Positions 1 to 64,000 of a DNA stretch of 64,000 bases are shown here, piece by piece. This stretch comes from Eledone cirrhosa (taxonomy: Eukaryota): assembly GCA_964016885.1 (NCBI GenBank), contig OZ024748.1, forward strand, positions 6,262,001 to 6,326,000, in the 5' to 3' direction. The notes under the pieces are model-generated. The model did no database searches and was not told the DNA's origin. It worked only from the letters and a program-made list of their open reading frames with translations. The translations under genes were made by a program, and so were the position numbers. How positions within the stretch are numbered: the stretch's first letter is position 1; each line of letters begins with the position of its first letter.

Positions 1-190
1 TATATATGTATATATATATTTACATACACACATACACACTGACATTTATAGGTATATATGTATGCATTCAAAACTATATATGCATATTTCTACCACACCC
101 ACGCACGCACACCCTTATATTTATGTAGGTACGTGTGTATGCATGTATGTATGTATGCATGTATGTATGTATGTATGTGTGTATGCATGT

Positions 191-268
191 GTGGTGCTAT
201 TAAGTCATTAAGTTAGAGGTGGTCTGGGCCAATACTGGCCGAAACCTATCAAAGTTACCAAAGTTATA
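191..268 (+). mobile_element. Isolated 3' tail of the CR1/L2-like LINE at 345-1050
   Basis: Near-identical to 981-1050: gtggtgctattaag...GGCCAatacTGGCC stem-loop, then two (a/c)tcaaagtt-like tail repeats and (TA)n. Confidence 0.8.
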
Positions 269-279
269 TATACACACAT

Positions 280-344
<65 letters not shown>

Positions 345-349
<5 letters not shown>

Positions 350-1048
350 AGTTGACATTGTCCGCAGAATGTGTTCCTGGATTCTTAGAACTTTCCAGTC
401 GAGAGATATCCACACTGTTATCCTTCTCTTCTCCACTTTTGTCCGACCCCACCTTGATTACTGTTGTCCACTGTGGTCTCCCCACACGAAACAAAGTATC
501 ATGAATGTTGAAGCACCCAATAGATCGATTACAAAACAGATAGATGGCATGACAGGCCTTGACTATTGGAGTCGATTAGAAGAGCTTATCCTTTATTCTC
601 TCCAACGTCGCCGTGAGCGCTACATTATCTGAATAATGTGGAAAATATTCCATCAGCTTTGCCCAAATGATGTTGGCATCACCTTTAATGTACACCCAAG
701 GCTTCGGCCCGGTGCTATCTGCGCACGACAAAAATCTCATTCGAATCTCATAACAACAATACGGCACAATTATTTCACCTCAATTGGCTCTGCTCTCTTT
801 AACATTACACCAAAACACATCAAAACAGAAACAGACCCCATCAAGTTCAAGATGTCTTTGGACAAATTCCTTGAAGAAATCCTAGATAAGCCTCCTACAC
901 CCGGATATGCCTTCGTAAACAATAACTCTCTGCTCGAGTGGGCCATGGTTCCCAAACCCTGATTGGTAAGACTTCGCCAGGTGGTGCTATTAAGTTAGAC
1001 ATGGCATGGGCCAATACTGGCTGAAACCTATCAAAGTTATCAAAGTTA

Positions 1049-1050
<2 letters not shown>
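345..1050 (+). mobile_element. 5'-truncated CR1/L2-group LINE (ORF2 C-terminus plus 3' tail), inactivated by an in-frame stop
   Basis: ORFs 369-632 and 636-962 share a frame and read WILRTF..VRPHLDYCCPLWSP..LDYWSRLEEL.LYSLQRRRERY..FKMSLDKFL, typical of the post-RT region of CR1/L2-type ORF2; ends in a stem-loop, short repeats and (TA)n. Confidence 0.85.
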
Positions 1051-1117
<67 letters not shown>

Positions 1118-1683
1118 GATCCGCTAGCAAACAGCTACCATTATCGATTCAACAGTACAGCCAAGCACAATTGAAAAAGATACACTATATAACTACAAGA
1201 AACTACAAAGTTAAACCCACAAAATAAACCAAAACTTACATCATACTAACAGGACGAGTCTATACTTCTACAAGCAGCTCGACAGTAATCATGTATTTTA
1301 TAGATTCAACTAGGTATTGTACGTATAATTTAGTATAAAAAGGTGTGACTTACATTATCCTCAGATCTTCAAATATTACTGAATTTGATATCTTTTATCA
1401 GGTACAATCCTGTAATAAAGATAGAGAGAAGAATTGTTTTATTATTCATTATTCAAAATGTGTGTGTGTGTGTGTGATTGTGTGTGATTCTGTGTATATA
1501 TGTGTGTGTGTGTATGTGTGTGTATGTGTGTGTATGTGTGTGATTGTGTGTGTATGTGTGTGTGTATGTGTGTGTGTGTGTATGTGTGTGTGTGCCTCTA
1601 ACTTCCTTTACTTCAAATTTCTTTCATACTCATTTCTATTTAAATCTGACAACCTCCTTCAAACACTCTCCTTCGTTCTCACT

Positions 1684-1773
<90 letters not shown>

Positions 1774-2242
1774 GAAATCTATCGTCTCTCTGGCTCTGTT
1801 CGTTGATTTCCTCTTCTCCTCATTCCTCTCTGTCTATCCCTTCTGCTCTCACTCTCTTCCATATCATCTCCACCACACACACACACGCACACACACACAC
1901 ACACACATACACACACACACAAACACATTTTCTCTCTGTTTCTCATAACTGTCTCATCTATTTCACACTTTAGCTATTTTACCGTTTTACCGTGTTTTAT
2001 AGCTGAACCCCTATTTAGCTCCCTAGCAACTAACTCATCATTAACTAAAGTTTTTATTTATTCATATATTTATTGATTTCAGTGTATCTGGTCACACAGT
2101 AATCCCCTAACCCTAGGACACCGTTGACGCCACCTCCACCACTTTCAACATTATCAACATCCACATTAACTTCTCCATCGTCAATAATATTGTCATTGTT
2201 GCATTCCACACCCACATTATCATTCTTATCGTCATTATCATT

Positions 2243-3215
2243 AGCAGTATCGGTAGAGCGTCAGACGCCATGCTTTGCAGCAAAGAGTTAAGACCCTTTA
2301 TGGTGTGAGTTCAAATCTCGCCGTGGTTAACTTTGCCTTTCATCCTTACGGGATCGATAAAATAAAGTACCAGTAATACACTGATTTAATTGTCCTTCTG
2401 CGAAAAGTAGAAACAATTATCATAAATAATTTTTGTAATAATAATCGTTTCTAATTTAGGCACAAGGTGAGCAATTTTGGGAGTGGAAAGTCGATTATTT
2501 CGACCCAAGTACATGACTGGTACTTTATTTTATCTATCCCGTAAGGATGAAAGGCAAAGCTAACCTCGGTTGGATTTTTTGTGCTAGAAATAATAATAGT
2601 AATTATTATTTCTAGCACAGACACTGGGCCATCAAATTGGAAAAAGTGAAACTCGATTATAATGAGATATTGGTGCTTTATTTTATGACCTCGGTGTGAT
2701 TTGAACTCAGAATATATAAATCCGGGAGAAACACTTCAAAGCATTTCTTTCGACCCTCAAACAATTCAGCCGAATCAACACTTGGCATAAATAGAGTGAA
2801 TCGGCAGAATTGTTTGACTTTAGAACAAAATACCTTGCGGTATTTGGTCTGACTCCTTATAATTTGAATTCAAATCTTACCTTGATCAACTTTGTCTTTC
2901 GCTTTTCCTTAGTCAATAAAATAAAGAACCTTTGTAGTAATAGTGGTTGATTTAATCGAATTTCCTCCCTCAGAGGTCAATTTTGCTATTTAGCCTTAAG
3001 GTGGAAATTACTGTAGTTGATATAAATTTCTGACCTTGTTCCTATCTTAGAAAACATTTAAGGTCGGTGCACAGAACCATTAAGTACAATGGTATTTGAT
3101 CCTGTTCTTTAAAAAGAAAAACAGTAAAACATCCGGTGAGTTCAACTTTGCCTTTCAAACTTCCGGATACGATACGATCAACTATTTACCCCTTCCATAA
3201 AAAGGTCTTATACCT
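2243..3215. mobile_element. Cluster of about 5 tRNA-derived SINE copies (family S1), mixed orientation
   Basis: Head ggcagtatcggtagag, B-box gagttcaaatc, core gcctttcatccttacggggtcgataaaataaagtaccag; + at ~2243-2420, ~2790-3055, ~3060-3215; - at ~2445-2575, ~2610-2770. Confidence 0.8.
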
Positions 3216-3411
3216 ATGTAAGGAATTATTATTTTTATTATTATTGTTTTTATTATTGTTGCTGTTGTTGTTGTTGCTATTGGTGTTTTTGTTGTTGTTA
3301 TTGCTGTTGTTGTTTTCCTGTTGTTTGTCTGTTGGTTTATCCTTATTTACGATGTCCTTGTTTCTCATACCGTTGACGTTCCCGCCCTTTTCTCTCCTAA
3401 AACATCCTCAG

Positions 3412-3525
3412 GACAAACACGACATTGTAAAACTGCCACAAGCAATGAATGGAGGAAAGGTTTCTTCAGACAGCGAGAGCGAGAGCGAGATCATGAGAGC
3501 TAGAGCCGGAACGAGAGCAGTGTGA
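3412..3525 (+). CDS. Candidate terminal coding exon of an unidentified gene (DKHDIVKLPQAMNGGKVSSDSESESEIMRARAGTRAV*)
   Basis: Polypyrimidine tract and cctcag acceptor ending at 3411; unique complex sequence open to a TGA; AATAAA near 3623. Confidence 0.4.
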   Translation, partial: DKHDIVKLPQAMNGGKVSSDSESESEIMRARAGTRAV

Positions 3526-3671
3526 ATGAAAGAGGCACTCGGCACTCCAATGTTTATGATGTGTAATCCATTTCACACACAACACTTACTCCTCCAACCA
3601 CAAATACAGACACCATAATCACAATAAAAAAACACAAACACACTCCAATAACAGACACATACACATACAAG

Positions 3672-3736
<65 letters not shown>

Positions 3737-5645
3737 ATATAACGAACGACATCGAAAGTGTTCAAATGTAGCAAAGGTTCCGACAGGATAGCATCATAAA
3801 TAAGTAAATATAGGAATAAATAACTAGAGAAATAAAGAAATAAAACGATAGTATACGAGCAAAGATCGCTTACGGCAGTAATAAAACTGCAATAAACTAG
3901 ACACCATATTGCTCGCTCGTTTACCGACATGCCAAGCCTTTAAATAGAGTCATACATAAAATATACAAAGTATTAATATCATCATAAACAACTATGTAAT
4001 GATAATGATGATAAAGATAATGATAATAACAATAATAAGGATGACTTCTGTATTGTTACAGCGAGCAGAGTCTGACGGTCACCGCAGGAAGAAAACACAT
4101 AAACAAGGGAATGTGTTGATGAGGTGGTTGTTTTACAGCCTATAGTCTGTGTTTGACATAAGATTCAAATGTTTGTGTGTGTGTGTGTGTGTGAGTGTGT
4201 GTGTGTGTATATATTATATACTCATAAACAAGATAATGAAAAGAGAAACCATAAAACAAATAAAAAAGAACATCAAAAGTTACAAATGAGCATACACATG
4301 CATATATACATACGTATACATGTGTGTGTATAAGTATATATATATATGTGTGTGTGGACGTATGTATATATATATAATAAAATATAATATGATATATGTA
4401 TTAAATACACATATATATGATATAATATTATATGTATTTAAGTAAATAGTCTCACACACACACACACACACACAATACAGTATTTAAGAGGAGCAAGGAA
4501 TAAATAACATACGTTAAATGTTTGTGTCAATGGCAGTTAATGTTAAAGTGGTCGTCATTTGATGGCGGACATCTTGTCTGTTTTATTTTATTATTATTAT
4601 TATTATTGTTGGTTTTTTTTTTCAAAATGGCAACATGTTTTTATTTATCATTTCACCTAAAGGTTTGTACTGTTTAACTCTCTCTCGCACTCTCTCTCAC
4701 TCTCTTACTGCCTTCCTCTCTCTATGTATCGCTCTCAAACTCACATGCTCTCACACACACAAACACACAGACAAACTCATACACACGTATATATATGAAA
4801 GGCTATTGAATAAACAACACAGGGGATGTTTCATATAAGAGGAAATACTTTAAGGTTTCAGACATTAGTCGTTCCTTTAATATAGAAAGAAAGAGGAGAT
4901 TGAGAATTAACATTTATAACCTTCCGTATATTTTTATATGACTGATAGAATCGAAACTGGTTCTTTCACTTCTAACTTCAAATCCTGCCAAAATTTGTCT
5001 TGGACTGCATTATGATAATTACAATTTTTATTTTTATAAAGATAGATTATGATTTGTGTGAAATTTGACTGCTATTTTCATCAAATCAAATAGCTGTATA
5101 CATTCTGCCTCGTTGTCTCTACGTTGTCCTAGCTATTTTTGTTGTATTGTGTTGTAGATGTTGTTATAATCGTTGTTGTTGTGTTGCGTGAGTGTAGTAG
5201 TTGTTGTTGTTATTGTTTTAGTCATAGTAGTTATTGTTGCATCTGTTGTATATTTTACGAGGTGTCTTTTGGTGTTTAAACCTATTACAGGAAGCCACAT
5301 TTGCCGCTGAACGGTTTAACCAAAATGGCTGACTATTTGTCGCCAGAGATTATCTTCGGACGAACAAGCAAAATTTAGCAATAAATAACGATTTATAAGG
5401 ATTTCCCTCCTTTTTTTTTGTTGGTCGTTCATTTATTTTTTCTTTTCTTTTGTATATATATTTCTTCTCCGCCTCTCCACTATAGTCTCCAAACTAATTT
5501 ATAGACTATTACCAACACAACCAACACCACCACCACCATCAACACCACCACTATCACCTCCAACACCACCGCCACCATTATCATATTACACTCCCTTTCC
5601 AGTTTCTCACCGTTTCTACTACTACTATTACTGCTATTACTACTA

Positions 5646-5732
<87 letters not shown>

Positions 5733-6887
5733 TACTAACATTTGTGTGAGAAACTGCATATTTTGAAGGACTTTGTCGTCTGTTAGTGTTTATGGTAACA
5801 CAATAGTTACCATGTCTACAAAATTAAATGGTCCTCTTTACAAGGTCGCTAAAGACAACAACAAAAATATAATAATAACGAAGTACTAATGAGGTAAACA
5901 GTGAAATGGTTGCTCAGGGTGGCTAGAAATAGCAGCCAAATATCTTTCAGATAACACAGCAGCATGTATAATGAGGGGCTGAACACATCACATGATATAG
6001 TCTTAGATATACCTCCTTCAATAAAGAAGAGTAATGTGTCATGGTTGGACCTTCTTTAGTTTTGCTGTTTAGGAATGTGAAAGAATAAAAAGATGAGATG
6101 GTAAAAGATAGAGAAGGAGAGAAGTGGAGAATGAAAGGGAATAAAGACGGAACCAAGAAAGATAGAAGAAAAAAGCGAAGAAAGAATGAAAAGGGAAAGA
6201 ATGAAAAAAGAGAGAAGTAAAGAAGTAAAAGAAAATAAGAAATAAAATGAGAAATGTTATAAAAAGGCGGGAGAAAAGGAATAAGAGAGAAAGAGAATGA
6301 AAAGAAAGAAGGGATGATAAAAGCAAAAAGAAAGAAAAATAACGAAGCAGAATATACATAAAAAGACAAAAAAAAAAAAAACGATGTAAAATGAAAACAA
6401 AAAGTCAAAAGAATGAACTAACAAAATAAAAGCAACAACAAAAAATATAAAAACATAGAAAAAAAAAGAAAGAAAAGAAAGATTAATAGAAGAAAGAAAA
6501 TAGATGAAAAGAAATACGAATGGAATCTGAATGATTTTTGCGTGTTTAACTATCCATGTCTTAGAAAATATCTTCGACTTGTAAACAATAAAACACATAT
6601 TAATTAGTTGTAAATATAACTATTAATAGTTTCAAGGCTATCATATAAAGTTTTGTTTATTGCGCTCTCAGTCTTCCGTACATTCCTACCAATCTTTATA
6701 GCTTACAGTCTTGCCTGCTTTTGTTGCTGAAAATTATTTTTTAAATTTTCTTTGTGGTTTCTTTAATTTCTTTAACTCTTTATTTCTCTCTCCGCCACCC
6801 TCTTTCACTATACACACACACACACACACACACACACTCTCTCTCTCTCTCTCTTTTTATCTCTCTCTTTCATTCGATATATCATAA

Positions 6888-6945
6888 AGAGACGGGACCC
6901 CGACGGCTGAGCTCTTGCCGTTTCCACAGATAGTTCCAGACTCAA
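6888..6945 (-). mobile_element. Divergent fragment of HHR fold-back family A
   Basis: Reverse complement reads GAAAC GGC AAGAGCTCA GCC GTC GGGGTC, the stem III/cleavage site/stem I portion of the family A HHR. Confidence 0.6.
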
Positions 6946-7014
6946 TATATATTTACATACACACACATCCATACACCCCCCCCCCCCCCCACACACACAT
7001 ATATATATATACAT

Positions 7015-7345
7015 CAGATTGTGAATGCGATTCCAAGACATGGTGATGAGTTATGTCGTTGAGCAAGTATTGCATTTCACGTTACTCCATTTCTCTTATC
7101 TATAGAAATGAGTTAAGGCGTCACTGGTGCTGTGCTGTGGTGAGCTGTGCTGAGCCGGCCATTGTTTCACAGAGGTGTGAAAAATTACTGGTATATATGG
7201 AGAGTTGCTGGTCTTCCACAAATAAACTTTGCCGAGTCTTGAAACTCGGAGGGGAACATTCTAGATGCAGCACCAATATACATCATTGCTCAATATACAT
7301 CAAGGTGGAAATTTACATAACACTATTAAAGACTGAGTCGTACAG
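7015..7345 (+). mobile_element. Old tRNA-derived SINE (family S2)
   Basis: ttgagcaag..catttcacgtt core and ttgctggtcttccacaaa shared with the minus-strand copy at 22250-22550. Confidence 0.55.
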
Positions 7346-7772
7346 AAGTAGTTGAGTTTCTAAACCGAAAGAACAGAAACTAGTCCTGTAGGATTCAACA
7401 ATCAACAAATTGACACACACACAATGATCTTTCTATGTCTATATATATATATATATAAAAAGATGAAATCAAAAATGCAACTGGAGTCTTATTTTTTTTT
7501 AAATATATACATTTATTTGGTTCCTTTATGCATTTCAGGCTTAACTGGCGTTCGTCAGGACGGTCCCTCCCACCGCTTGCGACTATATATATATATTCAC
7601 ACACACACACACACACATACAGAGAGATAAAAACGCACATGAATGCACATGCTCAAGAATTTTCATATTTCCCATTCCTTCACTATTGACTTGCAATCTC
7701 TCTCTCTCTCTCTCTCCTTCTCTCTCTATATCCACATCTTTCTGTCGCTCAGTATATCTCTCTCTGACTCTG

Positions 7773-7811
<39 letters not shown>

Positions 7812-7884
7812 CTCTCGCTCGCTCTCTCCTTCTCTCTCTATATCCACATCTTTCTGTCGCTCAGTATATCTCTCTCTGACTCTG

Positions 7885-7959
<75 letters not shown>

Positions 7960-8295
7960 CTCCCTCTCTTCTTTTTCTCTATCTCCGCCATAATTCCCAA
8001 GTCACACCTCTACTTGTTCTTCCACGACAAGAAGACACCCTCATAAATTAGGGATCTCTTAACATTGTTAAGTGAGATAGAGTATCCGGGCGTTAGGGAG
8101 AACTCAAGTGCTTAAGGCTTGTTTTACACTGCACAAGGAAGACCCTCATTTTTCTCTCATAAACAACCAGAAAACATGACCGTGGGGGTGGAGTTGTATT
8201 GGTATGAGATATGAGAATTATGGTGGAGGCCGTGGTGGTGGTGATGGTTTTAGTGCGAGGAGGGGAATTAAGAAAAAGTAAATAAAAACATTATC

Positions 8296-8374
<79 letters not shown>

Positions 8375-8405
8375 ATAAATACACGTATACATGATATAAT
8401 CAAAT

Positions 8406-8447
<42 letters not shown>

Positions 8448-8502
8448 GAGAGAGAGAGAAATTTCCACAAAGACCAATGTATTTATTTTTGAAAATCTTG
8501 TA

Positions 8503-8543
<41 letters not shown>

Positions 8544-10109
8544 ATATGTGGGGGTGATTGTATGTGCATGTGAGTGTGTGTGTTTGCGTGTAAGTGTGTG
8601 AGTGTGCATGTGAGAGAGTGTGTGTGTGTGTGTGTATGTGTTCGAGTGTGAGAGAGTGCGTGTGAATGTGTCTCTGTGTGTATATGTCTGTGTCTGCTTA
8701 AATATCAGAATGATTTAGTGAAAGAGAGAATGAGCGAGATAGAGTGTAAGATGACAGTGTAGTGACCATGTTGGAATTCCCAACACGGCTGCTTCTGATT
8801 ATAATTGACGTTCTCATTAATACAATCTATTGTTATATTCTATTTACTTCTTCTTTATTTCCCCTATATTTATTGATTTTCTTCAAACCCTCCTCACTTC
8901 CCAATTCCACCCTATCCCAACCCATCTATCTCACTCCACTTATTTGTACGTGTTTAGTTTGTCTGTTTAACCCTTAAATCTACATTACGTGTGAAATTGA
9001 AGATGATTATTCCAAGAATTTACACAAGTGCCTGTCTTCCTGTCTGCCAGTCTACCTGACTGCTTGTCTGTCTGTTTTTATCTTCGTCTGCCTACAATTT
9101 AAAAGAAACGTTCTAGACTCCATCATCCCCAACCACCACATCTAAAAACAATAGAAATTCCATTATTTCTTACTTAGATTACCGTATTACTTTAAATGGG
9201 ATTCTAAAGGGTATTCTGAAGTGGATGCAATTGAAATAAAACAAAAAAGACACTTTCTTGTAGTTAACGTAACATATTCTTATAAAAGTATTCTTGGAAA
9301 AACGAAAAGGTGAAAATATAATATAAGTACCGTAACGTATGTGTTGTAGTCACTTAGTTCCAAGTTAGCCCTGAATGAGTATTATGTTTAAGTCGGCTTT
9401 TAATTGCAAACAGTTGGATTGAAACGAAAAGCCTCTTTTATCTTTAACTAAAGAAGATTTGGAAACAGGAAAAGAATGTGGAAATAAATTTAAAAAACTA
9501 ACTCTGTAATGTTTGTTTAACACCGTGTTAGTATCTAACATTATATTATATTCAAGAGGATTCTGAAGAACACACATTTAAAATGAAACGTAAAACCTAT
9601 ATATCATCAGCGATGTCTTGAAAACAACCCAAGTACATGTAAATAAATGCAGAAAAAAGTTGAAATAAGTGTTTTTCTTGTTACATCACAGGTTAACCCC
9701 CCATCGAATAATATATTAAAAGAAATTCTTAAGAGAATACAACTGAAACGAAATGAAAACTGGTGTTATTTTTAACGTAACTAAAATCATACAGACCTAT
9801 TCTGGGAAACTATAAAGGATGGTGCAAGTAAAGACATAACAAAATCTCTGAAAAGCACGCTTAGTACTATTGTGACCTTAGTCAAGTATTGTATATAAGT
9901 AGATTCTAAAGACCAAAAAACTCTAATGACACGATATTCGATTTTAACCTTAAGGTAACTAAACTTTACATAAGATTTTTTTTTTTTGTGGAAACACAAA
10001 AAAAGAGAGAGAGAGAGAGAGAAACGGAAAAATTACAATAAAATCTCTAAAACAAATGCTGTTTTTACTGGAGCCACAGTTTGGCCCTGATCGAGCATTA
10101 TTATACTTA

Positions 10110-10325
10110 GGGCGGTGGATTAGCATAATCTGTAGACTGTAGCACACTATGCTTTGCAGTACGGTCCTTTACATTTTGAGTTCAAATCCCGCTAAGGTTA
10201 GCTTAGCCTTTCATTCTGACGGGGGGCAATAAAATAAAGTACCAGTAATGCACTGGCGTCAATATAATCGACTCACATAAAAAAAAAAAAAAATTCTGGC
10301 CTCGTGCCTAAATCAGAAACCGTTA
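10110..10325 (+). mobile_element. SINE family S1
   Basis: ggcggtggattagc head, gagttcaaatccc B-box, S1 core and tail ggcctcgtgcctaaatcagaaac. Confidence 0.8.
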
Positions 10326-10477
10326 ATATATTTTAGGAGATTTTAAATTGTACAAAATTGAAACGGAACGAAATGTTGTCGTTTGTGTAACTAATTTTAT
10401 AACGGATACCTAGGAAACGGGAAAAGACGTGAAATCTAATAAATCTTTGACAAAGACTGGGGACGTTGTCATGTTGC

Positions 10478-10790
10478 TATAGTTCTTGTTTTTATTATTG
10501 GTGTTGGTGTTGTTGTTGTTGGTGGTAATGGTGGTGTAGTTGGTGGTAGTGGTAGTGGTGGCGTAGTTGTTGTTGTTGTTGGTGTGGTTGTAGTTCTTGT
10601 TTTTATTATTGGTATTGGTGTTGTTGTTGTGGTGGTTGTTGTTGTTGTTGGTGTGGTTGTAGTTCTTGTTTTTATTATTGGTATTGGTGTTGTTGTTGTG
10701 GTGGTTGTTGTTGTTGTTGGTGTGGTTGTAGTTCTTGTTTTTATTATTGGTATTGGTGTTGGTGTTGTTGTTGGTTGTTGTTGTTGTTGT
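10478..10790. repeat. 69-bp minisatellite of (GTT/GGT)n origin, about 4 units
   Basis: tagttcttgtttttattattgg recurs at ~10480, 10591, 10660 and 10729. Confidence 0.85.
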
Positions 10791-11255
10791 TGGTAGTGAT
10801 AGTGGTGGTGTTGATGTTGTAGTTGTGGTTGTATCTCTTGATTTTATTAATGGTATTGATGTTGGTGTTGTTATTGTAGGTGGTAATGGTGGTGTAGTTG
10901 TTATTGATGTTGCTGCTGTTGTATGTAGCAGTGTATATGTATATTCATATATACATATATGTCTGCATGTGTATATGTATATACACATGTGTACATATAT
11001 GTATATACATATGTGTACATATAGTGTACCCTCTTCTAAATGTTGTGTGTTTCAAAGAAGTGTTGTGACCGATATAGACTCCAAAACCATACTGCGTGTA
11101 CCCGACTTAAAACATATCTTTGTGTCATTGAGTATAGCAAGTGATGCGTCAATAATAAGACACCCACCCGGGGGTACGCTCTATAGTGTGTAGTAGCACG
11201 CAAACCCTCCGTTGCGGTGTCATCTCATGCTCATGTGGCGTGTGCCGAAATTTGG

Positions 11256-11292
<37 letters not shown>

Positions 11293-11735
11293 ATTGTTGA
11301 TGTTAGCTATTGTACATGACTTCAACTTACACAGACCAATACAGACTCACGCACATATATATTTAGAATGGGAGAAATAGAGAGAGCGTCTGTGTGTTTG
11401 TGTGTGTGTGAGAGAGTGTACCCGCATGTGTCTGTGTGTGTGAGTGTATGTGTATGCCTTTGTGTATGTGCGTGTATCTTTACGCCTGAGCATGTGTTTG
11501 TGTGTGTATTTGTGTATGTGCATGCGTGTGTGTGCCTGAGTGAATGTGTGTATGTATATATGTGTGCGTGTGTGTGTGAGTGTACGCGCATGTGTCTGTG
11601 TGTGTGTATGTGTATGCCTTTGTGTATGTGCGTGTGTCTGTACGCCTGTGTGTGTGTGAGTGTATTTGTGTATGTGCATGCGTGTGTGTGTCTGAGTGAG
11701 TGTGTATATATATATATATGTGCGTGTGTGTGTAC

Positions 11736-11943
11736 AATTGTGTTTTATAGTTTATTTTAGCAGGAAGATCAGCGCCCATGACCTTTAGAGTCCCCTCGCC
11801 GAGACTGGGGAAATTTATACGCTTGATATTAAGCCAGGGTATCGGTAAGTCGATATAACTAGAATTAAAACAATGGCGGGAGAGCAATTCCAGAGCATTT
11901 GAAGTTCTGAGAGAAAGGATTGTATAGCATCGATACTGTACAG
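11736..11943 (-). CDS. Candidate coding exon (phase 1; VQYRCYTILSLRTSNALELLSRHCFNSSYIDLPIPWLNIKRINFPSLGEGTLK...), donor uncertain
   Basis: Strong pyrimidine tract and ccag acceptor at 11944-11945 on the minus strand; unique sequence open in one frame; no strong donor. Confidence 0.35.
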
Positions 11944-13230
11944 CTGGTAGAGAGAGGAAGAGAGAGAGAGAGTGTGTCTAACAAAATATTTAAATAAGCA
12001 TACGGTTCATTCCACGAACGCTACTTAACGTAAATTAGTCTCAATGTAGGCAGAAGAAAGGAAATCTAAAGGAGGTGGGGTGGGTGGGGGGCGTATCTTG
12101 ACCCTAATATTTCACTGGTATTTCTGTTATCCGTCGCCGGAAGGACACATGGCATGGTTGACCTACGCAGTATTTGAACTCAAGATATAAAAGGTTTTCA
12201 GGATTATCCGACGCTCTGTTGATTCACTTTATACCTGAACACTTTAAACCTAAACACCCAGCCTTGGGTCCAAAATAATAGGGAGGGCGGGGGATAAGTG
12301 GGGGCGTTGGTTATTTGCTTAAATTCTTATAAGTGGTGGGGCTGTTGGAATAAACATGGGTGGTGTTTGGAAATCGATAATTGTATAGTGTACGTTCGTA
12401 AATATGGGATATCATGTAATGTTCTTTTTTGTCATCCACATGTTTTTTTAACAGTAAAATAAAATTATTATTAGAATCTCTAGATGCTGTATCAATATGA
12501 ATCAGTTACAATAAAATTTCGCCGGAGATAGATTAGCAAAATTCAATAAGTAAGGGGCTGGTGGAATAAAAGCGGAGGTATTGGAAATATTTGGAAAATT
12601 GATATGAGGGTGGGAGAGGATTATTCAAGACTTGGAAGTACATATATTTAGAATCTATACAGTGACATTTAAAGGTAAGTTTTTCATCATAAACCTTCAC
12701 AAAACAATTGAAATGGTATTGATGGTATTGATCTCAATCAGGCATATCTTTACGTATGATTTCTATCGAGAATATTGTTTTATTTGCATGCGACATCCTT
12801 CTGGTTTGTTTGGAAAATTAAAACTCTCAAACCAATATCAACGAATCAGACTTTTCTAGACTCACATTTTTATAATGGTTTATGAAACTAACCACTACCA
12901 TTATCAATACTACCATCACCACAATCACCATAGCCTCTACAACTAACATTACCACGAAAACCAACAATAATATAGTCCCTACCCACCTACAAACATAATG
13001 TCATTATGTTTAAACAAAAACATGCGCCTTGAAGTATGTCATCGTAGCTAAGTAAATGGTATGTTTGACTTAAATGTTTAATAAGCACACAAACTGCCAT
13101 TGGTGTTGTTAACATGTATATCATTAAAATTAAGAGTTATCACCCTATCCCACTGATTCTACTAGCTTCAAAATGAAAATAAAATTCTCAAAGGAATTAG
13201 TCAGTAAAAAATGTTTATTATAAACATGTC

Positions 13231-13326
<96 letters not shown>

Positions 13327-13621
13327 GAGATTGAATATAATATAGCTGTGTAATTTTGCTTCCTGTGTTTTGTTTCATTTATTAACTATATATATGTATG
13401 TGTGTGTGTATATATAAAATAGAGAGAGGAAGATAGGAGATGTATATATATAGATATAAATATAGTATCAGGATGTTGTAATGCTTTAGGACGGGGTATC
13501 CCAACGTGGGTGGCACTGCGATATATTTTAACCTGGGGTAAATTAGTTTTGGTGACATATCTTTTTTATTAATAGATGTTTGTATTGTATGTGTTGGTGG
13601 GTGGCATATTATGCATAACAG

Positions 13622-13675
<54 letters not shown>

Positions 13676-13821
13676 AATATTTATGAATGGGGGTGCGTGT
13701 ATGTGTGTAAAGGGAGAGAGAAGGAGTGGGGAAATCGGAGACATTGACAAATGCCTAAAAATGTGACATACCAATTAACATTAAATGATGTACATATATA
13801 TATATATATATATAGATTATG

Positions 13822-13905
<84 letters not shown>

Positions 13906-14054
13906 CATATATATATATACATATATATGTATGTCGCAATATGTCCTCTATTACAACATATATTTCTAAACCAATTATATAACTACTGTTCTGGTATTGT
14001 TCCTTGAACAAATCCCCCTGAGAAATATTATTCTGTTCCCAGTATGGCTTATAG

Positions 14055-14085
<31 letters not shown>

Positions 14086-14176
14086 GAGTGTTAATTATAT
14101 ATATATAAAACAAATAACACAAAAAGGCCCAGTAGATGGAAGAAATATATTAGTTTAACGCTTGAAATACCAGGAA

Positions 14177-14219
14177 TATATTCTTAACGTTTCGGGCCCG
14201 ACTCCTTCATCCGAATATA
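14177..14219 (-). ncRNA. Degenerate minimal hammerhead motif in a TA-anchored insert
   Basis: Reverse complement: uauauu CGGAUGA AGG AGUCGGG CCC GAAAC GUU; core U4 changed to G. Confidence 0.4.
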
Positions 14220-14334
14220 GAGTTGGAAATAGAAGATAAATAGAAAGTACAGAGTGATATGAGGAACGAATGGGGGAAGCGAGGGGGGAAAATGGGCAGA
14301 AGAAAACACACGTGCATTTTCAGACGGCCATGTT

Positions 14335-14370
<36 letters not shown>

Positions 14371-14426
14371 CATATATTATTCAAAATTTTAATAAATGAA
14401 GACGTTCAAGATAATCAAAATATATG

Positions 14427-14490
14427 TTTTATTATATATATATTTCGGAGGTACTGTGGTGTTTTTTCAGTACGTCCTCGTCAGATAAAA
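14427..14490 (-). ncRNA. Complete type I hammerhead ribozyme
   Basis: Reverse complement: UUUUAU CUGACGA GGAC GUACUG(11 nt)CAGUAC CUCC GAAA UAUAUAU AUA/AUAAAA; 6-bp stem I, intact core, 9/10-bp stem II, palindromic AU stem III, AUA site. Confidence 0.85.
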
Positions 14491-14559
14491 TACTTGAATT
14501 GATGTATGACATACATCAACTGTCTTGATGTTTCAATTCCAGTATATATATATATATAT

Positions 14560-14624
<65 letters not shown>

Positions 14625-14910
14625 TGAAAAGAAGTTGAACTTCAAATAACACGAATTAAAATTGAAGAAGCTCTGTGTCACAGCATCATCATCGTGATCA
14701 ACATTATCATCAACATCATCATCATCACCATAAGAACACCATCTCCACCACCACCACCACCACCACGCTGCAGTAATAGCACTACCACGACGACCACCGT
14801 CACCTCAGCCAAAGACATCAGCACCACCAATCCTACTACAATCACCAGCGCCACCACAACTGGCATCACCAGTCTCCAATACGATCACCACCGCCACAGT
14901 CAGCGGCTCC

Positions 14911-17900
14911 ACCACCACTACCACCACCAGCCACACCACATCCACCACCATCCTCCAATACCACCACCACTACCACCACTGCCACCACCAGCCACACCAC
15001 ATCCACCACCATCCTCCAATACCACCACCACTACCACCACTACCACCACCAGCCACACCACATCCACCACCATCCTCCAATACCATCACCACTACCGCCA
15101 CTACCACCACCAGCCACACCACATCCACCACCATCCTCCAATACCACCACCACTACCACCACTACCACCACCAGCCACACCACATCCACCACCATCCTCC
15201 AATACCAGCACCAACAACACCACTACCACCACCAGCCACACCACATCCACCACCATCCTCCAATACCACCACCACTACCACCACTACCACCACCAGCCAC
15301 ACCACATCCACCACCATCCTCCAATACCACCACCACTACCACCACTACCACCACCAGCCACACCACATCCACCACCATCCTCCAATACCACCACCACTAC
15401 CGCCACTACCACCACCAGCCACACCACATCCACCACCATCCTCCAATACCACCACCACTACCACCACTACCACCACCAGCCACACCACATCCACCACCAT
15501 CCTCCAATACCACCACCACTACCACCACTACCACCACCAGCCACACCACATCCACCACCATCCTCCAATACCACCACCACTACCACCACTACCACCACCA
15601 GCCACACCACATCCACCACCATCCTCCAATACCATCACCACTACCACCACTACCACCACCAGCAACACCACATCCACCACCATCCTCCAATACCACCACC
15701 ACTACCACCACTACCACCACCAGCCACACCACATCCACCACCATCCTCCAATACCACCACCACTACCACCACTACCACCACCAGCCACACCACATCCACC
15801 ACCATCCTCCAATACCATCACCACTACCACCACCAGCAACACCACATCCACCACCATCCTCCAATACCACCACCACTACCACCACTACCACCACCAGCCA
15901 CACCACATCCACCACCATCCTCCAATACCATCACCACTACCGCCACTACCACCACCAGCCACACCACATCCACCACCATCCTCCAATACCACCACCACTA
16001 CCACCACTACCACCACCAGCCACACCACATCCACCACCATCCTCCAATACCAGCACCAACAACACCACTACCACCACCAGCCACACCACATCCACCACCA
16101 TCCTCCAATACCACCACCACTACCACCACTACCACCACCAGCCACACCACATCAACCACCATCCTCCAATACCACCACCACTACCACCACTACCACCACC
16201 AGCCACACCACATCCACCACCATCCTCCAATACCAGCACCAACAACACCACTACCACCACCAGCCACACCACATCCACCACCATCCTCCAATACCACCAC
16301 CACTACCACCACTACCACCACCAGCCACACCACATCCACCACCATCCTCCAATACCACCACCACTACCACCACTACCACCACCAGCCACACCACATCCAC
16401 CACCATCCTCCAATACCACCACCACTACCACCACTACCACCACCAGCCACACCACATCCACCACCATCCTCCAATACCACCACCACTACCACCACTACCA
16501 CCACCAGCCACACCACATCCACCACCATCCTCCAATACCATCACCACTACCACCACTACCACCACCAGCAACACCACATCCACCACCATCCTCCAATACC
16601 ACCACCACTACCACCACTACCACCACCAGCAACACCACATCCACCACCATCCTCCAATACCACCACCACTACCACCACTACCACCACCAGCAACACCACA
16701 TCCACCACCATCCTCCAATACCACCACCACTACCGCCACTACCACCAGCAGCCACACCACATCCACCACCATCCTCCAATACCACCACCAACAACACCAC
16801 TACCACCACCAGCCACACCACATCCACCACCATCCTCCAATACCACCACCACTACCACCACTACCACCACCAGCCACACCACATCCACCACCATCCTCCA
16901 ATACCACCACCAACAACACCACTACCACCACCAGCCACACCACATCCACCACCATCCTCCAATACCACCACCACCACCACCACTACCACCACCAGCCACA
17001 CCACATCCACCACCATCCTCCAATACCACCACCAACAACACCACTACCACCACCAGCCACACCACATCCACCACCGTCCTCCAATACCACCACCACTACC
17101 ACCACTACCACCACCAGCCACACCACATCCACCACCATCCTCCAATACCACCACCACTACCGCCACTACCACCACCAGCCACACCACATCCACCACCATC
17201 CTCCAATACCACCACCACTACCACCACTACCACCACCAGCCACACCACATCCACCACCATCCTCCAATACCACCACCACTACCACCACTACCACCACCAG
17301 CAACACCACATCCACCACCATCCTCCAATACCACCACCACTACCACCACTACCACCACCAGCCACACCACATCCACCACCATCCTCCAATACCACCACCA
17401 CTACCACCACTACCACCACCAGCCACACCACATCCACCACCATCCTCCAATACCACCACCACTACCACCACTACCACCACCAGCCACACCACATCCACCA
17501 CCATCCTCCAATACCACCACCACTACCACCACTACCACCACCAGCCACACCACATCCACCACCATCCTCCAATACCACCACCACTACCGCCACTACCACC
17601 ACCAGCCACACCACATCCACCACCATCCTCCAATACCACCACCACTACCACCACTACCACCACCAGCCACACCACATCCACCACCATCCTCCAATACCAC
17701 CACCACTACCACCACTACCACCACCAGCCACACCACATCCACCACCATCCTCCAATACCACCACCACTACCACCACTACCACCACCAGCAACACCACATC
17801 CACCACCATCCTCCAATACCACCACCACTACCACTACTACCACCACCAGCAACACCACATCCACCACCATCCTCCAATACCACCACCACTACCACCACCA
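14911..17900. repeat. Minisatellite with a 61-bp (CCA)-rich unit, about 49 copies
   Basis: Unit ccaataccaccaccactaccaccactaccaccaccagccacaccacatccaccaccatcct; the ORF track cycles through three frames every 183 bp. Confidence 0.95.
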
Positions 17901-18566
17901 ACACCACTAACACCACCACCACCATCAACACCACTAACACCACCACCACCACCAACAACAACAATAACACCACCACTACCTCAAACACCACCACCAACAC
18001 CACCACCACCACCACCATCACCACCACCACCACCACCACTACCAGTACCACCACCACTAACACCACCACCACCAACAACAAAAACAACAACACCACCACC
18101 AACAACAACAACAACAACATCACCACCACCACCATCACCACCACCACCACCACCATCCTCACCACCACCACCACCAACACCACTACCAGTACCACCACCA
18201 CCACCACCACCACCATAACCCTCGGCAGTGTTACAGAAGTCAGGTAACAAATCATTGTGACTAGCTGTAAGCCCTCTTCAGAATTAATTGCTCAACAAAC
18301 TTACACACACACACCACACAGAAACACACACACACACACACACCACACAGAAACACACACTACACAGAAACACACTACACAGAAACACACACTGCACGAC
18401 ATAGCCACACACACTACAACATAGACTACAACACACACACACACTGCAGCATACACACAATACCTTATAAACATTCAACAACAGCAAATAATGACAAAAC
18501 CAAATAATTTATATACATATATATAAATACACACACACACACACACACACACAGACACACACACAT

Positions 18567-18602
<36 letters not shown>

Positions 18603-18788
18603 GTTATATGTATGTATATATATATGTATGTATATGTATATGTATGTATATATATATATATATGTATGTATATATATATGCAAATACACGAAGGAAAGTT
18701 TTGAAAAGTGGCAGGCCAAAACATAATACACGTGTAGCATATTATATAGAGAGAGAGGGATGTGATTAGAGAATAAGAGGGGTGGGTG

Positions 18789-18824
<36 letters not shown>

Positions 18825-19605
18825 TGGGGGAGAGCAACGTTTTGTACACTCGTGTGTATATATTAAAATACACGTGCAAAATATGATGCAAACGCACATT
18901 TCATACATATTTACACCAAACACACACAACATTTATGCATGCATACACATACATACTATTTCTGGCATATATATGAATGTTAACATACACAAAGGCATGT
19001 GTGTGAATATATGGACATACATGCAAATACAGTTCTATATATACGTACATACACACCTAGATATTCAAACACCTACACACATATATATATATACAAATAC
19101 ATACTCCCCCGTATACAATTTCATCCACAGACACATACACAGAGACACATACAATTATTACACTCGTTTCTTCCATCATAAGGAGGTGGTGTTTGGGTGA
19201 TTGAAGGTGTGGTTGGCAGTGCTGATGTCGTTGGTAGTATTTATAGTTTAACGGTGGTGAAGGTCTTGGTTTTCATTTTGGTGTTGGAGGTAGTACTGGT
19301 GGTAGTTTTGGTGGTAGTATGATTCTGATAATGGCGGTAATGTTGGTGTTGGTAATAGTATCATTGGCAGTAGAGATTGTGGTATTAGAAGTAGCATGAG
19401 GGATAGTATGCTTGTGTAGTTAGGAGCGTTGCTGGTTATTTTGGTAGTGGTATTGATTGAGGTATAGCTGGTAGCGTTGGTGGTAGTGTGGTCTACTTCT
19501 TGAACTGACCGTTACAAGTAAATAATTCCCGGGGCGGAGAAATTGTCACGTGGTATAGCGGTCACATAAGAGGGTCAAATTCAAGTAGTCCATTCACTTT
19601 AGGAG

Positions 19606-19650
19606 TCTCTTGAAGAGCCGGCCAGAAAGTCAGCGAAATTGTAGTCGCGA
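19606..19650 (+). ncRNA. Decayed hammerhead motif in an insert ending at (TA)n near 19706
   Basis: ucuc UUGAAGA GCCGGC CAGAAA GUCAGC GAAAU UGUA GUC gcga. Confidence 0.55.
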
Positions 19651-19697
19651 ATTTGAAGAAAAAATATGCATAATTTTATCTATTCTTTCCTCGCATT

Positions 19698-19729
<32 letters not shown>

Positions 19730-19741
19730 GTAATATATATA

Positions 19742-19955
19742 GTAATAATAATAAATGTGAAGACTAAAATCCAAAGAGGGCTCGATAAGGATGAATATAT
19801 ATCAAATATATAAGAACCATAGAGCAAATATTTATTAAAATAACAGATTAAAGTTTAAGCAAAAATCGTTGCTTTTACCCTTAACGGGATCTTCTGAAGA
19901 TCCCGTTAAGGGGGAAAGCAGCGATTTATATGTTATTTTAATAAATAAATAAATA
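19742..19955 (-). mobile_element. TA-flanked fold-back insert with hammerhead (family C)
   Basis: Palindrome cccttaacgggatcttc-t-gaagatcccgttaaggg centred inside CTGAAGA (19894-19900); long arm gives stem III AGCAA/UUGCU and a CUU site; homologous to 23935-24080. Confidence 0.75.
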
Positions 19956-19973
19956 AATATATATATATATATA

Positions 19974-20151
19974 TATTGAAAGGATAACAAGGACGATTGG
20001 TTACTCCTTCATTACATTTCTTGGTAGGTGACGCGCGTTTCACCACTGATCAGCTCAAGGTTCGATCTGTATCGATCTTACCCGACTAAATAAAACGCGC
20101 GTCACCAAATAAATGTAATGAAGGAGTAGCCAATCGTCCTTGTTATCCTTT

Positions 20152-20156
<5 letters not shown>
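19974..20156. mobile_element. TA-flanked fold-back insert with the 3' half of a hammerhead on each arm
   Basis: Inverted arms 19974-20040 and 20093-20156; each begins (G/A)AAAC GCGC GTC ACC, a palindromic stem III with a GUC site. Confidence 0.75.
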
Positions 20157-20250
<94 letters not shown>

Positions 20251-20255
20251 TATAT

Positions 20256-20564
20256 AGTTTAGATAAACAGACTAAATAAAGATGGCGTAGAAAATACAAT
20301 GCAATGGGAGGAAACAATAGCACCACTGACGATGTTGCAGATGTGCAACGAAAGAACTTTGATAAACTATATATATGTGTTTGTGTCTATATTGTATCTG
20401 TATTATTTTTGACCGTTGGTCAGTCAATTTCAACATTGAGGACTGAATGAATTAGATTACCGATATAAAAGACACACAAGCGAAAAGCGAAAACCAACCA
20501 AACAGTCAGTGTGTTCTGTTATTAATTCTGGGAATATTACACAAATATGACCCTCCCCAAGTAT

Positions 20565-20570
<6 letters not shown>
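20256..20570 (+). mobile_element. TA-flanked insert with hammerhead (family D)
   Basis: CTGACGA T GTTGCA GATG TGCAAC GAAAG AA CTT at 20326-20359; homologous to 47300-47617; 3' end atgaccctccccaagtataacaa also at 23734-23790 (-). Confidence 0.75.
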
Positions 20571-20595
<25 letters not shown>

Positions 20596-20793
20596 CGTTA
20601 TTCCGGGTTGAATCGGAGGTAACCACAGTAAGTAAGGTACTCAATACATAGCAGAGTATAAAAGTTTTAATATAGATGAGATTCTACAGGACTAGAACTG
20701 TTTCATTCATTAGAAATCATCCTGATGATTTCTAATGAATGAAACAGTTCTAGTCCTGTAGAATCTCATCTATATTAAAACTTTTATACTCTG

Positions 20794-20797
<4 letters not shown>
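20596..20797 (-). mobile_element. TA-flanked fold-back insert with hammerhead (family B)
   Basis: Perfect 74-bp arms 20648-20721 and 20724-20797 meet inside CTGATGA (20722-20728), followed by TTTC TAAT GAAT GAAAC AGTTCTA GTC; 3' end homologous to 29674-29731 and 58642-58702. Confidence 0.8.
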
Positions 20798-20843
<46 letters not shown>

Positions 20844-21069
20844 TTATATATATACGCGCAGAATAAGTGAGAATACAAAACCTTTCTATATCGTATTGTT
20901 GGTGTTAGAAAGTTCAATCGTTCACTTTGACCAGTTGTTCTTGGTTATGGGCTTGGTTGACGGTTCCCGCTAGAAATGAAACCGCCTGACATTGTCAGCC
21001 AAGATTTGTTGAGATTTCACTTCCAATAAATTATATACATCTATCTATCTATCTATCTATCTATCTATG

Positions 21070-21112
<43 letters not shown>

Positions 21113-21147
21113 GTCTCTATATGTGCCCGTGTCTCTCTGTATGTATG

Positions 21148-21207
<60 letters not shown>

Positions 21208-21222
21208 CATACATACGTACAA

Positions 21223-21266
<44 letters not shown>

Positions 21267-21284
21267 GTACATACATACATAGAA

Positions 21285-21315
<31 letters not shown>

Positions 21316-21858
21316 CAAATATATATATACATTATATATATATATAACAGAGAGAAAGGAAATTAAGAAAGAGGGGTAAAGAAAGGAAGAGCGATGTGTC
21401 AAAAGGGGTAGAGGGGTAAGGCATTTTAACGAGGCGGTGGAGGGGGAGAGGTATAGGAGTTTACAGTATTAGTAAGGAAAAGAACGGGGGTAGTTGGTAG
21501 AGGGAAGAGTGTAAGTAGAGTGACACGTCTTGGAGCGAGGGGCGTGGGGGGAGTGCAAGGAGGAGGAGGGACGTTGCTGCTCATTTCGTTTTGTCAAAAT
21601 GTTTGTTTGTTTGTTTTTGTAGAAGTGAGAAAGAGAAGAGAGGAGGGTGTTTGGAAGAGGTAGGGTGGAGGTTGGAGGGGAGTGGAGCTTAGGAGGGGAG
21701 GGGAGGTTGGAGGGGAGCGGAGCTTAGGAGGGTGTGGCAGGTGGCTGAAACCCGACAGCCAGGCAAAGAAGAATTATGGACCGACTGACTAACTGGACTG
21801 AAAGAACGACACATAGGCCCCATATATTTATATAGATGGGGCAGATAGATAGACTGAG

Positions 21859-21931
<73 letters not shown>

Positions 21932-21933
21932 TG

Positions 21934-22007
<74 letters not shown>

Positions 22008-22021
22008 CAGACAGCTAGCTA

Positions 22022-22093
<72 letters not shown>

Positions 22094-22109
22094 AAGAGAG
22101 AGAGAGAGA

Positions 22110-22149
<40 letters not shown>

Positions 22150-22249
22150 TAGAGAGAAAGAAAGATAGATATATAGATAGATAGATAGATAGATAGACAG
22201 TGTAAAATAGGAAGAAATAGGGTGTGATAGTATAGAGTGAGATAATTTT

Positions 22250-22550
22250 TTGAAGCTACATCTTTCCAAAATATTACTGCGAGGTTCTCCTGCATAGATC
22301 TTCTAAATGACATGAACCCCTGCAAGATATTTTGTGGAAGACCAGCAATTACCGATGCATACAAGTCTCCCCCTTTCCACGAGAAGTAAACGAGGATGCA
22401 GGCTGTTTCAGGAACACTGTGACTCATTTTTACACTATATGTATGCATAAGCAGAGAAAGCTTGGCACCACAACTTACGTGGATATGAGCAAAGTGAAAT
22501 GAAGTGTCTTGTTTAAGGATACAATGCACCGCCCAAACCGGGAATCGAAC
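22250..22550 (-). mobile_element. tRNA-derived SINE (family S2)
   Basis: Reverse-complement B-box gttcgattcccgg then aacaagacacttcatttcac; shares 3' part with 7015-7345. Confidence 0.6.
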
Positions 22551-23041
22551 AGTAATGCTCTGGGCTATTCAGCAACTAAGCAATAGGTCTTCTCTATCTT
22601 AATTCCAACTATATCTAGTAGGTTTGCAACAGCAGTGATTTTTTATATATAGGACGGATTTTATTTAAGGTTTCAAATAACTGTTGAGGATCACAAATAG
22701 AGTACTATTGATCTTAGGTTCTACCTCATCGATCAGCTGAAACAACATCATTATTGTAGAATGAGGATGTGCTACAAAGAAATATCTTTTATCGATCGAG
22801 ATTTCGATAGTAGTTTTATTAAACAACTCTAAATTAGAATGGTTAACGTGGAAAAAACAATTTCTACCACACAGCGTGATCAATCTGTAACATCGATATA
22901 CCTTATTGATTTCTTTGCTCAGATGTAGTTTCTTAATTAAACCTCAGTTTCAAGTTGAGGTGTATTAATCAAGCGATAAATGGTTGTAATTACAAATAAT
23001 CTCAAACAAGAAAATAATCATTTTGCTGTTTACAAGACATT

Positions 23042-23390
23042 GTGGATTGGCAGTATCGGTAGAGGCTTGGACGTCATGCTTTGACGCATAGAGATACGGC
23101 CCTTGCCATTCTGAGTTCAAATCCCGTGGAGGTTAACTTTGACTTTCATCCTAACGGGGTCGATAAAATAATGTACCAATAATGCACCGGTAATTGCTGG
23201 CCTTGTTCCAAAAGTAGAAATAATTATTTACTTCTATTCTGAGATCTGCGTTCAAATACAAAGTTCAACATTACATTTCATTCTTCCGTCCCAATACAAT
23301 AAGGTTCCAATCAAATACTAAAGATATTATAAGGGCGTTTTCTCTACCCCTAAAAATTGCTGGCCTTGTTTCCAGATTAGAAACAATTAT
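23042..23390 (+). mobile_element. Two tandem SINE S1 copies
   Basis: S1 head, B-box, core and tail at 23042-23225; decayed copy at 23240-23390. Confidence 0.8.
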
Positions 23391-23484
23391 TTAAATTAAT
23401 GATCTTCCTGGAGAATATATTTTCTTTTTCTTTTAGAATCTGACTCAGAGGTTTTGTAAAATTCATTAAATTTTCTAAATGCAG

Positions 23485-23549
<65 letters not shown>

Positions 23550-23550
<1 letters not shown>

Positions 23551-23680
23551 CATACGTCAAGCAACTTGAGGACGTTGCTGGATGTGCACTGCGGAAGAAC
23601 TGGCAAACGCTATGAGAGACAGGGATGGATGGAGGAAACGTGTCGTAGAAAGCCGAGCAAGCTCGACCTGATGATGATGA

Positions 23681-23685
<5 letters not shown>
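23550..23685 (+). mobile_element. 3' end of an RTE-clade LINE
   Basis: Frameshifted [37 protein letters not shown] followed by a (TGA)n tail. Confidence 0.7.
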
Positions 23686-23738
<53 letters not shown>

Positions 23739-23787
23739 ATACTTTGGGAGGGTCATGTTGCCAATAAGAAACACACGCATCAGAAAT

Positions 23788-23869
<82 letters not shown>

Positions 23870-23934
23870 TATATCTATATATATCTATATATATCTATAT
23901 ATATATATATATATATATACTGTATATATATATA

Positions 23935-24075
23935 AATAACAGATTAAAGTTTCTTTGCTTAAGCTTTAATCTGTTATTTTAATAAATATTTGCTCTATGG
24001 CTTTTATATATTTAATATATATTTATCCTTCTCGAGCCCTCTTCGGATTTTAGTCTTCACATTTATTAATATTAT

Positions 24076-24080
<5 letters not shown>
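23935..24080 (+). mobile_element. Second copy of family C with a short inverted arm
   Basis: Matches the reverse complement of 19742-19865; inverted aataacagattaaag/ctttaatctgttatt; TA flanks. Confidence 0.75.
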
Positions 24081-24119
<39 letters not shown>

Positions 24120-24262
24120 CAAGCAGTTCTCAAAGGAAAGTAGAGATAGATTATAGAATGTATTTGCCAGCCTCGGAAACGAGCTCATTTCACAATTTTC
24201 CTGAAACAATACTAAGTGTTTAAAAAAGTAGTTATATCTTCTATAAATAATTGTTTATTGAC

Positions 24263-24316
<54 letters not shown>

Positions 24317-24370
24317 AGGTGTGTAACTAAAATTATTTGATTATTTTAATCTCTCTATCTCCCTCTATGC

Positions 24371-24450
<80 letters not shown>

Positions 24451-24452
<2 letters not shown>

Positions 24453-24727
24453 CGACGGGGGTGTGGTAAGGAACCAGATGGACCATAACGCACCAGTGTA
24501 GTCAATACTTAGGGTAGAAGAGTGGGTAATAGGAAAATGTTTGAACCCGACGGCAGGACTCAAGCCGTTTCGACGGCTATTTCTGGACTAAATTAGAATT
24601 TTTAGCGTGGTAAATACATAACCCTATTTCTTTACCTATTTATTTACCACGCTAAAAAATCTAATTTAGTCCAGAAATAGCCGCCGAAATGGCTTGAACT
24701 CTGCCGTAGATGTCAAACATTTTCCTA
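24451..24727 (-). mobile_element. HHR fold-back family A copy
   Basis: 87-bp inverted arms 24530-24616 and 24641-24727 plus family A 3' tail; TA on both sides. Confidence 0.85.
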
Positions 24728-25095
24728 CATATATATATATATATATTTATAAAATTTTACATATCCCTTCTGTTCAAGTAAAAATGTTATTCACATTAAA
24801 CATATACAATATCATTATTAATTTCAGAATATATCAACGAAAACAAAAAAGTATATATATATGAAAAATAAATTCAAAAATGGAAAAAAGGAAAGAAAAA
24901 TGAGAACGAAAAATCGTATTATTTTGCATGAATAAAATTTAAAAATAAATTTATGGGCGTGGTTTAAACAGCTTTACAAAATGTTGCTGAAGTTACATTG
25001 ATTTAAATGTTTTGTATTTAAAAAATTATTAATCATTTATTAATCATGTTATATATGTACAGTTTTTCGTGTGACTTTTTTTGTTTATATGTGTA

Positions 25096-25136
<41 letters not shown>

Positions 25137-25174
25137 GATTATATATATATTATAAGATTGTATGTATGTATGTT

Positions 25175-25245
<71 letters not shown>

Positions 25246-25261
25246 GTGTGTGTATGTATGC

Positions 25262-25297
<36 letters not shown>

Positions 25298-25383
25298 TAG
25301 CTAATTCCAAAGAAAAAGCAATTATTATGTTGTTATATATATACACATATATATATAATTATATATATATATATATATATGTA

Positions 25384-25574
25384 TAGTGGTAGAACACTGT
25401 AAGGTACTATCCGTAGTGGTAGAGCACTCAGTCCATGGGACGAGTTAAGTAGAAGTGGTTACACAACAGTTAGTTCGCCATACCGAGAACAATTGTTTCA
25501 CCTTAGCGGATCCTCAGCTCGTAATCATTACGAGCTGAGGATCCGGTATGGTGAACTAACTGTTGTGTAACCAC

Positions 25575-25579
<5 letters not shown>
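25384..25579 (-). mobile_element. TA-flanked fold-back insert containing a complete hammerhead
   Basis: Inverted arms 25450-25525 and 25527-25579; the second arm carries a 23-nt deletion. Confidence 0.8.
25481..25523 (-). ncRNA. Complete minimal type I hammerhead ribozyme
   Basis: Reverse complement: UACGAG CUGAGGA UCC GCUAA GGU GAAAC AAUU GUU/CUCGGUA; palindromic stem III ACAAUUGU. Confidence 0.8.
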
Positions 25580-25656
<77 letters not shown>

Positions 25657-25753
25657 TAGATATAGATACAGATATATATATAAATAGGCATATATAAAGA
25701 ATGAGTGCATTTCCCTCCCGATTTGTATATCTATATCTATCTATCTATCTATA

Positions 25754-25812
<59 letters not shown>

Positions 25813-26302
25813 TTGTATGTCTGTGTGTGTTTGTGTGTGTGTGTGTGTATTGTATGCGACTGTGTATGTATGTAACATAACACTGTTCTGTGCATAATTA
25901 ACTAGCAGGGTATATAAACAAAATAAGCAGAAAAATATAAATAAAAATATTCTTTAAGGAATCTATCGGTATTTAATGCACGAGAACACCATCGAACTCC
26001 AATCGATTTCTCGGGGATTAAATTGATAGAGACACACAGTTTAGACATATATACAGGAGAAGTAGCGACACCTGTATTCCTATAATATTTTAACGAAATT
26101 GAAAAAATGAAAAGTATATTTTGCACCTGCGTAATTTGAACCCAGAGTGCTGAACTTGAAATAATACATATTACGATTAGAATTATAACGATTTTCTTAT
26201 TTTACCTCCTTCACCGATGTTAGACAGTTTTTATAAATTTAAATAACATGGAAATCTTTCGCGAATATTTATCTAATAATTGTAAACTATATATCATTGT
26301 AA

Positions 26303-26516
26303 TAATTGTTTCTACTTTTGGCACAAGGCCAGCAATTATCCAGTGCATTACTGGTACTTTATTTTATCGACCCTGTAAAGATGAAAGGCAGAGTTAACCA
26401 CGGCCTGTTAATTTAATATAACACCCTAATGTGATTAATTTTAAGTGTATAAATATTAATATTTTCATAATATTGATTGTGATCACAGAGAATATTTATT
26501 GTGATAAAATGTGCTT

Positions 26517-26592
<76 letters not shown>

Positions 26593-26816
26593 AACATATA
26601 AACATATAAACACACATGTATGTATATATATATATATATTATGAGTGGGTGTGTAAGTGTCTATGGATGTATTAATAATATATTTATATATATCTGTGAA
26701 TGTTTGCAGAGTTATGTATTCATATAATTGTTTCTACTTTTGGCATAAGGTCAGCAATTATCTCAGTACTTTATTTTATCGACCCCGTAAAGATGAAAGG
26801 CAAAATTAACCTCGGC
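26303..26816 (-). mobile_element. Two partial SINE S1 copies (26303-26404, 26725-26816)
   Basis: S1 tail and core in reverse orientation. Confidence 0.75.
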
Positions 26817-26902
26817 CTCTCATCCTTACCTATAATGTGGAATATTTAGACATACAACGAATATATATATATATAATTATTTATAGGTATATATATATAT
26901 AA

Positions 26903-26939
<37 letters not shown>

Positions 26940-27092
26940 ACTTACTAGTTAACTTACTATTTAACTTACTGGTAATAAGGTAGTAATATATTACTGCCTA
27001 CCACTATTTAAGGTTTATAAAAAATATATATTTTACAAAACCATAGATAGTATAATTAATACTATATATATATATATATATATATAAATATT

Positions 27093-27146
<54 letters not shown>

Positions 27147-27462
27147 TTATATATATAAACATAAATATAATGCATGTCGCGATAGAAAAAAACATTTAAT
27201 TATTTAATTATTCAACTATTTAGATATGTTTATTAATCACTGGTCATTGAAACACGGTGGAGTTTATCCTTCGTTAGAATTGGTCAGAATTAATTTCCAG
27301 GTAATTAGAAAGTTGTAAGAACGATATAGAGAGTAAACACCGAGATCAGTGTGGATGACTTGTTATTTTATTTACCGAACTTAAAAGATTGAAAATTCAT
27401 AAACCTTCGGCGTGATTTCAACACAAAGAGAAGAGCACGGGTATTTAAGTTTCTCTCTTTCT

Positions 27463-27603
<141 letters not shown>

Positions 27604-27745
27604 ATATATTTATATATATATACATATGTATTTACATATGTATATATATATATATATATCATAAATATATATATTTATTTGTATATGTATATATATCTAT
27701 ATGTATATATATATATATAAATATATTTGTATATATATATATATA

Positions 27746-27810
27746 AATGTTGACATACCCGCAGAAAGACAACCTTGAAGGTTGAAGGTTCTCTGCGGGT
27801 ATGTCAACAT
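27746..27810. repeat. Short TA-flanked inverted repeat
   Basis: atgttgacatacccgcaga ... tctgcgggtatgtcaacat. Confidence 0.8.
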
Positions 27811-27923
27811 ATATATGTATATTAGTATATATATATATATATATATATATATACTAATATATATGTTGATTTAAAACTGCACTATCAACAAGTGTTTTTT
27901 TAGCCTTCATATCATGTTCTCCT

Positions 27924-27992
27924 GTTTTATCTGATGAAAACACAAATATTATTGTTTGATGATGTTTGTTTTTGAAATGCGCATAATAAAAT
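27924..27992 (+). ncRNA. Complete type I hammerhead ribozyme with long stem II, in TA-flanked insert ~27865-28025
   Basis: GUUUUAU CUGAUGA [about 15-bp stem II, 27938-27973] GAAAU GCGC AUA/AUAAAAU; stem III AUGCGCAU is a perfect palindrome. Confidence 0.85.
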
Positions 27993-28023
27993 ATATTGAA
28001 CTCCTTTAACCATCTTTTGATCT

Positions 28024-28060
<37 letters not shown>

Positions 28061-28064
28061 TATA

Positions 28065-28173
<109 letters not shown>

Positions 28174-28179
28174 ATTTTA

Positions 28180-28233
<54 letters not shown>

Positions 28234-28437
28234 GGTATATATTGAGTTAGGAACTCAAAATTTGTCTTACAACAAAATACCTCTAAGAAAGAGATATTTC
28301 TGAGCCGTATATTATAATAGAATATATAAGGAAAACGAACACAGATATATAGATATCTGTGTTCAAATCGTAATGGACCTGTTTCGCTGAGGTGAAAACA
28401 ATACTAATATATGTATATATATATTTATATATATATA

Positions 28438-28571
<134 letters not shown>

Positions 28572-28597
28572 TTATATATATACATATACATATACAT

Positions 28598-28632
<35 letters not shown>

Positions 28633-28636
<4 letters not shown>

Positions 28637-28833
28637 AACGAGTAGGACCCCGACGGCTGAGCTGAAGCCGTTTTGACGGCTAATTCTGGACTAAGAACAG
28701 AATTAGCCGTCGAAACGGCTTGAGCTCAGCCGTCGGGGTCCTACTCGTTCCTATTACCCACTCTACTACCCTAAGTATTGAGTACTTTGGTGCGTTATGG
28801 TCCATCTGGTTCCTTACCACATTTCCTTCGTTA
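28633..28833 (+). mobile_element. HHR fold-back family A copy
   Basis: Short inverted arm taggaacgagtaggacccc..., long arm ending ...catttccttcgtta; TA flanks. Confidence 0.9.
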
Positions 28834-28845
28834 TATATATATAAG

Positions 28846-29029
28846 GGCGGTGGATTGGCAGTATCGGTAGAGGGTCGGACGCCAAGCTTTCCAGCATAGT
28901 TACGTCCCTTTACGATCTAAGTTCAAATCCCGCCGAGGTTGCCTTGGCCTTTCATCCTTACGGGGTCGATAAAATAAGTACCAGTAATGCACTGGGTATT
29001 TGCTGGCCTTGTGCCTAAAGTAGAAACAG

Positions 29030-29030
<1 letters not shown>
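28846..29030 (+). mobile_element. Full-length SINE S1
   Basis: ggcggtggattggcagtatcggtagag head, gttcaaatccc B-box, core and tail. Confidence 0.85.
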
Positions 29031-29109
<79 letters not shown>

Positions 29110-29168
29110 GTATGTCTATATATATATATACGTACATGTCTGTATATAAAATATAAATGTGTATGTGG

Positions 29169-29213
<45 letters not shown>

Positions 29214-29534
29214 TATATATGCATGAAATAAATATACATATATATATAAATACATAAATATATATATGTAAAGAAAGAAATATATATATATATATGATAG
29301 TAGGTTATTATTAGGGAAAAAGATTATTAGCAAACGTCTTTTTTCCACTTAGTGGAAACGGCCGGAGCTCACCCGTAGGGGTTCTCACTCTTTTTCTATA
29401 TATATATACATAGTCATACTCAACTATCCCAAGTATCGTGTAGTCTTTTAAATAGTTGTCTAACCAGTTTGATACTGGTTTAAACCTGATATATATTTAT
29501 ATATATGTCCGTATATATATATATATATGTGTAC

Positions 29535-29596
<62 letters not shown>

Positions 29597-29673
29597 TATA
29601 CATATATATATAAATATATATGTATGTATATTTACACAAAAACATATACACAGATATATATATATATATATAA

Positions 29674-29731
29674 TCTGCTATGTATTGAGTACCATTCTTA
29701 CTGTGGTTACCCCCGTTTGAACCGGGATATA
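29674..29731 (+). mobile_element. 3' end fragment of family B
   Basis: tctgctatgtattgagtacc..ttactgtggttacccccg matches the reverse complement of 20596-20655. Confidence 0.75.
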
Positions 29732-29834
29732 AATATATATATATATATATATATATGTACGTTTGTGTGTGTGTGTGTGTGAGGATATATATATGTGTAT
29801 GTGTGTGTGAGTGTGTGTGTCTGCTTGTACGAAC

Positions 29835-30400
29835 GGTAAACGTCTAAACAGCACAGCAAAACGATACACTACTATGAACATATACATTACTTTGACGGTT
29901 CTTTTAGTACGAACAGAGTTTTAATGTTTTGGACAATAGTCGAGAAGGGAAAGAAAGAGGAAAGAATATTTGTTGGAGAGAAAGCTCTTGTGTGTTCCGG
30001 TAAAGAAGAGTTCTGTTACATAAACTAAATGTATAGCATTCCAGCCCTGATACTCTCCTCTTTTTAAAAGATATGAGGGTTTTCACATCACTTATTTGGT
30101 TGACCTTTCCTTATTTCATAGTGTGTTTTCGGTGTAATTTGAGCGTGATTCCTCCGCTATTTCTGGCAGATCACGTGACCTATAGACTTTGTGTTTCATT
30201 CATTGGACCGTTAATTGTTGTTATTGCCAATGAAATCCTTGACATTTTAAACAAATCTATAGTAATTGCTGATACGTTTGAAGTACAAACAGCTGCCGTG
30301 GTATTCATTTATAAACAATAGTTTACTCTCTACTAGAAATAATACAATGGGAGAGATTCTAACTGGTGGACGATTAGGCGTCGAGACATACCAGCAAAGT
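29835..30400 (+). pseudogene. Decayed Penelope-like element 3' region: GIY-YIG endonuclease C-terminus and pLTR-like tail
   Basis: With frameshifts: KRL.QHSKTIHYYEHIH..SFNVLD..WRESSCV..KLNV*HSSPDTLLF, matching the RxxEH..H..FxILD..ES..LN..S..LF pattern; degenerate HHR CTGGTG GACG ATTAGG CGTC GAGAC near 30363-30387. Confidence 0.5.
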
Positions 30401-30657
30401 AGTCTTCCAGTTATGGCCCGCCACTTTAGAACAAGGAAAGTTTACATTTCATTAATGAAATCCATAGTGAACTATGTCTGCAGGACAATATGATGAAATC
30501 TCTGCTCGATCTGGGGTTATAAACCTGCAATAACCACAATACAGACTCCAGCAAGACAACTATACCTCCATCACAATATCAACAATAAAAAAAACGGCAA
30601 AACTACCGGAAACCAGGACAACAACAACAACAGCAACAACAACAATAATAATAATAA

Positions 30658-30846
30658 TAATTGCTTCTAATTTTGGCACAAGGCCAGCAATTACCCAGTA
30701 CATTACTGGTACTTTATTTTACCGACCCCGTAAGGATGAAAGGCAAAGTTAACCTCGACGGGATTTGAACTCAGACCGTAAAGAAACGTAACTATGCTAG
30801 AAAGCATGGCGTCCAACCCTCTATCGATACTGCCAATTCACCGCCC
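30658..30846 (-). mobile_element. Full-length SINE S1
   Basis: Reverse complement of the S1 consensus with (AAT)n tail. Confidence 0.85.
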
Positions 30847-31229
30847 AATAATAATTATAATAATAATAATGATTTCTTTATTGGCCACAAGGGCTGACAT
30901 CAAGAAAAACATTACAGACGGCACAGGACGGTACGATGTGGGTTTTGCGCATGTAAATATTTTTATCATTTATATAAGAAAAGAAAAAAAGACATAGAAA
31001 CAATAACAAAAACAACAAAAAACAATAGTTACCTCAACAACAAAATCAGCAAGACAACCGACTGACAACCGCAACAATATGAAGAACAAAATCAAACAAC
31101 AACAAAAACCACAATAAAAGCAACAACCACAGCAGCAACAACCAGAATATCAACTTTCAATACACCCAAAGTAGTATTCTTGAAAATATGAAATAAATTG
31201 TTCTTGTTATTGGCCCAAATTTAGGAGAA

Positions 31230-31592
31230 TGGTGAATTGGCAGTATCGGTAGAGGGTCGGACGCCATGCTTTGCAGCACAGTTACGTCCCTTTACGGACT
31301 GAGTTCAAATCCCGCTGAGGTTAACTTTGCCTTTCGGGGTCGATAAAATAAAGTACCAGTAATACATTGGATAATTGCAGGCCTTGTGAAACAATTATTA
31401 GGGTGGTGAATTGGCAGTATCGGTAGAGGGTCGGACGCCATGCTTTGACGCATAGAGTTACGGGCCTTGCCATTCTGAGTTCAAATCCAACCGAGGTTAA
31501 CTTTGCCTTTCATCCTTCCGAGGTCGATAACATAAAGTACCAGTAATGCACTGAGTTCATAGCTGGCCTTGTGCAAAAAGTAGAAACAATTA
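31230..31592 (+). mobile_element. Two head-to-tail SINE S1 copies
   Basis: ggtgaattggcagtatcggtagagggtcggacgccatg at ~31231 and ~31405. Confidence 0.85.
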
Positions 31593-32077
31593 TATGACTG
31601 GTACCTAATGTCGAAGTTGAGCTCGGCCTATGATTTCTAAAATATCTACAAGGTGCCATATTTTGTCTGGGGTTGAGATAGGTATAATTAGGAGCTTAAA
31701 ATCAACAGTAAATATTAATTTGTTCATATATAAATGAGACAACGGGAATATGATTCCTTAATGTTCAGTACTTGTTAAGATTTTTTTGTTTCAGTATATA
31801 TATAGGTGCACAGATATACACACCCTCATACATACTGAAGTCTTAAAGAGGTGCTCTTGCATAAGGATGAAGAATTGGAAGTTGAACATACCACCTAACG
31901 TGTACATCCCACTTCTAAAGTTTGGCGTAGTTAGGACCGAGAGAAGCAAAATACTAAGAAATACAGTAAAACATTCAATGCGTCATTCTAACGATACTAA
32001 ACTTCACCACCAGGGGGCGGAGATGATGTAAACGATTACATCTTTCCGGTGTGGTGATTATTGGTGTATATATCTAA

Positions 32078-32152
<75 letters not shown>

Positions 32153-32380
32153 ACTTATATTTATGCATGCATACTTATATATATATATATATATATATAT
32201 ATAGATATATATAGATATATATATTATAGTTGTTATAGTTGATTAGACACAGGTCATACCTGATTGAGCAAACTTATGATTCAAAGCAATACACAAACAG
32301 ACGCACACATACGTACACACAGAGAAATACACTCATACAGATGCACTCACACACACACACATATGCATATATACATACAT

Positions 32381-32461
<81 letters not shown>

Positions 32462-32587
32462 TGTTTTGATGTTCGTGTCTATTTGCTAATATATGAATGT
32501 GTGTATGTTTGTATGTATGGTAATATAGAAGAGGGAGTTTATAGTCCCTTGTCGGGGAGAGGGCGATAGCTCCCAAGACACTTTATT

Positions 32588-32955
32588 TCAAGCTCTAAAG
32601 TCCCTGATGTATGTGATGGCGGTGGTGTTATTGGTGGTGATGGAGGTGCTGCGAGTGGTGGTGCTTATTGAAGAGATGCTGGTGATGGTGGTAGTGTTAT
32701 TGGTGGTGCTGGAGGTGCCGCTAGTGGTGGTGGTTATTGTAGAGATGTTGGTGTTGTTCTTGGTGGTTTTGTTGGCGTTGATATATTTGGAGGTGGTGGT
32801 AATGGTGTTTTTGGTGTTGTTATTGTTGTTGGTGGTGGTGTTTTGGGAGGTGGGGGTAATGGTATTATTACTGGTGGTGTTAATAGTGATGGTGTTGTTA
32901 TTGTTGTTGTTGGTGTTTTTGGAGGTGGTGCTGATCGTGTTGAATTGAATGTGAT
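32588..32955 (-). CDS. Candidate terminal Thr/Asn/Ser-rich exon (phase 1)
   Basis: Acceptor tttttcctcag; frame open to TGA immediately followed by AATAAA; low complexity, so it could be a decayed microsatellite. Confidence 0.3.
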
Positions 32956-33427
32956 CTGAGGAAAAATAGGCTGTTATCTTTAACAGAGAAAGTAAAACAA
33001 AATGAGTGAAGGTTCCCACGTTGGCCTCCATAAGTATTTCTATATATGAATATTTATGTACGTATATGCATGCTTATATGTAAGAGTGGGTCTTTGTATG
33101 TGTGTGTATATGTGTGCGCGTGCATTTGTGTGTGTGAATGTGAGTTACATACACACTATATGTGACAATCCGGTTATGTATAATAACGATTACAAAGTTA
33201 AAATATCGACGAATACTCAATAAATTGTTTTCATTTCAAATAAAAAATAATAAAAAAACAGAACAATAAACAAAAGGAAAACTATTAAAATAAATAGATA
33301 AAAATATCAAACAGAACAAAAAGTAAGACAACAATATAAACAATAATATTGTTATAATGAACAAAATAAATGAACGCCTTCATTAATCACACACAGGCTT
33401 ATATATATACACACATACATAAGTACT

Positions 33428-33491
<64 letters not shown>

Positions 33492-33598
33492 TTCACACAC
33501 ACACACCACACTCTCTCATACAAACACAAATATACATATATATACATACATACATATATATATATACAACGGAACAAAAGTGGTATGTTCATACACAG

Positions 33599-33659
<61 letters not shown>

Positions 33660-34391
33660 GTGTGTGTGTATGTGTGTTTTTGAATGAGTGATTGTGTATG
33701 TAAGTATTTATGTATGTATGTAAGCATGTATGTATGTTGGTGTGTGTACAATATGTAACTAAGTATAGCATTTTTCCTAAATACCTTGCCATAGAGTAAC
33801 ACCGCCTTAAACACAAACATCAACAAGACCAACAGCATCAACAGCACCAGCACCAACAGTAGCAGCACCAATATAATTCCGTGATAGAGAGGATGTAACG
33901 TATTTGCATCACTAGCAGCATCTGAAGTTAGCAACAGTAGTGCTTTCTGCTACTAATAATTGTCATGAAGTCTCTTGGAGTATCCGGGAATACAGAATAA
34001 GTCGAAGTAACATTCCTGACGATGATAGGACCGGCTCTCCCTCCAGCCTCACCCTCAATAATATTAATACGATTTAACACCAACATTGCCACACAAGCAT
34101 ACCATACATATTTACACACACACACACTCACACTCACAGTTACAGTTACACATACAACACTGTCATCACCAACGCAATCATTACTCCACTTACCCCTCTA
34201 TTGCCATCTTATATACAAACACTGACACCACCGAAAACAACCTCCCACCACCGTCACCACCACCACCACCACCACCAACAACAATAACACCACCTCTGGC
34301 ACTATTATTTCATGTTGACGTATTGCCAAAAGAGAAATAATAACAGACGTAACATAAATCGATACACACACATACACACACAATCCTATAG

Positions 34392-34423
<32 letters not shown>

Positions 34424-34446
34424 TATATAAAAACACACACATACAC

Positions 34447-34525
<79 letters not shown>

Positions 34526-35553
34526 CACGCCTATATATATATATATATATAGGGGTGAATTGCTCTTCACAATTTGATGGTGTATTAAAAATTGATACAC
34601 GAAGTAAAGGATTATCATATTCGATCAAATTATTTCTCAGAAGGGTGAGTAGTATTTTAAAAGGGAGATGAAGAACACACAAACCGAGATGTCTAGAAAA
34701 TGGCTGCATTCAATATGGGTTAAAATGTATGAAGACTAAAGTGATTGGGCTTTCTAGAATTATTATTTGTTTTGTGGGAAAATAGTTGTCTTTTATATTA
34801 TCTTTTAAAGTGTTACATATTTTGAAATAAAATCGTATTCAACTATGTCCATGATGTGTACATTCTTTGATGAGCAGATTTTTTCTTCCGGTGAAAAATT
34901 ACACCAATACATCCAATACAATTGTAAAGAAGCCATGGACTCCATTTTGATTTTTCCAATAGGGTAAGTCATAATTAGGAGTTGTTCTTTTGTTATAGAC
35001 AAGTCCATATATGTGACAAACTAACAATTTTATAGGTAAGACAAGGTGTATTATGTAGTCAATTCAAGTGACTGCCAGTTTTATAACAGGAAAATTAGGT
35101 ATTTTAGTTTTTTATTCAATTATTTATTTATATGATTTTTTTTGGTCGGAGTCAGTTTTGTAGTATAGCGGAAAATGGCGGCGGAAATTTACAGAAAAGA
35201 AAAATAATAATACCAGCGTCCAATTTCAAGCAAGGGGAATTTTATTGACCGGTCACGTGTGCCGTGTAATAAAACAAACATAAACAAGCGACACATTAAA
35301 TTATTTCACATCATATATGATTGTAAATATACGCACACACGCCTAAACATATATACACCATACATAAATATATGCACACGTTAGTATATAAGTATACTTG
35401 TATGTATATACGCACATACATACACACATATGTGTTTTTATATATTCATACTTATATGAATACAAACACATACATACAGTTTATGTACACACACACATAT
35501 ATATATATATGTATGCGTGTACATATTTATATAAGTAAGTATTTATATATATA

Positions 35554-35590
<37 letters not shown>

Positions 35591-35669
35591 TTTTTTACAG
35601 AGGGTGAGAAAGTGAGGGAGAGTGAGTGAATGAGAAAGAAAGAGAGTATGATTGTGAGAGGGAGATAGA

Positions 35670-35763
<94 letters not shown>

Positions 35764-35816
35764 GTGTGTGTACGTGAGAGAGATAGAGATAGAGATAGAG
35801 AGAGAGAAAGACAGAC

Positions 35817-35891
<75 letters not shown>

Positions 35892-36346
35892 GAGAGACAG
35901 AGACACCTAATTGTTTTATTACACCTGTAAGTGAAACGATCCCCTGTTAAATTGCCCATTTCCTTCAGTAGGGCCTTTACAGTGATTTAAGATGCTTCGT
36001 CTAGCGTTTTATGGGACCTTTAATGCAGGGATCAAAGTAGCGGTCTAAGGATTAAAGAGATCCCTTTATTACCCAGCTTCTGAATTGGGAGCTATGAACA
36101 GCAATGAAGCAATTGCCATCTTTTTTCAAATTATTTAAACTTCAACTGGTCTTCTAATGATAACGTTGTAACGGTGTATACTATAGACTGGATAGGGGTG
36201 TGAGGATATATGGGCTTTTGTATGTATGTAATTATATTTAGGCTTATGTTTACGTGTGTATATATATATATGTGTGTGTGGTGTGTGTGTGTGTGTGTGT
36301 GTGCGCGTGTCTGTGTGTGTGTGTCTATTGTCTCATTTGTTTTTGT

Positions 36347-36386
<40 letters not shown>

Positions 36387-36402
36387 CATATATATTTACA
36401 TA

Positions 36403-36454
<52 letters not shown>

Positions 36455-36463
36455 ACATATATT

Positions 36464-36511
<48 letters not shown>

Positions 36512-36580
36512 ATAAAAATTATATTTATATATATATAATATATATAAATATATATATACATATATATGTATTCATTTAAC

Positions 36581-36654
<74 letters not shown>

Positions 36655-37325
36655 TATACACATAGTTAAATGAATACATATATATTTATATATATATATA
36701 TATTATATATATATAAATATAAATTATATATAAATATAATATATATATATATATGTATATTTATATATAATGTATATATATATATGTGTGTGTCTGAGTG
36801 TGTTTGTGCGTGTGCGGGTGTGTGTGAGTGAGTGTGTGTTTGCATATATGTATATATATATATATATACATTAGATGTACTTAAAAACGATTCTCTTACC
36901 ATACATATCACGAACACTTAACTCAAACTTATCACACACACTCATATAATTTTTCAAATAGAGTTCGACATTTTGCTTCGTCCACCCAAATAACATTGCA
37001 AACTAATCATCGTAAAACCCTTCCCAGCCCATTTAGTTTTGCCCACCCACACAGTAAGAACACTTCAACGGACTTCTCTCCAGGCCACACATAAAAAAAG
37101 ACAACAATAATAAGAACACAGCACAGTACTACGGACAGCCAGCCGCCCAACCACATCTATACGTCCATCTACACAAAATGTCTCCCTCAGGAAGCAACTC
37201 TTTAACCTGGATGTCTGCTCTTGTCGTATTTACACCAATTACCAAAACCTTAAAACACTTTCGACAAACCATTAAACCTATTAACTAAGGCCGCCCAGAC
37301 TGTTTAGCTTGGAGCTACATTTATG

Positions 37326-37416
<91 letters not shown>

Positions 37417-37587
37417 ATTTGTGTGTGTGTGTGTGTTTGCGTCTGTGTGTGTGTGTGCATGTGTGTACTTATTTCTCTCAAAATTTCACCGTTCTTATAC
37501 AAAGCTTTTGAACGAAACACATCCGTGTATACACATACACACATAAACACACATATATCGAAACTTCGAATTTACTAAACTTACATT

Positions 37588-37636
<49 letters not shown>

Positions 37637-37640
<4 letters not shown>

Positions 37641-38163
37641 AGATAAGCAGAGCAAGTAAAATTCAAACAATTTCTTAAAATAAATTAAAAAATATAATTT
37701 AAATATTTACCTAATCCATTTGCTTTTACCGACGGTTTGACCTTACAAAAGATTGGAGATCCTAGGGATCTCCTGCTTCTACTAAGGGCTGGTTCATGCA
37801 TAGGTCAAGTTTACAGCCTCATTCGTTCCTGTCCTAGCTGGCAGGTGGCAATATATTTTGCCGTTCTTGGGACTTCTGTCCTAGGAAAGGAAAATGCTCT
37901 CTGATGATCCGAACATTTCCATTGGAGATCCCTAGGATCTCCAATATTTTGTAAGGTGAAACCGTCGGTAAAAGCAAATGGACTAGGTAAATATTTAAAT
38001 TATATTTTTTAATTTATTTTAAGAAATTGTTTGAATTTTACTTGCTCCGCTTATCTCAATTTTATAGTTCTGGTATGTCAAATTAATACCATGGAACACC
38101 ACTGTATCATAGATACCCTATATATTTCCAGGGGTACTTAGTACCTGTGGGGATATTAATCTC

Positions 38164-38167
<4 letters not shown>
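37637..38167 (+). mobile_element. TA-flanked fold-back insert containing a hammerhead
   Basis: 137-bp inverted arms 37637-37773 and 37924-38060; the long arm continues to (TA)n near 38167. Confidence 0.85.
37895..37976 (+). ncRNA. Type I hammerhead ribozyme with an extra hairpin in stem II
   Basis: UGCUCU CUGAUGA UCC ... AUUGGAGAUC CCUAG GAUCUCCAAU ... GGU GAAAC CGUCG GUA/AAAGCA. Confidence 0.75.
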
Positions 38168-38241
<74 letters not shown>

Positions 38242-38289
38242 TCGTCTATATATATATGTACGTACAAATACGTTTGTATATACATATAA

Positions 38290-38524
<235 letters not shown>

Positions 38525-39487
38525 AGTGCGTGTATGAATTTGACATCTCAACACTGACTCGGTTAATCTGTGACACGAGGTTTCAACGATGTTTCTATTT
38601 TCCGTTTAGTCATGCCCTTTATTTCTTTGGGGACAAAACAGAGACATAAATGGGGGCGATGGTTACCTTTAAAAAACTGACAATCACGAAAGCTCTACCG
38701 TGCCACAGAGATCAATTTTCAAGCACTAGTATCCAGTTCGCAAGACAATGTTTCACTCGTTATGTGCCGACTAGAAGAACTCGTGTGTCAAGTATCTCAT
38801 AGCTCACCAACCAGTCTGTTGTACTCTCCTTTATGTTGTTGCTCGAACTAAATATATACATAAATGTATAATTAAATAAACAAAAAAATTACTGTGCCCT
38901 GCACGTAATTGTGTACGATCTGGTTGACTAAACATATTTGTTGTTTTGTTTTAAGGGTCTTGTGTGTACTTGTACATGCACGATATATATACAAAAGCCA
39001 CAGTGACCGTAGAACTTCACTCCATCCCCACAACTACAACGATGAGCTAATATAACTGATGGTCGTCTAGGTTCTAGACAATGAGATAGCATCTATACCG
39101 TTACTCAAACAGCTAGAAATGGTAGCTATACCAATTATCTTTGAAATGTCTGTCCGGTTGAAACGGTACTGCACCTCCGCAACGATATCTACGAGTTAAT
39201 ATAGCTGTTGGTTATATTCAATGAACAATTGAAAGATAAACCGAAATATTATTCAAAGCAAAACCTAATTCATTGGCGTTGGATTAACATAATCGTTAGA
39301 GCGTCGGACAACATAGAGGCCCAGTCGTTGGCTCAAATTGCAGTTACTTAGAGTGTTTATTCAGATCACTTTCACACACACACAAACACACTTACTCACA
39401 CACACATGAACACACAAGCACATACGCTGAGACAGACATAAACGGAAAAATGAACGCAGTCGCATAAAATCAAACAACAATCCACAG

Positions 39488-39552
<65 letters not shown>

Positions 39553-40237
39553 TCATCAATATATTTCTCTCCAAACATATTCAGTCGTAATGTCATTACA
39601 CACACAAACACATACACGTATATATATATATATATAAATACATAGAAAGACATTGAGGTAGAATCTAATACTTCTCTCCTCTGTGATTAATTGTCAACCA
39701 GTGAGTACAAGGGGAAGACTAGAGACAAAACAACAAACAAACTAAAGGAAGCTTTCTCACCACCACCACAACCAATATCAGCAACAACACAATCACCACC
39801 ATAACCAACAACAACACAACCACCGTCACTACCACCACCACCACCACCACCACCACCAAAACCACCACCACCAAAACCATCACCACTACCACCACCACAC
39901 CACAACCACCACCACTACCACCACCACCACCACCATATTTTCACTAACGCCCTTTTCACATCATCCCTGCTTATACGTATGGATGTGTTTTTGTATTTGT
40001 CTATATCTGTGTGTGTATGTATATTTGTGTATGTCTGTGTGTGTGTCTATGTATGCGTGTATGTATATGTATATATGTGTGAAGGGGGAGGGGGTATAAG
40101 ATAAACGGCCTGGAGTGTTCCTCAGAGGAGATTTACAACAGTCCGCTGTTGTTTCATGTCGTAAATAAAAAGTTGAAGGGACGGGTGGCTTTCACTTGAG
40201 TCCACTCGGTGGGGTGTTGCAAAACACATACAATCAT

Positions 40238-40302
<65 letters not shown>

Positions 40303-40529
40303 ATTGCCTGATATCTTTTTCGGATATTTTGTTGGATCTCTTCGTACGTAGCAGCAACACTATCCAAGATTTGTTTGACAAAACGTTGAACATTTGAAAT
40401 CTTATTGTTTCATTCAAACCATTTTTCTAATCAAACTATAACTGCTTTTTCTCCTAAAAGAACTTTCTAAAACTGCCAAATGTTCCTTGTCATAATATCT
40501 CCAACTTCAAATATATAAACGTTACTACG

Positions 40530-40836
40530 TACGAGGTTTATTCCAAAAGTAAAGGTATTGATGTTTGGTTTAAATATATATTAGATGTACGTGGAATTAA
40601 AAATTATCCCCTTCAAAATACTACCATTGGGAAGTCACACAGTAGTTCCAACGTTTTCTCTAGTTATTGTAGCAGTATTGAAGGTCATTTTCTGTGACTT
40701 TCCTTAGATCTTCAGTTAGAATTTTTTTGTATGTTTTCCAGTTCCAACATTATGACCCTTCAACTTCGATTTCAAATTAGTGAAGAGGTAAAAATCATAC
40801 GGAGTCAGATTTGGGCTGCACGTAGGATGTGCAGTA
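40530..40836 (-). mobile_element. Mariner DNA transposon remnant (transposase C-terminus and one TIR)
   Basis: HPTCSPNLTPYDFYLFTNLKSKLKG resembles YSPDLAPxD; RWNYCVTSQW*YFEGD follows; TIR-like tacgaggtttattccaaaagtaa at 40530. Confidence 0.85.
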
Positions 40837-41569
40837 TATATATAGGTATAAATAGTTTTTCTCACCAAAGAAAAATCACTTTTTGCCTTTCGCCTTTCTC
40901 TCATTCACTGTGATTCAGACTCATCTCCATCTTATTCTCTCTTTCCATCTATCTCCCTCATTTTACCCTACTCTATTTCTTTCTCACCATTCTAGCGTAT
41001 AGGTCTTTCCCTTTTATTTATTCCTCTCTACTCCACCATATCTCTCTCACAATATTTATCTTTTTCTCTCCCTTTCATAGGGTATATATATATACCTCTC
41101 TCATTCTTCTCCTCATTCTCAAACACATACCATGTCTCTCCACCTCTCCTCTCTCTCTATAGATAACACTAGAGAGGGGGGGGGGAGAGATTATCTTAAA
41201 TAAGCTATATTACAAAAGACACATCATAAATCTATATAATCCAACCAACATCATTACTGAAACGATCATCAAACATCTCATTTCCGGTGGAATTTCCTAA
41301 ACCTATACACACACTAGCACATATACACATACACATCTACACACATATGTTAATACACACACACACAAATAAACATAAGACATGCTGCCTTCCTCAACAA
41401 CTGTAAAAAACCTTAGATAAAAATACTGGTAGTCATATATAGAAAAACTGTAAAGAAGTTTAAATTCGAAAATGATTTTTAATATAAAATACTATATGTC
41501 GGCTGAAATGTTCATAGACTGACAAGGCAGGATTGATGCTAGAACTGTGAAATCTTGTAATGCAATGTA

Positions 41570-41601
<32 letters not shown>

Positions 41602-41607
41602 CACGCA

Positions 41608-41666
41608 CCCAGAAATAACCGTCGAAATGGTTTGAGCTCTGCCGTCGAGGTCTTGAACATTTTCCT
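41608..41666 (+). mobile_element. Solo short arm of family A
   Basis: ccagaaataaccgtcgaaatggtttgagctctgccgtcgaggtc...ttttccTA then (TA)n. Confidence 0.75.
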
Positions 41667-41732
41667 ATATATATATATATATACATATATATATGTGTGC
41701 GTGTGTGTGTGTGTATATATATATGTATATGC

Positions 41733-41773
<41 letters not shown>

Positions 41774-42126
41774 TGCCCTGCAGATCCTTTCTCCCATTAT
41801 GTCTTTGTAAATAATGGCTACTAAAGATTATCATAAATAACCTCTTTGACAAAAGACACATCATAAATCTGTTTAATCCGACCCTATTACTGAAGCTAAC
41901 GTCACAGTATTCACCTACTGGTTAATCACCGAAATCACCGCCTCACCAACAATATCACATTCTCTCCCTTCTACATCCTTCTCTCTATCTACTAACCCCT
42001 GTTTTTATAGTCACCTTTTATAATTGTCCTTTCCCAGTCTTCTATCTCACATCCCATCATTCCATCTCGTCTCATTTATTTCCTTTCATTTCATACGGTT
42101 CTCTTATCTCACTCTCTTTCTTTCTC

Positions 42127-42194
<68 letters not shown>

Positions 42195-42381
42195 CTCTCT
42201 CGCTTTCTCTCTATCCCCCCCTCTCACTCTCTCTTCCTTTTTATATATATTTATATATTTGGACTTTCATCTTTATTTTCTATTTATATTTTATTTTGTA
42301 TATCGTCTCTTAATATGCATATATGTGTGTATGTATAATATATATAAGCATATATATATATACACATTTATATAAGATATA

Positions 42382-42434
<53 letters not shown>

Positions 42435-42632
42435 GTAGATGCTTATGTGAGTGCACACATATGTCTGAAAGTGATGGCCATGTCTGAAGCGCCTTTGATC
42501 ATAGGACTGGTCGACTAGCGTTGGCCTGGAGCTTAACAACAAAACTACCATGGACACAGACACACACAAACACACACATATGTGCACATCAGATATATAT
42601 ATATATATGTCTATATATATATATACATACAT

Positions 42633-42701
<69 letters not shown>

Positions 42702-43289
42702 AGTACACTTAATCCCTTTCCATGTTTCCTAGATGTTCTGACAGCAGTAGATGACACTTTTACTGTTTAAATCCTTCCTAAATCCCGATTTATTGTTTCC
42801 GCTATGTCATACAGGTGTTATAAATATATATATGTATATATATATATAAACATATATTTTATGTATATGTTTATATGTATCTATAGATATATGCGCACAT
42901 ACATATATATATGTATATGTGTGTGTGTTTAAATGTGTATGTGATTTTCTCTGTGTGTACATCTATAAAATTATGCGTGTGTCTCAGTTCGTGTGTTTTA
43001 TGAGCGTTTTATGAATTGCTAATAGTCTACACGATTACACACACTAACAAAGGCAAACACACACACACACACACACACACACTAACACAGGCAAACACAC
43101 ACACACACACACACACTAACACAGGCAAACACACACACACACACTAACACACACGCACATACAAACACGCAATATTATAACAGTCATCTTTAAAAGGATA
43201 TAAAATGACTGTTCAAAAAGCGGTAAAAATGTCGACGAGATGAAACAGTCTTTGAACCAGCACGTGTAGCCTATATATTTATTGCTCAC

Positions 43290-43436
43290 ATTTTTCAACC
43301 GTCACTGATCGTTCTGTGTCCGCATTTCTTAGCTTTTCCAATTTAGTATCATCCCTTCCCGGGAGCAAGCTGCACCAAATCCTCCTTCCACGTGTTTGAA
43401 AACTTTCTGTTTTCCCTGATTCGAATGGATCTCCGT
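43290..43436 (-). CDS. Candidate internal exon (phase 1/1), PLAT/LH2-like fragment GDPFESGKTESFQTRGRRIWCSLLPGRDDTKLEKLRNADTERSVTVEK
   Basis: aacag acceptor, gtgagc donor, 147 nt open; FExGxTxxF resembles the PLAT-domain FERGxxDxF motif. Confidence 0.5.
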
Positions 43437-44264
43437 CTGTTTTCAATGAGAGTTTTAGATGATCAGTCAAAGGTACAACTAATTCTTGAAACTAAAGTGT
43501 ATATGGCTGAGTATTCCACACACATATGTTTATTCTTAACGTAATTCTCAGTGAGATTCGGCAAGACATTGTGTTTGAGAGTGTGTGAGATGGTTTGACT
43601 TTTGAATTACAGATTCAGTCCATCCGACAGGCTATCAAACAGTTTCCGTCAACCAAGGCAGGGCTCAGTCCGAATCCATGGTAAATGGTATTTGGTGAAG
43701 ACACCACCTCGGTTGTATAGAACTCGAAACGTAATAATTGTGAAGTGAAATTTATTTTTAAAAAAAAAAAACTTTTCTTATATCAATAAATTATTCTGCA
43801 TAGTGATTTGTACATGTTTATTTTATTATAATTTACAATTTTACAGGGTTGTAACTGAAATTAATCTTTATTTATCACTTTAACCCAGCATGTTTATATT
43901 GTAAGATTGGCAGAATTGCTAAAGAGTCAGACAGGATGCTTTGCAGTACCTAAACTCTTCTATATTGCTCTGTGCCCCCACCCTAATTAGACGGTGTCTC
44001 AGACATGCAGATAGCATTAACAATGGAAATACCAATAGAAACAATGTTTCATTGGTCTGATCTGATGATTGATAACTTTATGTTATCATAACACTTAAAA
44101 ATAAAGAATAATCATGACTTGGCGTGTCAGACATTATTCCTTCATCTTAAAAGAAAACGTGGAGTGAGGTAAATATTATGAACTCAGAATGTAAAGACCC
44201 GATACTAATACTCTACAGCAACTGTCCGATAGCCTAACGATTCTGCCAACCCCGTTCCTCCTCT

Positions 44265-44580
44265 CATCCCATGCTCATATCGAAGGGTCAGGGGTCATGG
44301 ATGTGTGGACCAGCATTCTCCATCTTTTCCTGTCTCTTGCCATTACCTTACATTCCGCCAAACATCTTCCTGTCCATTCCTTAATATCATCTGTCCAGCC
44401 CCTTTTCTGCCGTTTCCTTCCCCTTTTCCCCTGTATTCGTCCCTTAAAGAATATGGGTAGTGAAATTTTAGACCCTGATGACATGACCAAAATACTGAAC
44501 TTTCCTTTTCCTTACTGTTTCAACCAACTGCCAGCCCACTCCCCTTATATTAGAGTACATGATACCAAAATTTCACATTA
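44265..44580 (-). mobile_element. 3' end of an RTE-clade LINE
   Basis: LVETVRKRKVQYFGHVIR / GRIQGKRGRKRQKRGWTDDIKEWTG..ARDRKRWR (frameshifted). Confidence 0.85.
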
Positions 44581-45020
44581 GGGGGGGAAATAATTCTGCT
44601 ATGGCTATATAATTTTTCTTATTTATCTTTAATTTCCTTATATAAAATTCATTAAATCTCTCATCACTCAACTACAATTCAAGGTTTGTATCCAAACTAT
44701 ATAGATTTGCATGTGTTTCTTTAACCCTGTATCATTCACCACCATACAAGGACAGCTGCCGATTGTGCACTGATATATATCTAATTTCTAGATTTGTGAC
44801 ACGTCTATTTCTAGTTAAAATTAGTCCACATACCCACAAACACACACACACACACACACAGACAGACGCAGACAAACACACACACAGTCACACATCCACA
44901 CACACACACACGCAGACAAAGTCACAGAGACACACACACGCACACATACACATATACACACATACACACACTTTCGTGTATATATATGTATATCAATGTT
45001 ATATATTGAGTTAAAAACTA

Positions 45021-45078
<58 letters not shown>

Positions 45079-45093
45079 TAAATATATATATAT

Positions 45094-45275
45094 AACAAAG
45101 GAAATGTGGTAAGGAACCAGATGGACCATAACGCACCAGAGTACTCAATACTTAGGGTAGTAGAGTGGGTAATAGGAAAAAGTATGACCCCGACGACAGA
45201 GCTCAAGCCGTTTCGACGGCTATTTCTGGACTCGAAACTGCTTGAGCTCTGCCGTCGGGGTCATACTTTTTCCTA
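45094..45275 (-). mobile_element. HHR fold-back family A copy
   Basis: Long arm on -, short arm on + ending tttttccTA; TA flanks. Confidence 0.9.
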
Positions 45276-45430
45276 TATATATATATATATATATATGGAC
45301 AAGAGAGCAGGCAATAACAATATGAAAAGAAATTTGAGAAAAGTAAGCATATCTTTGACAAAATATATGTATAAAACACGAAGAATATATGTACAGTTGA
45401 TATATTTACACCGAACGGAAAGAGAAGAAT

Positions 45431-45470
45431 GGATTTGACGTTTCGGTTTAAATCCGTTATCAAAACAGAG
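45431..45470 (-). ncRNA. Minimal hammerhead-like motif with a UUGAUAA core, in a TA-anchored insert ~45297-45530
   Basis: Reverse complement: cucuguu UUGAUAA C GG AUUUAAA CC GAAAC GUC aaaucc; stem I weak. Confidence 0.45.
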
Positions 45471-45562
45471 TAAGAAAAGTAAAGAATAAGTAATACAAAA
45501 ACGTGTTGAAAAGTATACCACACTAGAAAGGACTTGTGGCTTAAATTACTACATCCTCCTCC

Positions 45563-45607
<45 letters not shown>

Positions 45608-45609
45608 CC

Positions 45610-45643
<34 letters not shown>

Positions 45644-45692
45644 TCATCATCAGCAGCAGCAACAGCAGCATCATCATCATCACTACCACCAC

Positions 45693-45779
<87 letters not shown>

Positions 45780-45797
45780 CATCATCAATGTCATTAC

Positions 45798-45845
45798 CTT
45801 CACCAATATCATCAATTAAGGTTGAGGTAGATTGGATTGCTATTC
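45798..45845 (-). CDS. Candidate 48-nt exon (phase 1/1; IAIQSTSTLIDDIGE)
   Basis: tag acceptor and gtaatg donor; splices in frame to 43436 to give ...DDIGEDGDPFESG. Confidence 0.3.
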
Positions 45846-45869
45846 CTAGTAGTTTTACCAAATGTGTAG

Positions 45870-45913
<44 letters not shown>

Positions 45914-46377
45914 CTTAAAGGCCATTTTCATCGCCATCTTTAGAGGAATACAAGGCCTCGCAATTTCACTTCCGGTTCACTACACCGCCATAAATCTCTC
46001 TTCTCAAGACGCCGTTTCTTTCTTTCCTCATAGCGATTCCTTATTTTCTCTTCTCCTTCAGCCATCATCATCATCATCATCATCATCATTATCATCACCA
46101 TCATCATCATCATCATCAATGTCGTCATCACCACCATCATCATTATCGCTATCATTACCTTCATTATCGTTATCACTACCACCACCACCATCGTCATCAT
46201 CATCATCACCATCATTATCATCATTATCGTCATCCCCCACCACCATCATCACCATCGTCACCATCACCCCCCCCCCAACACCATCGTCATCATCATAATC
46301 GCTACCACGAAACAAACAACAGCAACAATCAAAGCAAAAACATCAACATCAACAACATCACCATAAAACAACAACAA

Positions 46378-46720
46378 TAATTGTTTCTACTTTAGGCACA
46401 AGGCCAGCAATTACCCCAGTGTATTACTGGTACTTTATTTTATCGACCCCATAAGGATGAAAGGCAAAGTTAACCTCGGCGTGATTTGAACTCAGAATGG
46501 CAAGGGCCGCAACTCCATGCGTCAAAGCATGGCGTCCGACCATCTACCGATACTGCCAATCCACCGAAAATAATAATAATGATAATATAAAACAACAACA
46601 ATAATTGTTTCTACTTTAGGCACAAGGCCAACAATTATCCCAGTGTATTACTGGTACTTTATTTTATCGACCCCGTAAGGATGAAAGGCAAAGTTAACCT
46701 CGGCAGGATTTGAACTCAGA
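46378..46720 (-). mobile_element. Two SINE S1 copies (46378-46565 full, 46603-46720 partial)
   Basis: Reverse complement of the S1 consensus. Confidence 0.85.
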
Positions 46721-46984
46721 TTTCAACAACAATAATGACAACAAGAACAATAACATGACCAATAAGCCAGCAACGGTGTCCCTAAGGGATTGTTCCACCT
46801 GTTAGAAATAACAAGGAACTCTCCCTCGTGGTGTTTTAAGAAACAGGAACACACTGGGTAATGTATGTCTATAATTTAAACTTCATTTCTTCAACCTATC
46901 GCAGAATCTCTTCTTTTCTTCCCCGTCTTCTGTTACTCACTTTCTCACACTCTACCCCTCTCTCTCTACCCAGTTACTCTTCCA

Positions 46985-47029
<45 letters not shown>

Positions 47030-47031
<2 letters not shown>

Positions 47032-47222
47032 GGAAAAAGTATGACCTCGACGGCAGAGCTCAAGCCGTTTCGACGGCTATTTCAGTCCAGAATAGCCGTC
47101 GAAACGGCTCGAGCTCTGCCGTCGGGGTCATACTTTTTCCTATTTCCCATTCTACTACCCTAAGTATTGAGTACTCTGGTGTGTTATGGTCCATCTGGTT
47201 CCTTACCACAATTCCTTTGTTA
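47030..47222 (+). mobile_element. HHR fold-back family A copy
   Basis: Short inverted arm and long arm to ...ttcctttgtta; TA flanks. Confidence 0.9.
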
Positions 47223-47237
47223 TATATATATATATAC

Positions 47238-47268
<31 letters not shown>

Positions 47269-47299
47269 CTGTATACACACACATATATATATATATATA

Positions 47300-47610
47300 T
47301 AATAAATAAATAGATAAAATAAAAATGGCGTAGACATTACAATACATACAATACAGCAGGGGAAACATGATAATAGTACCACTGATGATGTTGCAGATGT
47401 GCAACGAACGAACTTTGTTAGACTATATATATATATTTATATCCGTATTTTTAACGGTTGGTCAATCAATGATAAACATTGATGGCCAAATGAATTAACT
47501 GTGGAGATATAAATGATACAGAAGCGAAAAAGAAAGCCAACCAAACAGTGAGTGTGTTCTGTTATTATTTCTGGCAATAGTATTACAACAATATGACCCT
47601 CCCCAAGTAT

Positions 47611-47617
<7 letters not shown>
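47300..47617 (+). mobile_element. Second copy of family D with hammerhead motif
   Basis: tagtacca CTGATGA T GTTGCA GATG TGCAAC GAACG AA CTT at 47374-47415; collinear with 20256-20570. Confidence 0.75.
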
Positions 47618-47652
<35 letters not shown>

Positions 47653-47765
47653 GAAAGGTATAGAAATTGTTTATATATGTAATATAATCCTTTTCCATAT
47701 AAAGCGTGAAACTAATAAGACTTTTTGTACCTCTGTTTTGTCGTTTCATATATATGTCTGTGTTG

Positions 47766-47856
<91 letters not shown>

Positions 47857-48241
47857 ATGCCCCTAACTTTCTCCAACTCCTACCTCTCACTAACAATCTA
47901 TTCTATCATATTTTGGTATATTTTTTTCATTTTTTTTTTTAACGTTCAACCGATATTTTCATGATTTCAACATTGAACTTCCTTCTTCGATCTTTATTTC
48001 TTTTCTTTCTTTGTCTTTATATACTGCTTAGATAATTATTTCTATGCTATTCTATTTGAGTGATTATAAATATCTTTCTTTTCTTCTCCCTTTTTCGTTC
48101 GTTATTTCTTTCATTTATTCCTTCTGTTTCTATGTCTTTATATCCCTCTATCATCTAGCAAACTCCAGAGTCCAATTATAATAAATATTTGTCTATTGTT
48201 TTACGTGTGTTCATCGTTTTAATAGGCAAGCAACATCTTAC

Positions 48242-48454
48242 AGGAGAATAATATACTTTAAATCTTGAAGAATCTGTCATGGAGGGTTGACTAGATAAGC
48301 AGTACAGATCGTCAATCTGATTACCTCCCCTTATTGTCATTCCTGCCGTAATATTATGTTTTATTACTCGGTCTGGGGCAGGGGATCCAGAAGTTACCAA
48401 ACAAACAAGCAAGACAGCATAACAGAGACCAGTTTGTTCTCTCACCAATTCCAT
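48242..48454 (-). CDS. Candidate first coding exon of a secreted protein (MELVREQTGLCYAVLLVCLVTSGSPAPDR...FKVYYSP)
   Basis: ATG, hydrophobic signal-peptide-like stretch ending in TSG, 71 codons, GTAAGA donor. Confidence 0.5.
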
Positions 48455-48511
48455 TCTACTTGACTGCTGACTGAATGAATAGCTCGCATGTAATGAGAAT
48501 ACGTTCAGAAA

Positions 48512-48815
48512 CCTGCTAGAAATCAAACAAATTTTAGAGGATTCTCTGTGGTGATTCGATAGGCTAGAAATAGCAACCATATTCTCCAGCAAATCAAACC
48601 AATTTTAAAGGGTTCTCTGTGGTGACTCGATATGCTAGAATTAGCCACCATATTCTCCATAAATCAAACCCTTTTTAGAAGTTTCACTGTGGTGACTCAA
48701 TATGCTAGAAATAGCAACCATATTCTCCATCAAATTAAACCAATTGTAGAGGGTTCTCTGAGGTGACTCGATAGGCTAGAAGTAGCCTCCATATTCTCCA
48801 TCAAATCAAACCCTA
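48512..48815. repeat. About 70-bp tandem repeat, about 4 units
   Basis: gctagaa(a)tagc(a/c)accatattctcca..aaatcaaacc recurs at ~48563, 48633, 48705 and 48775. Confidence 0.85.
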
Positions 48816-49999
48816 CTGACTTAGAAAATAACACATTGGATAATGTAGTTGTGACTTCCCTGGCGCATCTCAGTACTTTCCAACATACTTTAAAAGGATT
48901 TTATCTGAATGTATGGAAAAATGGTTGAACTTTTCCCCAGTCTCAAAATAAAGCCCCAAGTAACCCGTTACTCTAGGTTTGGGGCAGATCTATGATGAAA
49001 ACCATTCCTACCATAACCATACCAGATTAGATTATCTAATATATTCATCCTAAAAATTAAAAACAATAAAATATATATAAATAAAAATTAATGTTTTGGG
49101 AGTAATTTGACTGCTATTTCTAGGAAGTTGCGTAAAAGTAGAGGGAAAAGTCGGCTCCTTCATTCACTCCAAAAAGAAACACAACAAAGTATAAAAAAAC
49201 AATGAAAAGTGTCAAGTGTTCCCATCCAAACAAGCTTATTTATACTAAGTTACTAATAAATTGAAATATCACAAATGGTTATATAGTCGAACTATATGCT
49301 GTCAGGTCATATATAATATATTTAAACTGAAGAAGAAGAGAGGAAAATATAGAGAGATAGAGAATCTAGAAACACTAAAATAATGTCCATAATTTATGGC
49401 TGTAATTTTCCCCATATATTTTACATGATTTGTTTGGTGTTTATTTTTATTTTATTTTATTTTTTTTGGCATTTCTTTCCCATTTTCTTACTTGTTCTTA
49501 CAATGTACAACATTCTTATTCAATATTATTGGCTAGAATCCAACAAGAAAAAACAAGAAATTGGAGGAAAGATGTAAAAAAGAAAAAAAGACACGTGAAG
49601 GTGTTGTGGTCGTGTGTAGTAAAATGGCGGGTGTTTAAATAAAAAGTAAGTTGAAATCACAAATGTACGTGAGACACGGGTCGCAGATTGTGTCGGGGGG
49701 TGGGTGAGCTTGGGTCAATAAAGCTAGTGAAATGCTAGGGGTGGTGGGAAGAAGAGATTAATGCAATCAAATTTATTACCATACCATCTTTAGATAAAAT
49801 ACTGATTTCAGACACAAAGACAACAATACTTTTTTCGGGAGGACGTAGACAATTATATCGTCCTCAGTATTTCATTGATAATCTATTAAAGGTGATATGC
49901 AAATTTAAACTCTTTCGAATATAAACTCAAAAAAAAAATATCAGAATAAATATTCCGAGGCATTTTCTTCGGAAGATCTGTCAAGGTTACTTGATAATA

Positions 50000-50607
50000 A
50001 CGTTTCTACTTTTGGCACAAGGCCAGCAATTACCTCAGCGTATTACTGGTGCTTTATTTTATCGACCCCGTAAGGATGAAAGGCACATTTAACCTCGGCG
50101 GGATTTGAACTCAGAACGTATAGGGCCATAACTCCTATGCTGCAAAGCATGGTGTCTGACGCTCTACCGATACTGCAATGATAATTGTTTCTATATTAGG
50201 CACAACGTCAGCAATTTTTGGGAAAGAGAAAGTCGATAAATGGACCTCAGTGCATTACTGGTGCTTTATATATCGACGCCGTAACGATGAAGAGCAAGCT
50301 AACCTCTGCGAGTTTTGAAATCAGAACATAAACTCTATGTGGTGGAGCATGGTGTCCGACTTTCTACCGACACTGCCAGATGGTCGGACACCATGCTTTG
50401 CAACATAGAGTTACGCCCCTTTCTGATCTGAGTTCAAATCCCGCCGACGTTAACTTTGCCTTTCATCCTTACGGGGTCGATAAAATAAAGTACCAGTAAT
50501 GCACTGGGTAATTGCTGGCCTTGTGCCAAAAGTAGAAACAAGGCCAGCAATTACCCAGTACATTACTGGTACTTTATTTTATCGACCCCGTAAGGTTGAA
50601 AGGCAAA
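50000..50607. mobile_element. Four abutting SINE S1 copies (-, -, +, -)
   Basis: Copies at ~50000-50177, 50182-50377, 50380-50538 and 50536-50607. Confidence 0.85.
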
Positions 50608-50901
50608 GAAAGCAATAATAATAATACCTTTTTTGAAGTGTTTAAAAAATTAGCCCACTCCCCTTTTTTGGAACACTTCAAAGGGCCTGCCTACTGGGAA
50701 CATCAATGATCTTCCGACACGTCCTGAATATCTGAGACTGCAGGTAGCGACTTGATTTTCGTTTGGGCAAATTTTCCGGTTAAATAACATCAATGACTGA
50801 GATATCAAGTTCATAAAAATAATGATTATAATTTTCCACACACAGAGAACGTAGGTGATCGACACGGTAATTTAGCGAGCACGAAGAGAATAAAGTGATG
50901 G

Positions 50902-50964
<63 letters not shown>

Positions 50965-51041
50965 GAGGTATTCACTGTAAGTATATATAAAGTATATATA
51001 AAGCAGTGAAGTATATCTCTAATGACTTGATTTAACTTATA

Positions 51042-51087
<46 letters not shown>

Positions 51088-51090
<3 letters not shown>

Positions 51091-51364
51091 ATTAGAATAC
51101 TGGAGCGTGTTGGAGTCAAACACCCTCTTCGTATTATAGAAATGACAGTAAAAAGTTATAGCTCAATGCAGTTAAACAGAGCCAAAAAATTAAGAGAGTA
51201 AAACAAAGAATCCTTTAATACATCAAAAGTTTTTATTAGCCGACAATGTTTCGTCCTATTAATTGCCCTATTTTGATTGCCCTGATGAGTCCTTAATAGG
51301 ACGAAACATTGTCGGCTAATAAAAACTTTTGATGTATTAAAGGATTCTTTGTTTTACTCTCTTA

Positions 51365-51366
<2 letters not shown>
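51088..51366 (-). mobile_element. TA-flanked fold-back insert containing a canonical hammerhead
   Basis: Perfect 74-bp arms 51189-51262 and 51293-51366; the long arm extends to (TA)n at 51088. Confidence 0.85.
51276..51320 (+). ncRNA. Complete canonical type I hammerhead ribozyme
   Basis: AUUGCC CUGAUGA GUCCU UAAU AGGAC GAAAC AUU GUC/GGC(U)AAU; predicted cleavage after 51313. Confidence 0.9.
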
Positions 51367-51396
<30 letters not shown>

Positions 51397-51440
51397 GTAG
51401 GTATGTATGTATTCATGTATGTATGTATGTATATATATAG

Positions 51441-51597
51441 AGAAAAATAGTCAGGACCCCGGCGGCTGAGCTCCGGCCGGATCCACCTATCGAAACGGCC
51501 GGAGCTCAGTCGTCGGTGTCCTGACTCTTTTTCTATTACCCACTCTACTACCCTAAGTATCGAGTACTTTGGTGCGTTATGGTCCATCTACTTTCTT

Positions 51598-51600
<3 letters not shown>
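51441..51600 (+). mobile_element. HHR fold-back family A copy (subfamily ggccggagctcag)
   Basis: Inverted arms and family A 3' tail. Confidence 0.8.
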
Positions 51601-51639
<39 letters not shown>

Positions 51640-51643
<4 letters not shown>

Positions 51644-51846
51644 AACAAGTATGACCCCAACGGCAGAGCTCAAGCTGTTTCGACGGGTAATTTTTTTTTT
51701 TTTTATTTTAGTTCAGAATTAGCCGTCGAAACGGCTTGAGCTCTGCCGTCAGGGTCGTACTTGTTCCTATTACCCACTCTACTACCGTAAGCATTGAGTA
51801 TTTGGTGCGTTATGGTCCATCTGGTTCCTTACCACATTTCCTTCGT

Positions 51847-51848
<2 letters not shown>
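51640..51848 (+). mobile_element. HHR fold-back family A copy
   Basis: Inverted arms with a poly(T) spacer and a full 3' tail; TA flanks. Confidence 0.9.
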
Positions 51849-51924
<76 letters not shown>

Positions 51925-51927
<3 letters not shown>

Positions 51928-52097
51928 ATGTGGTTGACGGCTGGGGGAAAAAGTACTCAATACTGAAGTAGAGGTTTAATATTCATTCTATTAATGTTAA
52001 ATAGTGACTCTTGTTACTCTTGAGTTTCGCCTCTTTATCACAGGGTCATCAGTTCTTGTCTGATGACCCTGTGATAAATGGGCGAAACTCCCGAGTA
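51925..52097 (-). mobile_element. TA-flanked fold-back insert with two back-to-back hammerhead cores
   Basis: CTGATGA on both strands (52046-52052 on -, 52060-52066 on +); stem I UCUUGU/ACAAGA is split between the arms. Confidence 0.8.
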
Positions 52098-52128
52098 TAT
52101 ATGTCTGTGTGTGTGTGCATGCATGTAA

Positions 52129-52168
<40 letters not shown>

Positions 52169-52989
52169 GTATACATATATTCGTTTGTATTTCTGTCTTC
52201 CTGTGTATTAATTTATACCTCTATCTGTCTGTCTGTCTGACTGATTGTCTGTCTACTTATCTATCAATCTATCAACCAACAACAACAACAACAACAACAG
52301 TAGTATCAATAATAACAACAACAGCGAGCATAAGATCTATAAAGAACACAACAATAACATCGAAAAACAAAACATAATATACAATAATATAATATTACGA
52401 AATAAATCTACAAAAACAAAACTAAATATAAGGTTATATAGCTAAAAGGAATGAAAAAAAAAATTAATTTATCTTGAGAAATAAACAAAATGATGAAAAA
52501 TAAAAGAGAAACGTTTCCTTAGACAAGGCTTCTAGACTAGATTACTTAATATGGCAAAGTTTAAAATTTATTTCTCTAGCATCCGCCATTGTTACATCCG
52601 GGACACTAGAATCCGGTGAAAGTTGTACGGAAATTGATGGTGTTAAATCACAGAGTAAGCAGCAGCAGCTCACGTGGTAAAAACTCACAAATAATGACCA
52701 ATCACTGTTGTTGTTGTTGTTGTTGTTGTTGTTGTCATTGTTGTTGTTGTTGCCCTTCTTCTTCTTCTTCTTCGTCGTAGACTTGTTTAGCTGAGGTGTG
52801 GGATTCTGGTGGGTGGTGGGTTTATTTTATTGTTTGTTTGTTGCGTCTTTTTGTGATGATGTTATTGTTGTTGCTTTTGCTGTTGCCGTGTTGGTGGTGT
52901 TGGGTATGGTGATGATGGTGATGATGATCGTGGAGGTAGCGATGGTGTTAGTGATGTTGGTAGTGTTGTTGTTCGTGGTAGTGAAGTGG

Positions 52990-53520
52990 TGGTGGTGATG
53001 GTGGTGAAAGTGATGGTGGTGGTGATGGTGGTGATGGTAGTGTTGTTGGTGTCTCTGTTGTAGTTATTGCTGCTGTTGTTGATGGTGGTGGTGGTGAAAG
53101 TGATGGTGGTGGTGATGGTGATGATGGTAGTGTTGTTGGTGTCTCTGTTGTAGTTATTGCTGCTGTTGTTGATGGTGGTGGTGGTGAAAGTGATGGTGGT
53201 GGTGATGGTGATGATGGTAGTGTTGTTGGTGTCTCTGTTGTAGTTATTGCTGCTGTTGTTGATGGTGGTGGTGGTGGTGGTGAAAGTGATGGTGGTGGTG
53301 ATGGTGATGATGGTAGTGTTGTTGGTGTCTCTGTTGTAGTTATTGCTGCTGTTGTTGATGGTGGTGGTGGTGGTGAAAGTGATGGTGGTGGTGATGGTGA
53401 TGATGGTAGTGTTGTTGGTGTCTCTGTTGTAGTTATTGCTGCTGTTGTTGATGGTGGTGGTGGTGAAAGTGATGGTGGTGGTGATGGTGATGATGGTAGT
53501 GTCGTCGGTGTCTCTGTTGC
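52990..53520. repeat. 90-bp minisatellite, about 6 units
   Basis: gtctctgttg recurs at 53051, 53141, 53231 and onward; GGT copy number varies. Confidence 0.9.
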
Positions 53521-53584
53521 CATGGATTGTACTGCCATTGGTGAATGCGATGGTGAGATCGTGCTGTTAATGTTGCTAGTATTG

Positions 53585-56200
53585 GTAGTGGTGTTCCTGT
53601 TGTAGGTGGTAGTAGTGGTGTTGGTAGTGGTGGTGGTAGTAGTGGTGTTCCTGTTGTAGGTGGTAGTAGTGGTGTTGGTAGTGGTGGTGGTAGTAGTGGT
53701 GTTCCTGTTGTAGGTGGTAGTAGTGGTGTTGGTAGTGGTGGTGGTAGTAGTGGTGTTCCTGTTGTAGGTGGTAGTAGTGGTGTTGGTAGTGGTGGTGGTA
53801 GTAGTGGTGTTCCTGTTGTAGGTGGTAGTAGTGGTGTTGGTAGTGGTGGTGGTAGTAGTGGTGTTCCTGTTGTAGGTGGTAGTAGTGGTGTTGGTAGTGG
53901 TGGTGGTAGTAGTGGTGTTCCTGTTGTAGGTGGTAGTAGTGGTGTTGGTAGTGGTGGTGGTAGTAGTGGTGTTCCTGTTGTAGGTGGTAGTAGTGGTGTT
54001 GGTAGTGGTGGTGGTAGTAGTGGTGTTCCTGTTGTAGGTGGTAGTAGTGGTGGTGGTAGTGGTGGTGGTAGTAGTGGTGTTCCTGTTGTAGGTGGTAGTA
54101 GTGGTGTTGGTAGTGGTGGTGGTAGTAGTGGTGTTCCTGTTGTAGGTGGTAGTAGTGGTGGTGGTAGTGGTGGTGGTAGTAGTGGTGTTCCTGTTGTAGG
54201 TGGTAGTAGTGGTGTTGGTAGTGGTGGTGGTAGTAGTGGTGTTCCTGTTGTAGGTGGTAGTAGTGGTGTTGGTAGTGGTGGTGGTAGTAGTGGTGTTCCT
54301 GTTGTAGGTGGTAGTAGTGGTGGTGGTAGTGGTGGTGGTAGTAGTGGTGTTCCTGTTGTAGGTGGTAGTAGTGGTGTTGGTAGTGGTGGTGGTAGTAGTG
54401 GTGTTCCTGTTGTAGGTGGTAGTAGTGGTGTTGGTAGTGGTGGTGGTAGTAGTGGTGTTCCTGTTGTAGGTGGTAGTAGTGGTGTTGGTAGTGGTGGTGG
54501 TAGTAGTGGTGTTCCTGTTGTAGGTGGTAGTAGTGGTGGTGGTAGTGGTGGTGGTAGTAGTGGTGTTCCTGTTGTAGGTGGTAGTAGTGGTGGTGGTAGT
54601 GGTGGTGGTAGTAGTGGTGTTCCTGTTGTAGGTGGTAGTAGTGGTGTTGGTAGTGGTGGTGGTAGTAGTGGTGTTCCTGTTGTAGGTGGTAGTAGTGGTG
54701 GTGGTAGTGGTGGTGGTAGTAGTGGTGTTCCTGTTGTAGGTGGTAGTAGTGGTGGTGGTAGTGGTGGTGGTAGTAGTGGTGTTCCTGTTGTAGGTGGTAG
54801 TAGTGGTGTTGGTAGTGGTGGTGGTAGTAGTGGTGTTCCTGTTGTAGGTGGTAGTAGTGGTGTTGGTAGTGGTGGTGGTAGTAGTGGTGTTCCTGTTGTA
54901 GGTGGTAGTAGTGGTGTTGGTAGTGGTGGTGGTAGTAGTGGTGTTCCTGTTGTAGGTGGTAGTAGTGGTGTTGGTAGTGGTGGTGGTAGTAGTGGTGTTC
55001 CTGTTGTAGGCGATAGTAGTGGGGTTGGTAGTTGTAGTGGTAGTAGTGGTGTTCCTGTTGTAGGTGGTAGTAGTGGTGTTGGTAGTTGTGGTGGTAGTAG
55101 TGGTGTTCCTGTTGTAGGTGGTAGTAGTGGTGTTGGTAGTGGTGGTGGTAGTAGTGGTGTTCCTGTTGTAGGCGATAGTAGTGGGGTTGGTAGTTGTAGT
55201 GGTAGTAGTGGTGTTCCTGTTGTAGGTGGTAGTAGTGGTGTTGGTAGTGGTGGTGGTAGTAGTGGTGTTCCTGTTGTAGGTGGTAGTAGTGGTGTTGGTA
55301 GTGGTGGTGGTAGTAGTGGTGTTCCTGTTGTAGGTGGTAGTAGTGGTGTTGGTAGTGGTGGTGGTAGTAGTGGTGTTCCTGTTGTAGGTGGTAGTAGTGG
55401 TGTTGGTAGTGGTGGTGGTAGTAGTGGTGTTCCTGTTGTAGGCGATAGTAGTGGGGTTGGTAGTTGTAGTGGTAGTAGTGGTGTTCCTGTTGTAGGTGGT
55501 AGTAGTGGTGTTGGTAGTTGTGGTGGTAGTAGTGGTGTTCCTGTTGTAGGTGGTAGTAGTGGTGTTGGTAGTGGTGGTGGTAGTAGTGGTGTTCCTGTTG
55601 TAGGCGATAGTAGTGGGGTTGGTAGTTGTAGTGGTAGTAGTGGTGTTCCTGTTGTAGGTGGTAGTAGTGGTGTTGGTAGTTGTGGTGGTAGTAGTGGTGT
55701 TCCTGTTGTAGGTGGTAGTAGTGGTGTTGGTAGTTGTGGTGGTAGTAGTGGTGTTGGTAGTGGTGGTGTTAGTAGTGGTGTTCCTGTTGTAGGTGGTAGT
55801 AGTGGTGTTGGTAGTTGTGGTGGTAGTAGTGGTGTTGGTAGTCGTGGTGGTAGTAGTGGTGTTGGTAGTGGTGGTGGTAGTAGTGGTGTTGGTAGTGGTG
55901 GTGGTAGTAGTGGTGCTCCTGTTGTAGGTAGTAGTAATGGTGTTGGTAATGGTGGTGGTAGTAGTGATGTTGGTAGTGGTGGTGGTAGTAGTGGTGTTGG
56001 TAGTGGTGGTGGTAGTAGTGGTGTTGGTAGTGGGGGTGTTAGTAGTGGTGTTCCTGTTGTAGGTGGTAGTAGTGGTGTTGGTAGTTGTGGTGGTAGTAGT
56101 GGTGTTGGTAGTGGTGGTGTTAGTAGTGGTGTTCCTGTTGTAGGTGGTAGTAGTGGTGTTGGTAGTTGTGGTGGTAGTAGTGGTGTTCCTGTTGTAGGTA
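53585..56200. repeat. 54-bp (GGT/AGT)-rich minisatellite, about 48 units, with higher-order structure
   Basis: Unit ggtgttcctgttgtaggtggtagtagtggtgttggtagtggtggtggtagtagt; register holds over 540-bp steps. Confidence 0.95.
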
Positions 56201-56899
56201 GTAGTGGTGGTGGTGTTGTTTGTTTTTTGCTATTTGTCGATGTGCAAACGACAATGGTGGCGATGATGATGATGATGATAATTATATAATTTAGCGGTGC
56301 TGGTGCCAATGCTTTCGCGTTGGTTTTAGTGGTAGCGATAGTAGCAGTTATAATGGTTTGTCGTGGTGGTGGTGGTGGTGGTGGTGGTGGTGGTGGTGGT
56401 GGTGGTGGTGGTGGTGGTGGTGGTGGTGGTGGTGGTGGTGTGATGGTGGTTGAGATAGTGATAATGATAACGATGGTGTTGTCTTTGTATTTGTTACTGT
56501 TGGGGGATACACAAAGACATGTACATCCAAATATATAAACATAGATACACATATACATACTCAAACACAAACATACAGAAACATATACATGCATACACAA
56601 ACATACACGAAGATACACACACAAACACTCATGCGTACACATATACAAACATATACATACACAAACATACACGAACATACACACACAAACACTCATACAT
56701 ACACATATACAAACATGAAATCACATACACGGACAATAAGTCATAGAAATATTATTTTGTGAGACATGACGCTCCACAGACCCAAGATTATGTACTCCGC
56801 GTCACACGCACGCGTCCGAACACACTCCCCTATGAAATGCGATAGTCAGCATTTGCTTTCGTCCCTAACGTCAATCTAAACGCACACACACACTTCTCT

Positions 56900-57340
56900 A
56901 TATGACACTTTCACTATAGAGCTAACGAGGGAGATATACCATGGTTTGTATAGCTGCTAGAAAAAGCAGCCAAATCACCTTCAAACCACAACATCACCCT
57001 AACTAAATACATATATCACATCCTATAAAACTTCTTTTCATATACAGCCGATGAGACATTACGTGGTCGATATATTTGTTAAAAATAGCAGCTAAATAAC
57101 CTTTACATCACAACCATCTCTCTAAACAGACTTCCCTTCGTAACACTTTCACTACAGAGCCAGATGAAAATATTACGTGGTTTATAAAACTGCTAGAAAT
57201 AGCAACCAAATCACGCTCAAATAGCATCCCTCACCCTAACTTCACACACACATGACATTTTCAAGATAGAGAAACGAGGGAGATGTTCTGTACTCGGTTG
57301 ATTTGCTAGAAATAGTTGGTAAAATTCCCTCATATCTCAC
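56900..57340. repeat. Diverged tandem repeat of about 115-120 bp, about 4 units
   Basis: acactttcacta.agagc ... gctagaaatagc.ccaaatcac recurs. Confidence 0.65.
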
Positions 57341-57829
57341 CATAACTGTCTTAGAGCCTAACTTTGACTTTTGTCATTTCGAGATTGATAAAAGAATAAA
57401 AAAACACAAACAAACAAGCAAACACAAGAACACACATGCACACACATAAGCACACACACCGACATATACACAGACACTTATGCACATACACGCATGCAAA
57501 GACTCTCTCTCACAAACACACATACACTTACGCACACACATACACTTACGCACACACATATACATACACACACTACTCGCCAGCCGCTATTCTATCGAAC
57601 TATATGTACTTATTTTATGAGAAAATTATGAAAAACAGCAGGAATTGTGTATTCAATGACCGCAAAATATATCGTTCAATGATAAAGTAATGATAACGAA
57701 AACACTGAAAAATCCTTGTCTATTCAATCGTTAACCACCATATCGATTGGTTATTATTATATTTATTTTTATTATTCCCAGTATGTTTCTTCTTAGTATT
57801 CTAGTGCACCAGTGTCGTAAATATCGACA

Positions 57830-58400
57830 GCAATAACGTTCAACATTTTGACATTTTGGAGTCGCATTTGGGATGTCATATATGTCAAGATTACAGAATG
57901 TATGAACAATATATTCTGTAATCTGAGGAAGTCACACTTTTATATTTTAATGATTGACATAAGAGAAACCCTATATTTTATGTTGATTACTCACATCTAA
58001 AAGTAATTTAAGTTAGGAATGGTACTTTAATTGTTTATTGCTAGGATATGATTATATACATGTTCAGCATATATGAATAAATGATATACAAGATTGAATG
58101 TACGAGTAAGTTTGGGGAAATAACTAGGTACATGGACAAATATAGACTTAGAATTCTTAAATGTATAATTGGTAAACGAATTTCTTATTGTGGCTACATG
58201 ACTGGCATAGGAAAAGCATTGAGTGGATGTCTTTAATCAAAGCCTTCGGATCCTTGACTTCAGAGGCAGTGCTCAGATGTCTACCATCATTAGCACAACC
58301 AGAATCCTACGATATATTTAGTGCCTGAGATGAGGGGCTCATCTGAGGCCAGTTAATGCTTCACCTAGCAACCCTTTCCTAGAGAAACCTTACAGAAAAA
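57830..58400 (+). mobile_element. Highly decayed 3' end of an R4/Dong-like LINE (restriction-like endonuclease type)
   Basis: QMSTIISTTRILRYI* at 58274-58321 resembles the terminal QxxxLLGTARILR motif; upstream YEQ...SEEVTLL resembles WYEH...ExxxILW. Confidence 0.5.
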
Positions 58401-58487
58401 AAAATATATTATTGTTGTTGTTGTTTTCAAGTCAGTTGGGAAATGGGTGGAAGTGATTAGAAAGATAGCAAGATAGTATGCTTCAGG

Positions 58488-58597
58488 TAGAGTCGGGACC
58501 CCTACGGCTGAGCTTTTGCCGTTTCAACAAAATCTTTCCAAGTCTCGACTACTCTGTGGACTAATTCTCTAACCAGTTTCACACTGAATCCATCGTG

Positions 58598-58600
<3 letters not shown>
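58488..58600 (-). mobile_element. Divergent family A relative
   Basis: Reverse complement GAAAC GGC AAAAGCTCA GCC GTA GGGGTCCC. Confidence 0.55.
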
Positions 58601-58641
<41 letters not shown>

Positions 58642-58645
<4 letters not shown>

Positions 58646-58702
58646 AGGCTTCTTGAGGACCTTGTTTACTGTGGTTACCCCCGATTGAACCCGTGATAAA
58701 CT
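58642..58702 (+). mobile_element. 3' end fragment of family B
   Basis: ttactgtggttacccccgattgaacccg between TA tracts. Confidence 0.7.
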
Positions 58703-58772
<70 letters not shown>

Positions 58773-59143
58773 GAGAGAGACATAGAGTGTGTAAGAAAGT
58801 GATAGAGAGAGTCTGAGAAAGAGAGGGAGAGAGAGAAAGAGACAGTGTGTGTGTGTGAGGGAAGGTGTGGTAGATGTGAGGAGCTGAAATAGGTGAAGAC
58901 GTATTCAAGACATTACTAATACTTTCCGACTTTTCTTCCGATTGGACGGGTCAGCGAGGAAGATTTGGCTGTGTTGTCAAGAATTGCAATGCCTGTCCCT
59001 CCCTTCACACACCTACACATATATACAAATATTTCACTCATACACACAAACACTTCAATCCCACACCAATACACACACACACAAACACTTCACTCCCACA
59101 CCAACACAGACGCACAAACACTACACTCACACATGGATAGAAT

Positions 59144-59198
<55 letters not shown>

Positions 59199-59456
59199 AT
59201 ATATACATTGACGGTTAGACTGGAGAAAATGTTTGACAAACATAGAGAGATTCTCTCGTTTTTATTTTTGCCGTCCCTTTCCTAAACTCGCCGTTGTCTT
59301 AATTTATGGCATTCACCGCAATTACGTCCAAATTTAGGTGTAAATGAAGGCACTCGGGCGAATGTTTAGATTTCAGAAAAAAAGGGGATAAATGAGTGTG
59401 TGTGTTTCTATGTGGCAGTGTACATGTGTAAATGTCTTTTTGTATGTGTATTTGTG

Positions 59457-59593
<137 letters not shown>

Positions 59594-59618
59594 TTATATA
59601 TATATATATATATATAAA

Positions 59619-59810
59619 TAACGAAGGAGTTGTGGTAAGGAAACAGATGAACCATAACGCACCAGAGTACTCAATACTTAGGGTAGTAGAGTGGGTAATA
59701 GGAAAAAGTATGACCCCGACGGCAGAGCTCAAGCCGTTTCGACGGCTATTTCTGGACAGAAATAGCCGTCGAAACGGCTTGAGCTCTACCGTCAGGGTCA
59801 TACTTTTTCC

Positions 59811-59812
<2 letters not shown>
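59619..59812 (-). mobile_element. HHR fold-back family A copy
   Basis: Near-perfect palindrome ...ctatttctg ga cagaaatag...; short arm ends tttttccTA. Confidence 0.9.
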
Positions 59813-59869
<57 letters not shown>

Positions 59870-59952
59870 GAGATCTCTTTGTCTTTGTCTCTCTCTCTCT
59901 ATATATATATATAGATATGTATATATTTATATAAATGTGTGTGTGTGTATGC

Positions 59953-59985
<33 letters not shown>

Positions 59986-61009
59986 TACCTATGTATTGTT
60001 ACGTGTGAGGAGAATGTGAGTGTCTGAGCTATTGTGTTTGCGACTGTTTTCCTGCATGTGCGTGTATGTGTGTAAGTGAAAGAAAGAAAGAGAGATAGAG
60101 AAAGAGTGACAGAGAGAGAGAGAGAGAGAGAGGAAGAGTGAAAGAGAGAGAGATACGCAGAGATACATAGAGAGGGGTTGGTGTGGATAGATAAGCGTGT
60201 TTGCTCTCAGCTAGACTATCTAGTTATTTACAACGCTGGTTTTGGTCACAGTAAACCAGTATATTGATGATTCAGAGTTCAAGATCGGCTAACGAGAGCT
60301 CATGGCTGATAGATTCTTACTTATAACTAATGAATTATGTAAGTATGTATGGTCACGTAGGTCCACATAACCAAATGATGTTGTAAGGGGCGCTGTTGTG
60401 ATACAGGGTGTATCTTGAGTACTTAAGATTTGGCAGAGACCATCTTCTTTCTAGGTTGGAACACAGCCGACTTCTTCCAAAGAAAGTGAAAGAGAAGAAG
60501 TGAGGAATATATATAGAGGAAGAATCGAATCTAGTACTAGACTGGCACATCGACCTCGAAAATATGATCTCGGCGAGATTTGAGCGCTGGGGACTGGCAA
60601 GACAACCATAAATTATGCTACCTACGTTCTAAGGATTCTGCTAGTCCGGTGCATATATTGAGAGATATAGCAGACTTGCTCTCTCTCTCTTTCACTGACA
60701 AGGTATCTCACCTCCATCTCGCCTCTTTCTTTCTCCTTCTTTCTATTCAGCTCTATTATACTCTTTCTACAAACACACTCTCCCCCTATCTGTATTCCTC
60801 TCTCTATCAGAGCTTATCTACATCCATTTCTCCTCCTCCTCTCCCTCGTCTGAGTATTCCCCCTCTATCAGTCTCTAGCTATCTCCCTACCAATCCTATA
60901 AGTCTCAAAGTGTGGTTCCTTTATTTTTAGGGTCAATGATGCCCACATAAATTTCATCTGCTAATTAAAGTCTCTCCCGAAATTGGTTTGATTTATAACC
61001 ATGGTGACT

Positions 61010-61064
<55 letters not shown>

Positions 61065-61215
61065 CAAAACACACACAGGGGCATTATATGTATAGTATAT
61101 ATATATATATATATATATACGTTCATATATGAATATATACACACATGCATGCATATATATGTTCATGCATACATACACAAACAGACACACGAACACTACG
61201 ATATTCATATATGTA

Positions 61216-61249
<34 letters not shown>

Positions 61250-61381
61250 CATACATACATACATACATACATACATACATACATCTCTATGTCTGTCTCT
61301 CTCTCTACCTATGTATATATATGTGTGGATGTGTGTATATGTATGTATGTAGGTATGAGTGCTTATAAGTATGTACGCATG

Positions 61382-61413
<32 letters not shown>

Positions 61414-61514
61414 AGTGTGTGTGTGTGTGTGTGTGTACGAATACATTTAATTATATATAGATAGATATAGATATACAGTTATACAAACGTGAACATACCA
61501 GACACGCAAATACG

Positions 61515-61548
<34 letters not shown>

Positions 61549-61583
61549 CATATATATATATACATATATACATATATATATAC

Positions 61584-61628
<45 letters not shown>

Positions 61629-61665
61629 CATATATATATACACACACACACATCTATATATATAT

Positions 61666-61726
<61 letters not shown>

Positions 61727-62201
61727 CATACACACGTCTACACATAACTAGCGATCACAACACAGTAGCTGTGTGTCAGACATGAAATGTAGACACCAAA
61801 TCGTAGGAATCAAGACATAATATGTCAACCCACATCTCATCAAATACATGCCAGGTCTTACGAAAGGACCCCCCCCCTCCCTATCCCTTCCAAGGTAAAC
61901 AGAAATTCAAACAAAACGTGTGCCAAAGTATTTGCTCCTACACGATGAGTTGATCTGCTAGAAAAAGCAATATAGTCCCCCCAAGAGTCATATCCTAACG
62001 TTTTTCTGTTAAATTTATTTACTTAATTTGATTATGTACAACGCAACATGTATGTATTGTATGTATGGCCCCGTAACTCTTGATAGAGTCGTTGGAGCGC
62101 CGTAATAAAATATGGCGTTGCTTTACCATTTTTAAAGCCAAGCTGGAGCCCGTCTCTTTCCGGGCCTGAGTACGGTAGATTTCTTCCAGAGAAAGACACA
62201 A

Positions 62202-62276
<75 letters not shown>

Positions 62277-62299
62277 AAATGAGAAAGAGATATAGAAGA

Positions 62300-62455
62300 A
62301 GAATCGACCGCAGGACCTGACTGGTATATTTTTATCGATCTCAAAATCATGAAAGGCAAAGTTGACCTTGGTGGGGTTTTAACTGAGAGAGCAGAGAGCC
62401 GGAACGAGTAGTATAAAACATTCTCTCTCACGTTCCAACGATTCTGCCATTTCGC
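62300..62455 (-). mobile_element. Older SINE S1-related copy
   Basis: ctggtatatttttatcgatc..atgaaaggcaaagttgacc..acgattctgcca. Confidence 0.7.
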
Positions 62456-62474
62456 CACATTACAACGCAACATC

Positions 62475-62640
62475 GCCGTATGGTTAAGGAGTTCGCCTTG
62501 AAATCACTAGGTCCTGAGTTCGATTCCCATGTGGGACATTTTGGGGCAAGTGTCATTTACCATAGCCTCAGGTCGACCCATGCCTTGAGAATCTAATTGG
62601 GGAGACGGGAACTGTCTCATGCTGAAACCGTCTGTGTATT
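62475..62640 (+). mobile_element. tRNA-derived SINE (family S3)
   Basis: tggttaagg A-box, gagttcgattccc B-box, gggcaagtgtc..atagcctcagg..agacgggaactg; decayed relative near 43620-43740 (-). Confidence 0.65.
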
Positions 62641-62851
62641 AACTTATGTATACACGTGTCTGTGGTATGTTTAAGCTACTTATGCATATATTTCAGGAGT
62701 GGGGCATTCCATTAATTGAACATCTAGGAAAATCATCGTCTAATGTGACGGAGGTCCATTCCATTCTATCTAAAGAGAAATAACAACATTATCATCATCA
62801 TGTACATTATCATTGTCGTTATTATCTACACTATTAGCATTGTCTCCATAA

Positions 62852-63035
62852 TAATTGTTTCTAAGTTTGGCACAAGGCCACCAAATACCCAGTGCATTAC
62901 TGGTACTTTATTTTATCGACCCCGTAAGGATAAAAGGCAAAGTTAACCTCGGCGGGATTTGAACTCAGAATGGCAAGGGCCGTAACTCTATACGTCAAAG
63001 CATGGCGTCCGACTCTCTACCTATACTGCCAATCC
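62852..63035 (-). mobile_element. Full-length SINE S1
   Basis: Reverse complement of the S1 consensus. Confidence 0.85.
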
Positions 63036-63086
63036 AACATAATAATGAAATTCGTGATGAGCGTGCTATATATTTCACAGTGTCTA

Positions 63087-63213
63087 TATATATATAAACA
63101 CAAATATATATGTAAACACAAATATATATGTAAACACAAATATATATGTAAACACAAATATATATGTAAACACAAATATATATGTAAACACAAATATATA
63201 TGTAAACACAAAT
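63087..63213. repeat. 18-bp tandem (TATATATGTAAACACAAA), 7 copies
   Basis: taaacacaaa at 63095, 63113, 63131, 63149, 63167, 63185 and 63203. Confidence 0.95.
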
Positions 63214-63473
63214 AATTATTTGTGTTTACAACAAATTTTAAACAATCCTCTTGACAACTACAATCTTCCCATATAAGGAAGTACCCCCTTGAAAAGTTCG
63301 GCTATTTAATCACCAGGCTAAAAATTCTAATTTAGTCCAGAAATAGCCGTCGAAACGGCTTGAGCTCTGCCGTCGGGGTCATCCTTTTTCTTATTTCCCA
63401 CTCTACTACCCTATGTATTGAGTACTCCGGTGCGTTATGGTCCATCTGGTTCCTTACCACACTTCTTTAGTTA
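63201..63473 (+). mobile_element. Family A copy extending furthest 5', retaining the whole hammerhead fold (63283-63379)
   Basis: CCCC UUGAAAA G UU CGGCUAUUU (33-nt loop) AAAUAGCCG U C GAAAC GGC UUGAGCUCU GCC GUC/GGGG; 30-bp perfect palindrome at the 5' end; standard family A 3' tail. Confidence 0.85.
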
Positions 63474-63726
63474 TATATATATTTATATATGAAGGACGGC
63501 GGTTGTATGTGTATATATGTGTGTGTTTCCTCATGTGGGTGTGTGTATGTTTGCGCCTGTATGTATGTGTGTATATCTGAAGGACATTGGTTGTATGTGT
63601 ATATGTGTGTGTTTGTTTGTATGGATGTATGTATGTGTGTATGTACCTGTATGTATGTATGTGTGCATGTCGTTATGCATGTGTACATGTGTGTATTTGC
63701 GTGAGTATATGTGTTTGCACGTGTGC

Positions 63727-63764
<38 letters not shown>

Positions 63765-64000
63765 ACGTCTGTGTGTATGTATTTGTGAGGGTTGGGGGAT
63801 ATATGTGTTTAAGTGTGTTTGTGTTTGTATGTGTGTATATGTGCACGCGTGATGTTCTGTGAGAGTAAGTGTATGTGTCTATGTGTATGTGCGTTTGTGT
63901 GCGTGTACTTGTTGTTCGTGTTGTTATCGTGTGTTCGATATTGTTAATTAACCCGTGAATATAGAGAAAAAAGAAAGGAAGAGACGGAGAGAGAGATAGA

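Follow-up and report, generated by a model that had tools for sequence, protein, structure and literature searches.

In hammerhead ribozymes, G12 and the 2'-OH of residue 8 serve acid-base catalysis. Residue 8 also forms a tertiary Watson-Crick pair with residue 3, and the C3-G8 pair of the active fold, which a preliminary description of the locus reported here took as established, is indeed described in PMC3884650. Natural core covariants carrying U3-A8 instead were presented by Perreault et al. 2011, who state that such ribozymes had already proved active in vitro (PMC3088659), and Cervera and De la Pena 2014 found about 1,300 U3-A8 motifs from the Cercyon element of Schistosoma mansoni (PMC4209133), the supplement of that study including a core that begins UUGAAAA. 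The novelty that the preliminary description implied for a U3-A8 core thus belongs to these earlier studies. In the parts of the supplement cited here, the animal minimal class has the consensus CUGANGAH, with two listed entries that lack the extra base following position 9, and the accompanying text describes related Penelope hammerheads as slow in vitro and the Serpula hammerhead as cleaving as a monomer (PMC4209133). The hammerhead of an anole element is reported to require the element's protein and to be dispensable for insertion in vitro (PMC11167929). Penelope-like elements are described as leaving inverted, truncated copies with a tail at one end and a bias toward (TA)n (PMC8557442), the tail arising from two start sites of the reverse transcriptase (PMC11167929).

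The locus studied here lies in a window of 64,000 nucleotides of the Eledone cirrhosa genome (contig OZ024748.1, positions 6,262,001 to 6,326,000), which is AT-rich and dense in microsatellites. A type I hammerhead motif spans positions 63285-63378 of its plus strand, within an insertion of a repeat that we refer to as family A (63216-63465, plus strand, the start being approximate), which is 5'-truncated and ends at (TA)n. All parts of the motif are on the plus strand. The 5' strand of stem I consists of CCCC at 63285-63288, forming the four proximal base pairs, preceded by an extra C at 63284 and a distal segment at 63279-63283. It leads into the 5' catalytic core U3 U4 G5 A6 N7 A8 A9 at 63289-63295, which reads UUGAAAA in this copy, with N7 (63293) being A, C or G among copies. 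Stem II occupies 63296-63351 and is closed by G10.1-C11.1 (G63296-C63351); a 2x1 U-rich internal loop comes next (U63297 and U63298 opposite U63350), and then nine further pairs (63299-63307 with 63341-63349). The 33 bases enclosed by this nine-pair part (63308-63340) hold, beyond an internal loop, a distal 7-bp hairpin (63316-63322 with 63331-63337). The 3' core G12 A13 A14 A15.1 reads GAAA (63352-63355) and continues into a stem III of five base pairs (63355-63359 with 63369-63373), whose 9-base loop, UUGAGCUCU, contains the palindrome GAGCUC at 63362-63367. The GUC triplet at 63372-63374 places the predicted cleavage 3' of C17 (63374 by hammerhead numbering), and the 3' strand of stem I follows as GGGG at 63375-63378 with a distal segment reaching 63386. 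The stems, core, GAAA and GUC named in the preliminary description were all located, although it had overlooked the U-rich internal loop, the hairpin inside the 33-base loop and the fifth C of stem I.

Folding and a descriptor search both returned three helices around the core with helix I open, which is the type I arrangement, and U4 G5 A6 N7, A9, G12 A13 A14, the A15.1-U16.1 pair and H17 are all in place. Positions 3 and 8 are Watson-Crick compatible as U-A at the level of sequence. With the strict descriptor this motif is the sole site in the window, and 200 block-shuffled windows gave no match; its folding z-score is -3.18, with none of 200 shuffles equally stable. The G, A, A and A of the 3' core are invariant in all 11 aligned arms of the family, while two-sided covariation was seen at none of six stem III pairs among these closely related arms of the window, a value that 500 of 500 shuffles equalled or exceeded; for stems I and II the window offers a single full copy. 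Inspection by eye of type II and type III arrangements and of the minus strand revealed no second core. The Rfam hammerhead models produced no match at E <= 10 within the 281 bases of 63200-63480, where only two chance matches were returned. As had been predicted, then, neither a CUGANGA-based search nor Rfam picks up the motif at 63285-63378, which confirms the 2014 work in that such descriptors and models miss whole high-copy ribozyme families.

The U3-A8 core had been proposed as a natural variant rather than the decay of a single copy, and public sequence data bear this out. Four of 23 listed public runs were aligned to 63232-63471 at 80% likeness, with differences tabulated from 8%; 40 of the 58 differences across the runs are listed. 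Run X21 comprises raw RAD reads from a different sample and study, under the same species label as X1, and samples few loci (89 distinct starts at 63309). X1 consists of whole-genome contigs of the best-matching run and may derive from the window's own sample, X5 of contigs from a different study and organism label, and X6, also under a different organism label, covers only the 3' part and not the 5' half of the hammerhead. At position 3 (63289), 77 of 570 X21 reads show C, as does 2.8% of the contig depth of X1; a deletion of this base is seen in 23 of 635 X21 reads. At position 7 (63293), the 523 X21 reads include 194 with C and 108 with G, the corresponding shares of X1 depth being 45% and 5.8%. 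The stem I run is one C shorter in 80 of 564 X21 reads. No difference falls at 63290-63292 or 63294-63307 among those listed, and within 63283-63307 N7 is, on the same basis, the only site with three states.

The state of position 8 (63294) can be bounded from the A>G differences. X1 has a single A>G place at or above 8%, at 63240, and X5 has three, at 63240, 63293 and 63330; as all of these are accounted for, G8 must lie below 8% in both. In X21 no G at position 8 appears among the differences listed, which include four of the run's five A>G places; its unlisted differences also include one G>A and one T>G, and a small minority of X21 reads may carry G8 or a canonical core. Contig 10 of X5 spans 63243-63379 without a gap and with two differing letters (63293 and 63309), and it carries U3-A8. 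Over 240 places the copy in the window shows seven departures from the majority, all outside the core. UUGANAA is thus the majority state of the close subfamily under two organism labels, CUGANGA is not the consensus, and U3-A8 is not decay. This majority state holds for relatives at least 80% alike; in 1049 X21 reads the match gives way to unlike sequence before position 63344, and the cores of more distant subfamilies may differ. Since a position free to vary in hammerheads shows three states here and its neighbors are nearly fixed, the pattern at N7 suggests that selection has acted in the master copies. Such variation provides evidence at the population level for selection on a motif whose cleavage proved dispensable in vitro in the anole element (PMC11167929).

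The window copy itself is probably a neutral relic. The 5' strand of its stem I presents five C's to four G's, which permits a one-base slip, and the slipped stem is the predicted minimum-energy fold, accounting for 65%, 49% and 64% of the ensemble in three fragments as against 1%, 17% and 2% for the active register. In the secondary-structure ensemble the nine stem II pairs have probabilities of 0.76-1.0, and the G10.1-C11.1 pair is weak (0.09). These energies leave out the tertiary core of the hammerhead, so the predicted slip lowers activity but does not exclude it. A private C at 63383 in distal stem I, where 9648 of 9982 X21 reads have A, bears on the same helix: the majority A would, when paired by hand, allow 63279-63283 to pair with 63382-63386 and so favor the active register. 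The stem III hairpin has a predicted energy of -6.5 kcal/mol alone and -26.9 kcal/mol as a homodimer.

Set beside the described systems, the family A motif is best classed as a type I hammerhead, probably of the Penelope-associated kind, in which the core variant is a known one and two features of the animal minimal class are lacking. The extra base between 9 and 10.1 is absent, A63295 adjoining G63296, and in place of an absent or tiny helix III there is a stem of five base pairs; the palindromic loop III, G10.1-C11.1 and the long helix II of that class are all present. The exchange at positions 3 and 8 is the one of the Perreault et al. 2011 covariants, but it is rare in the account given there (PMC3088659) and is the majority state of a high-copy subfamily here. 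The Cercyon hammerheads are among the closest known: as described in the cited parts of PMC4209133, they share the type I arrangement, U3-A8 as a trait of a multi-copy family, G10.1-C11.1, a long helix II, a short proximal helix I, a palindromic loop III region and a preponderance of single truncated copies. In contrast, the Cercyon and other animal entries in the part of the supplement compared have almost no stem III, where family A has five base pairs and a 9-base loop, and the internal loop after a single stem II pair and the second hairpin also set family A apart from Cercyon. The link to an open reading frame is established for Cercyon, whereas family A is placed from repeat structure. 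Fungal and protist Penelope-like hammerheads, the monomer-cleaving Serpula example among them, resemble the motif: they are of type I, their helix III is large and stable, and loops I and II make no recognizable contact (PMC4209133, parts cited). Their elements, however, are telomere-associated and lack an endonuclease, whereas family A is dispersed in (TA)n and has a palindromic loop III. With a stable stem III of its own, this natural U3-A8 hammerhead could lend itself to assay as a monomer, which most animal Penelope-type motifs do not. Our literature search, which had subscription journals and repeat libraries outside its scope, found no description of the family A repeat, and PMC8557442 was the only work it found on Penelope and hammerheads in octopus or other cephalopods.

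The insertion pattern of family A is distinctive. The repeat occupies eight loci in the window (24443-24727, 28632-28840, 41609-41652, 45086-45276, 47029-47229, 51639-51855, 59608-59813 and approximately 63216-63465), and only the last of these retains the 5' core, as the preliminary description had recognized; the copy at 24443-24727 extends no further 5' than about 63300 in coordinates of this reference copy. All eight loci have TA repeats or TA-rich sequence at their ends, six consist of head-to-head pairs of 5'-truncated arms, and none in the window is arranged head to tail. The arms have two alternative 3' ends. Short arms stop at 63393-63394, and long arms continue for about 70 bases to (TA)n, the long-arm extension resembling a tail (63395-63465, plus strand). 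Both ends recur in the reads, where TA-rich loose ends follow 63394 in 1663 X21 reads and 63465 in 6864.

Reads from other copies cover the insertion and continue upstream of 63232, but the depth of the 5' half relative to the 3' half is only 4.4% in X21, 2.7% in X1 and 5.3% in X5. Most copies form a unit of some 130 bases whose 5' limit falls abruptly at 63327-63341, where depth climbs about twenty-fold. Truncation and inversion of 5' ends cluster in this interval, within loop II and the distal hairpin, and most arms in the window begin there. Opposite-strand joints in reads are located at 63334-63338, and among the 15 of 29 joints that are listed, 14 join opposite strands. At the hammerhead-bearing insertion, the 5' junction (63086-63230) consists of an 18-base unit repeated 7.2 times (63086-63214) and a 30-base palindrome (63201-63230). 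The palindrome combines TA repeats with the truncated 5' end of the element, and in the 18-base unit TA repeats are joined to that end in inverted form; the array could have arisen by repeated template jumping at insertion or by later minisatellite growth. Upstream of the insertion, 62878-63040 is presumably a dispersed SINE-like repeat, and a stretch similar to it translates at 28923-28990. Diverged relatives of family A occur at 51436-51597, 29344-29402, 6886-6946 and 58489-58528; in all of them GAAAC, stem III, the GAGCUC palindrome and the stem I 3' strand are preserved, whereas the flanks of loop III and stem II differ and a 5' core is retained in none. Further relatives of the 3' part are present in X6.

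The (TA)n flanks, head-to-head truncated arms and two 3' ends led us to read family A as a Penelope-like pseudo-LTR, a pattern in agreement with the descriptions in the cited parts of PMC8557442 and PMC11167929, although the tail is about 70 bases in family A and 30-40 in those described for Penelope-like elements. Membership is likely, and it rests on structure rather than on a gene. All window copies of the family are truncated and the search for open reading frames was confined to the window: no reverse transcriptase or GIY-YIG frame stood out among its 158 frames of at least 90 amino acids, which are mostly simple repeats, Pfam returned no family for five candidate frames, and six-frame translation of the 63216-63465 copy gave no element protein. 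Relatives were found at no locus in viral contigs, metagenome contigs or prokaryote genomes. Our main reading, to which we assign a probability of roughly 75%, is that the motif is a type I hammerhead whose U3-A8 core predominates in an abundant repeat subfamily, likely the self-cleaving ribozyme of a Penelope-like pseudo-LTR, preserved in a 5'-truncated insertion in (TA)n.

The transcript of the master element would fold into the hammerhead motif, with U3-A8 substituting for C3-G8 as the tertiary Watson-Crick pair and G12 and the 2'-OH of residue 8 performing acid-base catalysis. Cleavage would then take place 3' of C63374; it would probably be slow and aided by the element's protein or by dimerization through loop III. 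The five base pairs of stem III mean that a monomeric ribozyme should be possible, and the palindromic loop III makes a dimer possible. Anatomy, majority state, free variation at N7 and insertion pattern were established directly; cleavage, its role and the link to an element encoding a reverse transcriptase are what we infer.

Several other accounts of the same observations were weighed. The motif might descend from a hammerhead that was already inactive in the masters, with U3-A8 fixed by descent and cleavage unneeded for transposition, which we consider unlikely. Hammerhead mutants of the anole element Poseidon still insert in vitro (PMC11167929, part cited), the 5' half is kept in just 2.7-5.3% of depth, stem I slips, and variable sites are scarce throughout a young family, which makes constancy of the core weak evidence by itself. 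Against inactivity, the sole three-state site in 63283-63307 falls exactly at N7, and both partners of the 3-8 pair depart from the canonical bases yet keep their ability to pair. The 2x1 loop after the first stem II pair, which also favors an inactive master, has a counterpart in axolotl HHR_Amex2, where a U-U mismatch is known at the position of the family A U-rich loop, the base of helix II, and is tolerated with low activity (PMC7229834, part cited). A copy-specific origin, with the window copy as the one mutant in a CUGANGA family or its 5' half as a chance product of head-to-head inversion, is extremely improbable. Both core changes are transitions, the copy does differ from the majority at seven places, and stems I and II have 5' strands that show the complementarity to the 3' half expected of an inverted arm; however, none of the seven private differences lies in the core, and reads from another sample and a contig under another organism label share the 5' half with U3 and A8. 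We therefore rejected decay in a lone mutant, U3-A8 being the majority in reads and contigs, and likewise a decayed inverted arm as the source of the 5' half, independent reads carrying the same sequence.

A further alternative replaces the protein-coding parent and its pseudo-LTR with a non-autonomous retrozyme or SINE-like element, whose hammerhead would excise and circularize RNA of unit length. Animal non-LTR retrozymes, as described in the cited parts of PMC7229834 and bioRxiv 10.64898/2026.07.22.740005, likewise carry a type I hammerhead in a short repeat; the latter derives animal retrozymes from Penelope-like pseudo-LTRs. The failure of the window search to find an open reading frame, the sharply bounded unit of about 130 bases to which most copies belong and a stable stem III, which in the predicted fold would permit monomer cleavage, are all in keeping with such an element. 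Retrozymes are nevertheless described as head-to-tail arrays of units with whole hammerheads, an arrangement seen at none of the eight family A loci in the window. The common short unit is without half of the ribozyme, the joints listed are opposite-strand in all but one of 15 cases, and the family continues upstream of 63232. We consider a retrozyme very unlikely, and the Penelope-like pseudo-LTR with a self-cleaving hammerhead remains our preferred reading.

Elements of these accounts can also be joined. In such a combination, the Penelope-like hammerhead would be competent as a monomer, U3-A8 would have arisen through a one-base shift of the core register plus one change at position 3, with the intermediate persisting, and loop II would be the point at which the reverse transcriptase stops and folds back. 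This route, which contrasts with two paired transitions, draws on the near equality in X21 of C at position 3 (77 substitutions and 23 deletions, 100 in all) and G at 63293 (108). C3 and G7 also appear to share one X5 contig of depth 2.07, and the two observations hint at a sister form one base off the usual Penelope core, in an alignment that yields no haplotypes. We hold the combined account to be speculative and distinctly unlikely as a whole. Its fold-back component, if true, would account for the loss of half of the ribozyme from about 95% of copies. Our literature search, directed at the core variant and at Penelope hammerheads, found no description of truncation in loop II.

The window holds a second hammerhead at an unrelated head-to-head repeat, family B, which has a single locus in the window (51085-51370). 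Its motif, at 51276-51320 on the plus strand, is a canonical CUGAUGA minimal type I hammerhead that scores 31.7 bits (E 6e-4) against Rfam RF00163, under the gathering score of 34. Applied to the whole window, Rfam gave 235 matches, of which the 150 listed are mostly microRNA models on simple repeats and include a single hammerhead match, at 51276. The inverted arm of family B starts in loop II of its ribozyme, and this pair together with the clustering of truncations in loop II of family A may reflect fold-back of the reverse transcriptase at the ribozyme. Elsewhere in the window, broken frames at 217-962 resemble what we take to be the C-terminal part of a LINE-type protein, Pfam assigning no family to two frames from this interval. 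Two long, strongly skewed tandem arrays, at about 14800-17900 and 53560-55770, contain stop-free, low-complexity frames of more than 1000 codons and are probably minisatellites.
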